From an uncultured cyanobacterium (GTDB lineage: Bacteria; Cyanobacteriota; Cyanobacteriia; Cyanobacteriales; CAWUOF01), in contig CAVUSO010000001.1 of assembly GCA_963744145.1 (NCBI GenBank), positions 7,168,001-7,232,000 of the forward strand: a stretch of 64,000 nt of DNA, written 5' to 3'. Below the pieces are notes generated by a model, which ran no database searches, had not been told where the DNA came from, and saw only the letters and a program-made list of their open reading frames with translations. The position numbers and the translations under genes were made by a program. Shown in pieces: positions 1-64,000 of the stretch (positions within the stretch are counted from its first letter, which is position 1; each line of letters opens with the position of its first letter).

Positions 1-2
1 GC

Positions 3-644
3 CAAAAAGACACCCTAGAAGAACCAACCGATCCCTACGCAGTCACCCCAGAAGATGCTCTAGATTCAGCCAGAAGAGAAGTAAAACGTTGGCGAATGGA
101 ACAACTACTGGGAACAAAACGCCAAAATAATCTTGATGCGATCACCGAATGGTTTGTCTTAGCCTGGGATGCTTTCGAGTCACCCCGATTCCCCTACGAT
201 GAAGGTTTACGACTCGCTCGTGTAGTTGGAGTTGATCTCGATCGCGAGATCATCGGTCACATTGCGGAAAAGAAAGCCAGCGACATTCAACTCTGGGATA
301 GTGCCCAACGCGGTGCCAAAGGACAACTCGGTGCAGCTGATGGAAGTAAATCTATGCTAGATGCAATCCATCATGCAGCCAATCGCGCTCGTACTCATGG
401 ACTCGAAACAGCAAAGCAAATGCTCGAACAAAATAAAACAGATATAAATCCAGACTTTCATTCAGCTCTGCTTGCCATGTTAGAAGTATTACCAGTATCA
501 AGTACCTATACCAAATTTGAAGAAGAAGAAGGACCCGTTGCTGAAGCAGCCCAAGACTTTGATGTATTAGAAAACCTACGTCGCTTAATGTTTAGTGAAA
601 AAGTTCCCCAGCCTAAGCAATTAGAAATTTGGTTAGAATTATAA
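3..644 (+). CDS. C-terminal part of a DUF1156-type adenine DNA methyltransferase (starts upstream of the window)
   Basis: The frame is open from base 3 (QKDTLEEPTDPYAVTPEDALDSARREVKRWRMEQL...WFVLAWDAF...YDEGLRLARVVGVDL), resembling DUF1156 methylase C-termini. It is co-oriented with a PLD-SNF2 helicase downstream. The catalytic motifs lie outside the window. Confidence 0.7.
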   Translation, partial: QKDTLEEPTDPYAVTPEDALDSARREVKRWRMEQLLGTKRQNNLDAITEWFVLAWDAFESPRFPYDEGLRLARVVGVDLDREIIGHIAEKKASDIQLWDSAQRGAKGQLGAADGSKSMLDAIHHAANRARTHGLETAKQMLEQNKTDINPDFHSALLAMLEVLPVSSTYTKFEEEEGPVAEAAQDFDVLENLRRLMFSEKVPQPKQLEIWLEL

Positions 645-698
645 TACACCATATTCCATAGACCGCTGACAAAAATAACCAGGTCGATTGAAAATTGA

Positions 699-819
699 TT
701 GAGCGGAGTCGAAATCAAGGGCTGTTTTAATTCCCTTCACATTGCCCCCTTCGGCTACGCTCAGGCTACACTTCGACTACGCCCAGGGCACAGGGCACGC
801 ACAGGGCACGCTCTAGGGT
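699..819. repeat. Degenerate cluster of CTTCGACTACGCTCAGGG-family short repeats
   Basis: gagcggagtcgaa, cccttcggctacgctcagg, cttcgactacgcccaggg and cagggcac units. The same family recurs at ~19830, ~26393, ~37386 and ~52963. Confidence 0.7.
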
Positions 820-969
820 ATTAATTCTGAACCGTGGGTTGTCCACAGAGGGAGGATATTGTTTGAAATATTCGGGTATTTAGACAATATTTTATTTTAC
901 GTAAACCTTTATTGAATAAGGATTTAGAGTGAAAATGTAAAATAAGTAATATTTGGTTATCTTGTGCTA

Positions 970-999
970 TTGACAAATAACGTAAAATAGGTTTAAAGT
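970..999 (+). promoter_or_regulatory. Putative sigma70 promoter of the 1069-2403 gene pair
   Basis: TTGACA (970-975), 18-nt spacer, TAAAGT (994-999), about 70 nt upstream of the GTG start. Confidence 0.5.
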
Positions 1000-1068
1000 A
1001 TGTAACAAGTAATTTTAGTGAAATAGTTGCACAAGATGCTTGGATCACATAGTTAAAAGGAAAGACCC

Positions 1069-1509
1069 GTGAGTTCTTATAAGCAACTCCCACTATCGGA
1101 TCTAAGAGAAAGTTTGCCCAAGTTTAAACGTCAAGTCCAGCTTGGGATGAAAAGAATTGCAGCTACTTACTATGGTCAAGTAGTTGGGTTCTTAGTTCCT
1201 CTCAAGGATCTGGAAGAAGCCGAAAAAGATGGCGCTATTAATAATAGTGAAGAAATGTCTCTATCAGAGTTTCGGTTGCATTTGACAGAATGCTGGGAGC
1301 GACTACAGCTTGATGTTGACTGTATTTATGTCACTTATCACACACGTAGAGCTGTGGCATTTCTTAGTCCTCGTCTTGCTAATTATCTTTTAATACCGAT
1401 TTCCGAAGTTGCTTACAAACTTCTTGCTATTGATAGTGGTCTAATTGAAACATCCAATTTAGTAGTTAAAGATAATAGTTTGATTGAAATAATCAATAAG
1501 GAGACTTGA
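1069..1509 (+). CDS. Protein with two tandem Phd/YefM-like antitoxin domains
   Basis: Two internal segments follow the Phd pattern: LPLSDLRESLPKFKRQVQLGMKRIAATYYGQVVGFLVP and MSLSEFRLHLTECWERLQLDVDCIYVTYHTRRAVAFLSP. GTG start with AAGGA upstream. Confidence 0.6.
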   Translation: MSSYKQLPLSDLRESLPKFKRQVQLGMKRIAATYYGQVVGFLVPLKDLEEAEKDGAINNSEEMSLSEFRLHLTECWERLQLDVDCIYVTYHTRRAVAFLSPRLANYLLIPISEVAYKLLAIDSGLIETSNLVVKDNSLIEIINKET

Positions 1510-1512
1510 TTT

Positions 1513-2403
1513 ATGTCTAAGTTTACAATTTTAGTTGATCAGGAAACTCAAGAAAAAATAAACAATCCTGAGAAATATTTTCCTCCCGAAGCTTGTGCCG
1601 AGATAAAATATTTTATCCAGATACTTGAAAGAGATGGTCAATTAACCAAAACAGATTTTTACGACATTAATACTAATAAAATCAGCGGGGTAGCTGTTAA
1701 CTTATTTTATAGAGTTAATTTTACTAAGAATCAGGTATTGATAATTGATATAAAGGTAAAATCTACTGATATTTTAAAACAAAGATTTCAAATTAATGAT
1801 GATTACAATGATCAAGATGTTTTGGATAAAATTCCGCAATACGATCAACCTAAAAAGATAATTAAAGCTATTATTTTGATAGATAAAGGGGTAAAAGATT
1901 CCTATAACTTAGGTTGTGAGTTAGGTCATAAAGCCAAGAAAGAAAAAGATATTGCACGGCATGGACAGTATGCAATGCAAGCTTTAGAGCAACTTGACTT
2001 AATTACAAGGATAAAAATAGAGAAAGTTCGTAAACTAGAACCTAAGTTGACTGAAAAAGGGAAGTTAATTGTTAATGCACCTAATGAGGATTTAAGATGC
2101 AGGTTGCTTATTGAAGCGATGCTAAAGTATCATCCTGTTTGGAAAATTCTTGTGGCTGTTTCTAAAAATGAAGATCAACCTCACAATAATATGATCCTAA
2201 ATGATGAATTAGTTAAAAATCTTATTTTCCCAAAAGAACTACATGGAGCTGATACGACTAATCGGCGATCGCAGACTTTAAAAAATTGGATTAAGTGGAT
2301 TTGTAAATTTTCTGGAATTCCTATTTATGTTAATGAACATAGTGTCCAACTTCCTATTCCAATGTTATTTGCTGAAAGTACGATAAATGAAGATGAATGT
2401 TAA
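1513..2403 (+). CDS. RelE/ParE-like N-terminal domain fused to a winged-helix-type C-terminal domain
   Basis: The first ~85 aa have a RelE-like layout (FTILVDQETQEKI...LFYRVNFTKNQVLIIDIK). The C-terminal region (IPQYD...RHGQYAMQALEQLDLI...LTEKGK...TTNRRSQTLKNWIKWI) resembles wHTH domains attached to restriction-related proteins. Starts 3 bp after the previous stop. Confidence 0.5.
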   Translation: MSKFTILVDQETQEKINNPEKYFPPEACAEIKYFIQILERDGQLTKTDFYDINTNKISGVAVNLFYRVNFTKNQVLIIDIKVKSTDILKQRFQINDDYNDQDVLDKIPQYDQPKKIIKAIILIDKGVKDSYNLGCELGHKAKKEKDIARHGQYAMQALEQLDLITRIKIEKVRKLEPKLTEKGKLIVNAPNEDLRCRLLIEAMLKYHPVWKILVAVSKNEDQPHNNMILNDELVKNLIFPKELHGADTTNRRSQTLKNWIKWICKFSGIPIYVNEHSVQLPIPMLFAESTINEDEC

Positions 2404-2618
2404 TATAAAAAAAACATATTCTTCTAAATGTGTAAGCACTCTAAAATTATAGCGATCGCGGACATTTTTAATACAAATATCTGTTAGTGATCGCTATTAA
2501 TATTGATGAAAAATACCCTTATTTTATAATTCAAAAAAGAATTCACAAACAGTTTATTAAGTTAGTTTAAAATAAATCTTTTAATCTATAAAAACAATCT
2601 GAACATGGAACTAATATT

Positions 2619-3128
2619 ATGGCATACTTAAAATACAATGGAGTTCAAATAGTGATTAATGATGAGAAAGTTTGCGTTACAGATATTTACAATGCAGCGG
2701 GAAAAATTCCTAATAAAGCACCTACTAATTTTAAAAATTCTAAACAAGGGATAAGCGAAATAAAAAAGTATGAACGTAAATATGGAACAATAGTATGGGT
2801 AAGTAAAACAGGTGTAAATACAATAGCAAGATTTGAAATTGGTGCTGCATATCTAAACTATCTTGGTGATCACATAGCTGCAAAAAAACTATTAGAAGTT
2901 GGTGAAACAGGTAAAAATATTGAATACAATAATCAATCTAATTTCCAATCTTATAATCAATTCACCAAGTCTTCAATTCAATCTTCTTCATCTACTAATA
3001 TATTCAATATTATCTTGGGAATAGTAGGAATATTAGTTATTTTATCATTATTATTTAGTAAAAAAGAAGAAAATCATCAACAACCTTATCAATACAAACA
3101 AGAAAATATCGCGCCAGATACTAATTAG
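2619..3128 (+). CDS. KilA-N/APSES-like DNA-binding protein with a C-terminal transmembrane helix
   Basis: YNGVQI...VCVTDIYNAAG...KAPTNF...EIGAAYLNYL fits the KilA-N pattern. A Ser/Gln/Asn linker is followed by hydrophobic IFNIILGIVGILVILSLLF. Confidence 0.6.
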   Translation: MAYLKYNGVQIVINDEKVCVTDIYNAAGKIPNKAPTNFKNSKQGISEIKKYERKYGTIVWVSKTGVNTIARFEIGAAYLNYLGDHIAAKKLLEVGETGKNIEYNNQSNFQSYNQFTKSSIQSSSSTNIFNIILGIVGILVILSLLFSKKEENHQQPYQYKQENIAPDTN

Positions 3129-3328
3129 TTTTGTTTATCACTATTTCACAAAAGGTTGCCCCCATTTTTCCCACATCTGGCGATTAAAGGGCGATCGCGC
3201 TCCAACTGTCTCAACTATTATCGCATCTTAGAGAATATGGACAACTAGGGAATTTGGGGGGCGATCGCAGTATTCCCAGACAGAAGTAACTAATGGTAGA
3301 TGATCGCATTCTATCTAAATAAATTTTC

Positions 3329-3337
3329 TGCTATAAT
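3329..3337 (+). promoter_or_regulatory. Extended -10 element upstream of dinD
   Basis: TGcTATAAT ~30 nt before a GGAG ribosome-binding site and ATG. Confidence 0.45.
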
Positions 3338-3368
3338 AACTTAATGCAAAATAACCGGAGTAATAGCT

Positions 3369-4211
3369 ATGGAAAAAGATACTATTAACACCTTAACTGA
3401 AAACTTTGAATCTCATGCTCAACAAACTGAAAACGGGATTGAATATTGGCTTGCCCGTGACCTTCAACATCTTTTAGGTTATTCAGAGTGGCGCAATTTT
3501 ACAGGAGTGATAACAAAAGCAAAAACTGCTTGTGAAGTTTCTAATTATGACACCTCAGACCATTTTGTTGACGTTACCAAAATGGTTGATCTTGGTTCAG
3601 GAGGTCAGCGAGAGATAGATGATCTAATGTTAACCCGTTATGCTTGCTATCTCATAGCTCAAAATGGAGATCCTCGTAAACAAGAAATAGCTTTTGCCCA
3701 AACCTATTTTGCTATCCAAACCAGAAAGGCAGAGTTAATCGAGCAAAGATTGTTAGAAGCTGAGAGGGTGTCAGCTAGAAAGAAACTATCAGAGACTGAA
3801 AAAGAGCTTTCTAAAGTGATCTACGAACAAACAGGAAGTGAGCGGGATTTTGCTTCAATCCGTAGTAAGGGAGATTCAGCGTTATTTGGTAAATCCACTA
3901 AAGCAATGAAAGCACAATGGAAAATACCTGATAATCGACCATTGGCAGACTTCGCACCAACCATTATTTTAAAAGCTAAGGATTTTGCAGCTGAGATTAC
4001 TATTTTTAATTCAAGAGAAAATCAATTGAATACAGAGCCAGCTATTTCTAGGGAACATATCACTAATAATCAAGCTGTTCGAGATACATTATTGCAAAGA
4101 GGTATTCGTCCGGAGACTTTACCACCTGCGGAAGATGTGAAGAAAGTTGAACGTCGTCTTGCTTCAGAGGTGAAAAAATCTATGAAAAATCCTGATGCTC
4201 TTGAGTCTTAG
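3369..4211 (+). CDS. dinD: DNA damage-inducible protein D (BRO-N domain)
   Basis: WLARDLQHLLGYSEWRNF, LTRYACYLIAQNGDPRKQEIAFAQTYFAIQTR, RPLADF, PETLPPAEDVKKVERR. Confidence 0.92.
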   Translation: MEKDTINTLTENFESHAQQTENGIEYWLARDLQHLLGYSEWRNFTGVITKAKTACEVSNYDTSDHFVDVTKMVDLGSGGQREIDDLMLTRYACYLIAQNGDPRKQEIAFAQTYFAIQTRKAELIEQRLLEAERVSARKKLSETEKELSKVIYEQTGSERDFASIRSKGDSALFGKSTKAMKAQWKIPDNRPLADFAPTIILKAKDFAAEITIFNSRENQLNTEPAISREHITNNQAVRDTLLQRGIRPETLPPAEDVKKVERRLASEVKKSMKNPDALES

Positions 4212-4294
4212 TTAATCATAAATCTGGCACCAAAGAGAGATATTTATACCTTTGTTAAAATGAGCTTTAGGAAGTTTTAAGTACCTTAAAAACT

Positions 4295-7200
4295 ATGAGT
4301 CTATTATCAGACTACCAATGGCATACTAAATATGACTCTGATAGTGTCAGTCTCATTCAAGAATTCTATGAACCTGCCCTTAGTTGTGCTGTGCGCTACG
4401 ATCGCTCTACAGGTTTTTTCTCAGCTAAACTCCTCACTCTGGCGGCACGAAGTATTGAAAACCTAGTCCACAATAATGGAAAGATGCGGTTGGTAATTGG
4501 CTGCACTATCTCGGAAGCGGAAGTTAATGCGATTGAAAAAGGTGAAAGACTTCGTGATGTAGTTGATCGTCGCATGACCGCATTTCCTCTTGATCCGCGA
4601 TCGCCCTATGAAATCGAAGCTCTAGAGCTATTATCCTGGATGATTGCCCAAGAATATCTAGATATTAAACTTGCATTACCATGTAACTTTCGCGATCGCA
4701 AACCGATTGTCTCATCTGGGATTTTTCATGAGAAAGCTGGCATTATTGAAGACCGTATTGGTAATCGTTTAGCCTTTAATGGTAGCATCAATGAAACAGC
4801 TATGGGTTGGCAGGGGAATTGGGAAAGTTTTCATGTTTTTACTGACTGGACAGGTAGTAAATTCCATGTAGATGATGAAGAAAATAGTTTTGGTAAACTT
4901 TGGAATAATCAAGCAAAACGCTGTCTGGTTATCGATGTTCCTACGGCTATGCGAGAGCAATTATTGAGATTTTTACCGACGGATGATCAACCTCACCGAC
5001 TCAAAGTTAATGATTCTCCCCCAGTTGTTCCACCTCAAATTAACCAAATACCTAAAATCCTCAACCCTGAAATTGATGATATTAGTGAAAAGTTTAAACA
5101 GGTTTGGCAAATTATTCATCATGGAGCATCTTGCAAGGGTAGAGGCGATCGCATTGGTGAAGCTACTGCCAATATTAAGCCATTTCCTCATCAAATTAAA
5201 GCTTTTGGGCGTCTCTACGATCACTATCCACCGAAACTCCTAATTGCTGATGAAGTTGGGCTTGGTAAAACTATTGAAGCTGGATTATTACTTAGACAAG
5301 CATGGCTTTCAGGTAAAGCAAAGCGAATCTTAATCCTAGCACCTAAATCTGTTCTTACCCAATGGCAAATTGAACTTCGCGAAAAATTTAACCTCAATAT
5401 TCCGATCTATGATGGTAAGAATCTTTGCTGGTATGATTGTCCAGCTTTACGGGTTTTCGGTCAAGGGATTGAAAAGTCTGTTAGTCGTCAAGAATGGCAC
5501 AAAGAATCAATCGTAATTGTTTCCAGTCATCTGATGCGAAGAAGCGATCGCGCTAAAGAATTATTAGAAGATGCAGAACCTTACGATTTAGTTTTTCTAG
5601 ATGAAGCACACCATGCACGAAGACAAGGTGATCAAGGTGCAAACCAACTCCTAAAACTCATGCAGCGACTAAAAGATCGAACTCAAGGTTTAGTGCTGCT
5701 GACTGCAACACCAATGCAAGTTGATCCAATCGAAGTTTGGGACTTATTAAACTTACTCGGATTACCAAATCTATGGAATAGTGATTACTTTCAGAAATTT
5801 TTTGAATATGCTAGTGCAAGTAATCCTAGTCATGAACAATTTGAGTTTATGGCACAATTGTTTCGAGCTGTCGAATCTTATTTTGGGGAAACAAGCATTG
5901 CATCAGTAATGCGTTATGTCAAAGATAGTAAACTTGCTGCCAAAACTATTTTAAAAGCACTCCGAGATGAAGCACAACTACCCAGAAGACAACTAAATAG
6001 TGAGCGTCGTCGGGCTGCGATCGCGATAATGAAAGCTAATACACCAGTCACAAAACTAATTTCTCGTCATACCCGTGAACTCCTCCGTCGCTACTACGAA
6101 GCAGGCAAAATTAGTAGTCGAATTGCTACCCGGATTGTTGAAGATGAATTTGTCAATCTTACTGCTAGTGAACGCACTCTTTACGAAGCAGTAGAAGATT
6201 ACATTTCAACTACTTACAACAACGCATCAACAGCAGAACGCAACGCTGTTGGTTTTGTGATGACTATTTATCGTCGTCGTCTTGCTAGTAGCTTTGCTGC
6301 TCTTACCCATACCCTCAGTATGAGGATTGAGAAAATTAACAACTCAAAGCAGATCAAAAATAATTTAAACCAGTTTGTCTTAATTGAAGATATCTCAGAC
6401 GATGAAACTGACGATGAAGTTATGGATACGGATACTGCAAACAAACTTGAGCAGGAAGCACTCAAACGCGAAGAAGTTTTGGAACTAGAATATCTGCGCG
6501 ATCGCATTCGTCAACTACCTACAGACACAAAAGCTAAAATACTCCTCAACAAGATTCAACAATTGCAAACCGAAGGTTACCAACAAGTCATCATCTTTAC
6601 CCAATACACCGACACCATGGACTTTTTGCGTAAATTTCTATTGAAATCAGATCAACAAAGCTTAATTTGTTTTTCAGGTAGAGGTGGTGAAATAGCTAAC
6701 AGCGATCGCAGTTGGCGAAATATTTCACGGGATGAAACCAAACGGATATTTCGGGAAGGTAAAGCCGATATCTTACTTTGTACAGATGCGGCTGCTGAAG
6801 GTCTAAACTTTCAGTTTTGTGGCGCACTTATTAACTATGATATGCCTTGGAATCCCATGCGAGTGGAACAACGGATCGGTCGGATTGATCGATTAGGACA
6901 AACTTTTGCATCGATTAAAATTATTAACTTGCATTATCGCAATACGATCGAGACAGATGTTTAATTGCAAAATTCTTTTAATTGTTTTTGTACTGGCCTC
7001 AATTCCCCATTTTTCTTTGGCTTTTTCTACCACTTGTTTTAATTGTCTTGGTTCGGATTTTGTCCACTCTTTAATTTGGTTTTCTTGTTCAGAATTAAAT
7101 TTTGGTTTAGAGCCTCTACCTGATTGATTATATAATCCAACCATACTAGATGATTCCCATCGCCCAAACCAATTATAAATTGTTTTAGAGCTGACGTTGA

Positions 7201-7963
7201 AAATTTTCATCAACTCTGGGACTTTTACACCGTCGTTTGCTAAGATTAGGCAATGAGCTCTTTCGACGCACCTGGTGATGTCGGCTTTGATGATAAATTC
7301 GCTTTAGTAATTTAACGGAAAGGGGATTAATTTCTCGTAGAAATATCATTTTTTTAGTTAAATTTAAATTTCAACTCTTCAACCTTAACACATTATGTTA
7401 TTATTGTAAATAATTCTGTACAATTACTTATTGCTCTACGTGAGCGAATTGGATTGTTCTCAAAATATGTCGGTAAACTGCAACCAATCTTAGCAAATCT
7501 ACCTAAAAATATTGCCAGTATTGCCCTGAGCAGTCGCGAAGAGCGAGATCAACAACGCGATGAACTACTGAGTAATATTGATAAAAATCGTCGTCAAGCT
7601 GAAACTGATAGTTTCGATCTTGATGCTATTACCGAAGACGATCTCGAAGAACCAGTTAGAGCTGAGGCTTTTTACGACTTGGAAACCTTGGATTTACTCT
7701 TGCATTGTCCAAAATTTTTACCACCTGGTATCGAAGTAGAGCCGATGCAACCAGGCGAATATAAGTTCTCTATGCCAGGAATGAGGGAAACTATTCGCAT
7801 CACAACTAGAGCAGATTATTTTGACCAACATCCTGAAAGTGTTGAACTATGGTCATCTGGTAGCCCCTTGTTTCCTTTATTTGACCATGAAAATAAAATA
7901 GATGAGTTGCCTTTAATTGAACTAAATGAATTTTTCCAAAATTATATTTCACAATACTCCTGA
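4295..7963 (+). pseudogene. PLD-nuclease/SNF2 helicase fusion interrupted by an IS630 fragment
   Basis: PLD-like FHEKAG...GSINET. SNF2 motifs ADEVGLGKT, DEAHH, LTATP, EGLNFQ, QRIGRIDR. Removing 6964-7428 (465 bp) joins ETDV to YIALRERIGLF in frame, giving 1067 aa. Confidence 0.9.
6964..7428 (-). mobile_element. Truncated, frameshifted IS630-family element
   Basis: The minus strand from ATG 7349 reads MIFLREINPLSVKLLKRIYHQSRHHQVRR, then a +1 frameshift, then RAHCLILAND...TIYNWFGRWE...GRGSKPK (IS630 HTH region). There is no DDE domain. TA lies on both sides. Confidence 0.8.
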
Positions 7964-8022
7964 CCTATAAACAATTTTCTCTCACCAAATTTTTCTGAAT
8001 ATGGCCTGAAATTAAATTGGGA

Positions 8023-8469
8023 TCAACTTTTTCCTATCGATAAGTGAACTTTTTTTTGCTTTAAAATTCGTCTGACTTGAGTCCCGCTCAGGTGAATCCC
8101 TGTTGCTTGATTCAAATGGAGTGCTAAACGTTCTCCTGTCCAACGGTCAAACTCATAGCCCAGAGATTTAGGTGCTGTATTGATCAGATTGATTAACAAT
8201 TGGATGTAATCTTCAGTAACTTTACGGTAGTTACCCTGTTCGCGCTTATCTCTCAGACTATCTAGGTCATCAGGATTACCATGTACACACCAATAGGCAA
8301 CTGTCCTGTATGAACAACCAATGAAATCAGCTATTTGTTCATAAGTTTTACCATCATTTTGCAATAACAACATCAAAACATGCTCTCGAAAATGAGGACA
8401 ATCACTATCCCGTAATGCTTGTTGGAGCAGTTTTTTTTGGACTAAAGTCAGAAAACCTTTGGCAGGCAT
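8023..8469 (-). mobile_element. IS630-family N-terminal helix-turn-helix ORF with no DDE domain
   Basis: LMLLLQNDGKTYEQIADFIGCSYRTVAYW...GYEFDRWTGERLALHL...GIHLSGTQVRRILKQKK. Confidence 0.65.
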
Positions 8470-8538
8470 AGTTAGGAGAATTTTCCCAAAGTAAGTTAAA
8501 CTTTATTTTATGCTATTTAGATGGGGTATATAGATATT

Positions 8539-8661
8539 AGACCTCTTGCAAAAGTCCTTATTGATCTATGTTATTGACAGGCAAGATGCCTGTCCCACAA
8601 AAGTTATTTATTCTGGTGGGACAGGCATCTTGCCTGTCCTATTTATTTTTGCAAGAGGTCT
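8539..8661. mobile_element. 123-bp MITE, copy 1 of 3
   Basis: Terminal inverted repeats AGACCTCTTGCAAAA/TTTTGCAAGAGGTCT, 3-bp duplication ATT, internal inverted pair of GACAGGCAAGATGCCTGTC hairpins. Confidence 0.85.
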
Positions 8662-8675
8662 ATTTGTCATCGATT

Positions 8676-9488
8676 ATGCCCAAACCCCACAAGCAATTTG
8701 GTCAACATTGGCTCCGGAGCGAAAAGACCCTCTCCCGAATTGTACAAGCGGCTGAATTGTCCAATTCGGAACGAGTTCTGGAAATTGGTCCGGGAACAGG
8801 TGTTCTCACTCGTCGTTTATTAGGTTTGGTTCAATCTCTAGTTGCGGTAGAAATTGACCGTGATCTCTGTCAACTATTGACGACCCAACTAGGTAAAACT
8901 GAGAATTTTTTACTTTTACAAGGTGATATTCTCACTCTAGATTTAGATTTACAACTCGCTAATTGGCCACAATTTGCCAAACCAACTAAGGTAGTAGCTA
9001 ATATTCCCTACAATATTACTGGCCCGATTTTAGCCAAGCTGTTGGGTAGTATCACTCAACCAACCCCAGAACCTTTTGATTTAATTGTCTTACTGGTCCA
9101 AAAAGAAGTCGCACAACGTCTATATGCTCAACCAGGAACAAAAGCTTTTGGTGCGTTATCAGCACGTATCCAATTTTTGGCTGATTGTGAGTTGATTTGT
9201 GATGTCCCAGCTCAGGCTTTTTATCCACCACCCAAGGTCGATTCGGCTGTAGTTCGATTACGTCCCAAAAGGATCGCACCGACAGTTAATGACCCAAAAT
9301 TACTGGAAACTCTGATTCAGTTAGGATTTTCTAGTCGGCGCAAAATGTTACGCAATAATTTACAAAGTATTCTCGATCGCGATCGCTTGACCAGGTTGCT
9401 CGAACAATTACAAATAAATCCCCAAGTCCGTGCTGAAGACTTAGGTATTGTGCAATGGATTGCTTTAAGCAATTTAGTTGATAATTAA
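8676..9488 (+). CDS. rsmA: 16S rRNA adenine dimethyltransferase
   Basis: KQFGQHWL, LEIGPGTGVLT, VEIDRDL, ANIPYNIT, QKEVAQRL, PPPKVDSAV. Start moved to ATG 8676 because the longer ORF reads through the MITE. Confidence 0.95.
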   Translation: MPKPHKQFGQHWLRSEKTLSRIVQAAELSNSERVLEIGPGTGVLTRRLLGLVQSLVAVEIDRDLCQLLTTQLGKTENFLLLQGDILTLDLDLQLANWPQFAKPTKVVANIPYNITGPILAKLLGSITQPTPEPFDLIVLLVQKEVAQRLYAQPGTKAFGALSARIQFLADCELICDVPAQAFYPPPKVDSAVVRLRPKRIAPTVNDPKLLETLIQLGFSSRRKMLRNNLQSILDRDRLTRLLEQLQINPQVRAEDLGIVQWIALSNLVDN

Positions 9489-9513
9489 TTATTATTTGCT
9501 TTTTGTTCAGAAA

Positions 9514-10464
9514 ATGCGCTCTTATTCCCTAATTGCCCCTGCCAAAATCAATTTATATCTGGAAATTATTGGCGATCGCCCGGATGGCTATCACGAATTA
9601 GTGATGATTCTCCAAAGTATAAATTTAGCCGATCGGATTGAATTGCGTCCTTTAAGCACCGATATCATTCGGGTCTGTTGTGCTGATCCACAAGTACCAA
9701 GCGATCAGACTAACCTAGCTTATCGAGCTGCGGAATTAATGACTAAACAATTTCCGGAGGTCTTTCAAAAGTATGGTGGTGTGGAAATTGTCATTGATAA
9801 GCACATTCCAGTTGCTGCTGGATTAGCTGGTGGCTCGACTGATGCCGCCGCAGTTTTGGTGGGGCTAGATTTAATGTGGAAATTGGGACTGACTCAACCG
9901 GAATTACAGGTGTTAGGTGGGATGTTAGGTTCTGATGTACCTTTCTGTATTGCTGGTGGGACAGCTTTAGCGACTGGTCGTGGTAATGAACTTTCTCCTC
10001 TATCCTCTGGTTTGGATCGTCTCTATGTGGTATTAGCTAAATATCAGAGTTTAGGTATTTCTACGGTTTGGGCTTATCAGACTTTCCGTCAAAAGTTTGG
10101 TAATTCCTATATTTCTGATCCAAAAAGTCTGGAAGAACGTCAGAAACGAGTACATTCTGGACCAATGGTCAATGCGATCGCTCATCATCATGGTCAGCAA
10201 ATCGGTCAACTCCTGCACAATGATTTGGAGCGGGTAGTCATACCAGAGTATCCTCAAGTATTAAAATTGCGGGAAGCTTTTGCACAATTTGATGTTTTGG
10301 GCACAATGATGTCTGGTTCTGGTCCGACTGTATTTGCTCTGACCGAATCATTAGTTCAAGCTCAAACTGTTCAAGCACAAGTTAGAGAATTGCTCCCTGA
10401 TCCGGATTTACATTTCTGGGTGGCACAGTTAACTACTACTGGAATTCAGGTAGAAGTAGACTAA
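9514..10464 (+). CDS. ispE: 4-diphosphocytidyl-2-C-methyl-D-erythritol kinase
   Basis: APAKINLYLEI, KHIPVAAGLAGGSTDAAA, GSDVPF, MMSGSGPTVF. Confidence 0.96.
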   Translation: MRSYSLIAPAKINLYLEIIGDRPDGYHELVMILQSINLADRIELRPLSTDIIRVCCADPQVPSDQTNLAYRAAELMTKQFPEVFQKYGGVEIVIDKHIPVAAGLAGGSTDAAAVLVGLDLMWKLGLTQPELQVLGGMLGSDVPFCIAGGTALATGRGNELSPLSSGLDRLYVVLAKYQSLGISTVWAYQTFRQKFGNSYISDPKSLEERQKRVHSGPMVNAIAHHHGQQIGQLLHNDLERVVIPEYPQVLKLREAFAQFDVLGTMMSGSGPTVFALTESLVQAQTVQAQVRELLPDPDLHFWVAQLTTTGIQVEVD

Positions 10465-10509
10465 TAGGATTGAGCAGAAAAAAAAAATTTATTCTCTTGG
10501 TAAATAGAT

Positions 10510-10821
10510 ATGACTTTAACACCAAAATCTGATCATCAGACTACCTCTGACACCCTACCAAGTCCGCTCCGTTGTATCGGTGGAGGGGTAGTTGCTGGGA
10601 CGATCGCCATTGGTTTTTATTTTGTTACGATCTCGATCGCGACCACTTTTGCGGCTAAACCAATCATTTCTGATAACTTTACCATTAGGAATATCAGTTC
10701 CGCGGTCAGGACATTAGTGGTTGGAAGTACAGCTCTAGGAGCTACAGTTTTTGGGATTGCGGCGATCGGATTAATCGCTCTAGGGATAAAAATTTTGCTA
10801 CAACAATTTAAAAAAGCATGA
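10510..10821 (+). CDS. DUF3082-type small membrane protein
   Basis: SPLRC...two TM segments with NISSAVRTLVVG; typically follows ispE in cyanobacteria. Confidence 0.75.
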   Translation: MTLTPKSDHQTTSDTLPSPLRCIGGGVVAGTIAIGFYFVTISIATTFAAKPIISDNFTIRNISSAVRTLVVGSTALGATVFGIAAIGLIALGIKILLQQFKKA

Positions 10822-11060
10822 TGATATCCTGGGCTAATTTCAGCATTCTATCCATTACTTTTATCCTAGGGCAATCCGTGACATATATCATGGTTTAAAT
10901 AGTGACTTTCTTCTCTGGTAATTGAGAATTTTTATGGATATGATTCCGAGTGGCAGGAGTTCCTAACCTCAATTAACTATTGTTGGTAATAGATTAAGCG
11001 CAGATTAATAGTAAATTGTGTTCAGATCACATTTATTTGCTCTGAAAATTAGACAAATTA

Positions 11061-11090
11061 TTGACAAATAAAAATAGACATAACTATACT
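11061..11090 (+). promoter_or_regulatory. Near-consensus sigma70 promoter
   Basis: TTGACA (11061-11066), 18-nt spacer, TATACT (11085-11090), upstream of ATG 11138 with an AGGA RBS. Confidence 0.55.
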
Positions 11091-11137
11091 AATAATAGTT
11101 TGTATATTCTGATTAATAAAACCTAGGAACAAAGCAA

Positions 11138-12127
11138 ATGACTTTAGTAGCGACACCTCCAAATACATCATCCTCCTCAACATCAAGTTCTAGCTCAAAT
11201 ACACCAACATCAAGTTCAGCAACTGATAATTCATCATCAGTTTCAACCAATACCGCTCAAACAACAACACCCCCAACGAATACAATTCCAGTTACCATCA
11301 CAGCAGTAGTACCAACGACCCCAACCAATTCTTCCCCTACTCCTACCCCAACGGATTCAGTTCCAGTGACAATCGCAGCAGTAGTACCAACGACCCCAAC
11401 CAATGCTCCTGCTACCACTTCAGCTCAAACAACAACCCCTTCAACCAATACAGTTCCAGTTACCATCACAGCAGTAGTACCAACGACCCCAACCAATTCT
11501 CCCATCACGACTTCATCACTAATCTCTGCTCCGACCTCAAATAATTCAACCACAACGACTCCAACAACTCAGATTAAATTGAGTGGTTGTTTCGATGAAC
11601 TCACAGGACGGCTTTATATCTCAAATATCCCTGTCAACGGACAAAGTGTCCAAGCTTCTCAAGGTGGATCTGGTCATGTAGATCAAGTTACCGCTTGTCA
11701 AAACCATCCAACTAGAGGTCAAACTGCTCATCAGCTTGCCACACCAAATCAATATTCCTTATGTGTAAAGCTGTCCCAAGCGGAGAGCAGCATCTTTGAA
11801 CATTTATTAAGCTGTCAGCCCTCTGTTCATCAAAACAACTCACAACAACAACAAAATTCGTTGTGTCTTAACTTAGTTAAAGACAACGTTCATCAAAACA
11901 ACTCACAACAACAGCAAAACTCGTTGTGCCAAGTTCATCAAAACAACTCACAACAACAGCAAAACTCGTTGTGCCCAACTCAGACTAATGAACCCACTGC
12001 TCATAGCTGCTCAATTCCCAACTCAATTGCTCCAATTCCCAACCCAATGGCTCAATGCTTTTCCAGCAAACAGATCCCACTTCCCCAATCTTGTGGTGGT
12101 CAGTCAGGTCATTTTACCTGTGGCTAA
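11138..12127 (+). CDS. Orphan low-complexity protein: Thr/Pro/Ser-rich N-half, Gln/Cys-rich C-half
   Basis: 329-aa ORF with promoter and RBS; three PVTI(T/A)AVVPTTPTN repeats and three VHQNNSQQQQNSLC repeats. Confidence 0.7.
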   Translation: MTLVATPPNTSSSSTSSSSSNTPTSSSATDNSSSVSTNTAQTTTPPTNTIPVTITAVVPTTPTNSSPTPTPTDSVPVTIAAVVPTTPTNAPATTSAQTTTPSTNTVPVTITAVVPTTPTNSPITTSSLISAPTSNNSTTTTPTTQIKLSGCFDELTGRLYISNIPVNGQSVQASQGGSGHVDQVTACQNHPTRGQTAHQLATPNQYSLCVKLSQAESSIFEHLLSCQPSVHQNNSQQQQNSLCLNLVKDNVHQNNSQQQQNSLCQVHQNNSQQQQNSLCPTQTNEPTAHSCSIPNSIAPIPNPMAQCFSSKQIPLPQSCGGQSGHFTCG

Positions 12128-12192
12128 TTAAACCCAGAATAGTCCCTAGGTTAATTAGGTGATGAGCCGAATCGCTTGATTTATTCCTCAAT

Positions 12193-12832
12193 CTAATTTA
12201 AGCGAATAGTAGTTTGAGTTTGGCTCAGATGAGAAGTATCTCCGTTTAATTCCATTACCCATATTTCGTCAGTACGAACAATTTTTACTAAGCAACATAG
12301 CTTAGTATTAATTTCTGTATATCCCCCCAGTAATCCTGTCGCAGCACCTAAGACAGATGCTCCATGAGCAACCAACAATAGATCTGCTGAAAATTCATCT
12401 GCTAAAATGCGAGCAGTTTGACCAGCTCTTGCCAGACAGACTGCTTCAGTTTCAGGATAGGTAGGGATTACCCGTGACTGATAATCAAGATCTTATCCTG
12501 GGGAATATTTTCTGCAATGCGTCTATGGACAACTTTTCTGGCATAGATGGCATCCAATCAGAATTTAACCATTCACTGAGACCAGATTCTATTTTAATCG
12601 GCAAATTGAGAACTTCGGCCACTTGGTGGGCTGTTTGGACAGTGCGAAAAAAAGGTGAAGCAAAGATATGAGTGATGTTTTCAGCGCGAAGACGTTGAGC
12701 TAGTTCCTGTGCTTGGACTACTCCATCCTCAGAAAGATGTGGATCAAAAGGACGTTCAGCCGTGAAAAACCAATCAGGGTTAACAAAGTCGATCCGGTTA
12801 GCGTGTCTAGCAATCCAGATAGTTTGAGCCAT
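12193..12832 (-). pseudogene. Histidine phosphatase family protein with a +1 frameshift near 12493
   Basis: IWIARHANR, FASPFFRTVQTA. One extra base after FPRI. The shifted frame continues DLDYQSRVIPTYPETE...LLVAHGASV. Confidence 0.8.
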
Positions 12833-12940
12833 AAATTATTTTGATCGATAAATAATCTTAATTGTTCTTTAATATCTCAATTGTGATGAGATTTACACTA
12901 AAAGCTAAAATCATTATAAATAATTGCGGTAACCACAAGT

Positions 12941-13699
12941 ATGACCAAGATCAAAATCATTACCAATACTGTTCTCAAAGCACAACCAGTCGAATCTACT
13001 CAACTCAGTGATGACAAGAAAGAAGCTGTAAAAACTGGCAATTTTTTCGATGTTAAATCCTATACTCCTACAGATAACCACATTAAGGTGATTTTCCCAG
13101 ATAAGTCTGTTAAAAATAGCGATACCTGGTATGTCTTTCAAAAACACGCTGTGGTCGTGAACGATGACAAGATTGTTTACCCAGATCAGATTAAGCTCCC
13201 AGTACCATACTTGTGTCAATTAGATAATACAGAAGATCCTTATGGTACTTGTAATATTACCAGTATGTCAATGGTCTTGAATTATTTTGGCATCAAGGGT
13301 CAAAATAATGACTCAGAACGCTTACCAGATGAATTACATGATTGGATCGATGCTCGTGGTTTAGATCGTCACGACCCAGCATGTTTAGCCCAAGTAGTCG
13401 ATGCCTATGGTGTTCACGACAACTTTAGACAAGATGCTACGATTGAAGATGTGCAAGAATGGTTAACTCAAGGAAATCCAGCAGTTGTCCACGGATATTT
13501 TACATCTTCCGGCCATATTGTTTGCTTGATTGGCTATAACTCTTATGGCTTTATCGTTAATGATCCCTATGGAGAGTATTTTGCTGAAGGTTACGACACT
13601 TCAAGTACTGGTGCAGGGCTAAGTTATTCCTACGAATTAATCAAAAAAACCTGTATGACTGATAACCAGTTTTGGGTACATTTTCTGTCTAAGAAGTAG
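12941..13699 (+). CDS. C39-like peptidase with an N-terminal cyanobacterial SH3-like domain
   Basis: VPYLCQLDN...GTCNITSMSM (Cys), SGHIV (His), VNDPYG (Asp). N-terminal TVLKAQPVESTQL...WYVF motif. Confidence 0.85.
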   Translation: MTKIKIITNTVLKAQPVESTQLSDDKKEAVKTGNFFDVKSYTPTDNHIKVIFPDKSVKNSDTWYVFQKHAVVVNDDKIVYPDQIKLPVPYLCQLDNTEDPYGTCNITSMSMVLNYFGIKGQNNDSERLPDELHDWIDARGLDRHDPACLAQVVDAYGVHDNFRQDATIEDVQEWLTQGNPAVVHGYFTSSGHIVCLIGYNSYGFIVNDPYGEYFAEGYDTSSTGAGLSYSYELIKKTCMTDNQFWVHFLSKK

Positions 13700-13750
13700 T
13701 CTGGAAATAGATGTCCAACTGGATCAGTAAGAAAACTCTTTTTTCATGGT

Positions 13751-13800
13751 AAATAAATACGTTGTTGCACAGAGTTTGGTTAGCAACAACGTATTTATTT
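13751..13800. terminator. Probable bidirectional terminator between convergent genes
   Basis: Perfect 18-bp inverted repeat AAATAAATACGTTGTTGC / GCAACAACGTATTTATTT. Confidence 0.6.
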
Positions 13801-13882
13801 TTAGTGGGAATTATTCGCTAAAATTAAGTCTGGTGCGTGTTAATTCTGAGCCATTTATGGATGCAGAATGTGGATTTAAAGG

Positions 13883-14707
13883 TTACTCTACTGTCGCAGA
13901 GATATTCTCAATAATGGGCTGACGCTTTTCCAAATCAAACTTATATCCGTGAGGAAGAATGTGTAACTTAGCACCGCAAATTGCTAAGGGTTCATCTTTC
14001 AAAAGCTGATCTATATTGCAATGAGAAATTTCTGATACATCAATCACAGTAACAGCACCTGCGCCAATCACTTCAAATTGATTACCATTGACTACAATAG
14101 CGGTATTTTCATCAATTCCAAATCCCAAAACTGCTGGTTGCTGGGCTAATGCTGAGATTAAACGTCCTACTCTACCTCGCTGTGCAAAGTGCTGATCGAC
14201 TACGATCCCTGGTAAGAAACCCATCCCCCGATCCATTGCTGCGACCTCAACGCGAGGATGGGTTCCTGAATCTCCCTCAACGATCATCATATCTGGCATC
14301 ATTGCCGCACCAGCACTGGTCCCAGCAACGACAATACCTTCTCCATAGCGTTTGTGAATAGCTGAATCGAGTTGGGTATCTTTAATTAAACTAGTAATCC
14401 GAGCTTGATCTCCACCAGTAAAAAATACACCAGTAGCATCTTCAATCGCTGCTAGTAATTTGGGATCGCTAGCGTCCTCTCGCTTGGAGTTGTCAACTAC
14501 CTGCACATTTTCAGCTCCCAAACGTTCAAAGACCTTAATATATGCTTCTCCGACTTCCCCAGGTAAATTTGTTGCTGCTGTCATCACCACAATTCGAGCT
14601 TTAGTTCCTCCAGCATAGCGAACAAATTCTCGCAAAATTTGGCAATCATTTTCTTTATCTTCTGCACCACCAATAATTACTAGTTTCCCATGGGCTTGAT
14701 TTGACAT
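13883..14707 (-). CDS. cphB: Cyanophycinase (peptidase S51)
   Basis: IIGGAEDK, FFTGGDQ, GTSAGA, DQHFAQRGR, GIDENTA. An alternative start is at 14725. Confidence 0.88.
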   Translation of the reverse strand: MSNQAHGKLVIIGGAEDKENDCQILREFVRYAGGTKARIVVMTAATNLPGEVGEAYIKVFERLGAENVQVVDNSKREDASDPKLLAAIEDATGVFFTGGDQARITSLIKDTQLDSAIHKRYGEGIVVAGTSAGAAMMPDMMIVEGDSGTHPRVEVAAMDRGMGFLPGIVVDQHFAQRGRVGRLISALAQQPAVLGFGIDENTAIVVNGNQFEVIGAGAVTVIDVSEISHCNIDQLLKDEPLAICGAKLHILPHGYKFDLEKRQPIIENISATVE

Positions 14708-14806
14708 ATTTGCTCCAAATTCCATGAATCGAAGTTTATAAGAGATGCTAATAAATAATCAGGAAAATGATTTAAGTATTTTTCCTTCATTGTCTCTTAT
14801 ATTATT

Positions 14807-16273
14807 TTATATTAAATCACTTAAACCATACTCAGCCCAACGACGGTCAACCATTGTAGCTGTATCCGGATCAGATTCCAAAGGTGCACCCCATTCATGG
14901 TCAATTTCGGGAGCAATTTTAGTAGTAGCATCAATGCCCATTCTGCCACCTAACCCAATTTTTTCACTAGCAAAATCTAAAGAATCAAAAGGTGTATTTG
15001 GCAAAATAAAAACATCCCGAACTGGATCAACTTTAGAACTAATTGCCCATACTACTTGACGCGGATCACGAATATTAATATCCTGATCAACAACAATGAC
15101 AAACTTAGTATAAGTAAACTGGGGTAAAGCACTCCAAAATGCTAACGCTGCTCGACGTGCTTGTCCAGGATAAGCTTTTTTAATTGAAATAATTGCCGCT
15201 TTATAACTCAATGCTTCCATCGGTAGGAAGAAATCAACAATTTCGGAAACTTGTTGACGTAAAATTGGTGTATAAATTCGGTTAAGTGCGATCGCCATCA
15301 TTGCTTCTTCTTTAGGTGGACGACCGCTAAATGTAGTCAGGTAAATCGGGCGATCGCGATGAGTCAAACAGTGAAAACGGATCAGCGGAGAATCTTCTAC
15401 TCCACCATAATATCCCATATGATCACCAAAAGGTCCATCAGGTAATACTTCTCCTGGTGTAATCGTACCTTCTAATATAAATTCTGCATCGGCTGGTACT
15501 TCTAAATCTAGAGTTTTACACTTAGTCAGACTAACACCAGCACCACCATAAAGTCCAGCAAAGAGCCATTCTGATAAATCTACGGGAATCGGTGTTGCTG
15601 CTGCCATAATTATTAACGGATCAACACCTAATGCGATCGCGATCTCCAATTTTTTTCCTTGTTCAGCAGCTTTCCGCAAATGTCTTGCTCCACCCCGGAC
15701 GGACAACCAATGTACGGTCATGGTTTGAGCAGATTGTAATTGGAGACGATATACCCCGACATTGGGTGTACCCGTTTCACAATCTTTCGTAATTACTAAT
15801 CCGAGGGTGATAATTTTGCCAGCATCACCTGAATAGGGACGAATTAATGGTAATTTATGTAAATCTAAACTATCTGCACCAATTACAACTTGCTGACAAG
15901 CAGGGAAAAAATTATATCCGGGTTTCGCTTTGAGTACATCAAATAATACTTGACCAAATTCCACTGCTTGTCCAATCGTCTTCGGTGGTTTTGGTTGTTG
16001 TAACATACTCAGTTTTTTGCCCAAAACTTCTAAATCCTCTGGTTGCTGCATATTCATAGCCCAGCAAATTCTTTCCAGGGTTCCCATCAGATTAATCGCG
16101 ACTGGATAAGCAGATCCTTTCACATTTTCAAACAGTAACCCCGGACCACCTCGTTGTAACATCCGTTGGGAAATCTCGGCAATTTCCAAATCTGGGTCAA
16201 CCAGAGTATTAATTCGGTGTAATTGTCCCCGCTCTTCGAGTAGTTTGATGAATCCCCGTAAATCTCTAGTCAT
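14807..16273 (-). CDS. ubiD: UbiD-family (4-hydroxy-3-solanesylbenzoate) decarboxylase
   Basis: DLRGFIKLLE, NVGVYRLQ, DGPFGDHMGYY, GIDATTK. Confidence 0.92.
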   Translation of the reverse strand: MTRDLRGFIKLLEERGQLHRINTLVDPDLEIAEISQRMLQRGGPGLLFENVKGSAYPVAINLMGTLERICWAMNMQQPEDLEVLGKKLSMLQQPKPPKTIGQAVEFGQVLFDVLKAKPGYNFFPACQQVVIGADSLDLHKLPLIRPYSGDAGKIITLGLVITKDCETGTPNVGVYRLQLQSAQTMTVHWLSVRGGARHLRKAAEQGKKLEIAIALGVDPLIIMAAATPIPVDLSEWLFAGLYGGAGVSLTKCKTLDLEVPADAEFILEGTITPGEVLPDGPFGDHMGYYGGVEDSPLIRFHCLTHRDRPIYLTTFSGRPPKEEAMMAIALNRIYTPILRQQVSEIVDFFLPMEALSYKAAIISIKKAYPGQARRAALAFWSALPQFTYTKFVIVVDQDINIRDPRQVVWAISSKVDPVRDVFILPNTPFDSLDFASEKIGLGGRMGIDATTKIAPEIDHEWGAPLESDPDTATMVDRRWAEYGLSDLI

Positions 16274-16370
16274 TGTTTGCAGAATGATTTAGTGTTATAT
16301 TTTATTATCGGATCAGGAAGGAACAATTGAGAAATCTTACTTATTCCTGTTAGATTTAGCGATCGCGGTC

Positions 16371-17555
16371 ATGAAATGTCCCCACTGTGAATCGACTCAA
16401 ATTCGGAAAAATGGCCATCAGAAAGGCAAGCAGCGTTATCTTTGCAAAAATTGCCGTAAGCAATTCGTCGATCATACATCGATCCAAATTCTTGCTAATC
16501 TTGAGTTAGAAGATCATCAGGAAATACCTAGCACTCCAACACCTGAGATTCAGGTGATCACTAAGTTACCGGTAGCTACTTCAGAAATTCAAAACTGGCT
16601 ATCAGCTCAGGGAATATGTCTATTACTTTTAGATGTAGAAAATTTAAAACTTGATGTCAAAACTGAACAATTTTTAGCTACTCTCTGTGTTTATCCTTTA
16701 CAAGTAAAAATTGCCTTTGCTAATTGGAGAAACTCCGCGATCGGACAGCAAGATGTAGACTTCCATAAACGGGGATATCAACTGATTCACGTTCCTGGTG
16801 GTAAAGATAGTGCTGATGCTAAAATGATCGTGAGAGGAATGGCAATTTGCTGTGAATATCCCCAGATTAAAGAAGTTTTTATCTGTTCATCTGATACTTT
16901 ATTAATGCACCTCTGTAACGAATTACAAATCCAAGGATTAACAGTTTATCATGTGCGACGACATGGGACAGTTTTGATTGTGGAAAACCGCAATACAGGT
17001 GAAACTCAGCATTATTCAATTTTAATTGGCTCGGAAATACCTGAGTTAGATGATTTAGCAGAGCAATTAAAAAATTTAGTCACCCTAGAGCAAAATTCTC
17101 TTAATGATCGGTTATGTAATTTGAATAATCTTTCAATTTTATTTCAAGAACGATTAAATTTAGCGGTTAATGCAAATCGCCCAAATATATCTTCTATAAA
17201 TGAAGAAAAGCCAGATGGGAATTTATCAACTTCTGAGTTAGAATTAACTAATCCGTCTCCAGTCAGTGAAACTACCATGTTAATTCCGGGAGTAGAAGCT
17301 AAACCGATCAATTCGGTCGAGGATTTAGAAAGAGTAATTATGCAAATGATTAAAGCCATGACTAGTAATACTGATGTGGACTATGTCGCAGTAGATAAAA
17401 TCAAAAATTTATTTCAGAGCTTATATAATGAACCAGCAGATACTATTATTAAAAAATTTAAACCCAATTCCAGTCTAATTAAGTTTTTGCGATCGCAAAC
17501 TTCTCTATTCAAACTAACTTTACTGAATACCGAACATCAAGTCGCGATTAAATAA
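16371..17555 (+). CDS. IS1 InsA-like zinc ribbon + NYN domain + probable OST-HTH/LOTUS domain
   Basis: CPHC...KNG...GKQRYLCKNCRKQF. NYN motifs LLDVENL, AFANW, GKDSADAKM, ICSSD. C-terminal helical domain (KIKNLFQSLY...LIKFL...FKL). Confidence 0.75.
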   Translation: MKCPHCESTQIRKNGHQKGKQRYLCKNCRKQFVDHTSIQILANLELEDHQEIPSTPTPEIQVITKLPVATSEIQNWLSAQGICLLLLDVENLKLDVKTEQFLATLCVYPLQVKIAFANWRNSAIGQQDVDFHKRGYQLIHVPGGKDSADAKMIVRGMAICCEYPQIKEVFICSSDTLLMHLCNELQIQGLTVYHVRRHGTVLIVENRNTGETQHYSILIGSEIPELDDLAEQLKNLVTLEQNSLNDRLCNLNNLSILFQERLNLAVNANRPNISSINEEKPDGNLSTSELELTNPSPVSETTMLIPGVEAKPINSVEDLERVIMQMIKAMTSNTDVDYVAVDKIKNLFQSLYNEPADTIIKKFKPNSSLIKFLRSQTSLFKLTLLNTEHQVAIK

Positions 17556-17641
17556 ATCCAGAAATGCGATCGGGTGGAAAAAATTATTAGCGATCGCATT
17601 TAGGCTTTTATTTCTCTTGTAATGACAGGATAATAAATTTT

Positions 17642-18217
17642 CTAAGGTAATTTATCTTGCCAGTAAAGCCAAGATTTTAATTCTTCATCTAACGCATACT
17701 TATCACTGTTAGCTAGTGCTAAAATTACTTTTAATTGATTTTTCAATTTTCTTAAGTTTCTAATGTCCTCTATGGGAAGCGATCGCCAATCAGCTACTTT
17801 TTTGGCTAATTCTTCCTGGGAGTATTTCAAATTACCCCAAAACCAATTTAGAATTAGACTAGCATCTAAAACGGGATGATTACTAATTAACCCAAATTTT
17901 TCAATCATAGCGGTACGGAGCATCATTGCAGAAATCATAAAAGACTCACCGCTTCCTAACCTTTGTTTTTCTGCTAAATTGACAAGTTGATCATAAACAG
18001 TGATGGCAATTTCTGCCCATTTTATTGGATTTGAATCATTAGAGCTAGCATTACGAGCATTAATAGCAGCAACATTAGCTAGCAACAACCAGTTAAATTC
18101 CTTGGTTTCATAATTATGACTTGACCAAGAACTGTTTACCCAGGTTAGTATAGTTTCAGGATTTTGCTCTAAAATGTGATTTAGGGAACTTGTTGGTAAG
18201 GATTGAGTCATGTTCAT
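17642..18217 (-). CDS. Hypothetical helical protein, candidate immunity protein
   Basis: 191-aa ORF whose ATG directly abuts the stop of the upstream toxin-like gene (TAAATG). Confidence 0.6.
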   Translation of the reverse strand: MNMTQSLPTSSLNHILEQNPETILTWVNSSWSSHNYETKEFNWLLLANVAAINARNASSNDSNPIKWAEIAITVYDQLVNLAEKQRLGSGESFMISAMMLRTAMIEKFGLISNHPVLDASLILNWFWGNLKYSQEELAKKVADWRSLPIEDIRNLRKLKNQLKVILALANSDKYALDEELKSWLYWQDKLP

Positions 18218-19056
18218 TTACTCCATATATTCTAGATCAGCTTGAGAGGTATTTATCCCATATTCTTGAAAAGCAGTAATGGCAATCTCTAAGGTTTGTG
18301 GAGTTGGTTTAAAATGCCCGCTGTGATTGGTAATTTTCAGTAAAATATATGAACCGTTACTACCAACAATGTCTGCTTCACCCGCAGCTAAAACAGGCTG
18401 ACCGCGAGTTATAACAGTATGGTATATTTCATTATTAATATCCAAGAATTTTGGCATGATAAGTAATTCTCCCTGAGTAGTTACTGCCCATTTTATTGTT
18501 CCTTCGTTAATTACAGCGGATTCCACGTTGATGAAGTACATTCAGTTATCTCGTTTGGTTGGGCGGGTTTATGATGGTGATCTATTTGGATCAGAATTGA
18601 TTGGTGAACCCGCCCCTACAAATCCTGGTTGATTGTCATCATAAATTCATCGATTTTTTGGTAAATAATCCCAGATCCTGGTTGATCACTTGTAGGGGCG
18701 GGTTCACCGATGAATTTGCCACACACAAATAACCCTTGTGCCGAGCGCAGTCGAGGTATTGATGAACCCGCCCAACCCCACAGATCACCTGAATGAACCT
18801 ACCCCCATCTGGACCTTACAGACAACACAGCTATACTTCATCAACCTGGAATAGGCTGTATATCATCAAATCCAGGTTCTCCTACTTTTACAGGAATAAT
18901 ACCTAAATTATCTGCTGTTTGAAGTTCAACACCCAAATTTTCTGGGTACTGATTGAAAAAAAAAACGTTGGCGTTGGAGTCATTATTTGAAGATGATTGT
19001 ACCACAACAATCTGTGATTGCTCTATAATGTATATTTGGATTTGAAGGGTTGGCAA
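18218..19056 (-). pseudogene. Polymorphic-toxin-like domain protein (NHSGHF motif) interrupted by a MITE
   Basis: Removing the MITE plus one TA joins GEPGFDDI to INEGTIKWAV in frame, giving 163 aa with H...PVLAAGEA...NHSGHFKP. Confidence 0.75.
18514..18858. mobile_element. 345-bp MITE carrying REP-like hairpins
   Basis: Imperfect terminal inverted repeats CAGCGGATTCCACGTTGATGAAGTA / TACTTCATCAACCTGGAATAGGCTG, TA on both sides, internal GGTGAACCCGCCCCTAC / GTAGGGGCGGGTTCACC pairs. Confidence 0.85.
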
Positions 19057-19106
19057 TGTTAAACAATTTCAAAAAATTAAAAGAGTTACTACTAAAGACG
19101 CCTCCG

Positions 19107-19340
19107 CTAAGTTGTATTTATGTGGTCTATGTAATCCTTGGCCTTACTGACTTTTCCTTGCAAAGTTACGACCTCATTCAAAATACTTTGGAACTTCTTT
19201 GCTAGACTATCTACATCAGTATTATCAATAGACTTTGCTAATTTATTAATTTTTTCAGCCTCTTGGTTAAGAGTTTGCATCAATAGCTGAAATTCTTCAA
19301 TTTTTCCTTTAAAGTCTGAGGAAATTTTTATTTCTGACAT
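19107..19340 (-). CDS. Small helical-hairpin/coiled-coil protein
   Basis: 77 aa, AGGAG RBS, heptad pattern, starts MSEIKIS. Confidence 0.65.
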   Translation of the reverse strand: MSEIKISSDFKGKIEEFQLLMQTLNQEAEKINKLAKSIDNTDVDSLAKKFQSILNEVVTLQGKVSKAKDYIDHINTT

Positions 19341-19503
19341 TTAAATAGCTCCTATCTTTTCTAAAAATTTATCTTTCAGACCAAAGTGTTTTCCAAAAGA
19401 TATCAAATTCAAGTGTACCATATTCTGGTATTTTTGGAGTATGTGCAAAGATGATCTCCCAGTTATCCTACAATAAAAAAGAACAGATAGTTTTTGGGAC
19501 ATT

Positions 19504-19689
19504 ATGCAAAACTCCGATTCTACTGATACCCTGAAATGGACACCAGCAGCGAAGGTGAAACTGAAAAATATTCCGTTTTTCGTTCGTAGTCAAGCACGAA
19601 CAAGGATTGAGCAATTAGCTAATGAGACTGAAGAAAAAATTGTGACAGTGGAGATTGTTGACCAAGCTCGGCTAGAATTTGGTCAATAG
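19504..19689 (+). CDS. PCP_red-domain small protein (BchB/ChlB C-terminal-like)
   Basis: [30 protein letters not shown]...VTVEIV. Confidence 0.85.
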
Positions 19690-19828
19690 CAAGTTTTTTT
19701 TGCTTTTATCTGAACTAATTTTGATCATAAAATCAAAATTAAAATCCAATCCAGTTCAGTTAGAGAATAAAATATATGATTTTCTAGTTATGTAGTTGCG
19801 ATGAGGGCACTCTGATCGCAACTATATA

Positions 19829-19900
19829 CCCTTCGACTACGCCCTTCGACTACGCCCTTCGACTACGCTCAGGGAACACTCAGGGAACACTCAGGGCAAG
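19829..19900. repeat. Tandemly expanded CCCTTCGACTACG / CTCAGGGAACA repeats
   Basis: (cccttcgactacg)x3, (ctcagggaaca)x2, then ctcagggcaag. Confidence 0.85.
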
Positions 19901-20044
19901 CCTAATTGAATTAAAATCAAGATGAAAGCAACAAAAATATTCCTGTTTATCTATTTGTTAAATTTTCATAAAATCTAATTAATGATGGCAGCAAATCTAA
20001 TATATTAGAATCGAAATTATAAATTCATCAATCTGGTTTTCAAT

Positions 20045-21649
20045 ATGGCTACTGCTAAAATTAAACCTACCGAACCTGCCAATGCTCACTTCTCGTCTAT
20101 CCTCAAATTTGATGGAGTAGATGATTATATTGTTTTACCAGAAATGAATATCGATTATTCCCGGGGTCTGACTATAGAAGCGTGGGTGCGATTCCATAGT
20201 TTCAAATCTTTTTCCAGGATTATCGATTTTGGTAATGGTCCAGCTAAGTCTAATATCCTGTTAGCTAACTCAATTACAACTAACAACCTGCTTTTTGATA
20301 TCTACCAAGATGGTGATAATCATACTTACTTTCAAGTAGAGGAATTGCTAGAACTAGGTAAATGGATACATTTAGCTGCCACAGTTGATGGTTTTGGCCA
20401 AACGCGAGTATATGCTAATGGTAAATTAGTAAAGAGCGGATACTCTTATCCACCAGCAAGCATTAATCGAACATCCAACTATATTGCTAAAAGTAACTGG
20501 TCATCCGATGGTTATTTTCATGGTGAAATCACCGAAATACGTCTATGGAATTGCGATCGCACGGAAGCAGAAATCCAAAAAAATCTTTATTTTCGTCTCA
20601 CCGGAAAAGAGCAGAATTTAGTTGGTTACTGGCCCTTAAATGAAGGAATAGGAAATCAAGTTGTCAAAGATAAAAGTCCTAGTAGTAATCATGGCACAAT
20701 TCATGGTGGAGCAAATTGGCAACAACAAATCCCGATTAAACCGATTGAATTAGGACTTCCAGAACAATTATTTCCTTATAGTCAAGAGCCAATCTTTTTA
20801 CGACCATTGGATGAGCAGAAACTACCAGTCCGATCGGTCTTAATTTTGGATGGGCAAAACGATTATATCGAAATCCCCTATACAGAAATTCTCAATCCTA
20901 ACCAATTTACCCTCTCAGTTTGGGTAAAAGCGCAAGGGGGACAGAATACATTTCGTTCGATCATCACTTCCCGTGACGATCATCCACAACGAGGATACAT
21001 TCTCTATATCAGCGATGACAATAAATGGCACTTTTGGATTGGAGGTGGAGGTGCTGGGTGGATAGTTCTGGTTGGGACTGATATCGTCCTCAATACCTGG
21101 ACCCATCTAACCGCTACTTGTGATGGTAGTAATTTCCAACTCTATATCAATGGAGAATTAGTAGCAACTAAAGCCGGGAATTATCATCTTAACACAGCCC
21201 GTCCCTGGCGCATCGGTGCAGGTACTACGGAAGGAAACCCTTCCTTCTTTTTCCCAGGTCAAATCGCAGAAATTCATCTTTGGAATCGAGTGCTTTCTCA
21301 AGCAGAAGTGCAAAAAGAACTACACTGTTATTTATTCGGAAATGAACCAGGTCTAGTGGGTTATTGGTGTCTAAATGAAGGGTCTGGTTATCTGGTCAAG
21401 GACTGGAGCAGTTTTGTCAATCATGGTAAGATTCAAGGGAATACTAATTGGCAGCAACAAGCTTTGATTTCATCAACTGACCCACGCGATCAAGATGTTT
21501 TAGACTTGGATAGTCAAGATGATCATATCGATCGCGAAAATGATAATTCCAGCCAATTAAGCATCTCAGGTGTATCATTCTCCTTCGGTTTCAGCACGGG
21601 GATGTTTGGGTTCAGCAATAGTTATTTCCGTTTTCGTCGGATTAAGTAA
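20045..21649 (+). CDS. Protein with two LamG/ConA-like domains
   Basis: Two repeats of L.FDG.DDYI...TIEAWV...W.HLAAT.DG...YANG...F.GEI.EIRLWN...LVGYW.LNEG.G. Confidence 0.85.
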   Translation: MATAKIKPTEPANAHFSSILKFDGVDDYIVLPEMNIDYSRGLTIEAWVRFHSFKSFSRIIDFGNGPAKSNILLANSITTNNLLFDIYQDGDNHTYFQVEELLELGKWIHLAATVDGFGQTRVYANGKLVKSGYSYPPASINRTSNYIAKSNWSSDGYFHGEITEIRLWNCDRTEAEIQKNLYFRLTGKEQNLVGYWPLNEGIGNQVVKDKSPSSNHGTIHGGANWQQQIPIKPIELGLPEQLFPYSQEPIFLRPLDEQKLPVRSVLILDGQNDYIEIPYTEILNPNQFTLSVWVKAQGGQNTFRSIITSRDDHPQRGYILYISDDNKWHFWIGGGGAGWIVLVGTDIVLNTWTHLTATCDGSNFQLYINGELVATKAGNYHLNTARPWRIGAGTTEGNPSFFFPGQIAEIHLWNRVLSQAEVQKELHCYLFGNEPGLVGYWCLNEGSGYLVKDWSSFVNHGKIQGNTNWQQQALISSTDPRDQDVLDLDSQDDHIDRENDNSSQLSISGVSFSFGFSTGMFGFSNSYFRFRRIK

Positions 21650-21751
21650 AAAATCCCTAATCAGATTTCTTTCATCACCTCCGACCGCTTGTGGTAAATC
21701 CACCAGTGATCGCACTTTTAAGATCCACTAGAAACCCTTTCTGCTCAACTA

Positions 21752-23737
21752 TTAAGCTTCGGAAATTTTCTTACTAATTAACCAGTAAGTCATCATTTCA
21801 CCCCGACCCTTAACAGCAATAGTACCTCTTGGTTTTAGCACATATTGATCTTGCAAAAGATGATAAGTTGCTTCTGTAACTTGAATATAGCCCGGTTGAC
21901 CATGAGATTCCATCCGTGATGCAATATTAACAGCATCTCCCCACAGGTCATAAATAAACTTCTTGATCCCAATTACTCCCGCAATCACTGGTCCAGTATT
22001 AATTCCAATTCGTAATTGGAGTGAATCCCCTAAATCGCTGGTCATTGTTTCTAGATAATGTTGCATATCTAAAGCCATATTCGCGATCGCTTCAGCATGA
22101 TCTGGTCGAGTAATTGGTAATCCACCCACCACCATATAAGCATCACCAATAGTTTTGATTTTTTCTAAACCATACTTTTCTGTCAACTGGTCAAATGCAG
22201 AAAAAATTTGGTTAAGTCCAGCAACTAATTGCATTGGTTCTAATTGGGTAGAGAGGTGAGTAAACCCGACAATATCAGCAAACAGAATCGTCACTTCGGC
22301 AAAATATTCGGTGGGAGATTCTGCTCTTTTTAAACGTTCAGCAATTTCAAAAGGTAAAATATTGAGTAAAAGTTGTTCCGATCGCTCCTTTTCCAAGCTT
22401 AATTGCTGAGTGCGTTTTTCTACCCGAACTTCTAACTCCTCATTAGCTAAATGGAGAGCTTCTACCGATGCTTTTAATTGAGATGTCATCTCATTAAAAG
22501 TATCAGACAAAATTGCAATTTCGATAATTAAACTAGAATCAACTTTTTGATTAAGATTACCCTGAGCTACTGCTTGAGAAGCTTGAGAAATTTTCAATAA
22601 TGGAATGGTAATCCAATAAGCAGTGCGAATCCCCATCACTAATGCTATACCCAAAGCTAACAAACATAGTAGAATTGTAGTTTGATTATTTTTATTAATT
22701 TGATCCATAAAATCGCTTTCAGGTACAACTACCCCAGTTAACCAATCAATTCCACGTCCATCTTTGATTGGTAAGATTTGAGCATAATACCAGATCCCAT
22801 TAGTCTGAAATTGAAACGAATGATCTCCTTGAATAGCATGAAAATCCCCAAAATTTTGTAAAATATTATCAGCCATAGCTCGAATTACCGGATTATCACT
22901 TTTAGTTGCGGGAATTCTTTCAAATTTGGATTTATCACCTTTACCTATTACCTTAAAAGGTTGAGCTATTTTTGAACCAGCAACCAAATCTCCTGAACGT
23001 TCCATAATAAAACTTTCACCATTAGTGCTAACCACCATATTTTTGATAAAATCAGTAATTCGAGTTAACCTAACATTAATACATAAAACTCCTAAGAGCT
23101 GATTATGATCATCAAAAACTGGATAAACTGGAGAGATACCTAAGACTGTATTTTGGCGAGAAAAGAAGGGATAGATTTCACTCCAAGTCGGTTTTTTAGC
23201 CTGGTAAGCAGCTTGATACCAAGGACGAGTTGTCGTCTCATAAACAGCAGTAGTAAGTAGTTTTTGTGGGTTTCCCTCCTCATCTAATCGATATATTTCC
23301 CTCATCGGAAAAGAGTCTTTTGTGCGAATTTTTAACAGGGTACTGCCATCTTCTTCTTGATATTCAACTCCCACAAACTCACCTTCTTCACTACCATAGG
23401 AAAGATAACCTTCTAATTCACCAGTCCGTACTACTTGCCAAAAATAACGACGTAATCCGGTAAAATCTTTTAGGTTGAAGTTACCACTTCTAACACCCAT
23501 ATAGGTAAGTAATAAGGTGTTTTGAGATTTATTTAGGTACTCAATCACATACTGTTCAATCCTGGCACTGATTTCCCGATTTAATTGATTGGCCAGATTA
23601 TGGATCGCTTTTTGCCCATTCCGAAAAGACAAATAACCGACCAGACCGACCGTGAGCATCAACTGTAGAATAAAAGGGACTACCAGGGTGGTATGGAGAC
23701 GTAATTTTCTGACCGGTAGAGTTTGATTGCTCCTCAT
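21752..23737 (-). CDS. Membrane-bound class III adenylate/guanylate cyclase (Cache-HAMP-cyclase)
   Basis: Two TM segments; RPWY Cache motif; ILFADIVGFT, KIKTIGDAYM, YDLWGDAVNIASRMES, VKGRGEM. Confidence 0.92.
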   Translation of the reverse strand: MRSNQTLPVRKLRLHTTLVVPFILQLMLTVGLVGYLSFRNGQKAIHNLANQLNREISARIEQYVIEYLNKSQNTLLLTYMGVRSGNFNLKDFTGLRRYFWQVVRTGELEGYLSYGSEEGEFVGVEYQEEDGSTLLKIRTKDSFPMREIYRLDEEGNPQKLLTTAVYETTTRPWYQAAYQAKKPTWSEIYPFFSRQNTVLGISPVYPVFDDHNQLLGVLCINVRLTRITDFIKNMVVSTNGESFIMERSGDLVAGSKIAQPFKVIGKGDKSKFERIPATKSDNPVIRAMADNILQNFGDFHAIQGDHSFQFQTNGIWYYAQILPIKDGRGIDWLTGVVVPESDFMDQINKNNQTTILLCLLALGIALVMGIRTAYWITIPLLKISQASQAVAQGNLNQKVDSSLIIEIAILSDTFNEMTSQLKASVEALHLANEELEVRVEKRTQQLSLEKERSEQLLLNILPFEIAERLKRAESPTEYFAEVTILFADIVGFTHLSTQLEPMQLVAGLNQIFSAFDQLTEKYGLEKIKTIGDAYMVVGGLPITRPDHAEAIANMALDMQHYLETMTSDLGDSLQLRIGINTGPVIAGVIGIKKFIYDLWGDAVNIASRMESHGQPGYIQVTEATYHLLQDQYVLKPRGTIAVKGRGEMMTYWLISKKISEA

Positions 23738-24035
23738 TAACCTTTTCTGATACTTTTGTTAAATACAGCAATAACCATGATTAATCCTTAATCTTTACCA
23801 ATTAACCAATAAGTTAACATTTCTCCTCGACCCTTGACAAAAATCTGGCCCCTATCGTCCAGGATTTATTGATCTTTTAAATAGGAATAGGGGGCAGGTT
23901 CGCCAATCAATTCTGTCACCAACAGATCAATATGATCAACCTGCCCTGATCTAACAGATCAACCTCAGATTAAGTGTAATTTCATGGGTTATTGGTATAA
24001 GACAAATGATTTCGACCTGATTTAATAGTTAATTG

Positions 24036-24209
24036 GGCTCTCCCGTATCTGTGGTGATAAGCACGGCTTATTAAAATAAGCAAGCTAATAATTTTTCTCG
24101 TAAAGAATCAAACGTTTTGAACCCGGAGCTTTGTCTAATAATCAATTTCATCTTGTTATTAATTCCTGACCTCTTGACCACTAGTTGTTTTACTGACAAA
24201 ATAGTTACA
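24036..24209 (-). mobile_element. ISL3-family transposase 3' remnant with terminal end
   Basis: The minus strand gives CNYFVSKTTSG, a frameshift, then GINNKMKLIIRQSSGFKTFDSLREKLLACLF*. This matches the ISL3 C-terminal EGINNKIK.IKR..YGF motif and ends in a GGCTCT terminus. Confidence 0.7.
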
Positions 24210-24299
24210 AGGACATTGGACAACGACCACGCGATTAACTACGGTACACTACTTGAACACAATTATAATGAGAATGATCGGAGCTAGTCAGTAAATAGG

Positions 24300-24921
24300 A
24301 TGGTGAGAAAGATGACAGCAGTAGCAACAAAACCAACAAGAAAGCAATTCACTGTAGAGGAATATTACCAGCTGGGTGAGTTGGGCATGCTTGGGGATGG
24401 TAGAACAGAACTAATTGATGGGGATATCGTATATATGGCACCGATCGGTAGTCGTCATGCAGGGTGTGTAATTCGGTTGAACGGATTTTTTTCTGAAAAT
24501 TTAAGAAAGCGTGCTTTAGTTGCAGTTCAGAGCCCAGTCAGACTAAACGGAAGATTAGACCGGAACCGGATATAGCAATCTTGAAACCTCGTGGTGATGA
24601 TTACACAGAATCACATCCCCAACCCCAAGACATATATTTACTAATTGAAGGGGCGCAAGAGCAATACGCCCGTACATACTACGATTGACGATGACCGTAA
24701 TGTGAAGTCAGTTCTCTATGGGAAAGCAGGGATTATTGAACTTTGGATCGTAGACATAGAAGGGGCGCAAGAGCAATACGCCCATACTTGAGGTTTATCG
24801 CAATCCCACTGCTAATGGTTATGAAAGTATCCAACAATTTAGACCTGGTGAAAGTATCTCACCCCTTGCTTTTAGTGACATAGTAACCAGCGTTGATGAA
24901 ATTTTGAGGACTAATAAATAA
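24300..24921 (+). pseudogene. Uma2 (DUF820) endonuclease-family cassette 1, disrupted
   Basis: Aligns with the other four copies. It has a 1-bp deletion near 24558 and two REP hairpin insertions at ~24650 and ~24762. Confidence 0.88.
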
Positions 24922-24943
24922 CAAAATTAATCAACCGGATTCG

Positions 24944-25174
24944 TTTGAAATAATTTATCCTGTGTATTCAACCTTAGATCAAATTTTGCAATTAGCTGTT
25001 AATGGCAATGTCACCTCAGCTAAAATTTTCGATATTCGTTTAGCTGCTTTAATTTTAGAATCCCAAATTGATTATTTTGCTACTTACAACACTATTCATT
25101 TTCAAGGAATACCTAATCTTGAGCCTTTAACAGCTTTAGAAATTATCAATGCGCTCAATCAAACCACTACTTAA
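24944..25174 (+). pseudogene. C-terminal fragment of a PIN/VapC toxin
   Basis: FEIIYP...AKIFDIRLAALILESQIDYFATYNTIHFQGI fits the PIN C-terminal pattern. It lacks an N-terminus and begins right at the Uma2 cassette end. Confidence 0.65.
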
Positions 25175-25216
25175 AAAAGATTAGAATTAGCTCAGGGAGA
25201 ATCAGAAGCGATCGCC

Positions 25217-25316
25217 ATACGGTTCGTTTAAGGATATTTTGGGAGATATCGACGGAAGTTGGGCGAACGCGAGAGCGTGCCGTAGGCAAACGCCCCTACG
25301 CTTAACCGAACCGTAT
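25217..25316. mobile_element. MITE with ATACGGTTCG(G/T)TTAAG ends
   Basis: ATACGGTTCGTTTAAG...CTTAACCGAACCGTAT. A related, inverted copy lies at 37324-37480. Confidence 0.7.
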
Positions 25317-25518
25317 TGAGAGATGGGGAAGGTATGATCGACATCTTGACTGATTGAGGATTACTTGCATTTACCCATAACCCTATCCGATGACTGTGCA
25401 TTCTCTGACTAGAGGATAGACAGTCATTGGCTCGTCCAGTGATCAATACGCGATTACATAAGGTACACTACATGAACGGAATTAGAATGAGAATTAGCGG
25501 AGCTAGTCAGTAAATGGG

Positions 25519-26103
25519 ATGGTGAGAAAGATGATCGCAGTAGCAACAAAACCAACAAGAAAGCAATTCACGGTAGAGGAATATTACAAGTTGGGTGAAT
25601 TGGGGATGCTGGGGGATGGTAGGACAGAACTAATTGATGGGGATATTATTCTTATGGCACCAATGGGTACTCGTCATGCTGGGTACATAATGCGGCTGGG
25701 TAGGATTTTTTCTGAAAATTTAAGAAAGCGTGCCTTAGTTGCAGTTCAAATCCCAGTCAGATTAAACGGAAAATTACAACCGGAACCCGATCTATCAATT
25801 TTGAAACCTCGTAGGGATGATTACATAAAATCACCACCCCAAGTCCAAGACATCTATTTATTAATAGAAGTATCGGATACCACTATTGACCATGACCGTA
25901 ATGTCAAGTCAGTTGTCTATGCTAGAGCTGGGATTATTGAACTTTGGATCGTAGATGTAAATGCTGAATTAGTTGAGGTTTATCGCAATCCCGGCGCTAA
26001 TGGTTATGAAAGTATCCAACAATTTAGACCTGGTGAAAGGATCTCACCTCTTTCATTTCCGGACATGGTGATTAGTGTTGATGCTATTTTTGAGGACTTA
26101 TAG
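25519..26103 (+). CDS. Uma2 family endonuclease, cassette 2
   Basis: FTVEEYY...ELIDGDI..MAP...H...PEPD...LLIEVSDTT...D...K...YA..GI.ELWIVD. Confidence 0.92.
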   Translation: MVRKMIAVATKPTRKQFTVEEYYKLGELGMLGDGRTELIDGDIILMAPMGTRHAGYIMRLGRIFSENLRKRALVAVQIPVRLNGKLQPEPDLSILKPRRDDYIKSPPQVQDIYLLIEVSDTTIDHDRNVKSVVYARAGIIELWIVDVNAELVEVYRNPGANGYESIQQFRPGERISPLSFPDMVISVDAIFEDL

Positions 26104-26371
26104 ATAACAAAACTAATCAACCGGATTCGATCGCGATAATTATCTATAGCTAACCTTTTCAAGCTTTACATCTGTTTGATTGATTTTTGGAAGATTTTTT
26201 AGTCCTAATCAGCAACCTTGCAACAATAACGTAGCTGATATGAAGTTTTATTACAATATTGTTTTCGTATATATAGAAATTATTATTTTAAGTCTACAAT
26301 GTAAAAACGATATTGAAAGTAAATGAGGAGGAAAGTCCAAAAATGTGTCCTCCCTAATAATTACCATTTCC
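26101..26371 (+). repeat. ~270-bp non-coding segment duplicated at 27981-28251
   Basis: Near-identical direct repeat at an offset of 1880 bp, continuous with the shared 3' ends of Uma2 copies 2 and 4. Confidence 0.9.
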
Positions 26372-26496
26372 CCAAATTCGGAATATATTAGGCCCCTTCG
26401 ACTACCCCTTCAACTACGCTCAGGGCAAGGCTCAGGGCAATGTTTAATGACTCTCTAAAAGCCAAAGCAAATCTGTCTTAATTGCAGGATAATACC

Positions 26497-26685
26497 ATGC
26501 AAGGTTACATCAAAGGAAAAACTATTATTTTGTTAGAGAACTTACCAGAAATTCTGAAAGATGGTGATGAAGTGGATATTTCAATTAATAAAATTTCTGA
26601 CCAGCAAAAATATCCTTTTCCCACTTTTAAACTAGGAGTTAAAGACGAATATCTAAGCCGAGATAAAATCTATGAACAAGAATAG
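26497..26685 (+). CDS. Putative antitoxin of a PIN-type TA pair
   Basis: 62 aa, MQGYIKGKTIILLE.LP...DGDEVDISI...LSRDKIYE. Its end overlaps the ATG of a PIN-like start MNKNRIFFD at 26672. Confidence 0.6.
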   Translation: MQGYIKGKTIILLENLPEILKDGDEVDISINKISDQQKYPFPTFKLGVKDEYLSRDKIYEQE

Positions 26686-26717
26686 GATATTTTTTGATGA
26701 GCTAGTCAGTAAATGGG

Positions 26718-27305
26718 ATGGTGAGAAAGATGATCGCAGTAGTAACAAAACCAACAAGAAAGCAATTCACGGTAGAGGAATATTACCAGCTGGGTGAATT
26801 GGGGATGCTTGGGGATGGGAGGACAGAACTAATTGATGGGGATATCGTATATATGGCACCGATCAGTAGTCGTCATGCAGGGTGTGTTAATCGTTTACTA
26901 AAAATTTTTGCTAGAAACCTAAGAGAGCGTGCTGTAGTAGCGATTCAAAATCCAGTTAGACTAAACGGAAGATTAGAACCACAGCCCGATCTATCAATTT
27001 TGAAACCGCGAGATGATGATTACGAAGACTCACACCCACAACCCCAAGACATCTATTTATTAATAGAAGTATCACTTACTACGATTGACGATGACCGTAA
27101 TGTTAAATCAGTGCGCTATGGGAGAGCTGGAGTTATTGAACTGTGGATCGTAGACGTAGAATCCCAATTAATTGAGGTTTATCGCAATCCCAGTCCTAAT
27201 GGTTATGAAAGTATCCAACAATTTAGAAGCGGTGAAAGTATCTCACCACTAGCTTTTAGTGACATAGTAATCAGTGTTGATGAAATTTTGAGGACTAATA
27301 GATAG
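26718..27305 (+). CDS. Uma2 family endonuclease, cassette 3
   Basis: Same motifs as cassette 2. Confidence 0.92.
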   Translation: MVRKMIAVVTKPTRKQFTVEEYYQLGELGMLGDGRTELIDGDIVYMAPISSRHAGCVNRLLKIFARNLRERAVVAIQNPVRLNGRLEPQPDLSILKPRDDDYEDSHPQPQDIYLLIEVSLTTIDDDRNVKSVRYGRAGVIELWIVDVESQLIEVYRNPSPNGYESIQQFRSGESISPLAFSDIVISVDEILRTNR

Positions 27306-27407
27306 CAGAAACTTTTAGTTGCGATCGCGTATGACCCGCGATTACATAAGGTACAAGCTAGTGAACGCAATTAGAATAAGAATGAGCGGAGCTAGTCAGT
27401 AAATGGG

Positions 27408-27983
27408 ATGGTGAGAAAGATGATCGCAGTAGCAACAAGAAAGCAATTCACGGTAGAGGAATATTACCAGTTGGGTGAATTGGGGATGCTTGGGGATGGG
27501 AGGACAGAACTAATTGATGGGGATATCGTATATATGGCACCGATCGGTAGTCGTCATGCAGGGTGTGTTAATCGTTTACTAAAAATTTTTGCTAGAAACC
27601 TAAGAGAGCGGGCTGCAATAGCGATTCAAAATCCAGTTAGACTAAACGGAAGATTAGAACCACAGCCCGATCTATCAATTTTGAAACTACGGGATGATGA
27701 TTACATAAAATCCCATCCCCAAACCCAAGACATCTATTTATTAATAGAAGTATCCGTTACTACGATCGACGATGACCGTAATGTTAAGTCAGTTCTCTAT
27801 GGGAAAGCAGGGATTATTGAACTTTGGATTGTAGACATAGAAGCCCAATTAATAGAGGTTTATCGCAATCCCGGCGCTAATGGTTATGAAAGTATCCAAC
27901 AATTTAGACCCGGTGAAAGGATCTCACCTCTTTCATTTCCGGACATAGTGATTAGTGTCGATGCAATTTTTGAGGACTTATAG
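27408..27983 (+). CDS. Uma2 family endonuclease, cassette 4
   Basis: Same motifs; lacks the KPT tripeptide near the N-terminus. Confidence 0.92.
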   Translation: MVRKMIAVATRKQFTVEEYYQLGELGMLGDGRTELIDGDIVYMAPIGSRHAGCVNRLLKIFARNLRERAAIAIQNPVRLNGRLEPQPDLSILKLRDDDYIKSHPQTQDIYLLIEVSVTTIDDDRNVKSVLYGKAGIIELWIVDIEAQLIEVYRNPGANGYESIQQFRPGERISPLSFPDIVISVDAIFEDL

Positions 27984-28306
27984 ATCACAAAACTAATCAA
28001 CCGGATTCGATCGCTATAATTATCTATAGCTAACCTTTTCAAGCTTTACATCTGTTTGATTGATTTTTGGCAGATTTTTTAGTCCCAATCAGCAACCTTG
28101 CAACAACAACGTAGCTGATATGAAGTTTTATTACAATATTGTTTTCGTATATATACAAATTATTATTTTAAGTCTACAATGTAAAAACGATATTGAAAGT
28201 AAATGAGGAGGAAAGTCCAAAAATGTGTCCTCCCTAATAATTACCATTTCCAACCAGTAATCCAAATATGAAATATTTTTTCAACCTGATTAAAACGGGT
28301 GCTTAA

Positions 28307-29456
28307 TACCAATTCTCTAAATGCCGACTACAGATAGTGCCTCTAATATATAGGCTCGTCCCGTAATTGAGGCAATTACTTTTGAATTCATCTTTTCTAG
28401 TTCTTTACTAATTAAAAGTCTTAATTCATCTAAGTTTCTTGGTAATTCCCATCTCAATCCCTTTTTGAGATACTGCCATACCTGTTCGATTGGATTTGAT
28501 TCAGGACAATGGGATGGTTGAAACATTAAAATAACGTTTTTAGGAATTACCAACTTTTTAGCTTTATGAAAACCACCATTGTCTAACTGAATGATCAAAA
28601 TACTATCCGAAAAATGCGCGGCTACTAAGTCTAAAAATATCTGAAAGCATTGACTATTGAGATGAGTAAACTCGTAAAAGAAATGTTCCCCTGTCTTTGG
28701 CTCTACTACGCCATAAATATAAGTCGCTTGAAATTTCCATTGCACTTTACCAATTGGTTTTACCCCACGAATGGTAATTTTTCTCCCACTAATCGTTTTC
28801 ATGCCGATCCGTGTTTCATCTTGACATAAAAATCTGACTTTATCTCCTAAACTCATTACTGTTATGGCAAACCAACTCAGCATAGCTAAGTCCTCCGCCA
28901 AGTGATTTCTAAAATTATCTAACTTTTTTTTTGACTGTTCTGTACTTTTCGGCCTGGCGATTTTTGGTGAGGCTTTTAGTTTATAATGCACTAATTGATG
29001 AACGGTTTTATATTTAGCTTCTATCCCAAGGGTGGATGATAGCCATTGACAAATTTCCCCATAACTATTAAATCCTTCCTCTTCATTTAGTCGTTTTTCT
29101 AAACTTTTTACCGCCCAGTCAGGAATTTTTCTCGGTCGAATCCTGTACCCACTTTTTTCCCCAGATATTTGGCCAATCCTCCTTGACGGTATTTGGCTAA
29201 CCAATCTTGAACGGTAACTCGATTTCTGCCCAAGATTTCAGCAACTTCTGTGACTGTTTTAGCTTTGTTTATCTTGAGTAGATATAATGCTTGTAATCGT
29301 TCTTTTCCTGGACCAGTTTTTTCCACTGCGAGCAATTTCTTCAGCTCGGCTTCACTTTCCTTAATGTCTAGGTGATAAACTCCTGCCATATTTTTCCTTC
29401 AACTCTACTCAAATTATACTCTACACTATCTGTAGTCAAAGTTGCAAGAATTGGTA
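28307..29456 (-). mobile_element. IS630-family element, transposase in two frames (29389-29108 and 29204-28317)
   Basis: Inverted ends TACCAATTCT/AGAATTGGTA; DDE motifs QDETRIG, LDNGGFH, PESNPIEQVW. The right flank is TA and the left flank reads AA. Confidence 0.9.
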
Positions 29457-31000
29457 TAACCATTGTTCCCCTAATTTTAGGATGTGGTAATATTTATCCT
29501 GCATTAGCACAATCCATTATTCCTGCTAGCAAAGCTACTGGCACGTTAGTTACACCTATAGGGAATAAATATAATATTAATGGTGGTACTCTGTCGGGCG
29601 ATCGCACCAACCTATTCCACAGTTTTGATAAGTTCGGACTTTCCGCAGGTGAAACAGCAAATTTTATATCTAATCCCCAAATTTGGAATATTTTAGGGAG
29701 AGTGACGGGGGGAAATGCTTCCTTAATTAACGGACTAATCCAAGTAACAGGAGGGAAGTCTAACTTATTCTTAATTAATCCTGCGGGAATTGTCTTTGGC
29801 ACTAATGCAAGTTTAAATGTGCCTGGCTCTTTTACAGCAACCACAGCGACAGGAATTGGATTTAGCAATAATCAATGGTTCAATGCTTTTGGCTATAATA
29901 ATTATAGTAATTTAATTGGAACGCCATCACAATTTGCCTTTGATTTAGCGAAATCAGGAAATATTATCAACGCGGCACACTTAACAGTACCAGTGGGAGA
30001 AAATTTAACCTTACTAGGTGGTAGTGTAATTAATACTGGACAATTGACTGCGCCGACCGGAAATATTACGATTACTGCTGTCCCAAATCAGAATATAGTA
30101 AAAATATCCCAACCCGGAAATATTCTAAGTTTAGAAATTACACCACCAAGAGATACTACTGGTCAAATCTTGCCAATCAATCCCGTCGATTTACCGACAT
30201 TGCTAACGGGAACATCTAAAAATATAGATACAGGTTTGAGCGTCAATCCAATTGGTAATGTCCAATTAAACCAGTCCCGCATAATTTTGCCTAATCTCCC
30301 AGGATTAGCAATTACAACAGGGAATATTTCAGTAGCAGGAATAACTGGAAATTCAGTAGGGGGAAATGTCAATATTTTGGGCGACAAAGTAGGAGTATTT
30401 AATAGCAATATAGATGCTTCTGGTATTGCGGGAGGGGGAACAGTAAGAATTGGAGGAGATTATCAAGGAGGAGGAACTTTACCCCATGCAACTCAAACGA
30501 TCATTGCGATCGACACTAATATTAATGCTAATGCTACAGATACAGGAAATGGTGGCAAAGTAATAGTTTGGTCAGATAATTTAACCCAATATTATGGGAA
30601 TATAACTGCCCGTGGTGGCATAAATGGTGGGGATGGCGGATTAGTAGAAACTTCAGGAAAAGACTTACTGATTTTTACAGGTGGAGTAGATGCGGGTGCA
30701 ACATTAGGAAAACCAGGAACTTTACTACTTGATCCTAAAAATATCACGATTACTAGTTCTAGCTCACCCCTAGCAACGATTTTAAACTCCTATCCTGCTG
30801 TAGCAGGTGGCATCTTCGGTAATTCAGTAGCCACAGATGGAAACAACCTACTGGTTGGGGCACCATATAATACATCGGGGGGATTCACAGGAGGAGGACA
30901 AGCCTTTTTGTTTAATACTAGTGGGTCACTTCTGCAAACTTTCAATAATCCCAATCCTGTAACATATGGCAACTTCGGCGCTTCAGTAGCTATATCAGGA

Positions 31001-32907
31001 CAGCAATTCTCATTTTGAAAAAAATCAGAGAAAATTCTCTTATTTAAATAGAGAACTTGTGTCGAAGCATGATTTTTTGACAGATAATTATCATCCGACG
31101 CTGAAGATAGACAAGTTTTCAGAAATTTGTCCATGAAAAATCGATTTCAACTGATACATCCAGATGAAATTCTCACCCATTTTTTAGGTTTTTTTTGATA
31201 AAAAAGTACGGGCGTATTGCAATACGCCCCTACCCTTCCTCTTTCAATATATTGATATTTTTCAACTAGAATTTAGTTTTTTTAATGGGACATTCTCGGT
31301 GAGAATAAATGAGAATAAATCTGACCAATTTTTGAACCATAAATATTTTAATAAGGTCCGAATATCCTTAAAGAAAGTAGTAGGGGCGTATGGCAATACG
31401 CCCGTACTAATAGGTCACGAACTTTTTGATAGATGTAATTAACTAAATCCAAAACAGTATGAAATAAAAAAGCTAGTAAATTCAAAGACAATAATAACTC
31501 GCACAAATGATTTTCACCATGACCAAAGTTATGCTCTAAATTATAACCGTGATTTTTAAGAACGTTATTACTTTCATTCTCAACTTTCCATCTGCTGCGC
31601 CCAGCTTTGACAATTTCTTCAATATTATTTTCAGTGATTTTATGATTAGTGATCCAATTATTTTGGTAGATAATTTTCTGTGTTTCCTCATTAATAACAG
31701 TCACTTCGTACCAATTAACTTCGAGACTTGATTCTTCATCTTTTAAGGGAACTCTATTAGCATAGCGATAACGATACAGGAGATTTTTTCGCCCATCCCA
31801 TTGGGGCTTTTTAATGGTAGTAACTTCTCCACTTTTTTCTAAAAACTCTAGCCATTCATATAAAGTTTTATGCGAAGTTTCTCGACCAACAAAAATAAAA
31901 TTATATCCTTGTTTTAGAGCTAATTCACAAATAGGTTGGTGGGCATATAAGTCATCCCCTAAAAGGGTTACAGGATAACCATATTTATTTTGATGATTCT
32001 TATTCAACCATCTTTTAACCGCCGCATTTTCACAATCTTGTTTTTGATGACCATCCAGGTTTTTAATAAATTCTGGCGCTAAACTAATCACTTGGTTTTG
32101 ATTAGGAGAAACTACAATAGGTGTAACACAGCTATGAAAATAAGTGGTAGTTCCATTGCGATGATTACGACGGTTACAATGAGGACAATTTATTTTCTGT
32201 GATGAAAAATATTCGGTGCCATCTAAAGCCATTAAAATTTCTTCATCTAAGTAGAGAAACTTTTTCAAAACTCCGTTTTTATTTAACCATTCATAGACTT
32301 CTTGAAAAGCCATAAATATAGTAGCTGCTGGCACCGGATCTAACAAATTTCTGATTTGATTATCACAGGGAATTTTCTTAATTGAAAATAAACTTTCTGC
32401 GTTATCTTTTCCTTTATTGCTTTTCATTAACCGCTGATGGTCTAAAAAAGATGCTGACTGAGTAAAAAAGATTGAAAATGCAGCCATCACTGCATCTTCT
32501 ACCTGGTATTTCGTATTATTTCCAGGTTTCCTTTCATCAGGTAAGTCATGTAATTGTTGACGTAAAAATTCGATTAATTCAGGGATTTCTAGGGTCGCTG
32601 CTTTTTGAGCCATGTTTGAGTAATTTAACGTGCTGTCAGATTTTTAACTCACCGATTATACCTCATCTGATCACAATTATAAATTTTTATTTTCCTTGAA
32701 TTCCCTATTCTAAAAACCGAACTATCAAACTGGATTTCCCTCGTTCGTTGTCAGGCCATCCTCGATTCTATTGAGTATTTATACTTAGATATTGACCCAA
32801 TTGTTTTTTAGCCATTGCCTCTGCCTGAAAAACTGGTTATTTTGTACTATATTTTCAATTCCCAAATCGGGATTAATACTCTATTTTTTTTAAAATGAGA
32901 ATTGCTG
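31001..32907 (-). mobile_element. 1907-bp DDE insertion sequence (ISNCY-like), copy A; transposase 32613-31348
   Basis: TIR CAGCAATTCTCATTTT, 9-bp duplication ATATCAGGA (30992-31000 and 32908-32916), motifs ALDGT, GDDLY, RWKVENE. Confidence 0.93.
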
Positions 32908-32916
32908 ATATCAGGA

Positions 32917-33780
32917 AGCAACCTATTGGTTGGGGCATATGGTAACACATCGGGGGGATACTCCCAAGCAGGACAAGCCTTTTTGTTTAATACTAGTGGG
33001 ACGCTGTTGCACACTTTTGATAACCCCAATCCTCTAACAGGTGGCGAATTTGGCTATGCAGTAGCTATATCAGGAAGCAACCTACTGGTTGGGGCATCAA
33101 GTAACACATCGGGGGGAGTCTCACAAGCAGGACAAGCCTTTTTGTTTAATCCCAGTGGGACGCTGTTACAAACTTTTGATAACCCCAATCCAGTATCATC
33201 TGGCAACTTCGGCTTATCAGTAGCTATATCAGAAAATAACCTACTAGTTGGGGCACCATTCAACACATCGGGGGGAGCCACAACAGCAGGACAAGCCTTT
33301 TTGTTTAATATCAGTGGGACGCTATTGCAAACTTTTGATAACCCCAATCCAGTATCAGCTGGCAACTTCGGCTTATTAGTAGCTATATCAGGAAGCAACC
33401 TAATGGTTGGGGCACCACTGAACACATCGAAGGGAATCTCACAAGCAGGACAAGCCTTTTTGTTTAATACCAGTGGGACGCTGTTGCAAACTTTTGATAA
33501 CCCTAATCCTGTCCTAAATGGCAAGTTTGGCACTTCAGTAGCTATATCAGGAAGCAACCTAATGGTTGGAGCAAATCAAAACACATCGGGGGGAGTCTCA
33601 CAAGCAGGACAAGCCTTTTTGTTTAATACCAGTGGGACGCTGTTGCAAACTTTTGATAACCCTAATCCTGTCCTAAATGGCAACTTCGGCTATTCAGTAG
33701 CTATATCAGGAAGCAACCTCCTGGTTGCAGCATATAAAAACACATCGGGGGGAGTCTCACAAGCAGGACAAGTGTTTTTT
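32917..33780 (+). repeat. 159-bp coding tandem repeats (FG-GAP-like blades 2-7; blade 1 at ~30800-31000)
   Basis: Unit starts at 32917 and 33076 are 159 bp apart. Consensus [53 protein letters not shown]. Confidence 0.9.
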
Positions 33781-35660
33781 GGTAGTCCGACCTATCCAGG
33801 AGTATTGTCTTTTAGTGATAATCCCAGTGCTTCAGCTAATGTTAATCCTACTGATATTAATAATGTTACCAACACAGGTACTAATGTGGTACTCCAGGCA
33901 TACAATGATATTACGGTAAACAATAACGTTATTACCTCTGCGGGGGGAAATGGTGGCGCACTTACTCTGCAAGCAGGACGCAGTATTCTAGTTAATGCAA
34001 ACATCACCACTGATAACGGGAATTTAACTCTAGTAGCGAATGAAACTGCCGCTAATGGAGTGCAAAGTCAATATCGAGATCCTGGTTTTGCTAATATTAC
34101 TGTTACACCTGGAGTAACGCTTAACTCTGGTACGGGTGATACCACGATTCGGATTAATACGGGTACCGCTACAGGTAGTAGTGGGAATATTAGTTTGCAA
34201 AATATCACTGCCAAAAATTTGCTGGTAGAGAACTTAGGGTTTGGCAACAGTAGCATTATATTAAATACTGCTCTTACTCCCACCGGAAATGTTACCCTAA
34301 CTGCCAATGGTGATGTGACGACTCAGGCGATTACAACTCCGGGTAATAATATTAGTATTACGAGCAATTTAGGCCAAATCGATACTACTGGTGGCACCCT
34401 TGATACTAGCTCAACAGGTCAGGGTGGAAATGTGACTTTAACAGCATCTACTCTTGACGTGATGACAGGTAATATTAATAGTAATTCGACCGGGAGTGGT
34501 ACAGGAGGAAATATCACGATTACCAGTGGAGCTGCGATCGATACTACTTTAGGAACGCTAAATTCTAGTTCAGGGACAGGAAAAGGTGGAGATATTACCT
34601 TTAATGCGAATAGCAATATCGAGATTGCTAATCTGAGTACAAATAGCAATCTTAGTAGTGGAGCCGCAGGAAATATTACTCTCACTACTACTGACGGGTT
34701 AATTACGAATCCGGCTGGAAGAATTAATGCAACTTCAAATTCAGGTAATGGCGGAAATATCTCCCTAATGAGTACCAGCGATATTATTATCAATAATAAT
34801 ATCAATAGCAATTCTAATGGGATAGGAAAAGGAGGAGATATTTCTTTCACTAGCACTCAGGGTGCGGTCCAAATTAATTCTTTAAATTCAACTTCAGCAT
34901 TTGGGAATGGTGGTAATTTAACTATTAGTGCTGCTAACAATATTAAGGGATTACTGCTCTTTGCTGATGCGACTAAAGGTCAGGGAGGAAATATTAGTCT
35001 TAATAGCACTACTGGAGCGATTAACGTAAGTTTGCTCAGTGCTAATTCTAATAATTCTCAAGGTGGAACCTTATTTCTAAAAGCGAATGGTAATATCACT
35101 ACCGGAGATTTAAGTGCTAAAGGGATTACGGGGATAAGTCAAGGTGGTCAGACTTCTATTATCAGTAAAAATGCCGCGATCGCTGTAGGCAATATTACCA
35201 CAACTGGTGCGACAAGTGGGGGAAATATCTCCTTACAAGCTAGCACCCAAATTACTACTAAACAAATTGATTCTAGCAGTATTAATGGAGCAGGTGGTAA
35301 TGTACTAATTGACCCCACGGGAGATGTACAAGTGAGTAATATTAATACCTCTGGTGGTACAACTGGAGGTAATGTAGATATTACCGCAGGTAAAAATTTG
35401 CGAGTAAATGTACCCCTAACTACAGCTAATTGTGGCACGGTAAGTATTTGCACGATTGGTAATACTCAAGGAGGAAATATATTTCTTAGACATGGTGGGG
35501 ATGGGGTAACTCCTTTTACCGTGGGAGATGCAACTATCAATGGTACTGCTAGTGCAATAGATAAGGGAAATAGTCCGGAACAAACCATTACTAGCGGTTC
35601 ATTCTTTTCTACTCAATTACAAGATAATGGTACATTAGGAATTATTACTAATACTCCTTC

Positions 35661-35870
35661 CACACCCACACCCACACCCACACCAATACCCACACCCACA
35701 CCCACACCCACATTTACACCCATACCCATATCAACACCCACACCCACACCCACATTTACACCCATACCCATACCCATATCAACACCCACACCCACACCCA
35801 CATTTACACCCACACCCACACCCACATTTACACCCACCCCCATACCCATATCAACACCCATATCAACACC
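35661..35870 (+). repeat. (Thr-Pro)n linker encoded by CACACC-type hexamer repeats
   Basis: acacccacacccaca... runs with TPTF and PIS variants. Confidence 0.9.
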
Positions 35871-37323
35871 TATATCCTCCAATAGCGATCGCAGTAATTT
35901 AGTAATTAATCCAGTCGATTTAACCAAATTACAAAATCTCAAGTCTTCATCATTGCTAGACAGTGATACTTCTGAAAATCTCGCGATCGATAAATCGATC
36001 AGCCAAGATTATACTCAATATTTTGGTCTGACTAATTTTCCAGAAGTTAGTGTGAGCAAAGTTCAAGCATCTCTGGTCAATATTGAAAATAATACAGGGA
36101 TTAAACCAGCCATTATTTATGCTTTTTTTGTGCCTAGTACCATTACACCTATTCCCAGTAAAAATGGGATCAATCTAACTAATGAGCAATTAGATAATAA
36201 GTTAAGTTTATTACACCCTACCCAACCGGAGCAACAAGATCGCTTAGAGTTGATTTTAATTACCGCCACATCCAAACCAATTCGTAAATCAATTAATGTG
36301 ACTAGAGCGCAAGTGATCGAGACAGCAACTAAGTTTCAAAATGCAGTAACAAATAAAATCGTTATAGATGAATATCTTAGTCCGGCTCAACAAATGTATC
36401 AATGGTTAGTCGCACCTTTAAACAGCGAACTACAACAATTGAAAATTAAGAATTTGGTCTATATTATGGATGCTAAACTTCGCACTATTCCTTTAGCAGC
36501 TATGCACGATGGTAAAAGTTTTATCATTGAACACTATAGTGTGGGATTGATGCCAAGTTTTGCCCTGACTGACCCTAGTCACCAAGATATTCACCAGGCT
36601 AAATTACTGGCAATGGGTAGCACTAATTTCTCAGATATTTTCCATCTTAATACTTTACCATCAGTCAAAGAAGAAGTAGATTTGGCACATCAAATTTGGG
36701 GAGGTAAATCTTTTCTGAATGACGAATTTACCCTAGAAAACTTAAAATCCCAACGAGAACATACTCCCTTTAGAATCGTCCATTTAGCTACTCATGCTGA
36801 TTTTAATCCCGGTACAGCAACTGACTCTTATCTTTATTTTGCTAAAGAACGATTACCGTTACCTAATTTACGTTCAATTAAATGGAATAATCCCCCAGTG
36901 GAACTATTAGTTTTAAGTGCTTGTCGGACCGCGATAGGAGATGAAAACGCCGAATTAGGTTTTGCGGGATTAGCAGTTCAAACTGGGGTAAAATCAGCGT
37001 TAGCCTCCTTGTGGTATATTTCCGATGAAGGTACTCTGGGATTAATGACAGAGTTTTATCAGCAATTAAAAACGGCACCAATTAAAGCCGAAGCTTTACG
37101 TCGCGCTCAGTTAGCAATGATGCGAGGTGAAGTGCGTTTGGAATCCGGAAAGTTAGTCACTAGTCAGCAATCCTTTCCCTTACCTCCTGAGTTAGTGAAG
37201 TTGCATCACCAATTAAGTCATCCTTATTATTGGAGTGGGTTTACAATTATTGGTAATCCTTGGTAAATTCACCAACGCGATCGACCTTGGTCTTTAGACC
37301 GATTCTCCTGATGAGAGATGGGG

Positions 37324-37480
37324 CAATACGGTTCGGTTAAGTGTAGGGGCATAGCATTCGGGCGATAATTGAGCGCTTAAACTTTACCCTGAGCGGAGTC
37401 GAAGGGGAGTAATATTAGACCCGAATGCTTCGCCCTTCTTCGCCGATATCCCCCAAAATATTCTTAACTGAACTGTATTG
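37324..37480. mobile_element. MITE with CAATACGGTTCGGTTAAG ends, containing REP hairpins
   Basis: CAATACGGTTCGGTTAAG...CTTAACTGAACTGTATTG, with an internal ccctgagcggagtcgaaggg. Further GTAG-type REPs follow to ~37560. Confidence 0.75.
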
Positions 37481-37679
37481 CCACAACCCGTAGGGGCGAA
37501 TGGTATTCGCCCCAATTCAAACCTGACTGAGAAGAGGGCAAATGGCCATTGGCCCCTACCTGGAAATCGGTAGAATAGCGATCGCCCACCACCAAAAATC
37601 AGATCAATACGCGATTACCTACGGTACACTACATGAACGCAATTATAATGAGAATGAGCGGAGCTAGTCAGTAAATGGG

Positions 37680-38267
37680 ATGGTGAGAAAGATGACCGCA
37701 GTAGCAACAAAACCAACAAGAAAGCAATTCACGGTAGAGGAATATTACAAGCTGGGTGAGTTGGGGATGCTTCGGGATGGTAGAACAGAACTAATTGATG
37801 GGGATATTATTTATATGGCACCGATGGGTACTCGTCATTTAAGCTGTGTTGGTCGTTTACTGAAAATGTTCTTTAATACTTTAGGCGATCGTGCCACAAT
37901 CTTGTCACAAACCCCGGTTAGACTAAACGGAAGATTAGAACCGGAACCCGATGTATCAATCTTGAAACCTCGTGCTGATTGTTACATAGATATACATCCC
38001 CAACCCCAAGATGTATACCTATTAATAGAAGTATCAGTTACTACAGTTGACCATGATCGTAATGTGAAATCAGTGCGTTATGGTAGAGCAGGAGTTATTG
38101 AACTTTGGATCATAGACATAGAAGCCCAATTAGTTGAAGTTTATCGCAATCCTAACGCTAATGGTTATGAAAGTATCCAACAATTTAGACCCGGTGAAAG
38201 TATCTCACCCCTAGCTTTTAGTGACATAGTAATCAGCGTTGACGAGATTTTATGGACTAATAGATAA
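37680..38267 (+). CDS. Uma2 family endonuclease, cassette 5
   Basis: Same motifs and the same upstream leader and downstream tail as the other copies. Confidence 0.92.
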   Translation: MVRKMTAVATKPTRKQFTVEEYYKLGELGMLRDGRTELIDGDIIYMAPMGTRHLSCVGRLLKMFFNTLGDRATILSQTPVRLNGRLEPEPDVSILKPRADCYIDIHPQPQDVYLLIEVSVTTVDHDRNVKSVRYGRAGVIELWIIDIEAQLVEVYRNPNANGYESIQQFRPGESISPLAFSDIVISVDEILWTNR

Positions 38268-39488
38268 AAAACTAATCAACCGGATTCAATTGCTACACAT
38301 AAAGCTAATTAAACTGTTAATCCAATCAAACTTTTAGCAACTTTTTGACGTTGACTTTTGCAGATAATTTGCAGACTGGCTGGAGGTGCTAAAGTTACCC
38401 CACGACGTACAGGATTGAGAGGACGTTGATGAGGTAATTCTAGGTCATAATTCAACATAATTGTTGCTAATGCTAACTTCATTTCAAACTGTGCTAGTGC
38501 CATTCCAATACAACGACGATTACCACCACCAAACGGGATATATTCATAATTAGAAAACTGACGTTCGAGAAAACGTTCCGGTTGAAAAAGATGAGGTTGG
38601 GGATATATATCTTCGCGATGATGGACTAAATAAATACAGCTCATAAAAATCGTTTCTGCATCATAATCACGATCCATGATCGTGATCGGAGATTTAGTCA
38701 TGCGTGGAAACGTGATCATTGCAACTGGATAAATTCTTAGTGTTTCTGAACAAACTGCACTTAAATATGGGAGTTTAGCGATCGCAGTTGGTTCGGGATT
38801 ATCCCCAAGAGTTTCTAATTCAGCTAGTAGCTTTTCTTTGACTTCTGGAATATAATGAACCCAATATAAAGCCCAGGCTAAAGCTGAAGCAGTAGTTTCG
38901 TGACCAGCAAATAATAAGGTGATTAATTCATCATGTAATTCCTCATCACTCATTGACTGACCAACTGCATCAACTGCTGACATCAGCAGAGTCAAAATAT
39001 CAGTACAGTTAGAATCAAGATTTTTCCGGCGATCGCTAATTTCAGCATACAGTAATTGATCTACTTGCTGCTGTCGGCGCAGAAAGCGTCCCCAAGGACT
39101 CCAAGGACCTAAATCTTTTTGCAGAGATGGCAGAAAAATCATACTAGCACTTAAGGGAGAACTTAGAGTATCAACTGTCTCAGTAAGGAGCTTTTGGAAC
39201 TGTTCATAGCGATCGCCTTCTTTCATCCCAAAAACTGCATCTAAAATTACTTTCAATGTGATCTGTTGGGTAGCTGCACGTACATAAAAAGGTTTACCAA
39301 TCTGGTTGCGACCAATTACTTGATTAGCTAAATTACAGATTAATTCACCATAGGAACGCATTCGATCGCCATGAAAGGGAGGAGTTAGTAATTGGCGTTG
39401 ACGTAAATGGCTAGTACCATCTAACATGAGCAGGGAATGTTCTCCCAATAAGAATTTTAAAATTCTATTCAATCGACCAATCTCAAAT

Positions 39489-40639
39489 AGACATCTCCAT
39501 AATATAATGAAAAACCAAAAATATGGTATAATGATCTAGAACATTAATGGAGTAATTACTAAAATGAGTAATTATACTTGGGAATACATCCAAAAAAACC
39601 AGAAGGAAACTAAACGATTATTGGGAATTAATTATAACCAATTAGAACAGTTGATAGAATATGCTTTAATTTTGCATGACCAAAAAGAACAAGAACAAGA
39701 AGAACAGAAAGTAAGAATAATTAAATCAGGAGGAGGGAGAGAATCAAAACTAGAAAAAAAAGAGCAAATCATTTTAACCTTAGTCTATCTTAGACATCAT
39801 CTAAATTTTCAATTATTAGGATTGATGTTTCAAGTAAGTGAATCAACTGCTCATAAGATTTTTCACTATTGGCAACAAATATTAAGAGAAGCTTTGCCAT
39901 GTTCTCTATTAGAACAAGTAAAAAAGTTTGAGGAAAATTCATCAGAAATCCTGGAAAAACTTACTGATTATGAACTAATAGTAGACAGCGAAGAACAGCC
40001 AATAGAAAGGGCTTTGTCTTATGAGGAGCAGAAAAAATATTACTCAGGTAAAAAGAAAAATCATACTTTTAAAAACCAAGTGATCAGTCTACCAAAAGCT
40101 AAAGATATTGTCGATGTAGTAGCAGGAGAACCAGGACCTACAAGTGACATAAAAATATGTAGAGAAACTTTAAGTAAATTTTCAAAAACCCAAAAATTTA
40201 GTGGAGATAAAGCTTACATAGGAGAAGAACAAATTAAAACACCAGCCAAAAAACCGAAAGGGGGTGAATTAACTCAATCACAAAAAGAAACAAATAAAGA
40301 GATCTCATCAGAGAGAATATTTGTCGAACATTTAATTAGAATTATCAAAATATTTAGGATAATGCAAGAGAGATTTAGATTAAGTAAAATCAAATATAAA
40401 TCAATATTTTTAACGATTTGCGGGTTAGTAAGATTAAGAATAAATGCTTTACTTATTAAAGTAGTTAATCCGTCAGAAATAGATAAAGAAATCGAGATCA
40501 TAGTGAGTCATAGTTTTAACCTGAAATTGGATCAATGAAGTAAAACTACGAAAAATATACGTTTCAGCGATGATAAATTTAAACAGGAAAAACGCTAAAA
40601 TGCTTACCATAACTAGCTTATAAGTTTTAGGAGATGTCT
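39489..40639 (+). mobile_element. IS5-family (ISL2-like) element; transposase 39564-40538 intact
   Basis: Ends AGACATCTCC/GGAGATGTCT, 3-bp duplication AAT, motifs VDSEEQ, YYSGKKK, GDKAYIG, RIFVEH. Confidence 0.9.
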
Positions 40640-40720
40640 AATTGGTTCGCATCTGCTGTAAACAACTCCTGAATTGCTTGTGGATGACTTAAAAGTACCA
40701 GTGGTGGTGTACTTCCCCAA

Positions 40721-42627
40721 CAGCAATTCTCATTTTAAAAAAAATAGAGTATTAATCCCGATTTGGGAATTGAAAATATAGTACAAAATAACCAGTTTTT
40801 CAGGCAGAGGCAATGGCTAAAAAACAATTGGGTCAATATCTAAGTATAAATACTCAATAGAATCGAGGATGGCCTGACAACGAACGAGGGAAATCCAGTT
40901 TGATAGTTCGGTTTTTAGAATAGGGAATTCAAGGAAAATAAAAATTTATAATTGTGATCAGATGAGGTATAATCGGTGAGTTAAAAATCTGACAGCACGT
41001 TAAATTACTCAAACATGGCTCAAAAAGCAGCGACCCTAGAAATCCCTGAATTAATCGAATTTTTACGTCAACAATTACATGACTTACCTGATGAAAGGAA
41101 ACCTGGAAATAATACGAAATACCAGGTAGAAGATGCAGTGATGGCTGCATTTTCAATCTTTTTTACTCAGTCAGCATCTTTTTTAGACCATCAGCGGTTA
41201 ATGAAAAGCAATAAAGGAAAAGATAACGCAGAAAGTTTATTTTCAATTAAGAAAATTCCCTGTGATAATCAAATCAGAAATTTGTTAGATCCGGTGCCAG
41301 CAGCTACTATATTTATGGCTTTTCAAGAAGTCTATGAATGGTTAAATAAAAACGGAGTTTTGAAAAAGTTTCTCTACTTAGATGAAGAAATTTTAATGGC
41401 TTTAGATGGCACCGAATATTTTTCATCACAGAAAATAAATTGTCCTCATTGTAACCGTCGTAATCATCGCAATGGAACTACCACTTATTTTCATAGCTGT
41501 GTTACACCTATTGTAGTTTCTCCTAATCAAAACCAAGTGATTAGTTTAGCGCCAGAATTTATTAAAAACCTGGATGGTCATCAAAAACAAGATTGTGAAA
41601 ATGCGGCGGTTAAAAGATGGTTGAATAAGAATCATCAAAATAAATATGGTTATCCTGTAACCCTTTTAGGGGATGACTTATATGCCCACCAACCTATTTG
41701 TGAATTAGCTCTAAAACAAGGATATAATTTTATTTTTGTTGGTCGAGAAACTTCGCATAAAACTTTATATGAATGGCTAGAGTTTTTAGAAAAAAGTGGA
41801 GAAGTTACTACCATTAAAAAGCCCCAATGGGATGGGCGAAAAAATCTCCTGTATCGTTATCGCTATGCTAATAGAGTTCCCTTAAAAGATGAAGAATCAA
41901 GTCTCGAAGTTAATTGGTACGAAGTGACTGTTATTAATGAGGAAACACAGAAAATTATCTACCAAAATAATTGGATCACTAATCATAAAATCACTGAAAA
42001 TAATATTGAAGAAATTGTCAAAGCTGGGCGCAGCAGATGGAAAGTTGAGAATGAAAGTAATAACGTTCTTAAAAATCACGGTTATAATTTAGAGCATAAC
42101 TTTGGTCATGGTGAAAATCATTTGTGCGAGTTATTATTGTCTTTGAATTTACTAGCTTTTTTATTTCATACTGTTTTGGATTTAGTTAATTACATCTATC
42201 AAAAAGTTCGTGACCTATTAGTACGGGCGTATTGCCATACGCCCCTACTACTTTCTTTAAGGATATTCGGACCTTATTAAAATATTTATGGTTCAAAAAT
42301 TGGTCAGATTTATTCTCATTTATTCTCACCGAGAATGTCCCATTAAAAAAACTAAATTCTAGTTGAAAAATATCAATATATTGAAAGAGGAAGGGTAGGG
42401 GCGTATTGCAATACGCCCGTACTTTTTTATCAAAAAAAACCTAAAAAATGGGTGAGAATTTCATCTGGATGTATCAGTTGAAATCGATTTTTCATGGACA
42501 AATTTCTGAAAACTTGTCTATCTTCAGCGTCGGATGATAATTATCTGTCAAAAAATCATGCTTCGACACAAGTTCTCTATTTAAATAAGAGAATTTTCTC
42601 TGATTTTTTTCAAAATGAGAATTGCTG
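40721..42627 (+). mobile_element. 1907-bp DDE insertion sequence (ISNCY-like), copy B; transposase 41015-42280
   Basis: Same TIRs, length and translated protein as copy A, in the opposite orientation. 9-bp duplication CTTCCCCAA. Confidence 0.93.
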
Positions 42628-42936
42628 CTTCCCCAACGGGTGGTAAAAACATCTCCATAAGTCTTGCTACAATCTTCCAGGTATTGTAAAGGGTTAAAAA
42701 TCCACTGAAATAGCTGAATAAATTTCGGTGCTTTTGGACCATCTGGCAGGCGCATTTGGTTTTCCTGGTAAAATTTTTCCGTGATTGGGTCAAATATTTT
42801 CAATTATAATCTCAAGTAACCCAACTACCTAGTCCCAATTCCCAGCCTCCTGGAAATATATCTTAAATTGTGGTGTGGTGGTTTCAATAAAGGTAACGCT
42901 TATGCGAAACTGTGTTTTGTCCCCTAGTCTGAATTT

Positions 42937-43524
42937 ATGCAACCTGCTGTGAAGTCCCCGGAAGGAAGTGCTAGATGGGAAGAACTTGCTCAACTTCAGC
43001 CAGAGCCAGTACAGTTAGATAACATCAAAGCTCAGTTAGATCTAGTCCTCTTAGCTCTAGAGTCATTGGCTGATATTGGTTCAGAAGCGATGCTAAAAGC
43101 AGCAGTAGAACTGAATTTAGAATCTATTGTCGCCGATCGCGTAGCCTTGTGGCGTTTGCGTCAGTCTAGTCCATTGCGAAAAAGTCAGGGAGGAAGAAAA
43201 AAACTGGATGTAGAAGAAGCTCGATCGCTAGTTTTGATTAGTTGTCTGATCGCTAAACAGCATCAAGAATTAATTCGTCGAGCGGTTTCCCTGCTCGAGC
43301 AAATGACAGAACAAAACCGTCCACCCCATCAAGCTGCTCTGTTAGGAGATTATCTTGATACTTTCTGCAACACTTATCAAGAACGGATGGAGGATGGAGA
43401 AAGTGTCCCAACGGAGGTGTTGACCAATTTAGCTTTAAAACTGCTGATTGATTTACTTTTTTATAGCGGACCGGGTGGACATCGACGGTTATGGTTAGCA
43501 CTAATAGATCGGTCAACTAAATAA
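42937..43524 (+). CDS. DUF3038-type conserved cyanobacterial protein
   Basis: LDLVLLALESL...DRVALWRLRQSSPLR...LLFYSGPGGHRRLW. Confidence 0.8.
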   Translation: MQPAVKSPEGSARWEELAQLQPEPVQLDNIKAQLDLVLLALESLADIGSEAMLKAAVELNLESIVADRVALWRLRQSSPLRKSQGGRKKLDVEEARSLVLISCLIAKQHQELIRRAVSLLEQMTEQNRPPHQAALLGDYLDTFCNTYQERMEDGESVPTEVLTNLALKLLIDLLFYSGPGGHRRLWLALIDRSTK

Positions 43525-43622
43525 ATTATTGATCAGGTAAAATCATCATCTAACCATCAAGCTGATTGTCGTCAATCAATCATCAACTATAAACTTTTAG
43601 TAATAGACAATTAAACTTAAAA

Positions 43623-45419
43623 ATGGTTTTGCGACGTTATACTCCTCCTACTTGCACACTAGAAATCAATGCGAATAACTCACCGCTTTCCCACTGGACG
43701 GGGAAACCTGTACTGAAAAATCTGCGCTTTCAGTTAAGTTTTGACGATCCCAAATTACCAGAAGAAAAACAGGTAACGATTAGTGGGAATCGGACTCAAC
43801 TAGAAACTCTTTGTCAAGTTGTGGAAACTTACGTTCAAAACTTTTTGGTGCAATCTCCAGAGCGATTAAATAGTGTCTTGTTACCAGAACAGACTAACAA
43901 AGCAGCAGCTTTTCGATCGGAATTGCCCGATCTAGAAGTAAAAGAAAGTCTTGATTCACCAGAATTAGCCCAGGTGAAAGAGCCAAGTTGGGAAGATTTA
44001 GGCAATATTAATGATCAATCTCTCACCAATAAATCTGAAATTTATCTCCAACCCAAAAGTTTATTATACCATACATTATTTTTAGGATCTCTGGCTAATC
44101 AAGAATCTGGAGCCATCCTGAATTTAAGCGTCCTGCAATTATTTGACCTCGCTAGTGCTTTAGATGGATACTCTACCGAAGTGGTAGCTATTCCTAACCT
44201 AAATCAGTCTAACTGGTTCAAAAAATTACCAGATTGGGCTCCAATGGCAGCGGTATTCTTATTAGGAGTAGGTTTAACATCTGTAATATTTGAATTTTCT
44301 CAATCTCCAGGTAAACAACAAGTTGCTACAACTACCAGTAATCAATCATCTAATCTTTTAGCTTCTCAACCAATCACTAATCCGATCGCACCAGTGGGAA
44401 CTCTCGCTCCAGTTCCCTTAGCAGGAGTACCTAAACCCCCAGGAAATTTAAACACAGCGATCGCTACACCACCACCGAATAATTTATCAGTATCTGCATC
44501 TAAAATACCACCTTTAGTTCAGCCACCACCTTTACCAGTCAATTCATCCTCAGTACCACCATCAACAGCTCAAAATCAACCAGCACCAGTTGCACCAGTT
44601 GCACCAGCACCACAGTCCTTATCGATCCCAGAATTATCAAACACACCAGTTGCACCACCAGCACCACCAGCACCACTAGCACCACAGTCCTTATCGATCC
44701 CAGAATTACCAGACACACCAGTCGCAGCACCAGCACCAAGGACTGTCAATCCAGCACCAGCACCAATCTTTTTTCCAGAAAAACCTAGATCATCTCCATC
44801 ATCAATAGGACAATCGTCACCAAGATTAGGGACAGATCCTAAACCTTTAAGACCAGCTCCTGTACCCAGCGATATAACTCTAGTTCCACCAGCGATTTTA
44901 CCTTTACCTAATTTAGAGCCTAATCTCACTCCAGACACCATCCAGGGGAAACCTAGCCAAACTATTGCTAGTAATCAGGGAGCTAATATCCAGCCCAATG
45001 GTAGTATAGTCCAAAAGAAATCCGTCGGAACAGTTGCTCAGGAACAAACACCAGAATCTGCTGCTCAGGAACAAACAACAGAATCTGCATCCAGTTCTAC
45101 AGGAGACAGGACATCTCAGGATAAATATAATGAAAGTATCGCTCAGGTAGTAGAAACGCAAGAATATTTTCAAAAACGTTGGCACCCACCTCAAGATTGG
45201 AGCCAAACTTTGGAATATAAGTTATTACTCAATGCGGATGGCTCAATTCAAGCTGTGAAACCCATGACCGAAGATTCGGCTAAACATATTGATTTAACTA
45301 ATATGCCTTTAGTTGGTAAACCTTTTGTGTCTAATCTAGAAAGTGGAAAAACTGCCACCATTCGGTTAGTATTACGTCCTGATGGCAAAGTGCAGACATT
45401 TTTAGAATCAAGAAACTGA
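43623..45419 (+). CDS. DUF4335-type protein with a TM helix and Pro-rich region
   Basis: RRYTPPTCTLEI...SPLSHW...F.LSFDDP, LSVLQLFDLASALD, C-terminal YFQKRW.PP...LEY. Usual partner of DUF3038. Confidence 0.78.
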   Translation: MVLRRYTPPTCTLEINANNSPLSHWTGKPVLKNLRFQLSFDDPKLPEEKQVTISGNRTQLETLCQVVETYVQNFLVQSPERLNSVLLPEQTNKAAAFRSELPDLEVKESLDSPELAQVKEPSWEDLGNINDQSLTNKSEIYLQPKSLLYHTLFLGSLANQESGAILNLSVLQLFDLASALDGYSTEVVAIPNLNQSNWFKKLPDWAPMAAVFLLGVGLTSVIFEFSQSPGKQQVATTTSNQSSNLLASQPITNPIAPVGTLAPVPLAGVPKPPGNLNTAIATPPPNNLSVSASKIPPLVQPPPLPVNSSSVPPSTAQNQPAPVAPVAPAPQSLSIPELSNTPVAPPAPPAPLAPQSLSIPELPDTPVAAPAPRTVNPAPAPIFFPEKPRSSPSSIGQSSPRLGTDPKPLRPAPVPSDITLVPPAILPLPNLEPNLTPDTIQGKPSQTIASNQGANIQPNGSIVQKKSVGTVAQEQTPESAAQEQTTESASSSTGDRTSQDKYNESIAQVVETQEYFQKRWHPPQDWSQTLEYKLLLNADGSIQAVKPMTEDSAKHIDLTNMPLVGKPFVSNLESGKTATIRLVLRPDGKVQTFLESRN

Positions 45420-45424
45420 TCTTT

Positions 45425-45919
45425 TTAGTGATGAATTTCTAAATTTAAGATATAGTGACCAAGCTGAACTTTTTCAGACCATAACTCGTATTCTAATTGC
45501 AGATGCCTAGGTAAAGGTTTACTATCGAGCTGAAGACTACGAGTGAAGTTACGTAACCGGATTTGTCCGCTGCTACGGAAACTTTGATTTTGCAACCAAT
45601 AACGGCTCAAACCATACATTCCTTTTTCCCACAAGTGTCGATAACTAAAGTTACCGTTTCCTTGCATGGTCATAATCACTCGCTCAGGAGAAATTTCTAA
45701 CCAGAGTAGTCGGGAAGTGCTTGCGGGTGGTAAAGTAGCTACTTCTTGATGGAGATCTGAATCAGCACTTTTTTCTTGGATCATCGGCTCGTTTAAAAGC
45801 AGATGAAAGCGATCGCGGTCTTTTTGATATAAAGTAGCGGCTGTTTCGACTACTGACCAAATCGGTAGATCGGTGGAAACTATGGATAGATATATGGGTT
45901 TACGTTTATGAGTCAACAT
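45425..45919 (-). CDS. Conserved hypothetical protein
   Basis: 164-aa ORF with normal composition, divergent from aroA. Confidence 0.75.
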   Translation of the reverse strand: MLTHKRKPIYLSIVSTDLPIWSVVETAATLYQKDRDRFHLLLNEPMIQEKSADSDLHQEVATLPPASTSRLLWLEISPERVIMTMQGNGNFSYRHLWEKGMYGLSRYWLQNQSFRSSGQIRLRNFTRSLQLDSKPLPRHLQLEYELWSEKVQLGHYILNLEIHH

Positions 45920-46066
45920 AAGACAACAGATCAGAGGGGTAAGGGTGGAATGACATTTGGCGATTAACTAAAGACTAAAAACTAAAAAGAGAGTTTAGTG
46001 TCCGGAAAAAAGATAGGATTTAATTTGATCGCCCCATCCTAGTTTATCCGAATCTTTGCTATCACA

Positions 46067-47395
46067 ATGACCAAAATCACCGTAAATCAGCAAAACTTGA
46101 TAATTGAAACCTCTCCTTCTGGTGGATCTCTTTCTGGTCGGATTAGAGTCCCTGGAGATAAGTCCATCTCTCATCGCGCTTTGATGTTGGGGAGTTTAGC
46201 AACTGGGGAAACTACTATTTCTGGGTTGCTTTTAGGTGAAGATCCAAGGAGCACAGCTAGTTGTTTTCAAGCATTAGGAGCAGAAATTTCTCCTCTGAAT
46301 TCAGACTTAGTGAAAGTAAAAGGGATTGGACTGGGAAACTTACAGGAACCTAATGGAATTTTGGATGCTGGTAACTCCGGTACTACTTTGCGATTAATGT
46401 TGGGGATTTTAGCTGCTCAACCAGACCGATTTTTTACGGTGACGGGAGATGATTCTCTCCGATCGCGTCCTATGTCTCGGGTGGTAAAACCTCTAGCGGA
46501 AATGGGGGCGAAAATTTGGGGACGTCAACAAGCATCTTTAGCTCCTCTGGCCATTCAAGGACAAAGACTACACTCTATTCATTATCACTCTCCCATTGCT
46601 TCGGCTCAAGTTAAGTCTTGTATACTTCTGGCTGGTTTAATGGCAACGGGAAAAACTACTGTAACTGAACCGATTTTATCACGGGATCATAGTGAAAGAA
46701 TGTTAAGTGCTTTTGGCGCAGAAGTGGCGATCGATCCCGATACTTCTAGTGTGACTATTACGGGACAGGCTCAATTAAAGGGACAATCCGTGATTGTGCC
46801 TGGAGATATTAGTTCTGCTGCTTTTTGGTTAGTTGCTGGTGCTATTATACCAGGATCGGAGTTATGGATTGAGAATGTGGGTGTGAATCCTACCCGGACT
46901 GGAATTTTAGAAGTTTTAGGGATGATGGGGGCTGAGATTGAATTGGTTAATCAGCGGATCGTGACTGGAGAACCTGTAGCTGATCTCCGAGTCCGTTATA
47001 GTGCTTTAAAAGCTTGTGAGATTGCCGGAGCGGTAATCCCCAGGTTAATTGATGAGATTCCCATTTTAGCAGTTGCAGCGATTTTTGCTCAAGGTACAAC
47101 AGTGATTCGTGATGCGGCTGAATTACGGGTGAAAGAAAGCGATCGCTTGGCTGTCATCGCTAGTGAATTAAATCGTTTAGGTGCGAAAATTACCGAATTG
47201 CCGGATGGATTGGAAATTACTGGTGGGACAACTTTAACTGGTACAGATGTAGATAGTCATACGGATCATCGAGTAGCGATGAGTTTAGCGATCGCGGCTC
47301 TGGCTAGTCAAGGTCAGACTACCATTCATCGGGCTGAAGCTGCCGCTATTTCTTATCCTGATTTTCTTACAACGCTGCCACAAATTTGTCATTAA
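46067..47395 (+). CDS. aroA: 3-phosphoshikimate 1-carboxyvinyltransferase
   Basis: [45 protein letters not shown]. Confidence 0.97.
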
Positions 47396-47501
47396 CTGCT
47401 GATTGCCTGATTTTTTTGTCATCATCCCCAATTCATGAAACATTTGTTAATGCGTGGGAATACTAGGAAAAACACCCTCCGAATGGGATTTCCCCAGACA
47501 G

Positions 47502-47921
47502 ATGTGGCAAAGACTTCTAGACATGATGCACTATGTCGGCACCGCTGCTGACCTTGGCCCGGATTTCCAAGTTCGACAACAGATTAGTCAGCTACTTCGC
47601 GATCGTCGTTCTCTGTCTCTCGATGAATGGTTTGATTCTTTTTGGCATCACCGAGGTATTTCTAAACCCTTAGTCACTTTTATTTATATCCATCTCGAAA
47701 AATATTCGGGGTTAAAAGTGGCTAAATTCCGCCCAAATGATCACCTAGAACATGATTTGAAATTAACTATGGTCTGTTGGTTTGATTGGCACTTAACTTT
47801 TTGTGAAGATTTCTGTCAATGCTTTGGTGTGGATCTGAGCGATCGCTTAGATCCACGAGATTTTTGCACCTTGGAAGAATTGGTAATTTTTCTGAATTGC
47901 CAGCTCTTAACTACCGTTTAA
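47502..47921 (+). CDS. Hypothetical protein with an acyl-carrier-like C-terminal pattern
   Basis: ORF from ATG 47502; RPNDHLEHDL...F...FGVDL...TLEELVIFLN. Confidence 0.65.
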   Translation: MWQRLLDMMHYVGTAADLGPDFQVRQQISQLLRDRRSLSLDEWFDSFWHHRGISKPLVTFIYIHLEKYSGLKVAKFRPNDHLEHDLKLTMVCWFDWHLTFCEDFCQCFGVDLSDRLDPRDFCTLEELVIFLNCQLLTTV

Positions 47922-48029
47922 TGAGGATAAAAAGGGGACTGAGGAGCCCCCTCCAGGTATGGTCACAGTCAGAAGACCAATTAGCGGTGAACCATGATCT
48001 TAGGACTGATGACCTAATCCTAGAATTTG

Positions 48030-48464
48030 TTAGTTTTTCGAGGTAATATTCCCTAAAACTTGATTTTTTAGAGATTGGACTTCTTTAGACAGCTCTTGAC
48101 GACTGCTAGCACGGAGCAAATAACGGTAAACAAACCAAATGCTATAAACAATCCCAATTAATTCAAAGGTTGGGGTGAGGAGTGGGACATCATTGAGTGC
48201 GTCAATTACGGCTAAGGTAACTTTCACAGAAATCAACGCAGCTATAATTAAACCAATGGTTACTAAGGGTTTTTGGTTTTTGTCCAAAAAATTACCTATA
48301 TAATCAGGTAATTGGCCTAAGTAGCCACGAATTTGATCCCAAACTTGAGTCCACTGTTCTCCATAGGGGTTGGAGCTAGCTACTTTGGTGAGGGAGCCAG
48401 GGGGATCAGCTTTAACTTCATCAAAGCCAGTAGATGAGGTAGAATCTGTTTTTGTTTCAGTCAT
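48030..48464 (-). CDS. CAAD-domain thylakoid curvature protein (CurT/CURT1-like)
   Basis: VIDALNDVPLLTPTFELIGIVYSIWFVYRYLLRASSRQEL. Confidence 0.88.
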   Translation of the reverse strand: MTETKTDSTSSTGFDEVKADPPGSLTKVASSNPYGEQWTQVWDQIRGYLGQLPDYIGNFLDKNQKPLVTIGLIIAALISVKVTLAVIDALNDVPLLTPTFELIGIVYSIWFVYRYLLRASSRQELSKEVQSLKNQVLGNITSKN

Positions 48465-48747
48465 ATAGGTTTCTAGAAAATAACTATCTTGGTCAATGTT
48501 GGGGGAAATACTCCCACAATCAAACATTAAACAGTGATGTCGAACATTTTTTTGCCAGGTAACAAACTAACTTTACAGTAGAGCTGTAAGTTTTGCCAAA
48601 CTAAGGGCCATTACTTGCCTAGAGAATTGGGGCAAATCTGTTTTTGGCAATGTAGTTTCATCAGCATTTAAAATCTTAATCGTTTCCAAGTAAAAGATCC
48701 GCAATCAGGAAACAGAATTTATCAAAATCAAAAACTATCAAAATGGT

Positions 48748-49755
48748 TTATTTTTTGAGAGGTTCGCTCTTAACTTCGTTGGGAGAAGACCGTCGGGATT
48801 CAAATTCAGAAATATTTGCTAAGGTAGTTTCGGCAATATTTTTTAAAGCGTTGTCCGTAAAAAATCCCTGGTGTCCAGTAATGATGACATTGGGAAAAGT
48901 AAGTAATCGTTGAAAAACGTCATCTTGAATGACAATATTAGATAAATCTTCAAAAAATAAATCTGTCTCTTGTTCGTAAACATCTAAACCTAAATAGCCA
49001 ACTTGACCTGATTTTAAAGCTTTAGTCACTGCTTTGGTATCAATGAGTGCCCCACGACTGGTGTTAATCAGCATTACCCCTTTTTTCATCTGTTGGATTG
49101 CTTCAGTATTGATTAAATGATAGCTGTCTGGGGTGAGGGGACAGTGTAAGCTAATAATATTTGAGTTGGCTAATAAATCGCTCAGGGAAACATATTGCAC
49201 TCCGATCGCTGCACATTCAGGATTTATTCTCACATCATAAGCTAAAATATGACAACCAAATCCGGTGAGAATTTGGGCAACGATCGCACCGATTTTCCCT
49301 GTACCAATAATCCCGACTGTTTGCTCATGTAGATCGAAACCTAAAAGTCCATCAAGGGAAAAATTACCTTCCCTGACCCGAGCATAAGCCCGATGAAATT
49401 TACGATTTAAAGTGAGAATCATCCCAATTGTATGTTCGGCTACTGCATAAGGTGAATAGGCTGGTACTCTAACTACTGTGATTCCATATTTTTTGGCTGT
49501 TTCTAGATCAACCTGATTAAATCCAGCGCAGCGTAAAGCAATTAAACCTAATCCTTGACGCGCTAATTGAGTGATGGTAGGTTGATCTAAGATATCATTC
49601 ACAAAAGTACAAACTGCGGGACATTCAGCCGCGAGAATGCTAGTAGATAAATCTAAACGGGGTTGAAAAAAGATTAGTTCATGTCCATAGTTGAGATTAG
49701 CAGTTTCTAGAGATGAGCGATCGTAAGGTTTGGTACTGAAAACCGCAACTTTCAT
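48748..49755 (-). CDS. ldhA: D-lactate dehydrogenase (D-2-hydroxyacid dehydrogenase)
   Basis: MKVAVFSTKPYD, LRCAGFNQVD, VPAYSPYAVAEH, GTGKIG, INTSRG, DVYEQE, TGHQGF. Confidence 0.9.
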   Translation of the reverse strand: MKVAVFSTKPYDRSSLETANLNYGHELIFFQPRLDLSTSILAAECPAVCTFVNDILDQPTITQLARQGLGLIALRCAGFNQVDLETAKKYGITVVRVPAYSPYAVAEHTIGMILTLNRKFHRAYARVREGNFSLDGLLGFDLHEQTVGIIGTGKIGAIVAQILTGFGCHILAYDVRINPECAAIGVQYVSLSDLLANSNIISLHCPLTPDSYHLINTEAIQQMKKGVMLINTSRGALIDTKAVTKALKSGQVGYLGLDVYEQETDLFFEDLSNIVIQDDVFQRLLTFPNVIITGHQGFFTDNALKNIAETTLANISEFESRRSSPNEVKSEPLKK

Positions 49756-49867
49756 CGTTCTGTTCCTGGGCTGAAAAATACTGTGATTATACCAATTAGG
49801 GATGATTGTTATTCCTAATAATTGGTGGCAATCATTAATAATTGCCACCAATCGCTAAAAGCTTTAC

Positions 49868-50521
49868 TTAAACTTTCAGAATCCAATCCTTACGAGTGTC
49901 CTTACTAACAAATGAGGCAGGAACAATTTCGATATTAACACCTAAAGATTTGAAAGTGGCACGAATCGCCGCAGCGTGAGCAGATTCAGTAGAACCAATA
50001 CTGGCACCTGCGGTAATGAATGCGGGATTTTTTAACTTAGCAATTTCAGTAGTGTAGGCGATCGCCGCATCAACTTCTAAAGCTAGTGCTAGTTTAGCAA
50101 TATTGACATCCGAATCTAAACCACCTTCACCGTTGTCTAAGTAAGTTTTAACCGTATACTCAGATTGAGAAGTAACAGGAGTTGCACCTAATTGTTGCAC
50201 TGCTGCGATTAAAGTATCCCGATGTTGCTTATGATCAGCTTGGTTGCGAAGTGCCAAGGCTAAAATAGCTGGACCAGGATCACTATTACTCAGCTTACTT
50301 GCGGCAACGCTATATGCCCAAATAGCTTGATGTTCATAAAATAGAGCATGATTAAGGATCTTCGCATCACTAGCTTTAGAATCATGAGAATCTGCTTCGT
50401 GAGCATCTGCTTTTAGTGTAGCAAGTCCCAATGCACCAGATACTCCGACCACAGCACTTGTGACAATAATTCCACGGCGGGAAAATTTTTTGCTAGTAAG
50501 CTGAAGATTAGCAAAATCCAT
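49868..50521 (-). CDS. Tat-exported ferritin-like domain protein
   Basis: SRRGII twin-Arg signal; ALFYEHQAIWAY, HKQHRD, ALEVDA, ESAHAA. Confidence 0.8.
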   Translation of the reverse strand: MDFANLQLTSKKFSRRGIIVTSAVVGVSGALGLATLKADAHEADSHDSKASDAKILNHALFYEHQAIWAYSVAASKLSNSDPGPAILALALRNQADHKQHRDTLIAAVQQLGATPVTSQSEYTVKTYLDNGEGGLDSDVNIAKLALALEVDAAIAYTTEIAKLKNPAFITAGASIGSTESAHAAAIRATFKSLGVNIEIVPASFVSKDTRKDWILKV

Positions 50522-50563
50522 TTTTATTCTCCATCTAGGTGTCTCGTAATATCATACCTTCAT

Positions 50564-52144
50564 TTAAGATAAAAAGGTTACTTCAACCATGCTATTTAAT
50601 AACCCAGGTAAATATAAATAATAGGTGATGGGCAAAATTAATAACCACCATCTAAATAGTTGTTTAATTATCGGGGTTAATCTAGTCCGATTATATTGTT
50701 CAGCTACTTTTTTAATTGCTTCAGTTTGGGTGGGATAAGGATGAATTACCGTAGCTAAGGTTTTTAATCCAATCTGACTAGCGATCGCGAGGGTAATTTC
50801 ACTAATCATTTCTCCCGCATGAGGTGCTACAATGGTGGCTCCTAATATTTTATCAGTATTTTTTTGAACGTGAATTTTGACAAATCCTTCTGTTTCTCCA
50901 TCGGCGATCGCTCGATCTACTTGGGTGAAAGGAATGACAAATGTATCTAACTCTATTCCTTGTTTATTTGCATCACTTTCGTTAATTCCCACATGAGCAA
51001 TTTCGGGAGTGGTATAAGTACACCATGACATTTTTAAAGCACTAAGTCGTTGTTTACCAAATCCCCCGATGCTAAAGAGAGAATTTTTAATGACAATGCG
51101 AGCAGCAGCATCAGCAGCATGGGTAAATTTCCAATCCATACAGATATCTCCAGCAGCATAAATCCGGGGATTATCTGTTTGCAAATAATCATTAACAATA
51201 ATTCCTTTCTTTTGATCAGATCGGACTCCGACTGCATCTAAATTTAGATTTTCTACATTCGGTGTTCTTCCGACACTAATTAAAATTTCATCGACGGTAA
51301 CAGTTTCTGCTTTACCATTAGCTTGATAATAAATAATCTTTTCTTGTTGATTATTTTCGACCAGAGTAATTTGAGATTGCAGAATTAATTGGATTCCTTC
51401 CCGGATAAAAACTTGCTGTAAAACTTCCACAGCATCAGGATCTTCGCGATCGAGAAGATGGGAATTTTTATGGAAGAGGATAACTTGGGAACCGAAACGA
51501 CGAAAAACTTGAGCTAATTCACATCCGATCGGACCACCACCAATCACTGCTAAACGTTGTGGTTGTTTAGTTAAAGAAAAGATAGTTTCATTAGTAAGAT
51601 AACCTGCTGTTTCTAAACCAGGGATATCTAACTGAGTTGGACGAGTTCCTGTCGCGATCGCTGCTTTTTTAAAGTGGAGTTTTTGATCACCAACTCCGAT
51701 GGTCTGATGATCAATAAATCTTCCTGAACCTAAAAAAACATCCACACCTAACTGTTGAAAACGTTGGGCTGAATCGTGAGAACTAATTTCGGCTCTAATG
51801 CGTCGCATTCTTGCCATTACTGCGGTAAAATCAACTGTAGGAGGATTGATTAACTGTACTCCCAGATTCTGACTAGCACAAATATCTGCAATCATCCGAG
51901 CGGACTTAATTAGAGATTTTGAAGGTACACAGCCAAAATTTAAACAATCTCCACCCATGAGATGTTTTTCGATTAAAGCTACTTTAGCACCCAATCCAGC
52001 AGCACCAGCAGCAATTACTAATCCAGCAGTTCCAGCACCAATCACAACCAGATGATAAATTGGTGCTGGTTCAGGATTAACCCAATCATTAGGGTGAACA
52101 TTAGCAACTAAAGTTTCATTAAATATATCTTTTGGTTCTAACAT
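50564..52144 (-). CDS. Pyridine nucleotide-disulfide oxidoreductase (mercuric-reductase-like)
   Basis: GAGTAG, GGDCLNFGCVPSK, GGGPIG, YAAGD, HPYPT. No C-terminal Cys-Cys. Confidence 0.88.
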   Translation of the reverse strand: MLEPKDIFNETLVANVHPNDWVNPEPAPIYHLVVIGAGTAGLVIAAGAAGLGAKVALIEKHLMGGDCLNFGCVPSKSLIKSARMIADICASQNLGVQLINPPTVDFTAVMARMRRIRAEISSHDSAQRFQQLGVDVFLGSGRFIDHQTIGVGDQKLHFKKAAIATGTRPTQLDIPGLETAGYLTNETIFSLTKQPQRLAVIGGGPIGCELAQVFRRFGSQVILFHKNSHLLDREDPDAVEVLQQVFIREGIQLILQSQITLVENNQQEKIIYYQANGKAETVTVDEILISVGRTPNVENLNLDAVGVRSDQKKGIIVNDYLQTDNPRIYAAGDICMDWKFTHAADAAARIVIKNSLFSIGGFGKQRLSALKMSWCTYTTPEIAHVGINESDANKQGIELDTFVIPFTQVDRAIADGETEGFVKIHVQKNTDKILGATIVAPHAGEMISEITLAIASQIGLKTLATVIHPYPTQTEAIKKVAEQYNRTRLTPIIKQLFRWWLLILPITYYLYLPGLLNSMVEVTFLS

Positions 52145-52184
52145 GAAAATCTACTCATTTTATGAAGCAAACAGATCAACTATA

Positions 52185-52596
52185 CAGCCTATTCCAGGTT
52201 TATGAAGTTCATCAAGGTGATCTGTGGGGCAGGGCGGGTTCATCAATACCTCGACTACCCTTCGACTACGCTCAGGGCAAGCGCTCGGCACAAGAGTTAT
52301 TTGTGTGTGGCAAATTCATCGGTGAACCCGCCCCTACAGGGATTCACCAAAAAATCTGACATTCAAGATCAAATTAGACCATAAAAATGTTTGGTCGATG
52401 AATTTGTGATCACAATCAACCAGGATTTGTAGGGGCAGGTTCACCAATCAATTCTGCTCCAAACAGATCACGGACAGGCAAGATGCCTGTCCCACTCATA
52501 AACCTGCCCAACCAACACAGATCAATCACAAGCGACTTTAACCGATCGCTATTCATGCCAAATCTTACTGTACTTCATCAACCACCGAATCCGCTA
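52185..52596. mobile_element. MITE of the 18514 family with additional nested hairpins
   Basis: Ends CAGCCTATTCCAGGTTTATGAAGT...TACTTCATCAACCACCGAATCCGCTA flanked by TA. The interior is homologous to 18514-18858. Confidence 0.8.
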
Positions 52597-52801
52597 TATA
52601 TGATTGCTAGCAGGATGATGCAGTTTTAAATTATTGCGATCGCACGGAAATAATTAAGCTTGATCAAGCTCTAGTACCCTAGATGATTAAGACGATCGCG
52701 ATCGCCAAATTCCAACTTGATTTGAAGAGGGAAATAAATTTGGGAAAAAAGGAGTAATAAATGGTAACATTGCCCAAAAAAATTATCACCGAGAAGCAGT
52801 A

Positions 52802-52935
52802 GCAGAAAACTCGTTGCTCTCATTTTTTGCATCATTTGTGCTAGAACTACCAGTAATACAGGAAATCATGAGGTGGGATATGGCAGTCTTAATGGAGTCT
52901 CCTTGGTATCAGCAAATTTTGCAAGAAGGTGAGGG
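52802..52935 (+). pseudogene. Fragment of an Rpn/DUF4351-type protein C-terminal region
   Basis: LLSFFASFVLELPVIQEIMRWDMAVLMESPWYQQILQEGE, with no upstream body. Confidence 0.6.
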
Positions 52936-52962
52936 CAAAGCATTTCGGTAATGTTATTCTTT

Positions 52963-53136
52963 CCTTCGACTACGCCCCCTTCGACTACGCTCAGGGCAAG
53001 CTTCGACTCCGCTCAGGGCAAGCTTCGACTACGCTCAGGGCAAGCTTCGACTCCGCCCTTCGACTCCGCCCTTCGACTCCGCTCAGGGTAAACTCAGGGT
53101 AAACTCAGGGTAAACTCAGGGAACACTCAGGGTAAA
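52963..53136. repeat. Compound tandem array of CTTCGACT(A/C)CGCTCAGGG-family units
   Basis: (cttcgactmcgctcagggcaag)x3, repeated cttcgactccgcc units, then ~5 ctcaggg(t/a)aa(a/c) units. Confidence 0.9.
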
Positions 53137-53150
53137 CGTTTACTCATTAT

Positions 53151-53930
53151 TTATTCGCCGAAATGCTTTGCCCCTACGGTTAATTCATTGGTTGCTAAAG
53201 CTTTTTTAGTTATGTGGGTAATATAAATAGTCCCAGCTATAGTAAGGGCAATTCCTAGGATTTGCCAAATTAATTCGCTCTGGTTTTTCGGGGAAAATTG
53301 CAAGTCTAAGTTAGCTAGTTCTCCAGCTAGTGAGCCAAAATAAACATAGATGATATTACTAGGAATTAATCCCAGTAATGAGGCGAAAAAATAGTCTTTT
53401 AAGGAGATCCGACTAATACTAAAGATGTAATTTGCAACACTAAATGGGAAAAAGGGTGAAATTCGAGCTAAAAAGACGATTTTCCATCCTTCCCTTGCCA
53501 CCGCATGATTGATCATGTTAAAATGAAGATTGTTTTCGATTTTCTGTTCTACCCAATCCAGTGCTAAATATCTACCAATTGTAAAAGCTATGATCGCCGC
53601 GATCGCAGTAGCAATACAGACATAAACTGAACCTAAAGTTAGTCCAAATATAATTCCAGCTCCTACTGTTAATAAGGAAATTGGCACAAAGCAGAGACTA
53701 CAAATAATATAAAGTAGAATAAACGTCAGTGCGGCCCAATATCCCATAGTGTCGATCGCAGCTAAGATGGATTTGAAGATTTCTGGGAAATCAATATATG
53801 GAACTGTCCTGATCAGAACTAAGGAGATGATCGCGATCGCGAGTATTCCCCAAAAAATTAAAATAATTTTGAGAGATAATCGTTCAAGTAATCGGAGCGG
53901 GAAGATCAAAAAATTTTTTTGATTGTTCAT
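53151..53930 (-). CDS. TVP38/TMEM64 (DedA/SNARE-associated) membrane protein
   Basis: P.SLLTVGAGIIFG...AFTIGRY...GWKIVFLARISPFFPF...NY. Commonly beside the oxidoreductase above. Confidence 0.88.
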   Translation of the reverse strand: MNNQKNFLIFPLRLLERLSLKIILIFWGILAIAIISLVLIRTVPYIDFPEIFKSILAAIDTMGYWAALTFILLYIICSLCFVPISLLTVGAGIIFGLTLGSVYVCIATAIAAIIAFTIGRYLALDWVEQKIENNLHFNMINHAVAREGWKIVFLARISPFFPFSVANYIFSISRISLKDYFFASLLGLIPSNIIYVYFGSLAGELANLDLQFSPKNQSELIWQILGIALTIAGTIYITHITKKALATNELTVGAKHFGE

Positions 53931-53973
53931 GATAAATAATTAATCAATAATTTCTAGAAAATTTTAGCTGATA

Positions 53974-54290
53974 CAGCGGATGACCTATTGATGAAGTACA
54001 GTAAGATTTTAGGTAAAATCGCGATAAGTTAAAGTCAATTGTGAGTGATCTGTGTTGGTTGGGCGGGTTTATGATGGTGATCTGTTTGGAGCAGAATTGA
54101 TTGGTGAACCCGCCCCTACAAATCCTGGTTGATTGTAATCACAAATTCATCAATAGCAGAAAATATTTTTAAACATCTGAAATTAGATCACCTGTAGGGG
54201 CGGGTTCACCGATGAATTTGCCACACACAAATAACCTGAATGAACCCGCCCAACCCCACAGATCACCTAGATGAACATACCCATCTCCCA
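53974..54290. mobile_element. Degenerate third copy of the 18514-family MITE
   Basis: Begins TA-CAGCGGA...TTGATGAAGTACA and shares the REP-pair interior. The right end is not recognisable. Confidence 0.7.
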
Positions 54291-54325
54291 TCACAGACGA
54301 AAATGTCTCAACTACGCTAAATTGA

Positions 54326-56095
54326 TTAGAAAGTAAACACAGTCCGCAAGGTTCCTACCCAAATATTACCATTAGCATTATTATCGTTGGGATCAATAAT
54401 CAGAAATGCACCGGGGGTGATGGAAATGTTATCCGATACTTGATAGCGATAAAAAGCTTCAATGTGGTAGGAGGTCGCTTTGCTATCATTACGGAAAGGT
54501 TTGGTTCCTAGTAAGGTATTACCCGCATATACATTCTGACCACGAAGAGGAGTGCTAGTAACTTTTGGGGGCATTCCAAATATAAACCCGAGGAGATTAC
54601 CTTTTTTACCAAAATCAGTAAAGCCTAACGTTAAAGCCCAGTTAACTATATCCGCAGTATCTCCACTCTTAATAGTTCTGGCTGACAGAGTACCTTTTTT
54701 CAGAAAAACATTAGATTCTGCTGTTGCTTGAGTGTATTCACCCCAACCAGAAATTACGAATTTGGGTAGGGGACGGAAACTAGCTTCTATCCCAAAGTTA
54801 TCTCCAGAAGTGGCTACATTCCCAAATGGTTGTGTAGCATAATCACTTCCAGTGCTTGCTGTCATATTCACAGAAGCTCCAGGATAGTAATTATGAGTGT
54901 AGGTAAAACCTAAATCAAGATTATTAACAGGTTTTAAACCTAACTGGGCTAACACCACATAAGCCCCATTAAATAAACCAGCTTTTTGGCTTGGGTCATT
55001 AGAACTAAAGCCTTGATAAGCTAAAGATAGGTCAGCTTGTTTGCTTAGCTTTTGAACAATCGTTAAACCTGCACCACCCGTGCTAATCCCATTAGTAGTC
55101 GCAGGTCCTGTTTGACGATAGATCGGGTTAAATCGACCAAACCGAGAGAGTGAACCAGTACCAGTAGGTGTAAATAACGGGTTGAAGGCATATACGTTAT
55201 CATCGGTAAAATCAGCGTTAACTGCATCAATGGTAACTTTAGTCGTCTTGCTCACAGGAAAAATATAGAAAAGCCGATCCAGGGTAAATTGGTTCTGGTT
55301 ATTTCCATCAAAGTTTAACCTGGTCATGCGAGTGCCTGATATGGCATTATCATACTGAACCGTATTTCTGGCTTGGAGACGGGTTCGGAGCAAATCTTGA
55401 CCTGTAAAGCTACTGTCAAAGTTTAATCGCAGCCGATTGGATTCAATTACATTATCTTGAACACTATTGAGTGGTGCTTTTGCTTGACCAGAAGATCTTA
55501 CCTGTCGATCTCCGAAGACATCCTCGATCGCAAAAATTGCTTCCGCATGGAGTTTGGTGGTGCTGCTGAATTGGTGAGCTTCTAACTCAGCAGTACGAGA
55601 TTCTAAAGAATCTACTCTTCCTCTTAGACTAGCTAGTTCTGTGGCAAATTGCTCTTGCAATTTTTGTAATACAGTTAGGTCGTTTTTAGTCACCGAGCTA
55701 GTTGAGCTAGAGATTAATTGATTGACCTTCTCCATACAAGCATTCAGTCCAGCCGCAAATTCATATCGGCTCATGGGTTTGTTACCACGATAGGTCCCAT
55801 CTGGATATCCAGCTATACATCCATAACGTTCCACTAAGGATTGGAGAGCTTGGAATGCCCAATCCGTGGGCTGGACATCTCGGAGTTGGGAAACTGAAGT
55901 GACTTGATCCATTGTGTCAGAGGGCTGACTAGAGGATTGGATCTCGTCGAAGGAACTAACTTGATCAGTTGGACCTTCTGCCGCGATCGCTGTGTTAGCT
56001 GCTAGTAATATAGCAGTTACTAATATTTGACGAGTTAAGAAAGAATAAGTTTTTTGCACAACTCTAAACCTCACACCTACATTTAAAGTTGGCAT
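54326..56095 (-). CDS. Cyanobacterial SLH-domain outer-membrane porin (OprB/iron-uptake porin family)
   Basis: QVTSVSQLRDVQPTDWAFQALQSLVERYGCIAGYPD, FSSTTKL, terminal GTLRTVFTF. Confidence 0.93.
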   Translation of the reverse strand: MPTLNVGVRFRVVQKTYSFLTRQILVTAILLAANTAIAAEGPTDQVSSFDEIQSSSQPSDTMDQVTSVSQLRDVQPTDWAFQALQSLVERYGCIAGYPDGTYRGNKPMSRYEFAAGLNACMEKVNQLISSSTSSVTKNDLTVLQKLQEQFATELASLRGRVDSLESRTAELEAHQFSSTTKLHAEAIFAIEDVFGDRQVRSSGQAKAPLNSVQDNVIESNRLRLNFDSSFTGQDLLRTRLQARNTVQYDNAISGTRMTRLNFDGNNQNQFTLDRLFYIFPVSKTTKVTIDAVNADFTDDNVYAFNPLFTPTGTGSLSRFGRFNPIYRQTGPATTNGISTGGAGLTIVQKLSKQADLSLAYQGFSSNDPSQKAGLFNGAYVVLAQLGLKPVNNLDLGFTYTHNYYPGASVNMTASTGSDYATQPFGNVATSGDNFGIEASFRPLPKFVISGWGEYTQATAESNVFLKKGTLSARTIKSGDTADIVNWALTLGFTDFGKKGNLLGFIFGMPPKVTSTPLRGQNVYAGNTLLGTKPFRNDSKATSYHIEAFYRYQVSDNISITPGAFLIIDPNDNNANGNIWVGTLRTVFTF

Positions 56096-56588
56096 ACTCT
56101 AGCATATTTCTAAAAAAATTAATAGGTTTAATAATTAATTAATCCAGTTCAGTTAACCTTGGGGGATGAGAGCATTTCGGCGTTTCAATGATGGCCCAAA
56201 TGCTTGCCCGCCAACCGATCAACTATATATATTACAATCCGGTTCAGTTAATACCAATTTACGATGAAGATAGATTAAATATAAGATGGAATTGTTGACA
56301 ATTGATCTGTGGGTGGGGGCGGGTTTTTGTAATTAGCTGGTAGAGCTGCGAGTTACTGGTGAACCCACCCCTCGTTTTCTTGTAATTCTTCCTCTCTGCT
56401 TTGCTTCGAGTTCTTGTTGTCTCTGTAATTCCCTTTTCTGAAACTCTTGTAATACCTGGTTACGCCATGCTTGACAATCTTGCCGAACCTTTCGCGATCG
56501 CTCTTAAGTACGGTTTATATGGATAATTTTCATCCTACAATAGTTATAATATTAGTGATCATGGGGAATATACCACAAATACTAGGTT

Positions 56589-57056
56589 ATGACTCAATCC
56601 TACGACCAGCAAGATGTCCAGCAAATCCTGCAATTGGCGATCGCTCGTCAAGATCGCGGAGAGACTTTGACCCGCGAACACCTCTTAGAAATGGCTGATG
56701 AATTGGGTATTTCCCCAGAATCTCTTTTAGCCGCAGAAAAAGATTGGTTAACTAAACAAAGTGAATTCCAACAAAAACAAGACTTTGATCTTTATCGTCG
56801 TCGGAAATTCCAAAAAAACACGGAAAGATTTTTGATCGTTAATACTTTTTTAGTTTTGTTAAACTTGGTCAACTCCCATGCTCTTTCTTGGTCTTTATAT
56901 ATAATTCTTGGCTGGGGCTTAGGACTAGCTTTAAATGCTTGGAAAATCTATAAAATCGATCAGGAAGATTATGAAAAAGCTTTTCAAGTTTGGCGTCGTA
57001 AACAACAGTTAGGACAATCAATTAATACTGTTTTAGATAAATTTCTCAAACCATAA
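56589..57056 (+). CDS. 2TM-domain protein
   Basis: YDQQDVQQILQLAIARQ...LLEMADELGIS...FLIVNTFL...WSLYIILGWGLGL. Confidence 0.82.
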   Translation: MTQSYDQQDVQQILQLAIARQDRGETLTREHLLEMADELGISPESLLAAEKDWLTKQSEFQQKQDFDLYRRRKFQKNTERFLIVNTFLVLLNLVNSHALSWSLYIILGWGLGLALNAWKIYKIDQEDYEKAFQVWRRKQQLGQSINTVLDKFLKP

Positions 57057-57178
57057 GACAAGAAAGCAAAAGTCCTTATTGATCAATTTATTGACAGGCA
57101 AGATGCCTGTCCCACCAGAAAAAATCACTTTTGTGGGACAGGCATCTTGCCTGTCCTATTTATTTTTGCAAGAACTCT
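57056..57178. mobile_element. 123-bp MITE, copy 2
   Basis: Homologous to 8539-8661, with decayed TIRs and a 3-bp duplication ATA. Confidence 0.8.
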
Positions 57179-57213
57179 ATAGTAAAATATTTACTACTTT
57201 TTTACGGAAAACC

Positions 57214-59001
57214 TTGAAAACTGCCACTGTTCCCACCCGTTCTAGTTACTGGAAACTTCTTCCTTATCTACTTCCTCAATGGCAAACTATTACTCAAGCC
57301 TTAGCTTGTACAATCGGTTTCACGGTATTCTGGCCAATTTTAGCTAAATTAGCTGGGGAAATGGCCAAATATGTTGGTGAAGGTAAGGTAGCTGCGATCG
57401 CTCAACTCAGTTGTTTAGCAGCAGTAATTTTTTTGGTCAGAGGGATAATTCAATATGGACAAGATGCTTTAATGGCTAAAGCTGCTTTACGGATTGCGTT
57501 AAATCTGCGTAAGCAAGTTTATAGTCATTTACAAAAACTCAGTCTTGGTTATTTTGCAACTGCTCAAACTGGAGATTTATCCTATCGTCTGACGGAAGAT
57601 ATTGACCGGATTGGTGAAATAGTTAATAAAATATTCCATCAATTTGTGCCCTGCATTTTACAATTGATTGTCGTGCTAGGATACATGATTTGGCTGAATT
57701 GGCAATTAACTTTAGCGGCTTTAATTCTAGCACCATTGATGGCTTTTTTAATTGGCTGGTTTGGTGAACAATTATTAAAGGTTTCCCGTCGGAGTCAAAC
57801 GCGCATCTCTAATTTATCTTCTTTTCTGACCGAAATATTTAGTGGAATTAGATTAGTTAAAGCTTTTGCTGCGGAAGAATATGCAATTCAAAAGTTTGCT
57901 TATGAATCAGAACAAAACCGTCGCGCTAAATACTTGACTGAACAGTTAAAAGCAGTTCAGTTTGTGGTGGTGGGTTTTTTAGAAGCAATGTGCATCTTAT
58001 TGTTGTTCTTTCTCGGTGGTTGGCAAATTGCTCAAAAAAATATTACTGGAAGTGACTTTATTAGTTATGTAACTGCGGTAGCCCTACTAATTGATCCGAT
58101 TTCTTTAACTACTAGTAATTATAGTGATTTTAAACAAAGTGAAGCATCTTGCGATCGGATTTTTGAATTGATGGCAATTCCCCCAACCATTACCGAAAAG
58201 AAATCAGCGATTGATTTACCTCATGTCACAGGTAAAGTTGAATATCGTCAGGTAAATTTTGCTTATGAACAGCGTCATGAACTAAAAAATTCAGATCAAC
58301 ATGGTGAAAATAATGTCCCTGTTAATTGGGTTCTCCATCAACTCAATTTATTAGCATTACCCGGAGAAATGATTGCTTTAGTAGGTGCTTCGGGTGCAGG
58401 AAAAACGACTTTAGTTAATTTGCTACCCCGTTTTTATGATCCGCAAGCAGGTCAAATTTTCATTGATGAGATTAATATTCAGGATGTAACTTTACCAAGT
58501 TTACGGCGACAAATAGGTATTGTTCCCCAAGAAACGATCTTGTTTTCAGGGACGATCGCTGAAAATATTGCCTTTGGACAAGTAAGCTTTGAGCTAGAAG
58601 CAGTTCAAGCAGCAGCAAAAATTGCTAACGCGCACCAATTTATTACGGAATTATCTGACGGTTATTATACTTGGGTGGGAGAACGGGGCGTAAATTTATC
58701 CGGAGGTCAAAAACAACGGATTGCGATCGCTAGAGCAGTATTACTTGATCCGCGAATTTTGATTTTAGATGAAGCGACTTCAGCTTTAGATTCCGAATCA
58801 GAAGCTTTAGTCCAGGAAGCTTTAGAAAGATTAATGCGCGATCGCACCGTTTTCATTATTGCCCATCGATTAGCGACAGTTCGTCGTGCTGATCGAATTT
58901 TGGTCATGGAAGGGGGAAGAATTGTTGAATCAGGAACCCATACGGAATTATTAGCGCAGGAGGGACGTTATGCTCGTTTTTATGCCCAACAATTTAATTA
59001 A
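57214..59001 (+). CDS. ABC transporter, fused permease/ATPase (MsbA-like exporter)
   Basis: GASGAGKT, LSGGQKQR, ILDEATS, IAHR. Probable TTG start at 57214, as the longer ORF runs through the MITE. Confidence 0.92.
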   Translation: MKTATVPTRSSYWKLLPYLLPQWQTITQALACTIGFTVFWPILAKLAGEMAKYVGEGKVAAIAQLSCLAAVIFLVRGIIQYGQDALMAKAALRIALNLRKQVYSHLQKLSLGYFATAQTGDLSYRLTEDIDRIGEIVNKIFHQFVPCILQLIVVLGYMIWLNWQLTLAALILAPLMAFLIGWFGEQLLKVSRRSQTRISNLSSFLTEIFSGIRLVKAFAAEEYAIQKFAYESEQNRRAKYLTEQLKAVQFVVVGFLEAMCILLLFFLGGWQIAQKNITGSDFISYVTAVALLIDPISLTTSNYSDFKQSEASCDRIFELMAIPPTITEKKSAIDLPHVTGKVEYRQVNFAYEQRHELKNSDQHGENNVPVNWVLHQLNLLALPGEMIALVGASGAGKTTLVNLLPRFYDPQAGQIFIDEINIQDVTLPSLRRQIGIVPQETILFSGTIAENIAFGQVSFELEAVQAAAKIANAHQFITELSDGYYTWVGERGVNLSGGQKQRIAIARAVLLDPRILILDEATSALDSESEALVQEALERLMRDRTVFIIAHRLATVRRADRILVMEGGRIVESGTHTELLAQEGRYARFYAQQFN

Positions 59002-59008
59002 AATCCTT

Positions 59009-59130
59009 AGACCTCTTGCAAAAATAAATAGGACGGGCAAGATGCCCGTCCCACAAAAATTATTTTTTCTGGTGGGACAGGCATCTTGCCTGTCAATAAA
59101 TTGATCAATAAGGACTTTTGCAAGAGGTTT
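59009..59130. mobile_element. 122-bp MITE, copy 3 (inverted)
   Basis: AGACCTCTTGCAAAA...TTTTGCAAGAGGTTT, 3-bp duplication CTT. Confidence 0.85.
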
Positions 59131-59131
59131 C

Positions 59132-59512
59132 TTATAAACTTTCCAGGTAACGGAGCAAATCAGCCATTTCTTGGGATGTCGGTTGGAATTGGGGCATCGG
59201 TGGAGTTTGACCACTAATCACTTGCTGAATGATCCCAAAGCGGGACTTACGTTTGGCTACACCATGAAGATTTGGTCCTACTTTCCCATTAGCAGATAAT
59301 CCGTGACATCCTGCACAGTTGATTTGAAAAATAGCATGACCTTGATCCCGATTTCCCCTCAGAGAGAAAACGCTTTTCACGAATGGATCAGACGCTTGGA
59401 TTTGGTAAAAACCCTGAATCAGCAAGAAACTTGCAACCAAAACAGCCAGAACCATCCAGAGGATGCGCTGGTTCCAAATTTCTTCTTCAGGTTTAGCAAG
59501 TGGCTTATCCAA
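59132..59512 (-). CDS. cytM: Cytochrome cM
   Basis: TM anchor, DPFVKSV, CAGCH, IIQQVISGQTPPMPQFQP...EMADLL; divergent from petG. Confidence 0.88.
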   Translation of the reverse strand: MDKPLAKPEEEIWNQRILWMVLAVLVASFLLIQGFYQIQASDPFVKSVFSLRGNRDQGHAIFQINCAGCHGLSANGKVGPNLHGVAKRKSRFGIIQQVISGQTPPMPQFQPTSQEMADLLRYLESL

Positions 59513-59666
59513 AATGTTTCTGCCTAGACCAGGATCTACATAAAACTTTATTATAAAGAATTATGTGAAATATGAAAAGTCCAGGCTGCACTAATTGACG
59601 ATCAGAACTTGTAGGATAAAAAACAAGTAAAAAATATTTACTCGATTAGTTACTGAGGAGAAGAAA

Positions 59667-59780
59667 ATGGTAGAACCACTTATGTCAGGGATTGTGCTGG
59701 GTTTAGTGACCGTTACCCTAGCAGGACTATTTGTAGCTGCTTGGTTGCAATACAAACGGGGCAATCAGTTGGGACTGTAA
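59667..59780 (+). CDS. petG: Cytochrome b6f complex subunit V (not in the ORF track)
   Basis: [37 protein letters not shown], with a GAGGAG RBS. Confidence 0.96.
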
Positions 59781-59831
59781 TCAACTTCTAGTAATACCTT
59801 GTCAATCCCGACATTTTGACCAATCACCCTT

Positions 59832-60374
59832 TTATATGTGCCGATAGAAAGTTAAAGCAGTATTGCCATAAATTTTCTGTCGGCATATTTCTAAAGATAA
59901 GGGGGAAATGATAGTAGTTAGATGGGGACTATGTTCCATCGCTAGTTCACCCTCAGAATCGAGTAAATGATGCTGCGCGATCGCATCTAAGACTGGTTGG
60001 TAGAGATTGCTATTATATGGGGGATCAAAATAAATCCGATCGAAGGATTGACCAGCTAAGGTTTTTAAGCATCTGACTACTTCTCCGGACACAATTTGAA
60101 AAGTTTGCTCTTCCCTGGCGATTTGTTGCCAATTTTGACGGATAATTGCACAAGCGCGACTCGATTGTTCGATCCCAATGACCAAATTTGCGCCTCGACA
60201 GAGAGCTTCTGCACCCATTGAACCACTACCTGCACATAAATCCAGCCATCGACATCCCTCAATATTTCCTTGCCAAATATTAAATACGGCTGCACGTACC
60301 CGAGCTAGAGTTGGTCGAGTATCTAAACCGGGTAAGGTTTTTAATAGACGGTTGCCATAAATTCTCAAACTCAT
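59832..60374 (-). CDS. rsmD: 16S rRNA m2G966 methyltransferase
   Basis: TRPT, LDLCAGSGSMGAEAL.RGA, FDPPY, YGNTAL. Confidence 0.93.
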   Translation of the reverse strand: MSLRIYGNRLLKTLPGLDTRPTLARVRAAVFNIWQGNIEGCRWLDLCAGSGSMGAEALCRGANLVIGIEQSSRACAIIRQNWQQIAREEQTFQIVSGEVVRCLKTLAGQSFDRIYFDPPYNSNLYQPVLDAIAQHHLLDSEGELAMEHSPHLTTIISPLSLEICRQKIYGNTALTFYRHI

Positions 60375-61093
60375 TAAATATGATTGTCAGCATCAAGCTG
60401 TCTCATAATGTTTTCTAAATCAGCAGTTAAATAAGCTGCATCTTGTTTAGGCGATCGCTGACAATAATCAGCGACTAAGATGGGGGAACCAACGCGAATT
60501 TTGGCTTTTGATCTCCAACCGGGAACTAGTTGACTATATTTAATGGTAATCGGTACAATCTTAATCCCCAGACCAGGATGATTAGATTCGGCTTGGATGG
60601 CTAAACGAGCGAGTCCAGGTTTGAAGGGATGGACTTGACTATCTTGAAAAATACCACCTTCGGGAAAGATTGCTAACATTTGACCATCGACCAGTAGCTC
60701 AACCCCGTGACGGAGGGTAGCGATCGCAGGTCGTTTTAAATCTACCGGAAAACCACCTAAATGACGGATAAACCACCCTTGTATCCCTGTGACTTCTGTC
60801 GAAGTTACCATAAATCGGGGATCTCTACCAGTTTTAAATCGTCCGAGCTTATGTGCTAACAAAATTGGGTCCCAACGTGAGCGATGGGTGGGAGCCAGAA
60901 TTAGGGGACCGGTACTGGTAATATTTTCCTGTCCCTTAATTTTAATCTTACTGAAGTAAAACGGCAGAACCACATAAGCCGCCAATGGGTAAACTAGAGA
61001 TGCTACCCAGGGGGAAACATGAGAGGTGAAAGGCACCATCTGGTTAGGTGTCACAGTTAAAAGAGGATCTTTCAATGGATTGAGCTGCTTCAT
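60374..61093 (-). CDS. plsC: 1-acyl-sn-glycerol-3-phosphate acyltransferase
   Basis: PTHRSRWD, GGFPVD, IFPEG, KPGLARLA. Confidence 0.85.
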   Translation of the reverse strand: MKQLNPLKDPLLTVTPNQMVPFTSHVSPWVASLVYPLAAYVVLPFYFSKIKIKGQENITSTGPLILAPTHRSRWDPILLAHKLGRFKTGRDPRFMVTSTEVTGIQGWFIRHLGGFPVDLKRPAIATLRHGVELLVDGQMLAIFPEGGIFQDSQVHPFKPGLARLAIQAESNHPGLGIKIVPITIKYSQLVPGWRSKAKIRVGSPILVADYCQRSPKQDAAYLTADLENIMRQLDADNHI

Positions 61094-61200
61094 TGCTTCA
61101 GTCGGAGACTGCTGAATAAGCTATCTATATTTACTTAGGAGTTTAAGGTAGAGATCATGTTAAGAGTCTACTAATAAAACTTTAGATCGAATTGGTAGAA

Positions 61201-61746
61201 TTAATCCTCTGCTCCAAGGACAGTTTTACCAGCGTCATGATTGCGCGATCGCCTCTGAATAAACCAAGATTGTAACAATTGACGACAATCAGATTCCATA
61301 ATGCCACCCAAAACTGATAATTGATGATAGGAGCAGGGACTGTCGGGAATATTCATCACGGTGCGAATTGCTCCAGTTTTGGGATCGTCGGCACCATAAA
61401 CTAACAACTTTAAACGGGATTGGGCGATCGCACCAGCGCACATCGGACAAGGTTCTAAGGTTACATAGAGGATACATTGGTCTAAATGCCAATTTTGGCG
61501 AGTCCTTCCTGCGACTCGGAGAGCGATAATTTCTGCATGGGCTGTCGGATCATCATCTCGTTCGCGTCTATTTTCACCTTGAGCAATTAAGTGATTCTCC
61601 CCATCAACAATCACAGCACCTACAGGTATTTCATGGGCATTTCCAGCTGAAACTGCGAGTTCTAAAGCTCTACTCATCCAGTAGCGATGTTGTAGATAGA
61701 CTGGATCATTAATTTTTTCGATCGGCAAATTACCTCTATTTTCCAC
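61201..61746 (-). CDS. tadA: tRNA adenosine(34) deaminase
   Basis: EIPVGAV, DPTAHAE, TLEPCPMCAGA, DPKTGA. Confidence 0.93.
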   Translation of the reverse strand: MENRGNLPIEKINDPVYLQHRYWMSRALELAVSAGNAHEIPVGAVIVDGENHLIAQGENRRERDDDPTAHAEIIALRVAGRTRQNWHLDQCILYVTLEPCPMCAGAIAQSRLKLLVYGADDPKTGAIRTVMNIPDSPCSYHQLSVLGGIMESDCRQLLQSWFIQRRSRNHDAGKTVLGAED

Positions 61747-61753
61747 CTGATCA

Positions 61754-62068
61754 TCAAACAGTGGGCACAGCTAACAAAGGATCTAACTGACCTGCTTGAT
61801 CAAGTTTATATAAATCATCACACCCACCAATATGTTGATCATTGATAAAAATTTGGGGCACAGTCAAGCGTCCATTAGCACGTTCCGCCATTTTTTTTCT
61901 AGCTGCCCCATTACCATCAATTTTATATTCTGTATAATTAACACCTTTCCACCACAACAACAATTTCGCCCGGATACAGTAGGGACAAGTTTGCCAAGTA
62001 TAAATTTCGACGTTAGCTTTAATTTGTTCTGGGTGACGTCCGAGCCAAGAATTGAAAAAGTCCAACAT
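61754..62068 (-). CDS. grxC: Dithiol glutaredoxin
   Basis: CPYC, TVPQIFI, GGCDDL. Confidence 0.92.
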   Translation of the reverse strand: MLDFFNSWLGRHPEQIKANVEIYTWQTCPYCIRAKLLLWWKGVNYTEYKIDGNGAARKKMAERANGRLTVPQIFINDQHIGGCDDLYKLDQAGQLDPLLAVPTV

Positions 62069-62131
62069 ATTTTTTAGAGCCTCATGATTAATTTTTTTAA
62101 GATTAATCTAACCATAGAGCATTTTATTTGG

Positions 62132-62923
62132 TTACTGCTGGGGTTGTAGGCGAAGAAACAAATCTAGGGAAAGGAAATGCTGACTTTCCTTTCCCTTTTG
62201 CACTAAGGAAAATTGACGAGGGAGGAAATTTTTACCACAATCAGCGAGTAATTTGCCACGACGGGTGGGATCGCGCATCACCACCTGTACCGTTGGATCT
62301 GCGGTTGCTGCAATGCGTTCGAGAACAAGATCCTTGGGAGACACCTGATTGGCAATGTAGACAAACCCCGCTTCTACATAGTCAAACTTAGAGCCATCTG
62401 CTTCCACTAAACAAATTTTCTCTATTCCCAACCAGGATATAGTTTCCTTGGCCTTAGCGATCGCGACAGAATCGATGTCGATGCCAATATACTCCAGCTT
62501 GGGATATCGGTCGTAGAGATAAAATAAGGTAGCTGGTAAAGCTCCGCACCCCACCATAACGCAGCGCTGGCAATGAGAAAAATCGACCATCTGACAGAGG
62601 TCTTGCACTCGTTCATAAGTGTTTATACCAAACCCTGACATCAGACGATCGCCGATCGATCTGTTTACTGTCTTGTTCTTTTCTAGAAGTGAGTTGACCT
62701 CCTGACGCTCTTTTGCTGCTAAGTAGCGTCTTTGACATGCGGTGAAGAACTCTTGGTGCTGGGCAAGATAATCCTGTTGCTCTAATTCCTTAATAGCAGA
62801 CTCTTCTAAATTGGCTAGCCATCTGATGAATTCTTCGTGCAGAGCTAAAAACTCATCGTCTTTGGCCGTGGCCAGACCTATGCGATAATCTCCCAAAATG
62901 GTTTTTCCTGACTGGTCTATCAT
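62132..62923 (-). CDS. Nicotianamine-synthase-like SAM-dependent enzyme
   Basis: MVGCGALPAT (cf. GSGPLP.T), GIDID..A...A, VYIANQVSPK..VL, VVMR. Confidence 0.6.
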   Translation of the reverse strand: MIDQSGKTILGDYRIGLATAKDDEFLALHEEFIRWLANLEESAIKELEQQDYLAQHQEFFTACQRRYLAAKERQEVNSLLEKNKTVNRSIGDRLMSGFGINTYERVQDLCQMVDFSHCQRCVMVGCGALPATLFYLYDRYPKLEYIGIDIDSVAIAKAKETISWLGIEKICLVEADGSKFDYVEAGFVYIANQVSPKDLVLERIAATADPTVQVVMRDPTRRGKLLADCGKNFLPRQFSLVQKGKESQHFLSLDLFLRLQPQQ

Positions 62924-63108
62924 ATTTCTTCTAAAAAATTTTTTATCACCAAATGTAACTTATAGTACAATACTGCGGACAGTTTTTAGGCTCTTGATAA
63001 TGATCGGCCAAAATTACAGGGTTCATTTTCTGTTGGAGAGACTTGAATCCGCAAGCGCTGTAAGATATAGTCACTGATGAGGAAAGTCGAAAAGGAAGCA
63101 ATAAAGCT

Positions 63109-63972
63109 GTGAATCATTTTGGTGTCCTGCCCCCAAAGCTTTTCCTAGATCCCCTGTTACGTGATTGGTTGTTGGAGGATATTGGTCGGGGTGATTGGAC
63201 AACCCAAGGATTGGCAAACAAAGGAGTAAGACAAGCGAAGTGGGTAGCAAAAACATCTGGGGTGATTGCAGGTCTACCAATAGGGGCAAGGATATTTCAA
63301 CTTTTAGATGAAAAAGTAAAGTTTTCGACTGTTGTGCTTGACGGTGGTTTTTGTCAACAGGGTGAAATAGTGGCCGAAATTGATGGTCCAGTCGATGCCC
63401 TACTTATGGGAGAACAAGTTGCTCTCAATATTGTGATGCGGATGAGTGGGATTGCCACACTGACTAGAAAATATGTAGAAAAAATTGCTGACTTACCTGC
63501 AAAGTTCGTGGATATGCGTAAAACCACACCTGGGGTAAGAATATTGGAAAGGTACGCAGCTGTTGTGGGTGGTGCAGTTAATCACCGGATCGGGTTGGAT
63601 GATGCGGTGATCATCAAGAAAAATCACATTGTTGCTGCTGGGGGAATTGACAAGGCAATTACCCAAATTCGCCAACGCATTCCTTATCCTTTAACAATAG
63701 AAGTAGAAACGGGAAGTTTAGACGAGATAAAAGAAGCTTTACAGCATAAAGCTGACAGTATTATGTTAGACAATATGCCTGTCAATTTGATCCGTCAAGC
63801 AGTGTATATGATTCGTCAACAAGACAGTCGCGTTAAAATCGAAGCTTCTTCCGGCAACATTAGTTTAGAAACTATTCGTGCTGTTGCTGAAACAGGAGTT
63901 GACTATGTTTCAAGTAGCGCACCCATGACTCTATCCCCATGGTTGGATTTAAGTATGGAATTGTATAAATAA
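63109..63972 (+). CDS. nadC: Quinolinate phosphoribosyltransferase homologue with altered motifs
   Basis: EDIGRGDWTT, SGIAT.T, RKTTPG.R, NHRIGLDD, IEVE, IMLDN, AETGVD. Confidence 0.82.
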   Translation: MNHFGVLPPKLFLDPLLRDWLLEDIGRGDWTTQGLANKGVRQAKWVAKTSGVIAGLPIGARIFQLLDEKVKFSTVVLDGGFCQQGEIVAEIDGPVDALLMGEQVALNIVMRMSGIATLTRKYVEKIADLPAKFVDMRKTTPGVRILERYAAVVGGAVNHRIGLDDAVIIKKNHIVAAGGIDKAITQIRQRIPYPLTIEVETGSLDEIKEALQHKADSIMLDNMPVNLIRQAVYMIRQQDSRVKIEASSGNISLETIRAVAETGVDYVSSSAPMTLSPWLDLSMELYK

Positions 63973-64000
63973 GCACAATTTCCTTCATCAATGCTATAGT

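Follow-up and report, generated by a model that had tools for sequence, protein, structure and literature searches.

We identified a two-gene cassette at positions 1069–2403 of the window (the whole 64,000-nucleotide stretch of uncultured cyanobacterial DNA that was analyzed), in which gene 1 encodes a tandem Phd/YefM-like protein and gene 2 encodes a protein that joins a predicted RelE/ParE-fold domain to a DNA-recognition-like domain of restriction-type enzymes. Based on sequence comparisons and predicted structures, the cassette is probably an antitoxin-controlled, DNA-directed defense module. We assign a probability of roughly 0.5 to the reading that this is a toxin-antitoxin-like cassette, autonomous, horizontally mobile, and equipped with a promoter of its own, in which gene 1 would be the antidote and gene 2 the effector, and which is carried here as cargo of an Hma locus. 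The features of this region are as follows.

3–644, + strand: 3′ end of an hmaB-like DUF1156 N6-adenine DNA methylase gene, given as context (Pfam DUF1156 and N6_N4_Mtase; PADLOC HmaB, 1.5e-67)
934–992, + strand: upstream control region and candidate operator, holding direct repeat D2
970–999, + strand: promoter-like site of sigma-70 type, TTGACA-18-TAAAGT (10/12 matches)
1069–1509, + strand: gene 1, single-chain tandem Phd/YefM-fold antitoxin-like protein of 146 aa (Pfam, PDB chains, AF2, hhalign)
1078–1230, + strand: gene 1 unit 1, about aa 4–54 (Pfam and 9g12_C matches)
1246–1386, + strand: gene 1 unit 2, about aa 60–106 (structural superposition)
1387–1506, + strand: gene 1 tail, aa 107–146, conserved and of low model confidence (alignment, AF2)
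1498–1503, + strand: AAGGAG, the ribosome-binding site for gene 2, located within the last part of gene 1 (seen in the sequence itself)
1513–1788, + strand: gene 2 N-terminal RelE/ParE-fold domain, aa 1–92 (AF2, VIA-align, Foldseek)
1825–2403, + strand: gene 2 linker with invariant IPQxDxP, DUF7226 winged-helix domain (aa about 105–285), and disordered end (Pfam, superposition, hhalign)
2619–3128, + strand: separate embedded gene for a 169-aa protein, N-terminus weakly similar to KilA-N (Pfam, E 9.4e-4, below cut-off), C-terminus with a hydrophobic segment
3369–4211, + strand: separate embedded gene for a DinD-like Bro-N protein, PADLOC candidate PDC-S13 (NCBIfam DinD, 6.1e-115; PDC-S13, 1.2e-118; Pfam Bro-N)
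4295–6964, + strand: hmaA-like PLD/SNF2 helicase gene, given as context (Pfam SNF2-rel_dom, Helicase_C, and PLDc_2; PLD_Helicase, 4.3e-71; HmaA, 1.9e-55)

Gene layout and control region

Gene 1 and gene 2 are real genes, and the promoter region that precedes them is also conserved in relatives. Gene 1 (1069–1509, GTG start, 146 aa) and gene 2 (1513–2403, ATG start, 296 aa) are co-oriented on the forward strand, and their junction (TGA-ttt-ATG) leaves a spacing of 3 nt. A sequence-only reading of this DNA had described two co-oriented genes 3 bp apart with their own promoter, and the comparison with relatives agrees: the −35 and −10 positions of the cassette promoter align in 11/11 upstream regions compared, with other loci carrying TTG(A/C)CA and TAnnTT at this position. 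In a scan of the DNA, promoter-like sites were not in excess over shuffles (10 found vs 13.9 expected). The spacing, ribosome-binding site, and promoter position correspond to a type II toxin-antitoxin layout of two adjacent small genes, the antidote gene first, behind their own promoter; YefM-YoeB, Phd-Doc, and mycobacterial RelBE-type systems likewise have the antidote gene first, near-abutting genes, and a promoter of their own.

The control region of this copy holds two TGTAAAAT-type boxes, which are direct copies of A(A/C)GTAAAATA(A/G)GT at 934–947 and 979–992. The 11 aligned upstream regions have a mean identity of 49%; within the box core TGTAAAA (936–942), GTAAAA is invariant, and at least 90% of these regions retain the leading T. 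Relatives carry a palindrome, AGTAT-N4-GTACT, just 5′ of the ribosome-binding site, and this palindrome has diverged in the window.

Gene 1 encodes a predicted tandem Phd/YefM protein

Several lines of sequence and model evidence, weak singly and mutually consistent, suggest that gene 1 encodes an antidote of the Phd/YefM fold, with matches for both of its units. Residues 6–54 gave a weak match to Pfam PhdYeFM_antitox (E 5.4e-4), scoring 20.1 bits against a cut-off of 29.8, and unit 1 also matched the solved YefM-type RelB chain 9g12_C (E 0.0024). In the AF2 model (pLDDT 77, pTM 0.70), the best superpositions of aa 60–116 were onto Phd/YefM-type antitoxins (9g12_D, Z 4.2; 2odk, Z 4.0; Phd 3hs2, Z 3.7); the Z range for unit 2 was 3.5–4.2, for a domain of roughly 50 residues. 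Using hhalign, the two halves aligned with each other (E 4.6e-5, probability 68%, 31% identity over 42 columns), which identifies an internal duplication. Foldseek of the gene 1 model against the PDB returned only weak CBS-pair matches (E of at least 0.015), which we read as a shared beta-alpha-beta-beta tandem arrangement and not as kinship.

Rather than a single-domain antidote that forms homodimers, gene 1 thus places two units in one 146-aa chain, as the sequence-only reading had proposed, and this architecture is kept in all 33 aligned homologues. The tail (aa 107–146) is conserved, yet it was modeled at pLDDT 41–55, a combination that is typical of a segment that would fold upon binding.

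Gene 2 carries a domain of restriction-type enzymes

Residues 148–265 of gene 2 match Pfam DUF7226 (PF23871; E 2.4e-13; 50.6 bits against a cut-off of 27), and all 39 gene 2 homologues carry the precomputed PF23871 label. The C-terminal domain superposes on MarR-type winged helices (Z 8–9.4) and on the recognition domain of FokI (2fok_A, Z 8.9, 166 residues), which in FokI-type enzymes is a separate winged-helix domain. We used hhalign to compare the DUF7226 domain of gene 2 with the C-terminus of DUF6996-DUF6997-DUF7226 proteins, an uncharacterized family of apparent type II restriction-modification enzymes; the match had a probability of 99.5% and an E of 2.6e-23. These proteins are about 430 aa long, contain an invariant D...EAK motif, and are encoded next to a D12 methylase in 12/12 loci examined. 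The homology covers aa 105–281 of gene 2, with shared motifs that include the PQxD linker, R(H/Q)xxY, and TxxRR...W. As judged from these alignments and from the predicted structure, DUF7226 is a double winged-helix, DNA-recognition-like domain that gene 2 has in common with a family of methylase-linked PD-(D/E)xK restriction-type enzymes. Of the DNA-sensing winged-helix module that had been proposed earlier, the winged helix is upheld, but the generic sensor gives way to the C-terminal domain of an enzyme family linked to restriction-modification.

Gene 2 is not itself a member of that enzyme family. It lacks DUF6996 and DUF6997; a RelE fold replaces the PD-(D/E)xK domain, the cassette is without a methylase (no D12 methylase was found in it), and self-protection would be by a protein antidote. 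The relatives' candidate nuclease is instead a separate small gene with no similarity to the nuclease part of the family. This third gene, which has a D...ExK motif, lies 3′ of gene 2 and mostly overlaps it in 10 of 16 pairs, and it occurs in 2 further genomes; by sequence, most relatives appear to have an operon of three genes, the last of which encodes a small PD-(D/E)xK-like protein. The possibility that the third gene represents a nuclease domain split off from the 430-aa family was considered and rejected (hhalign probability 0.6%). The third gene had no solved relative, and the protein atlas offered only leads: hypothetical proteins of phages and, on 13–18% of the members of nearby clusters, NOV_C or PDDEXK_14. 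Based on TBLASTN analysis, the third gene is absent from the window and from the whole genome; locus L004 likewise has the pair without a conserved downstream gene.

The RelE/ParE-fold domain and its conservation

The gene 2 AF2 model (pLDDT 85) supports the earlier view that a RelE/ParE-shaped N-terminus is fused to a winged-helix domain. VIA-align superposed aa 2–86 on RelE 1wmi_C (Z 10.5, rmsd 2.9, 81/88 residues), and the domain also matched RelE1 9g12_B and YoeB 7v6w_F (both Z 9.7); the top of the Foldseek list consisted of RelE, YoeB, YafQ, HigB, and ParE chains at probability 1.00 and a TM of 0.5–0.73 on the target. By sequence or profile, no RelE/ParE match was found among Pfam models (E up to 1) or solved chains (E up to 10), and these sequence and profile searches returned no solved relative of gene 2 of any kind. 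The fold forms the N-terminal domain of a 296-aa protein and not a stand-alone RelE/ParE toxin of about 85–100 aa. A profile search of 1.84 billion proteins also identified short matches to the N-terminal domain (e.g., 117, 146, 150, and 163 aa), which may be fragments or stand-alone forms.

These results bear on an alternative in which the pair is a canonical RelE/YoeB-type toxin-antitoxin system: the N-terminal domain would be a ribosome-dependent mRNA endonuclease, and DUF7226 would add DNA binding for self-repression of the operon, with DNA not the target. The strong RelE/YoeB fold match extends across the whole domain, and the automatic annotation of the distant gene 2 relative P0226 in one source is "mRNA-degrading endonuclease RelE." In the close family of 27 sequences, R91 never varies, at least 90% of the sequences keep N53, Y66, and K83, most have R at position 67, and K81 looks common when the alignment is inspected by eye; these residues presumably sit on the strands and helix that bear the basic residues and tyrosine of RelE. 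Active sites vary within the RelE superfamily, which also speaks for this alternative. Against it, the basic residues of the close family are unconserved in the wide family (29 sequences, 19–34% identity), where conservation within the RelE-like domain reaches 90% only at L38, G42, and Y66. Because no more than these three residues are kept among distant relatives, any enzymatic role of the domain would have to do without a conserved active site; the wide-family alignment has no evident set of conserved RelE catalytic residues, in line with the earlier remark that the catalytic basic residues are not obvious. The lack of a RelE/ParE match by sequence or profile also counts against an mRNA endonuclease, as do the strongest conservation of gene 2, which is in the DUF7226 motifs RHGxY and TxxRR, the derivation of DUF7226 from restriction-type enzymes and not repressors, and the coupling of a nuclease-like third gene to gene 2 in most relatives. 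We consider the canonical system unlikely, and for the RelE-fold domain a docking or ParE-like role is more probable than that of a conserved enzyme cleaving mRNA.

Pairing, decay, and the phage copy

The pair is cyanobacterial and tightly linked. Gene 1 lies directly upstream in 16 of the 18 genome loci with a gene 2 relative, and a full-length gene 2 is present in 4 of 401 cyanobacterial genomes, each time with gene 1 adjacent; that the two genes belong together had been suggested from the sequence, and the distribution supports it. Gene 2 is unbroken in 14 of the 16 pairs (13 by ORF, L012 by TBLASTN match only), whereas in L002 and L013 it has one in-frame stop with an intact gene 1 alongside. 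The two loci without gene 1 (L017 and L018) hold only a 5′-truncated gene 2, and no intact gene 2 without gene 1 was seen in the 18 genome loci. This lopsided decay, in which gene 1 is kept beside a broken gene 2 and the reverse was not seen, is what one would expect if the two genes were antitoxin and toxin. The contexts of distant gene 2 relatives are represented by one locus, on a Crinalium plasmid, which has no Phd-like neighbor (hhalign probability 0.6%) and a D12 methylase downstream; searches of metagenome contigs with a narrower alignment and a single protein did not find loci of distant relatives.

Identity among relatives is 72–89% for gene 1 and 51–59% for gene 2, and dN is 0.08–0.23 and 0.27–0.41, respectively. 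In the usual toxin-antitoxin pattern, the antidote is not the slower-evolving partner; the slower evolution of the antidote than of its toxin-like partner here is the reverse of this pattern and counts against a toxin-antitoxin reading. Both genes appear to be under purifying selection, with dN/dS against relatives well below 1, values that are rough because dS is saturated and that reflect the whole lineage, not recent time.

A phage contig (L052), on which major head, scaffold, portal, small terminase, and virion structural genes are present, has a copy of gene 1 together with the native promoter region, at 88% nucleotide identity to Nostocales loci over 4846–5405. The encoded protein has 80% aa identity to the host antidote, a box of the A(A/C)GTAAAATA(A/G)GT type precedes the gene, and a 14-codon vestige of gene 2 follows it. 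Judged from this one metagenomic contig, the solitary gene 1 has the expected look of an anti-defense antidote. Phage-encoded antidotes that act against host toxin-antitoxin defense include T4 Dmd, which acts against RnlA/LsoA; the gene on L052, known from sequence alone, resembles them in being carried alone, behind a host-type promoter and with gene 2 lost, but it is a near copy of the host antidote and not an unrelated mimic. A search of 50,697 GenBank phage records found neither gene, and a search of IMG/VR viral contigs did not find gene 2.

Some of these observations would also suit a two-protein transcriptional controller without a toxin, in which gene 1 and gene 2 would regulate downstream effectors (the PD-(D/E)xK-like gene in relatives; the embedded genes or the helicase here), by analogy with controller proteins of restriction-modification systems or BrxR-type regulators of defense islands. 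The pair is always first, with variable genes downstream and conserved DNA boxes upstream; the winged helix is MarR-like; the name given to one gene 2 homologue by NCBI and UniRef is "putative transcriptional regulator"; and the very strong conservation of gene 1 is as for a DNA-binding protein with a fixed site. Selective decay of gene 2 beside an intact gene 1 is unexpected for a regulator, though, and a phage would have little reason to retain gene 1 alone. The window and L004 have the pair without the conserved downstream gene, DUF7226 is homologous to the DNA-recognition domain of enzymes, and we know of no role for the RelE fold in regulators. The controller is an improbable explanation.

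The least probable alternative, which we give only a slim chance, is that the pair is a functionless, decaying remnant, stripped of its nuclease gene and of some of its operator and carried along inside the Hma locus, as the third gene found nowhere in the genome, the diverged palindrome, the gene 2 pseudogenes of other genomes, and an IS630-like fragment that abuts the helicase gene and thereby suggests that the whole island may be degenerating could indicate, but both frames are intact and full length with every close-family invariant residue present, the promoter and TGTAAAA box are retained (the box even duplicated), L004 also has the pair alone, and dN/dS is low over the lineage as a whole.

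The Hma setting

In this genome, the cassette is an AT-rich embedded cargo between hmaB and hmaA of an Hma-type defense locus. The GC content of the cassette region (800–3200) is 25–35%, compared with 38–50% in the flanks. The full hmaB-like ORF spans 12699–15644 of locus L019, a DUF499 ATPase (PADLOC HmaC, 6e-94) is also encoded upstream, and the 3′ end of the helicase gene meets the IS630-like fragment (match 6893–7213, minus strand). In the portions of the preprint by Payne et al. (2024, bioRxiv 10.1101/2024.01.29.577857) used here, 62.7% of Hma systems hold embedded genes, such a setting is used as "guilt by embedding," and 7/9 embedded candidates tested gave phage protection. The cassette lies in this kind of setting, co-oriented between hmaB and hmaA and next to the DinD-like PDC-S13 candidate. 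Unlike the embedded candidates described there, neither of its genes matches PADLOC-DB 2.0.0, which includes the candidates, and the locus has 4 embedded genes compared with the 3 that the search, as presented there, allowed. More broadly, no PADLOC, NCBIfam, or PHROGs model matched gene 1 or gene 2.

The sequence-only reading had cast the pair as a guard module for the surrounding methylase and helicase, a role that the other loci do not support. Among 112 neighboring ORFs at 15 other pair loci, no match to DUF499, DUF1156, or SNF2 was found; the pair is not a core component of Hma and, because the other examined loci lack an Hma system, not its dedicated guard, which also separates it from Hma-embedded candidates. 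Those loci adjoin housekeeping genes, other toxin-antitoxin genes, or transposases, and the pair also occurs on a plasmid. The survey of homologue neighborhoods for defense-island enrichment that had been suggested showed none: 7 of the 112 ORFs match PADLOC at E ≤ 1e-10, and most of these matches are spurious (a TnpB, an intein, and a spermidine synthase).

Proposed mode of action

In our preferred reading, an antitoxin-gated effector directed to DNA, gene 1 would be a covalent version of the usual antitoxin dimer with one flexible conserved tail. Its pseudo-dimeric core would occupy the upstream operator, and its single tail would wrap the RelE-fold domain of one gene 2 molecule, leaving gene 2 inert. 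In the YefM-YoeB complex, one tail of the YefM dimer holds one YoeB. Loss of gene 1, such as through a shutdown of host expression upon phage infection, would be the trigger, and we infer that gene 2 would then be toxic by acting at DNA sites that DUF7226 recognizes. The gene 2 protein of most relatives probably works in concert with the translationally coupled small PD-(D/E)xK-like protein; since the third gene is missing here, the gene 2 of the window must act alone or be weakened.

A bolder version of this proposal, which we put forward tentatively and regard as doubtful, sees the family as a restriction-like system that is gated by an antitoxin and needs no methylase. Its DNA-recognition domain, from a type II restriction-enzyme lineage, would be mounted on a RelE fold, the covalent-dimer Phd antitoxin would hold it, and a small PD-(D/E)xK subunit would cut in most members. 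Cyanophages would evade the system by acquiring just the antitoxin gene, and the Crinalium relative with its D12 methylase would be an evolutionary bridge from methylation to a protein antidote. As part of that version, the RelE fold would be an on/off handle or itself the DNA-directed effector.

Comparison with toxin-antitoxin systems and implications

The cassette shares with YefM-YoeB, Phd-Doc, and RelBE-type systems the predicted Phd/YefM fold of gene 1, the predicted RelE/YoeB fold of the gene 2 N-terminal domain (Z 9.4–10.5), a flexible C-terminal antidote tail, and a toxin-like gene that is never intact without the antidote gene. It differs from them in an antidote that combines two Phd units and a single tail on the same chain in place of a homodimer of about 90-aa chains, and in a 296-aa gene 2 protein with a 190-aa DNA-recognition domain and no evident conserved RelE catalytic set. 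Further differences are the nuclease-like third gene in most family members and a gene 1 antidote that evolves more slowly than gene 2. Our literature search found no papers on DUF7226 or DUF6997, and nothing relevant on tandem or pseudo-dimeric Phd/YefM antitoxins or RelE-winged-helix fusions.

If the preferred reading is correct, the family displays three features undescribed in the literature searched. An antitoxin dimer would have been made into a single chain with one toxin-binding tail, which would fix a 1:1 stoichiometry and permit recognition of a non-palindromic operator. The combination of a RelE/ParE fold with the DNA-reading domain of a restriction enzyme would link the toxin-antitoxin and restriction-modification worlds, and L052 would be a natural case of a cyanophage retaining the antidote alone. 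The cassette would also be a new defense candidate for filamentous cyanobacteria, in which phage defenses have been little studied, and would provide a role for Pfam DUF7226. Should the pair instead be no more than a regulator or a remnant, the gain is a modest improvement in annotation.

Other small genes at these loci

The gene at 2619–3128 was considered as a counterpart of the third gene and rejected, based on 16–22% identity in a poor alignment and on homologues in genomes without the pair; it is present in 3 other genomes of the 401, none of which has gene 1 or gene 2. For a 297-aa gene of Nostoc-type loci, no solved relative and no NCBIfam model was found, and the protein atlas gave leads below 0.9 only (Bro-N, P22_AR_N, and KilA-N).

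Organization of the gene pair and its upstream region

We assign a probability of roughly one half to the reading that the antitoxin-like gene 1 and the toxin-like gene 2 form an antidote-gated, DNA-directed effector. The two genes, whose junction reads TGA-ttt-ATG, lie behind an AT-rich spacer of 424 nt with the following features.

970-999, in the spacer 5' of gene 1: promoter-like site TTGACA-18-TAAAGT (promoter scan)
934-947 and 979-992: two direct copies of a TGTAAAA-type box (repeat search)
1069-1509, same orientation as gene 2: gene 1, GTG start, 146 aa
1498-1503, within the 3' end of gene 1: gene 2 ribosome-binding site AAGGAG (direct sequence reading)
1513-2403, same orientation as gene 1: gene 2, ATG start, 296 aa

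The promoter scan gave no excess of sites over shuffles (10 versus 13.9 expected). In an upstream alignment of the window with 10 other loci (mean identity 49%), the -35 and -10 positions and the ribosome-binding site are kept; a GTAAAA core ~130 nt 5' of the gene 1 start is invariant, and reads TGTAAAA in at least 90%. An AGTAT-N4-GTACT palindrome stands immediately 5' of the ribosome-binding site in relatives; the window reads AAGATGCTTGGATCA at this position, and the element has therefore diverged there. No terminator-like hairpin was found across window positions 600-3500. The spacer 3' of gene 2 (2404-2618) contains two GCGATCGC palindromes, at 2453-2460 and near 2490, and a promoter-like site at 2503-2530.

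Gene 1

The gene 1 product is predicted to be a tandem Phd/YefM protein. Pfam PhdYeFM_antitox matches residues 6-54 (E 5.4e-4; 20.1 bits, under the 29.8-bit gathering score), and with a profile built from 33 homologues, residues 7-59 match the YefM-type RelB of structure 9g12 (E 0.0024). In the AF2 model (pLDDT 77.2, pTM 0.70), residues 5-53 and 60-106 each form a strand-helix-strand-strand-helix unit. Foldseek returned no significant match to this model; a Foldseek-independent structure search with residues 60-116 placed Phd/YefM-type antitoxins at the top (9g12_D, Z 4.2; 2odk, Z 4.0; Phd 3hs2, Z 3.7; YefM 2a6q, Z 2.9). These Z values are small in themselves, as a domain of 50 residues would lead one to expect, yet they head the list. 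The two halves also align with each other (hhalign E 4.6e-5, probability 68%, 31% identity across 42 columns). Together, these matches support the two Phd/YefM-pattern segments proposed in the sequence-only reading. The tail that follows the second unit is conserved (SPRL..YL.IP.SEVA.KLLA.DSGLIE), and its pLDDT in the model is 41-55.

Gene 2

Based on its model (pLDDT 85.2), the gene 2 product is predicted to be a RelE/ParE fold fused to DUF7226. Residues 2-86 superimpose on RelE 1wmi_C (Z 10.5, rmsd 2.9, 81/88 residues), RelE1 9g12_B (Z 9.7), YoeB 7v6w_F (Z 9.7) and YoeB 2a6q_E (Z 9.4), and RelE, YoeB, YafQ, HigB and ParE chains head the Foldseek list (probability 1.00, E about 0.01-0.1). By sequence, this N-domain has no Pfam match at E ≤ 1 and no link to RelE, and no solved chain matches it at E ≤ 10, profiles included; the automatic annotation of one distant relative, from one source, reads “mRNA-degrading endonuclease RelE.” Pfam DUF7226 matches residues 148-265 (E 2.4e-13). 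Structure comparison of the model identified a MarR-like winged helix at residues 111-197 (Z up to 9.4) and aligned residues 104-289 with the FokI recognition domain 2fok_A (Z 8.9, 166 residues). Both the RelE/ParE-shaped N-terminus and the C-terminal winged helix of the sequence-only reading are thus recovered in the model. Across the wide gene 2 family, L38, G42 and Y66 are the only N-domain residues retained, in line with the remark in that reading that the usual RelE catalytic residues are not obvious.

Because this sparse conservation accompanies DUF7226 motifs (RHGxY and TxxRR) that are invariant or nearly so, we consider, from the alignment, that the RelE fold more likely serves for docking or in a ParE-like capacity than as a conserved mRNase. 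It is unlikely that gene 2 encodes a classical RelE mRNase to which a DNA-binding domain has been added, a reading for which the fold and the annotation would speak and the N-domain conservation would not.

DUF7226 and a methylase-linked protein family

A profile searched against 1.84 billion representative proteins gave 82 matches at E ≤ 0.001, among them the gene 2 family and proteins of ~430 aa. A Pfam scan of 13 DUF7226-only matches identified the architecture DUF6996-DUF6997-DUF7226 in 7/8 of the scanned ~430-aa proteins, and one 602-aa protein carries a partial D12 methylase followed by the same domains. An alignment of 13 proteins of this type has an invariant D...EAK, by our reading a PD-(D/E)xK signature, and the C-terminus of the ~430-aa family aligns with gene 2 residues 105-281 (hhalign probability 99.5%, E 2.6e-23). 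Of the 18 genomic loci with a ~430-aa-type gene (L025-L042; e.g., L027 21-2091), we looked at 12, and a D12-class N6-adenine methylase gene adjoins in all 12, mostly overlapping the start of the ~430-aa gene. The family occurs in 17/401 sampled cyanobacterial genomes; a literature search by the names DUF7226 and DUF6997 found nothing. The ~430-aa proteins seem to be a type II restriction-modification family that has not been described, and we infer that DUF7226 is its DNA-recognition part.

A distant gene 2 relative (313 aa, 35% identity) is encoded on Crinalium epipsammum PCC 9333 plasmid pCRI9333.02 (L053 2744-5367). None of its neighbours is Phd-like (hhalign probability 0.6%); its gene is directly followed by a D12 methylase gene and preceded by one for a helicase with a DnaJ domain. 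This single case hints that gene 2-family proteins have an action on DNA from which methylation can give protection. A pure regulator pair, which the conserved upstream elements would suit and the kinship with a restriction-type family would not, we regard as distinctly improbable.

Distribution, linkage and selection

Gene 2 has 39 cluster representatives at E ≤ 0.001 (the window's protein included), and all those with an organism name are cyanobacterial; gene 1 has 100. Gene 1 lies directly upstream of a gene 2 relative at 16/18 genome loci, and in a 401-genome sample of the phylum, which may overlap these loci, full-length gene 2 occurs in four genomes (the window's included), with gene 1 adjacent in the same four; the survey therefore upholds the expected co-occurrence of the homologues. 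The sample also contains a single truncated gene 2 and a distant tandem-Phd-like ORF that stands alone (L047 1453-1839; 128 aa, E 2.6e-8 to the gene 1 profile), with no co-oriented partner downstream. Gene 2 is unbroken in 14 of the 16 pairs (13 by ORF, L012 by tblastn match only); a single in-frame stop falls at the invariant Y of IPQYD in L002 and after PPIW in L013, each beside an intact gene 1. L017 and L018, which lack gene 1, carry only 5'-truncated gene 2 with the RelE-like part gone.

Gene 1 is the much more conserved partner, with 72-89% identity versus 51-59% for gene 2 at the same loci and dN of 0.08-0.23 versus 0.27-0.41; dN/dS is roughly 0.06-0.09 for gene 1 and 0.13-0.33 for gene 2, ratios that are rough because dS is saturated.

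Downstream genes in relatives

A third gene (170-190 aa) follows gene 2 in 10/16 pairs (L001, L002, L003, L009-L012, L014-L016) and in two of the sampled genomes, usually overlapping the gene 2 end, and its D60...E74-x-K76 is invariant. No Pfam, PADLOC, NCBIfam or PHROGs model was found for it; the protein atlas gave leads only, to phage hypothetical proteins and, on a minority of members, NOV_C or PDDEXK_14. After five Nostoc-type pairs and both truncated gene 2 loci, it is replaced by genes for a 297-aa protein, with weak atlas leads only to Bro-N, P22_AR_N and KilA-N antirepressor-like proteins, and a 143-aa protein.

L010 10809-11351; L014 10857-11375; L016 10857-11390; L003 8805-9374; L015 10972-11553: third gene (examples)
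L005-L008, L013, L017, L018, e.g., L006 11068-11961 and 11971-12402: 297-aa and 143-aa genes, Nostoc- and Scytonema-type loci

The window and L004 have neither arrangement, and tblastn found no third-gene copy in the window's whole genome. In the window, a KilA-N-like gene and a Bro-N (DinD) gene occupy the position of the 297-aa/143-aa pair. There is only a slim chance that the pair is a dead remnant in the window's genome, which the missing third gene would fit and the full-length gene 2 would not.

Proposed mechanism

As an antidote-gated effector, the pair would work through gene 1 as a covalent pseudo-dimer with one tail, which would act as repressor of the promoter and keep a single gene 2 molecule bound by its RelE-fold domain. 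The YefM-YoeB complex is two-to-one, a stoichiometry that this arrangement would echo. Upon loss of gene 1, gene 2 would be freed to act at DNA bound by DUF7226, joined in most relatives by the coupled PD-(D/E)xK-like protein.

Gene 1 on a phage contig

A phage contig (L052; IMG/VR contig IMGVR_UViG_3300035126_001304) carries genes for a major head protein, scaffold, portal, small terminase and virion structural protein, and between these genes, within 4846-5450, lies an intact gene 1 homologue (80% amino-acid identity). This copy is preceded by a host-type region with a TGTAAAAC box, promoter and palindrome, and positions 4846-5405 have 88% nucleotide identity to Dolichospermum/Anabaena-type loci. 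Directly past its stop, all that is left of gene 2 is 14 codons resembling its residues about 31-44. Gene 2 was not found in IMG/VR viral contigs, and neither gene was found in GenBank phages. The evidence from a lone contig is thin, yet its gene 1 fits, and may represent, an antidote captured for counter-defence.

Neighbourhoods and the Hma locus

Of the 165 ORFs listed in the 5-kb surroundings of 15 loci, 112 were scanned, with the pair itself, genes recurring in near-duplicate loci and some outermost ORFs omitted. Among these neighbours are housekeeping genes (IleRS, transketolase, porphobilinogen deaminase), other toxin-antitoxin genes (BrnT, MNT/HepT, PIN, ParE), transposases and STAND NTPases. 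None of the 112 is DUF499, DUF1156 or SNF2, which argues against the earlier idea of a guard module for the surrounding methylase/helicase, and only 7 match PADLOC at E ≤ 1e-10, mostly spuriously, so the survey did not reveal the anticipated defence-island enrichment. One pair is carried by a Nostoc plasmid; from this copy and the mixed neighbours without Hma genes, it follows that the cassette moves on its own.

At the window's own locus, the pair is embedded cargo of an Hma defence locus, not an Hma part, in the following order.

Upstream-most: DUF499 ATPase (HmaC, 6e-94)
Within L019 (the window's locus extended upstream) 11353-12699, just upstream of the window: DUF7680 gene, overlapping the DUF499 ATPase gene end
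3' end at window 3-644: DUF1156 methylase (HmaB, 1.5e-67)
Between the methylase and KilA-N-like genes: gene 1 and gene 2
2619-3128: KilA-N-like gene, 169 aa, weak KilA-N-like N-terminus, hydrophobic C-terminal segment
After the KilA-N-like gene: DinD-like gene (PDC-S13)
4295-6964: PLD/SNF2 helicase (HmaA)

GC content is 25-35% in 800-3200 versus 38-50% around it. In the sections consulted, Payne et al. (2024, bioRxiv 10.1101/2024.01.29.577857) report embedded genes in 62.7% of 1,485 Hma systems, nearly always co-oriented, and phage protection by 7/9 tested embedded candidates; by the embedding argument of those sections, the pair is a defence candidate because it is embedded in an Hma locus. 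The gene at 2619-3128 is a further uncharacterised gene embedded in this locus, and its protein has 40-51% identity to proteins in three other cyanobacterial genomes, all without the pair.

An 837-nt stretch without an ORF of at least 100 aa separates the DUF7680 and methylase genes. IS630-family transposase fragments lie on the minus strand at window 6893-7349 and 8023-8469; the first starts within the final codons of the PLD/SNF2 helicase ORF, and a 169-aa ORF at 7454-7963 may be the helicase's displaced end, which would point to a possible disruption of the Hma helicase.
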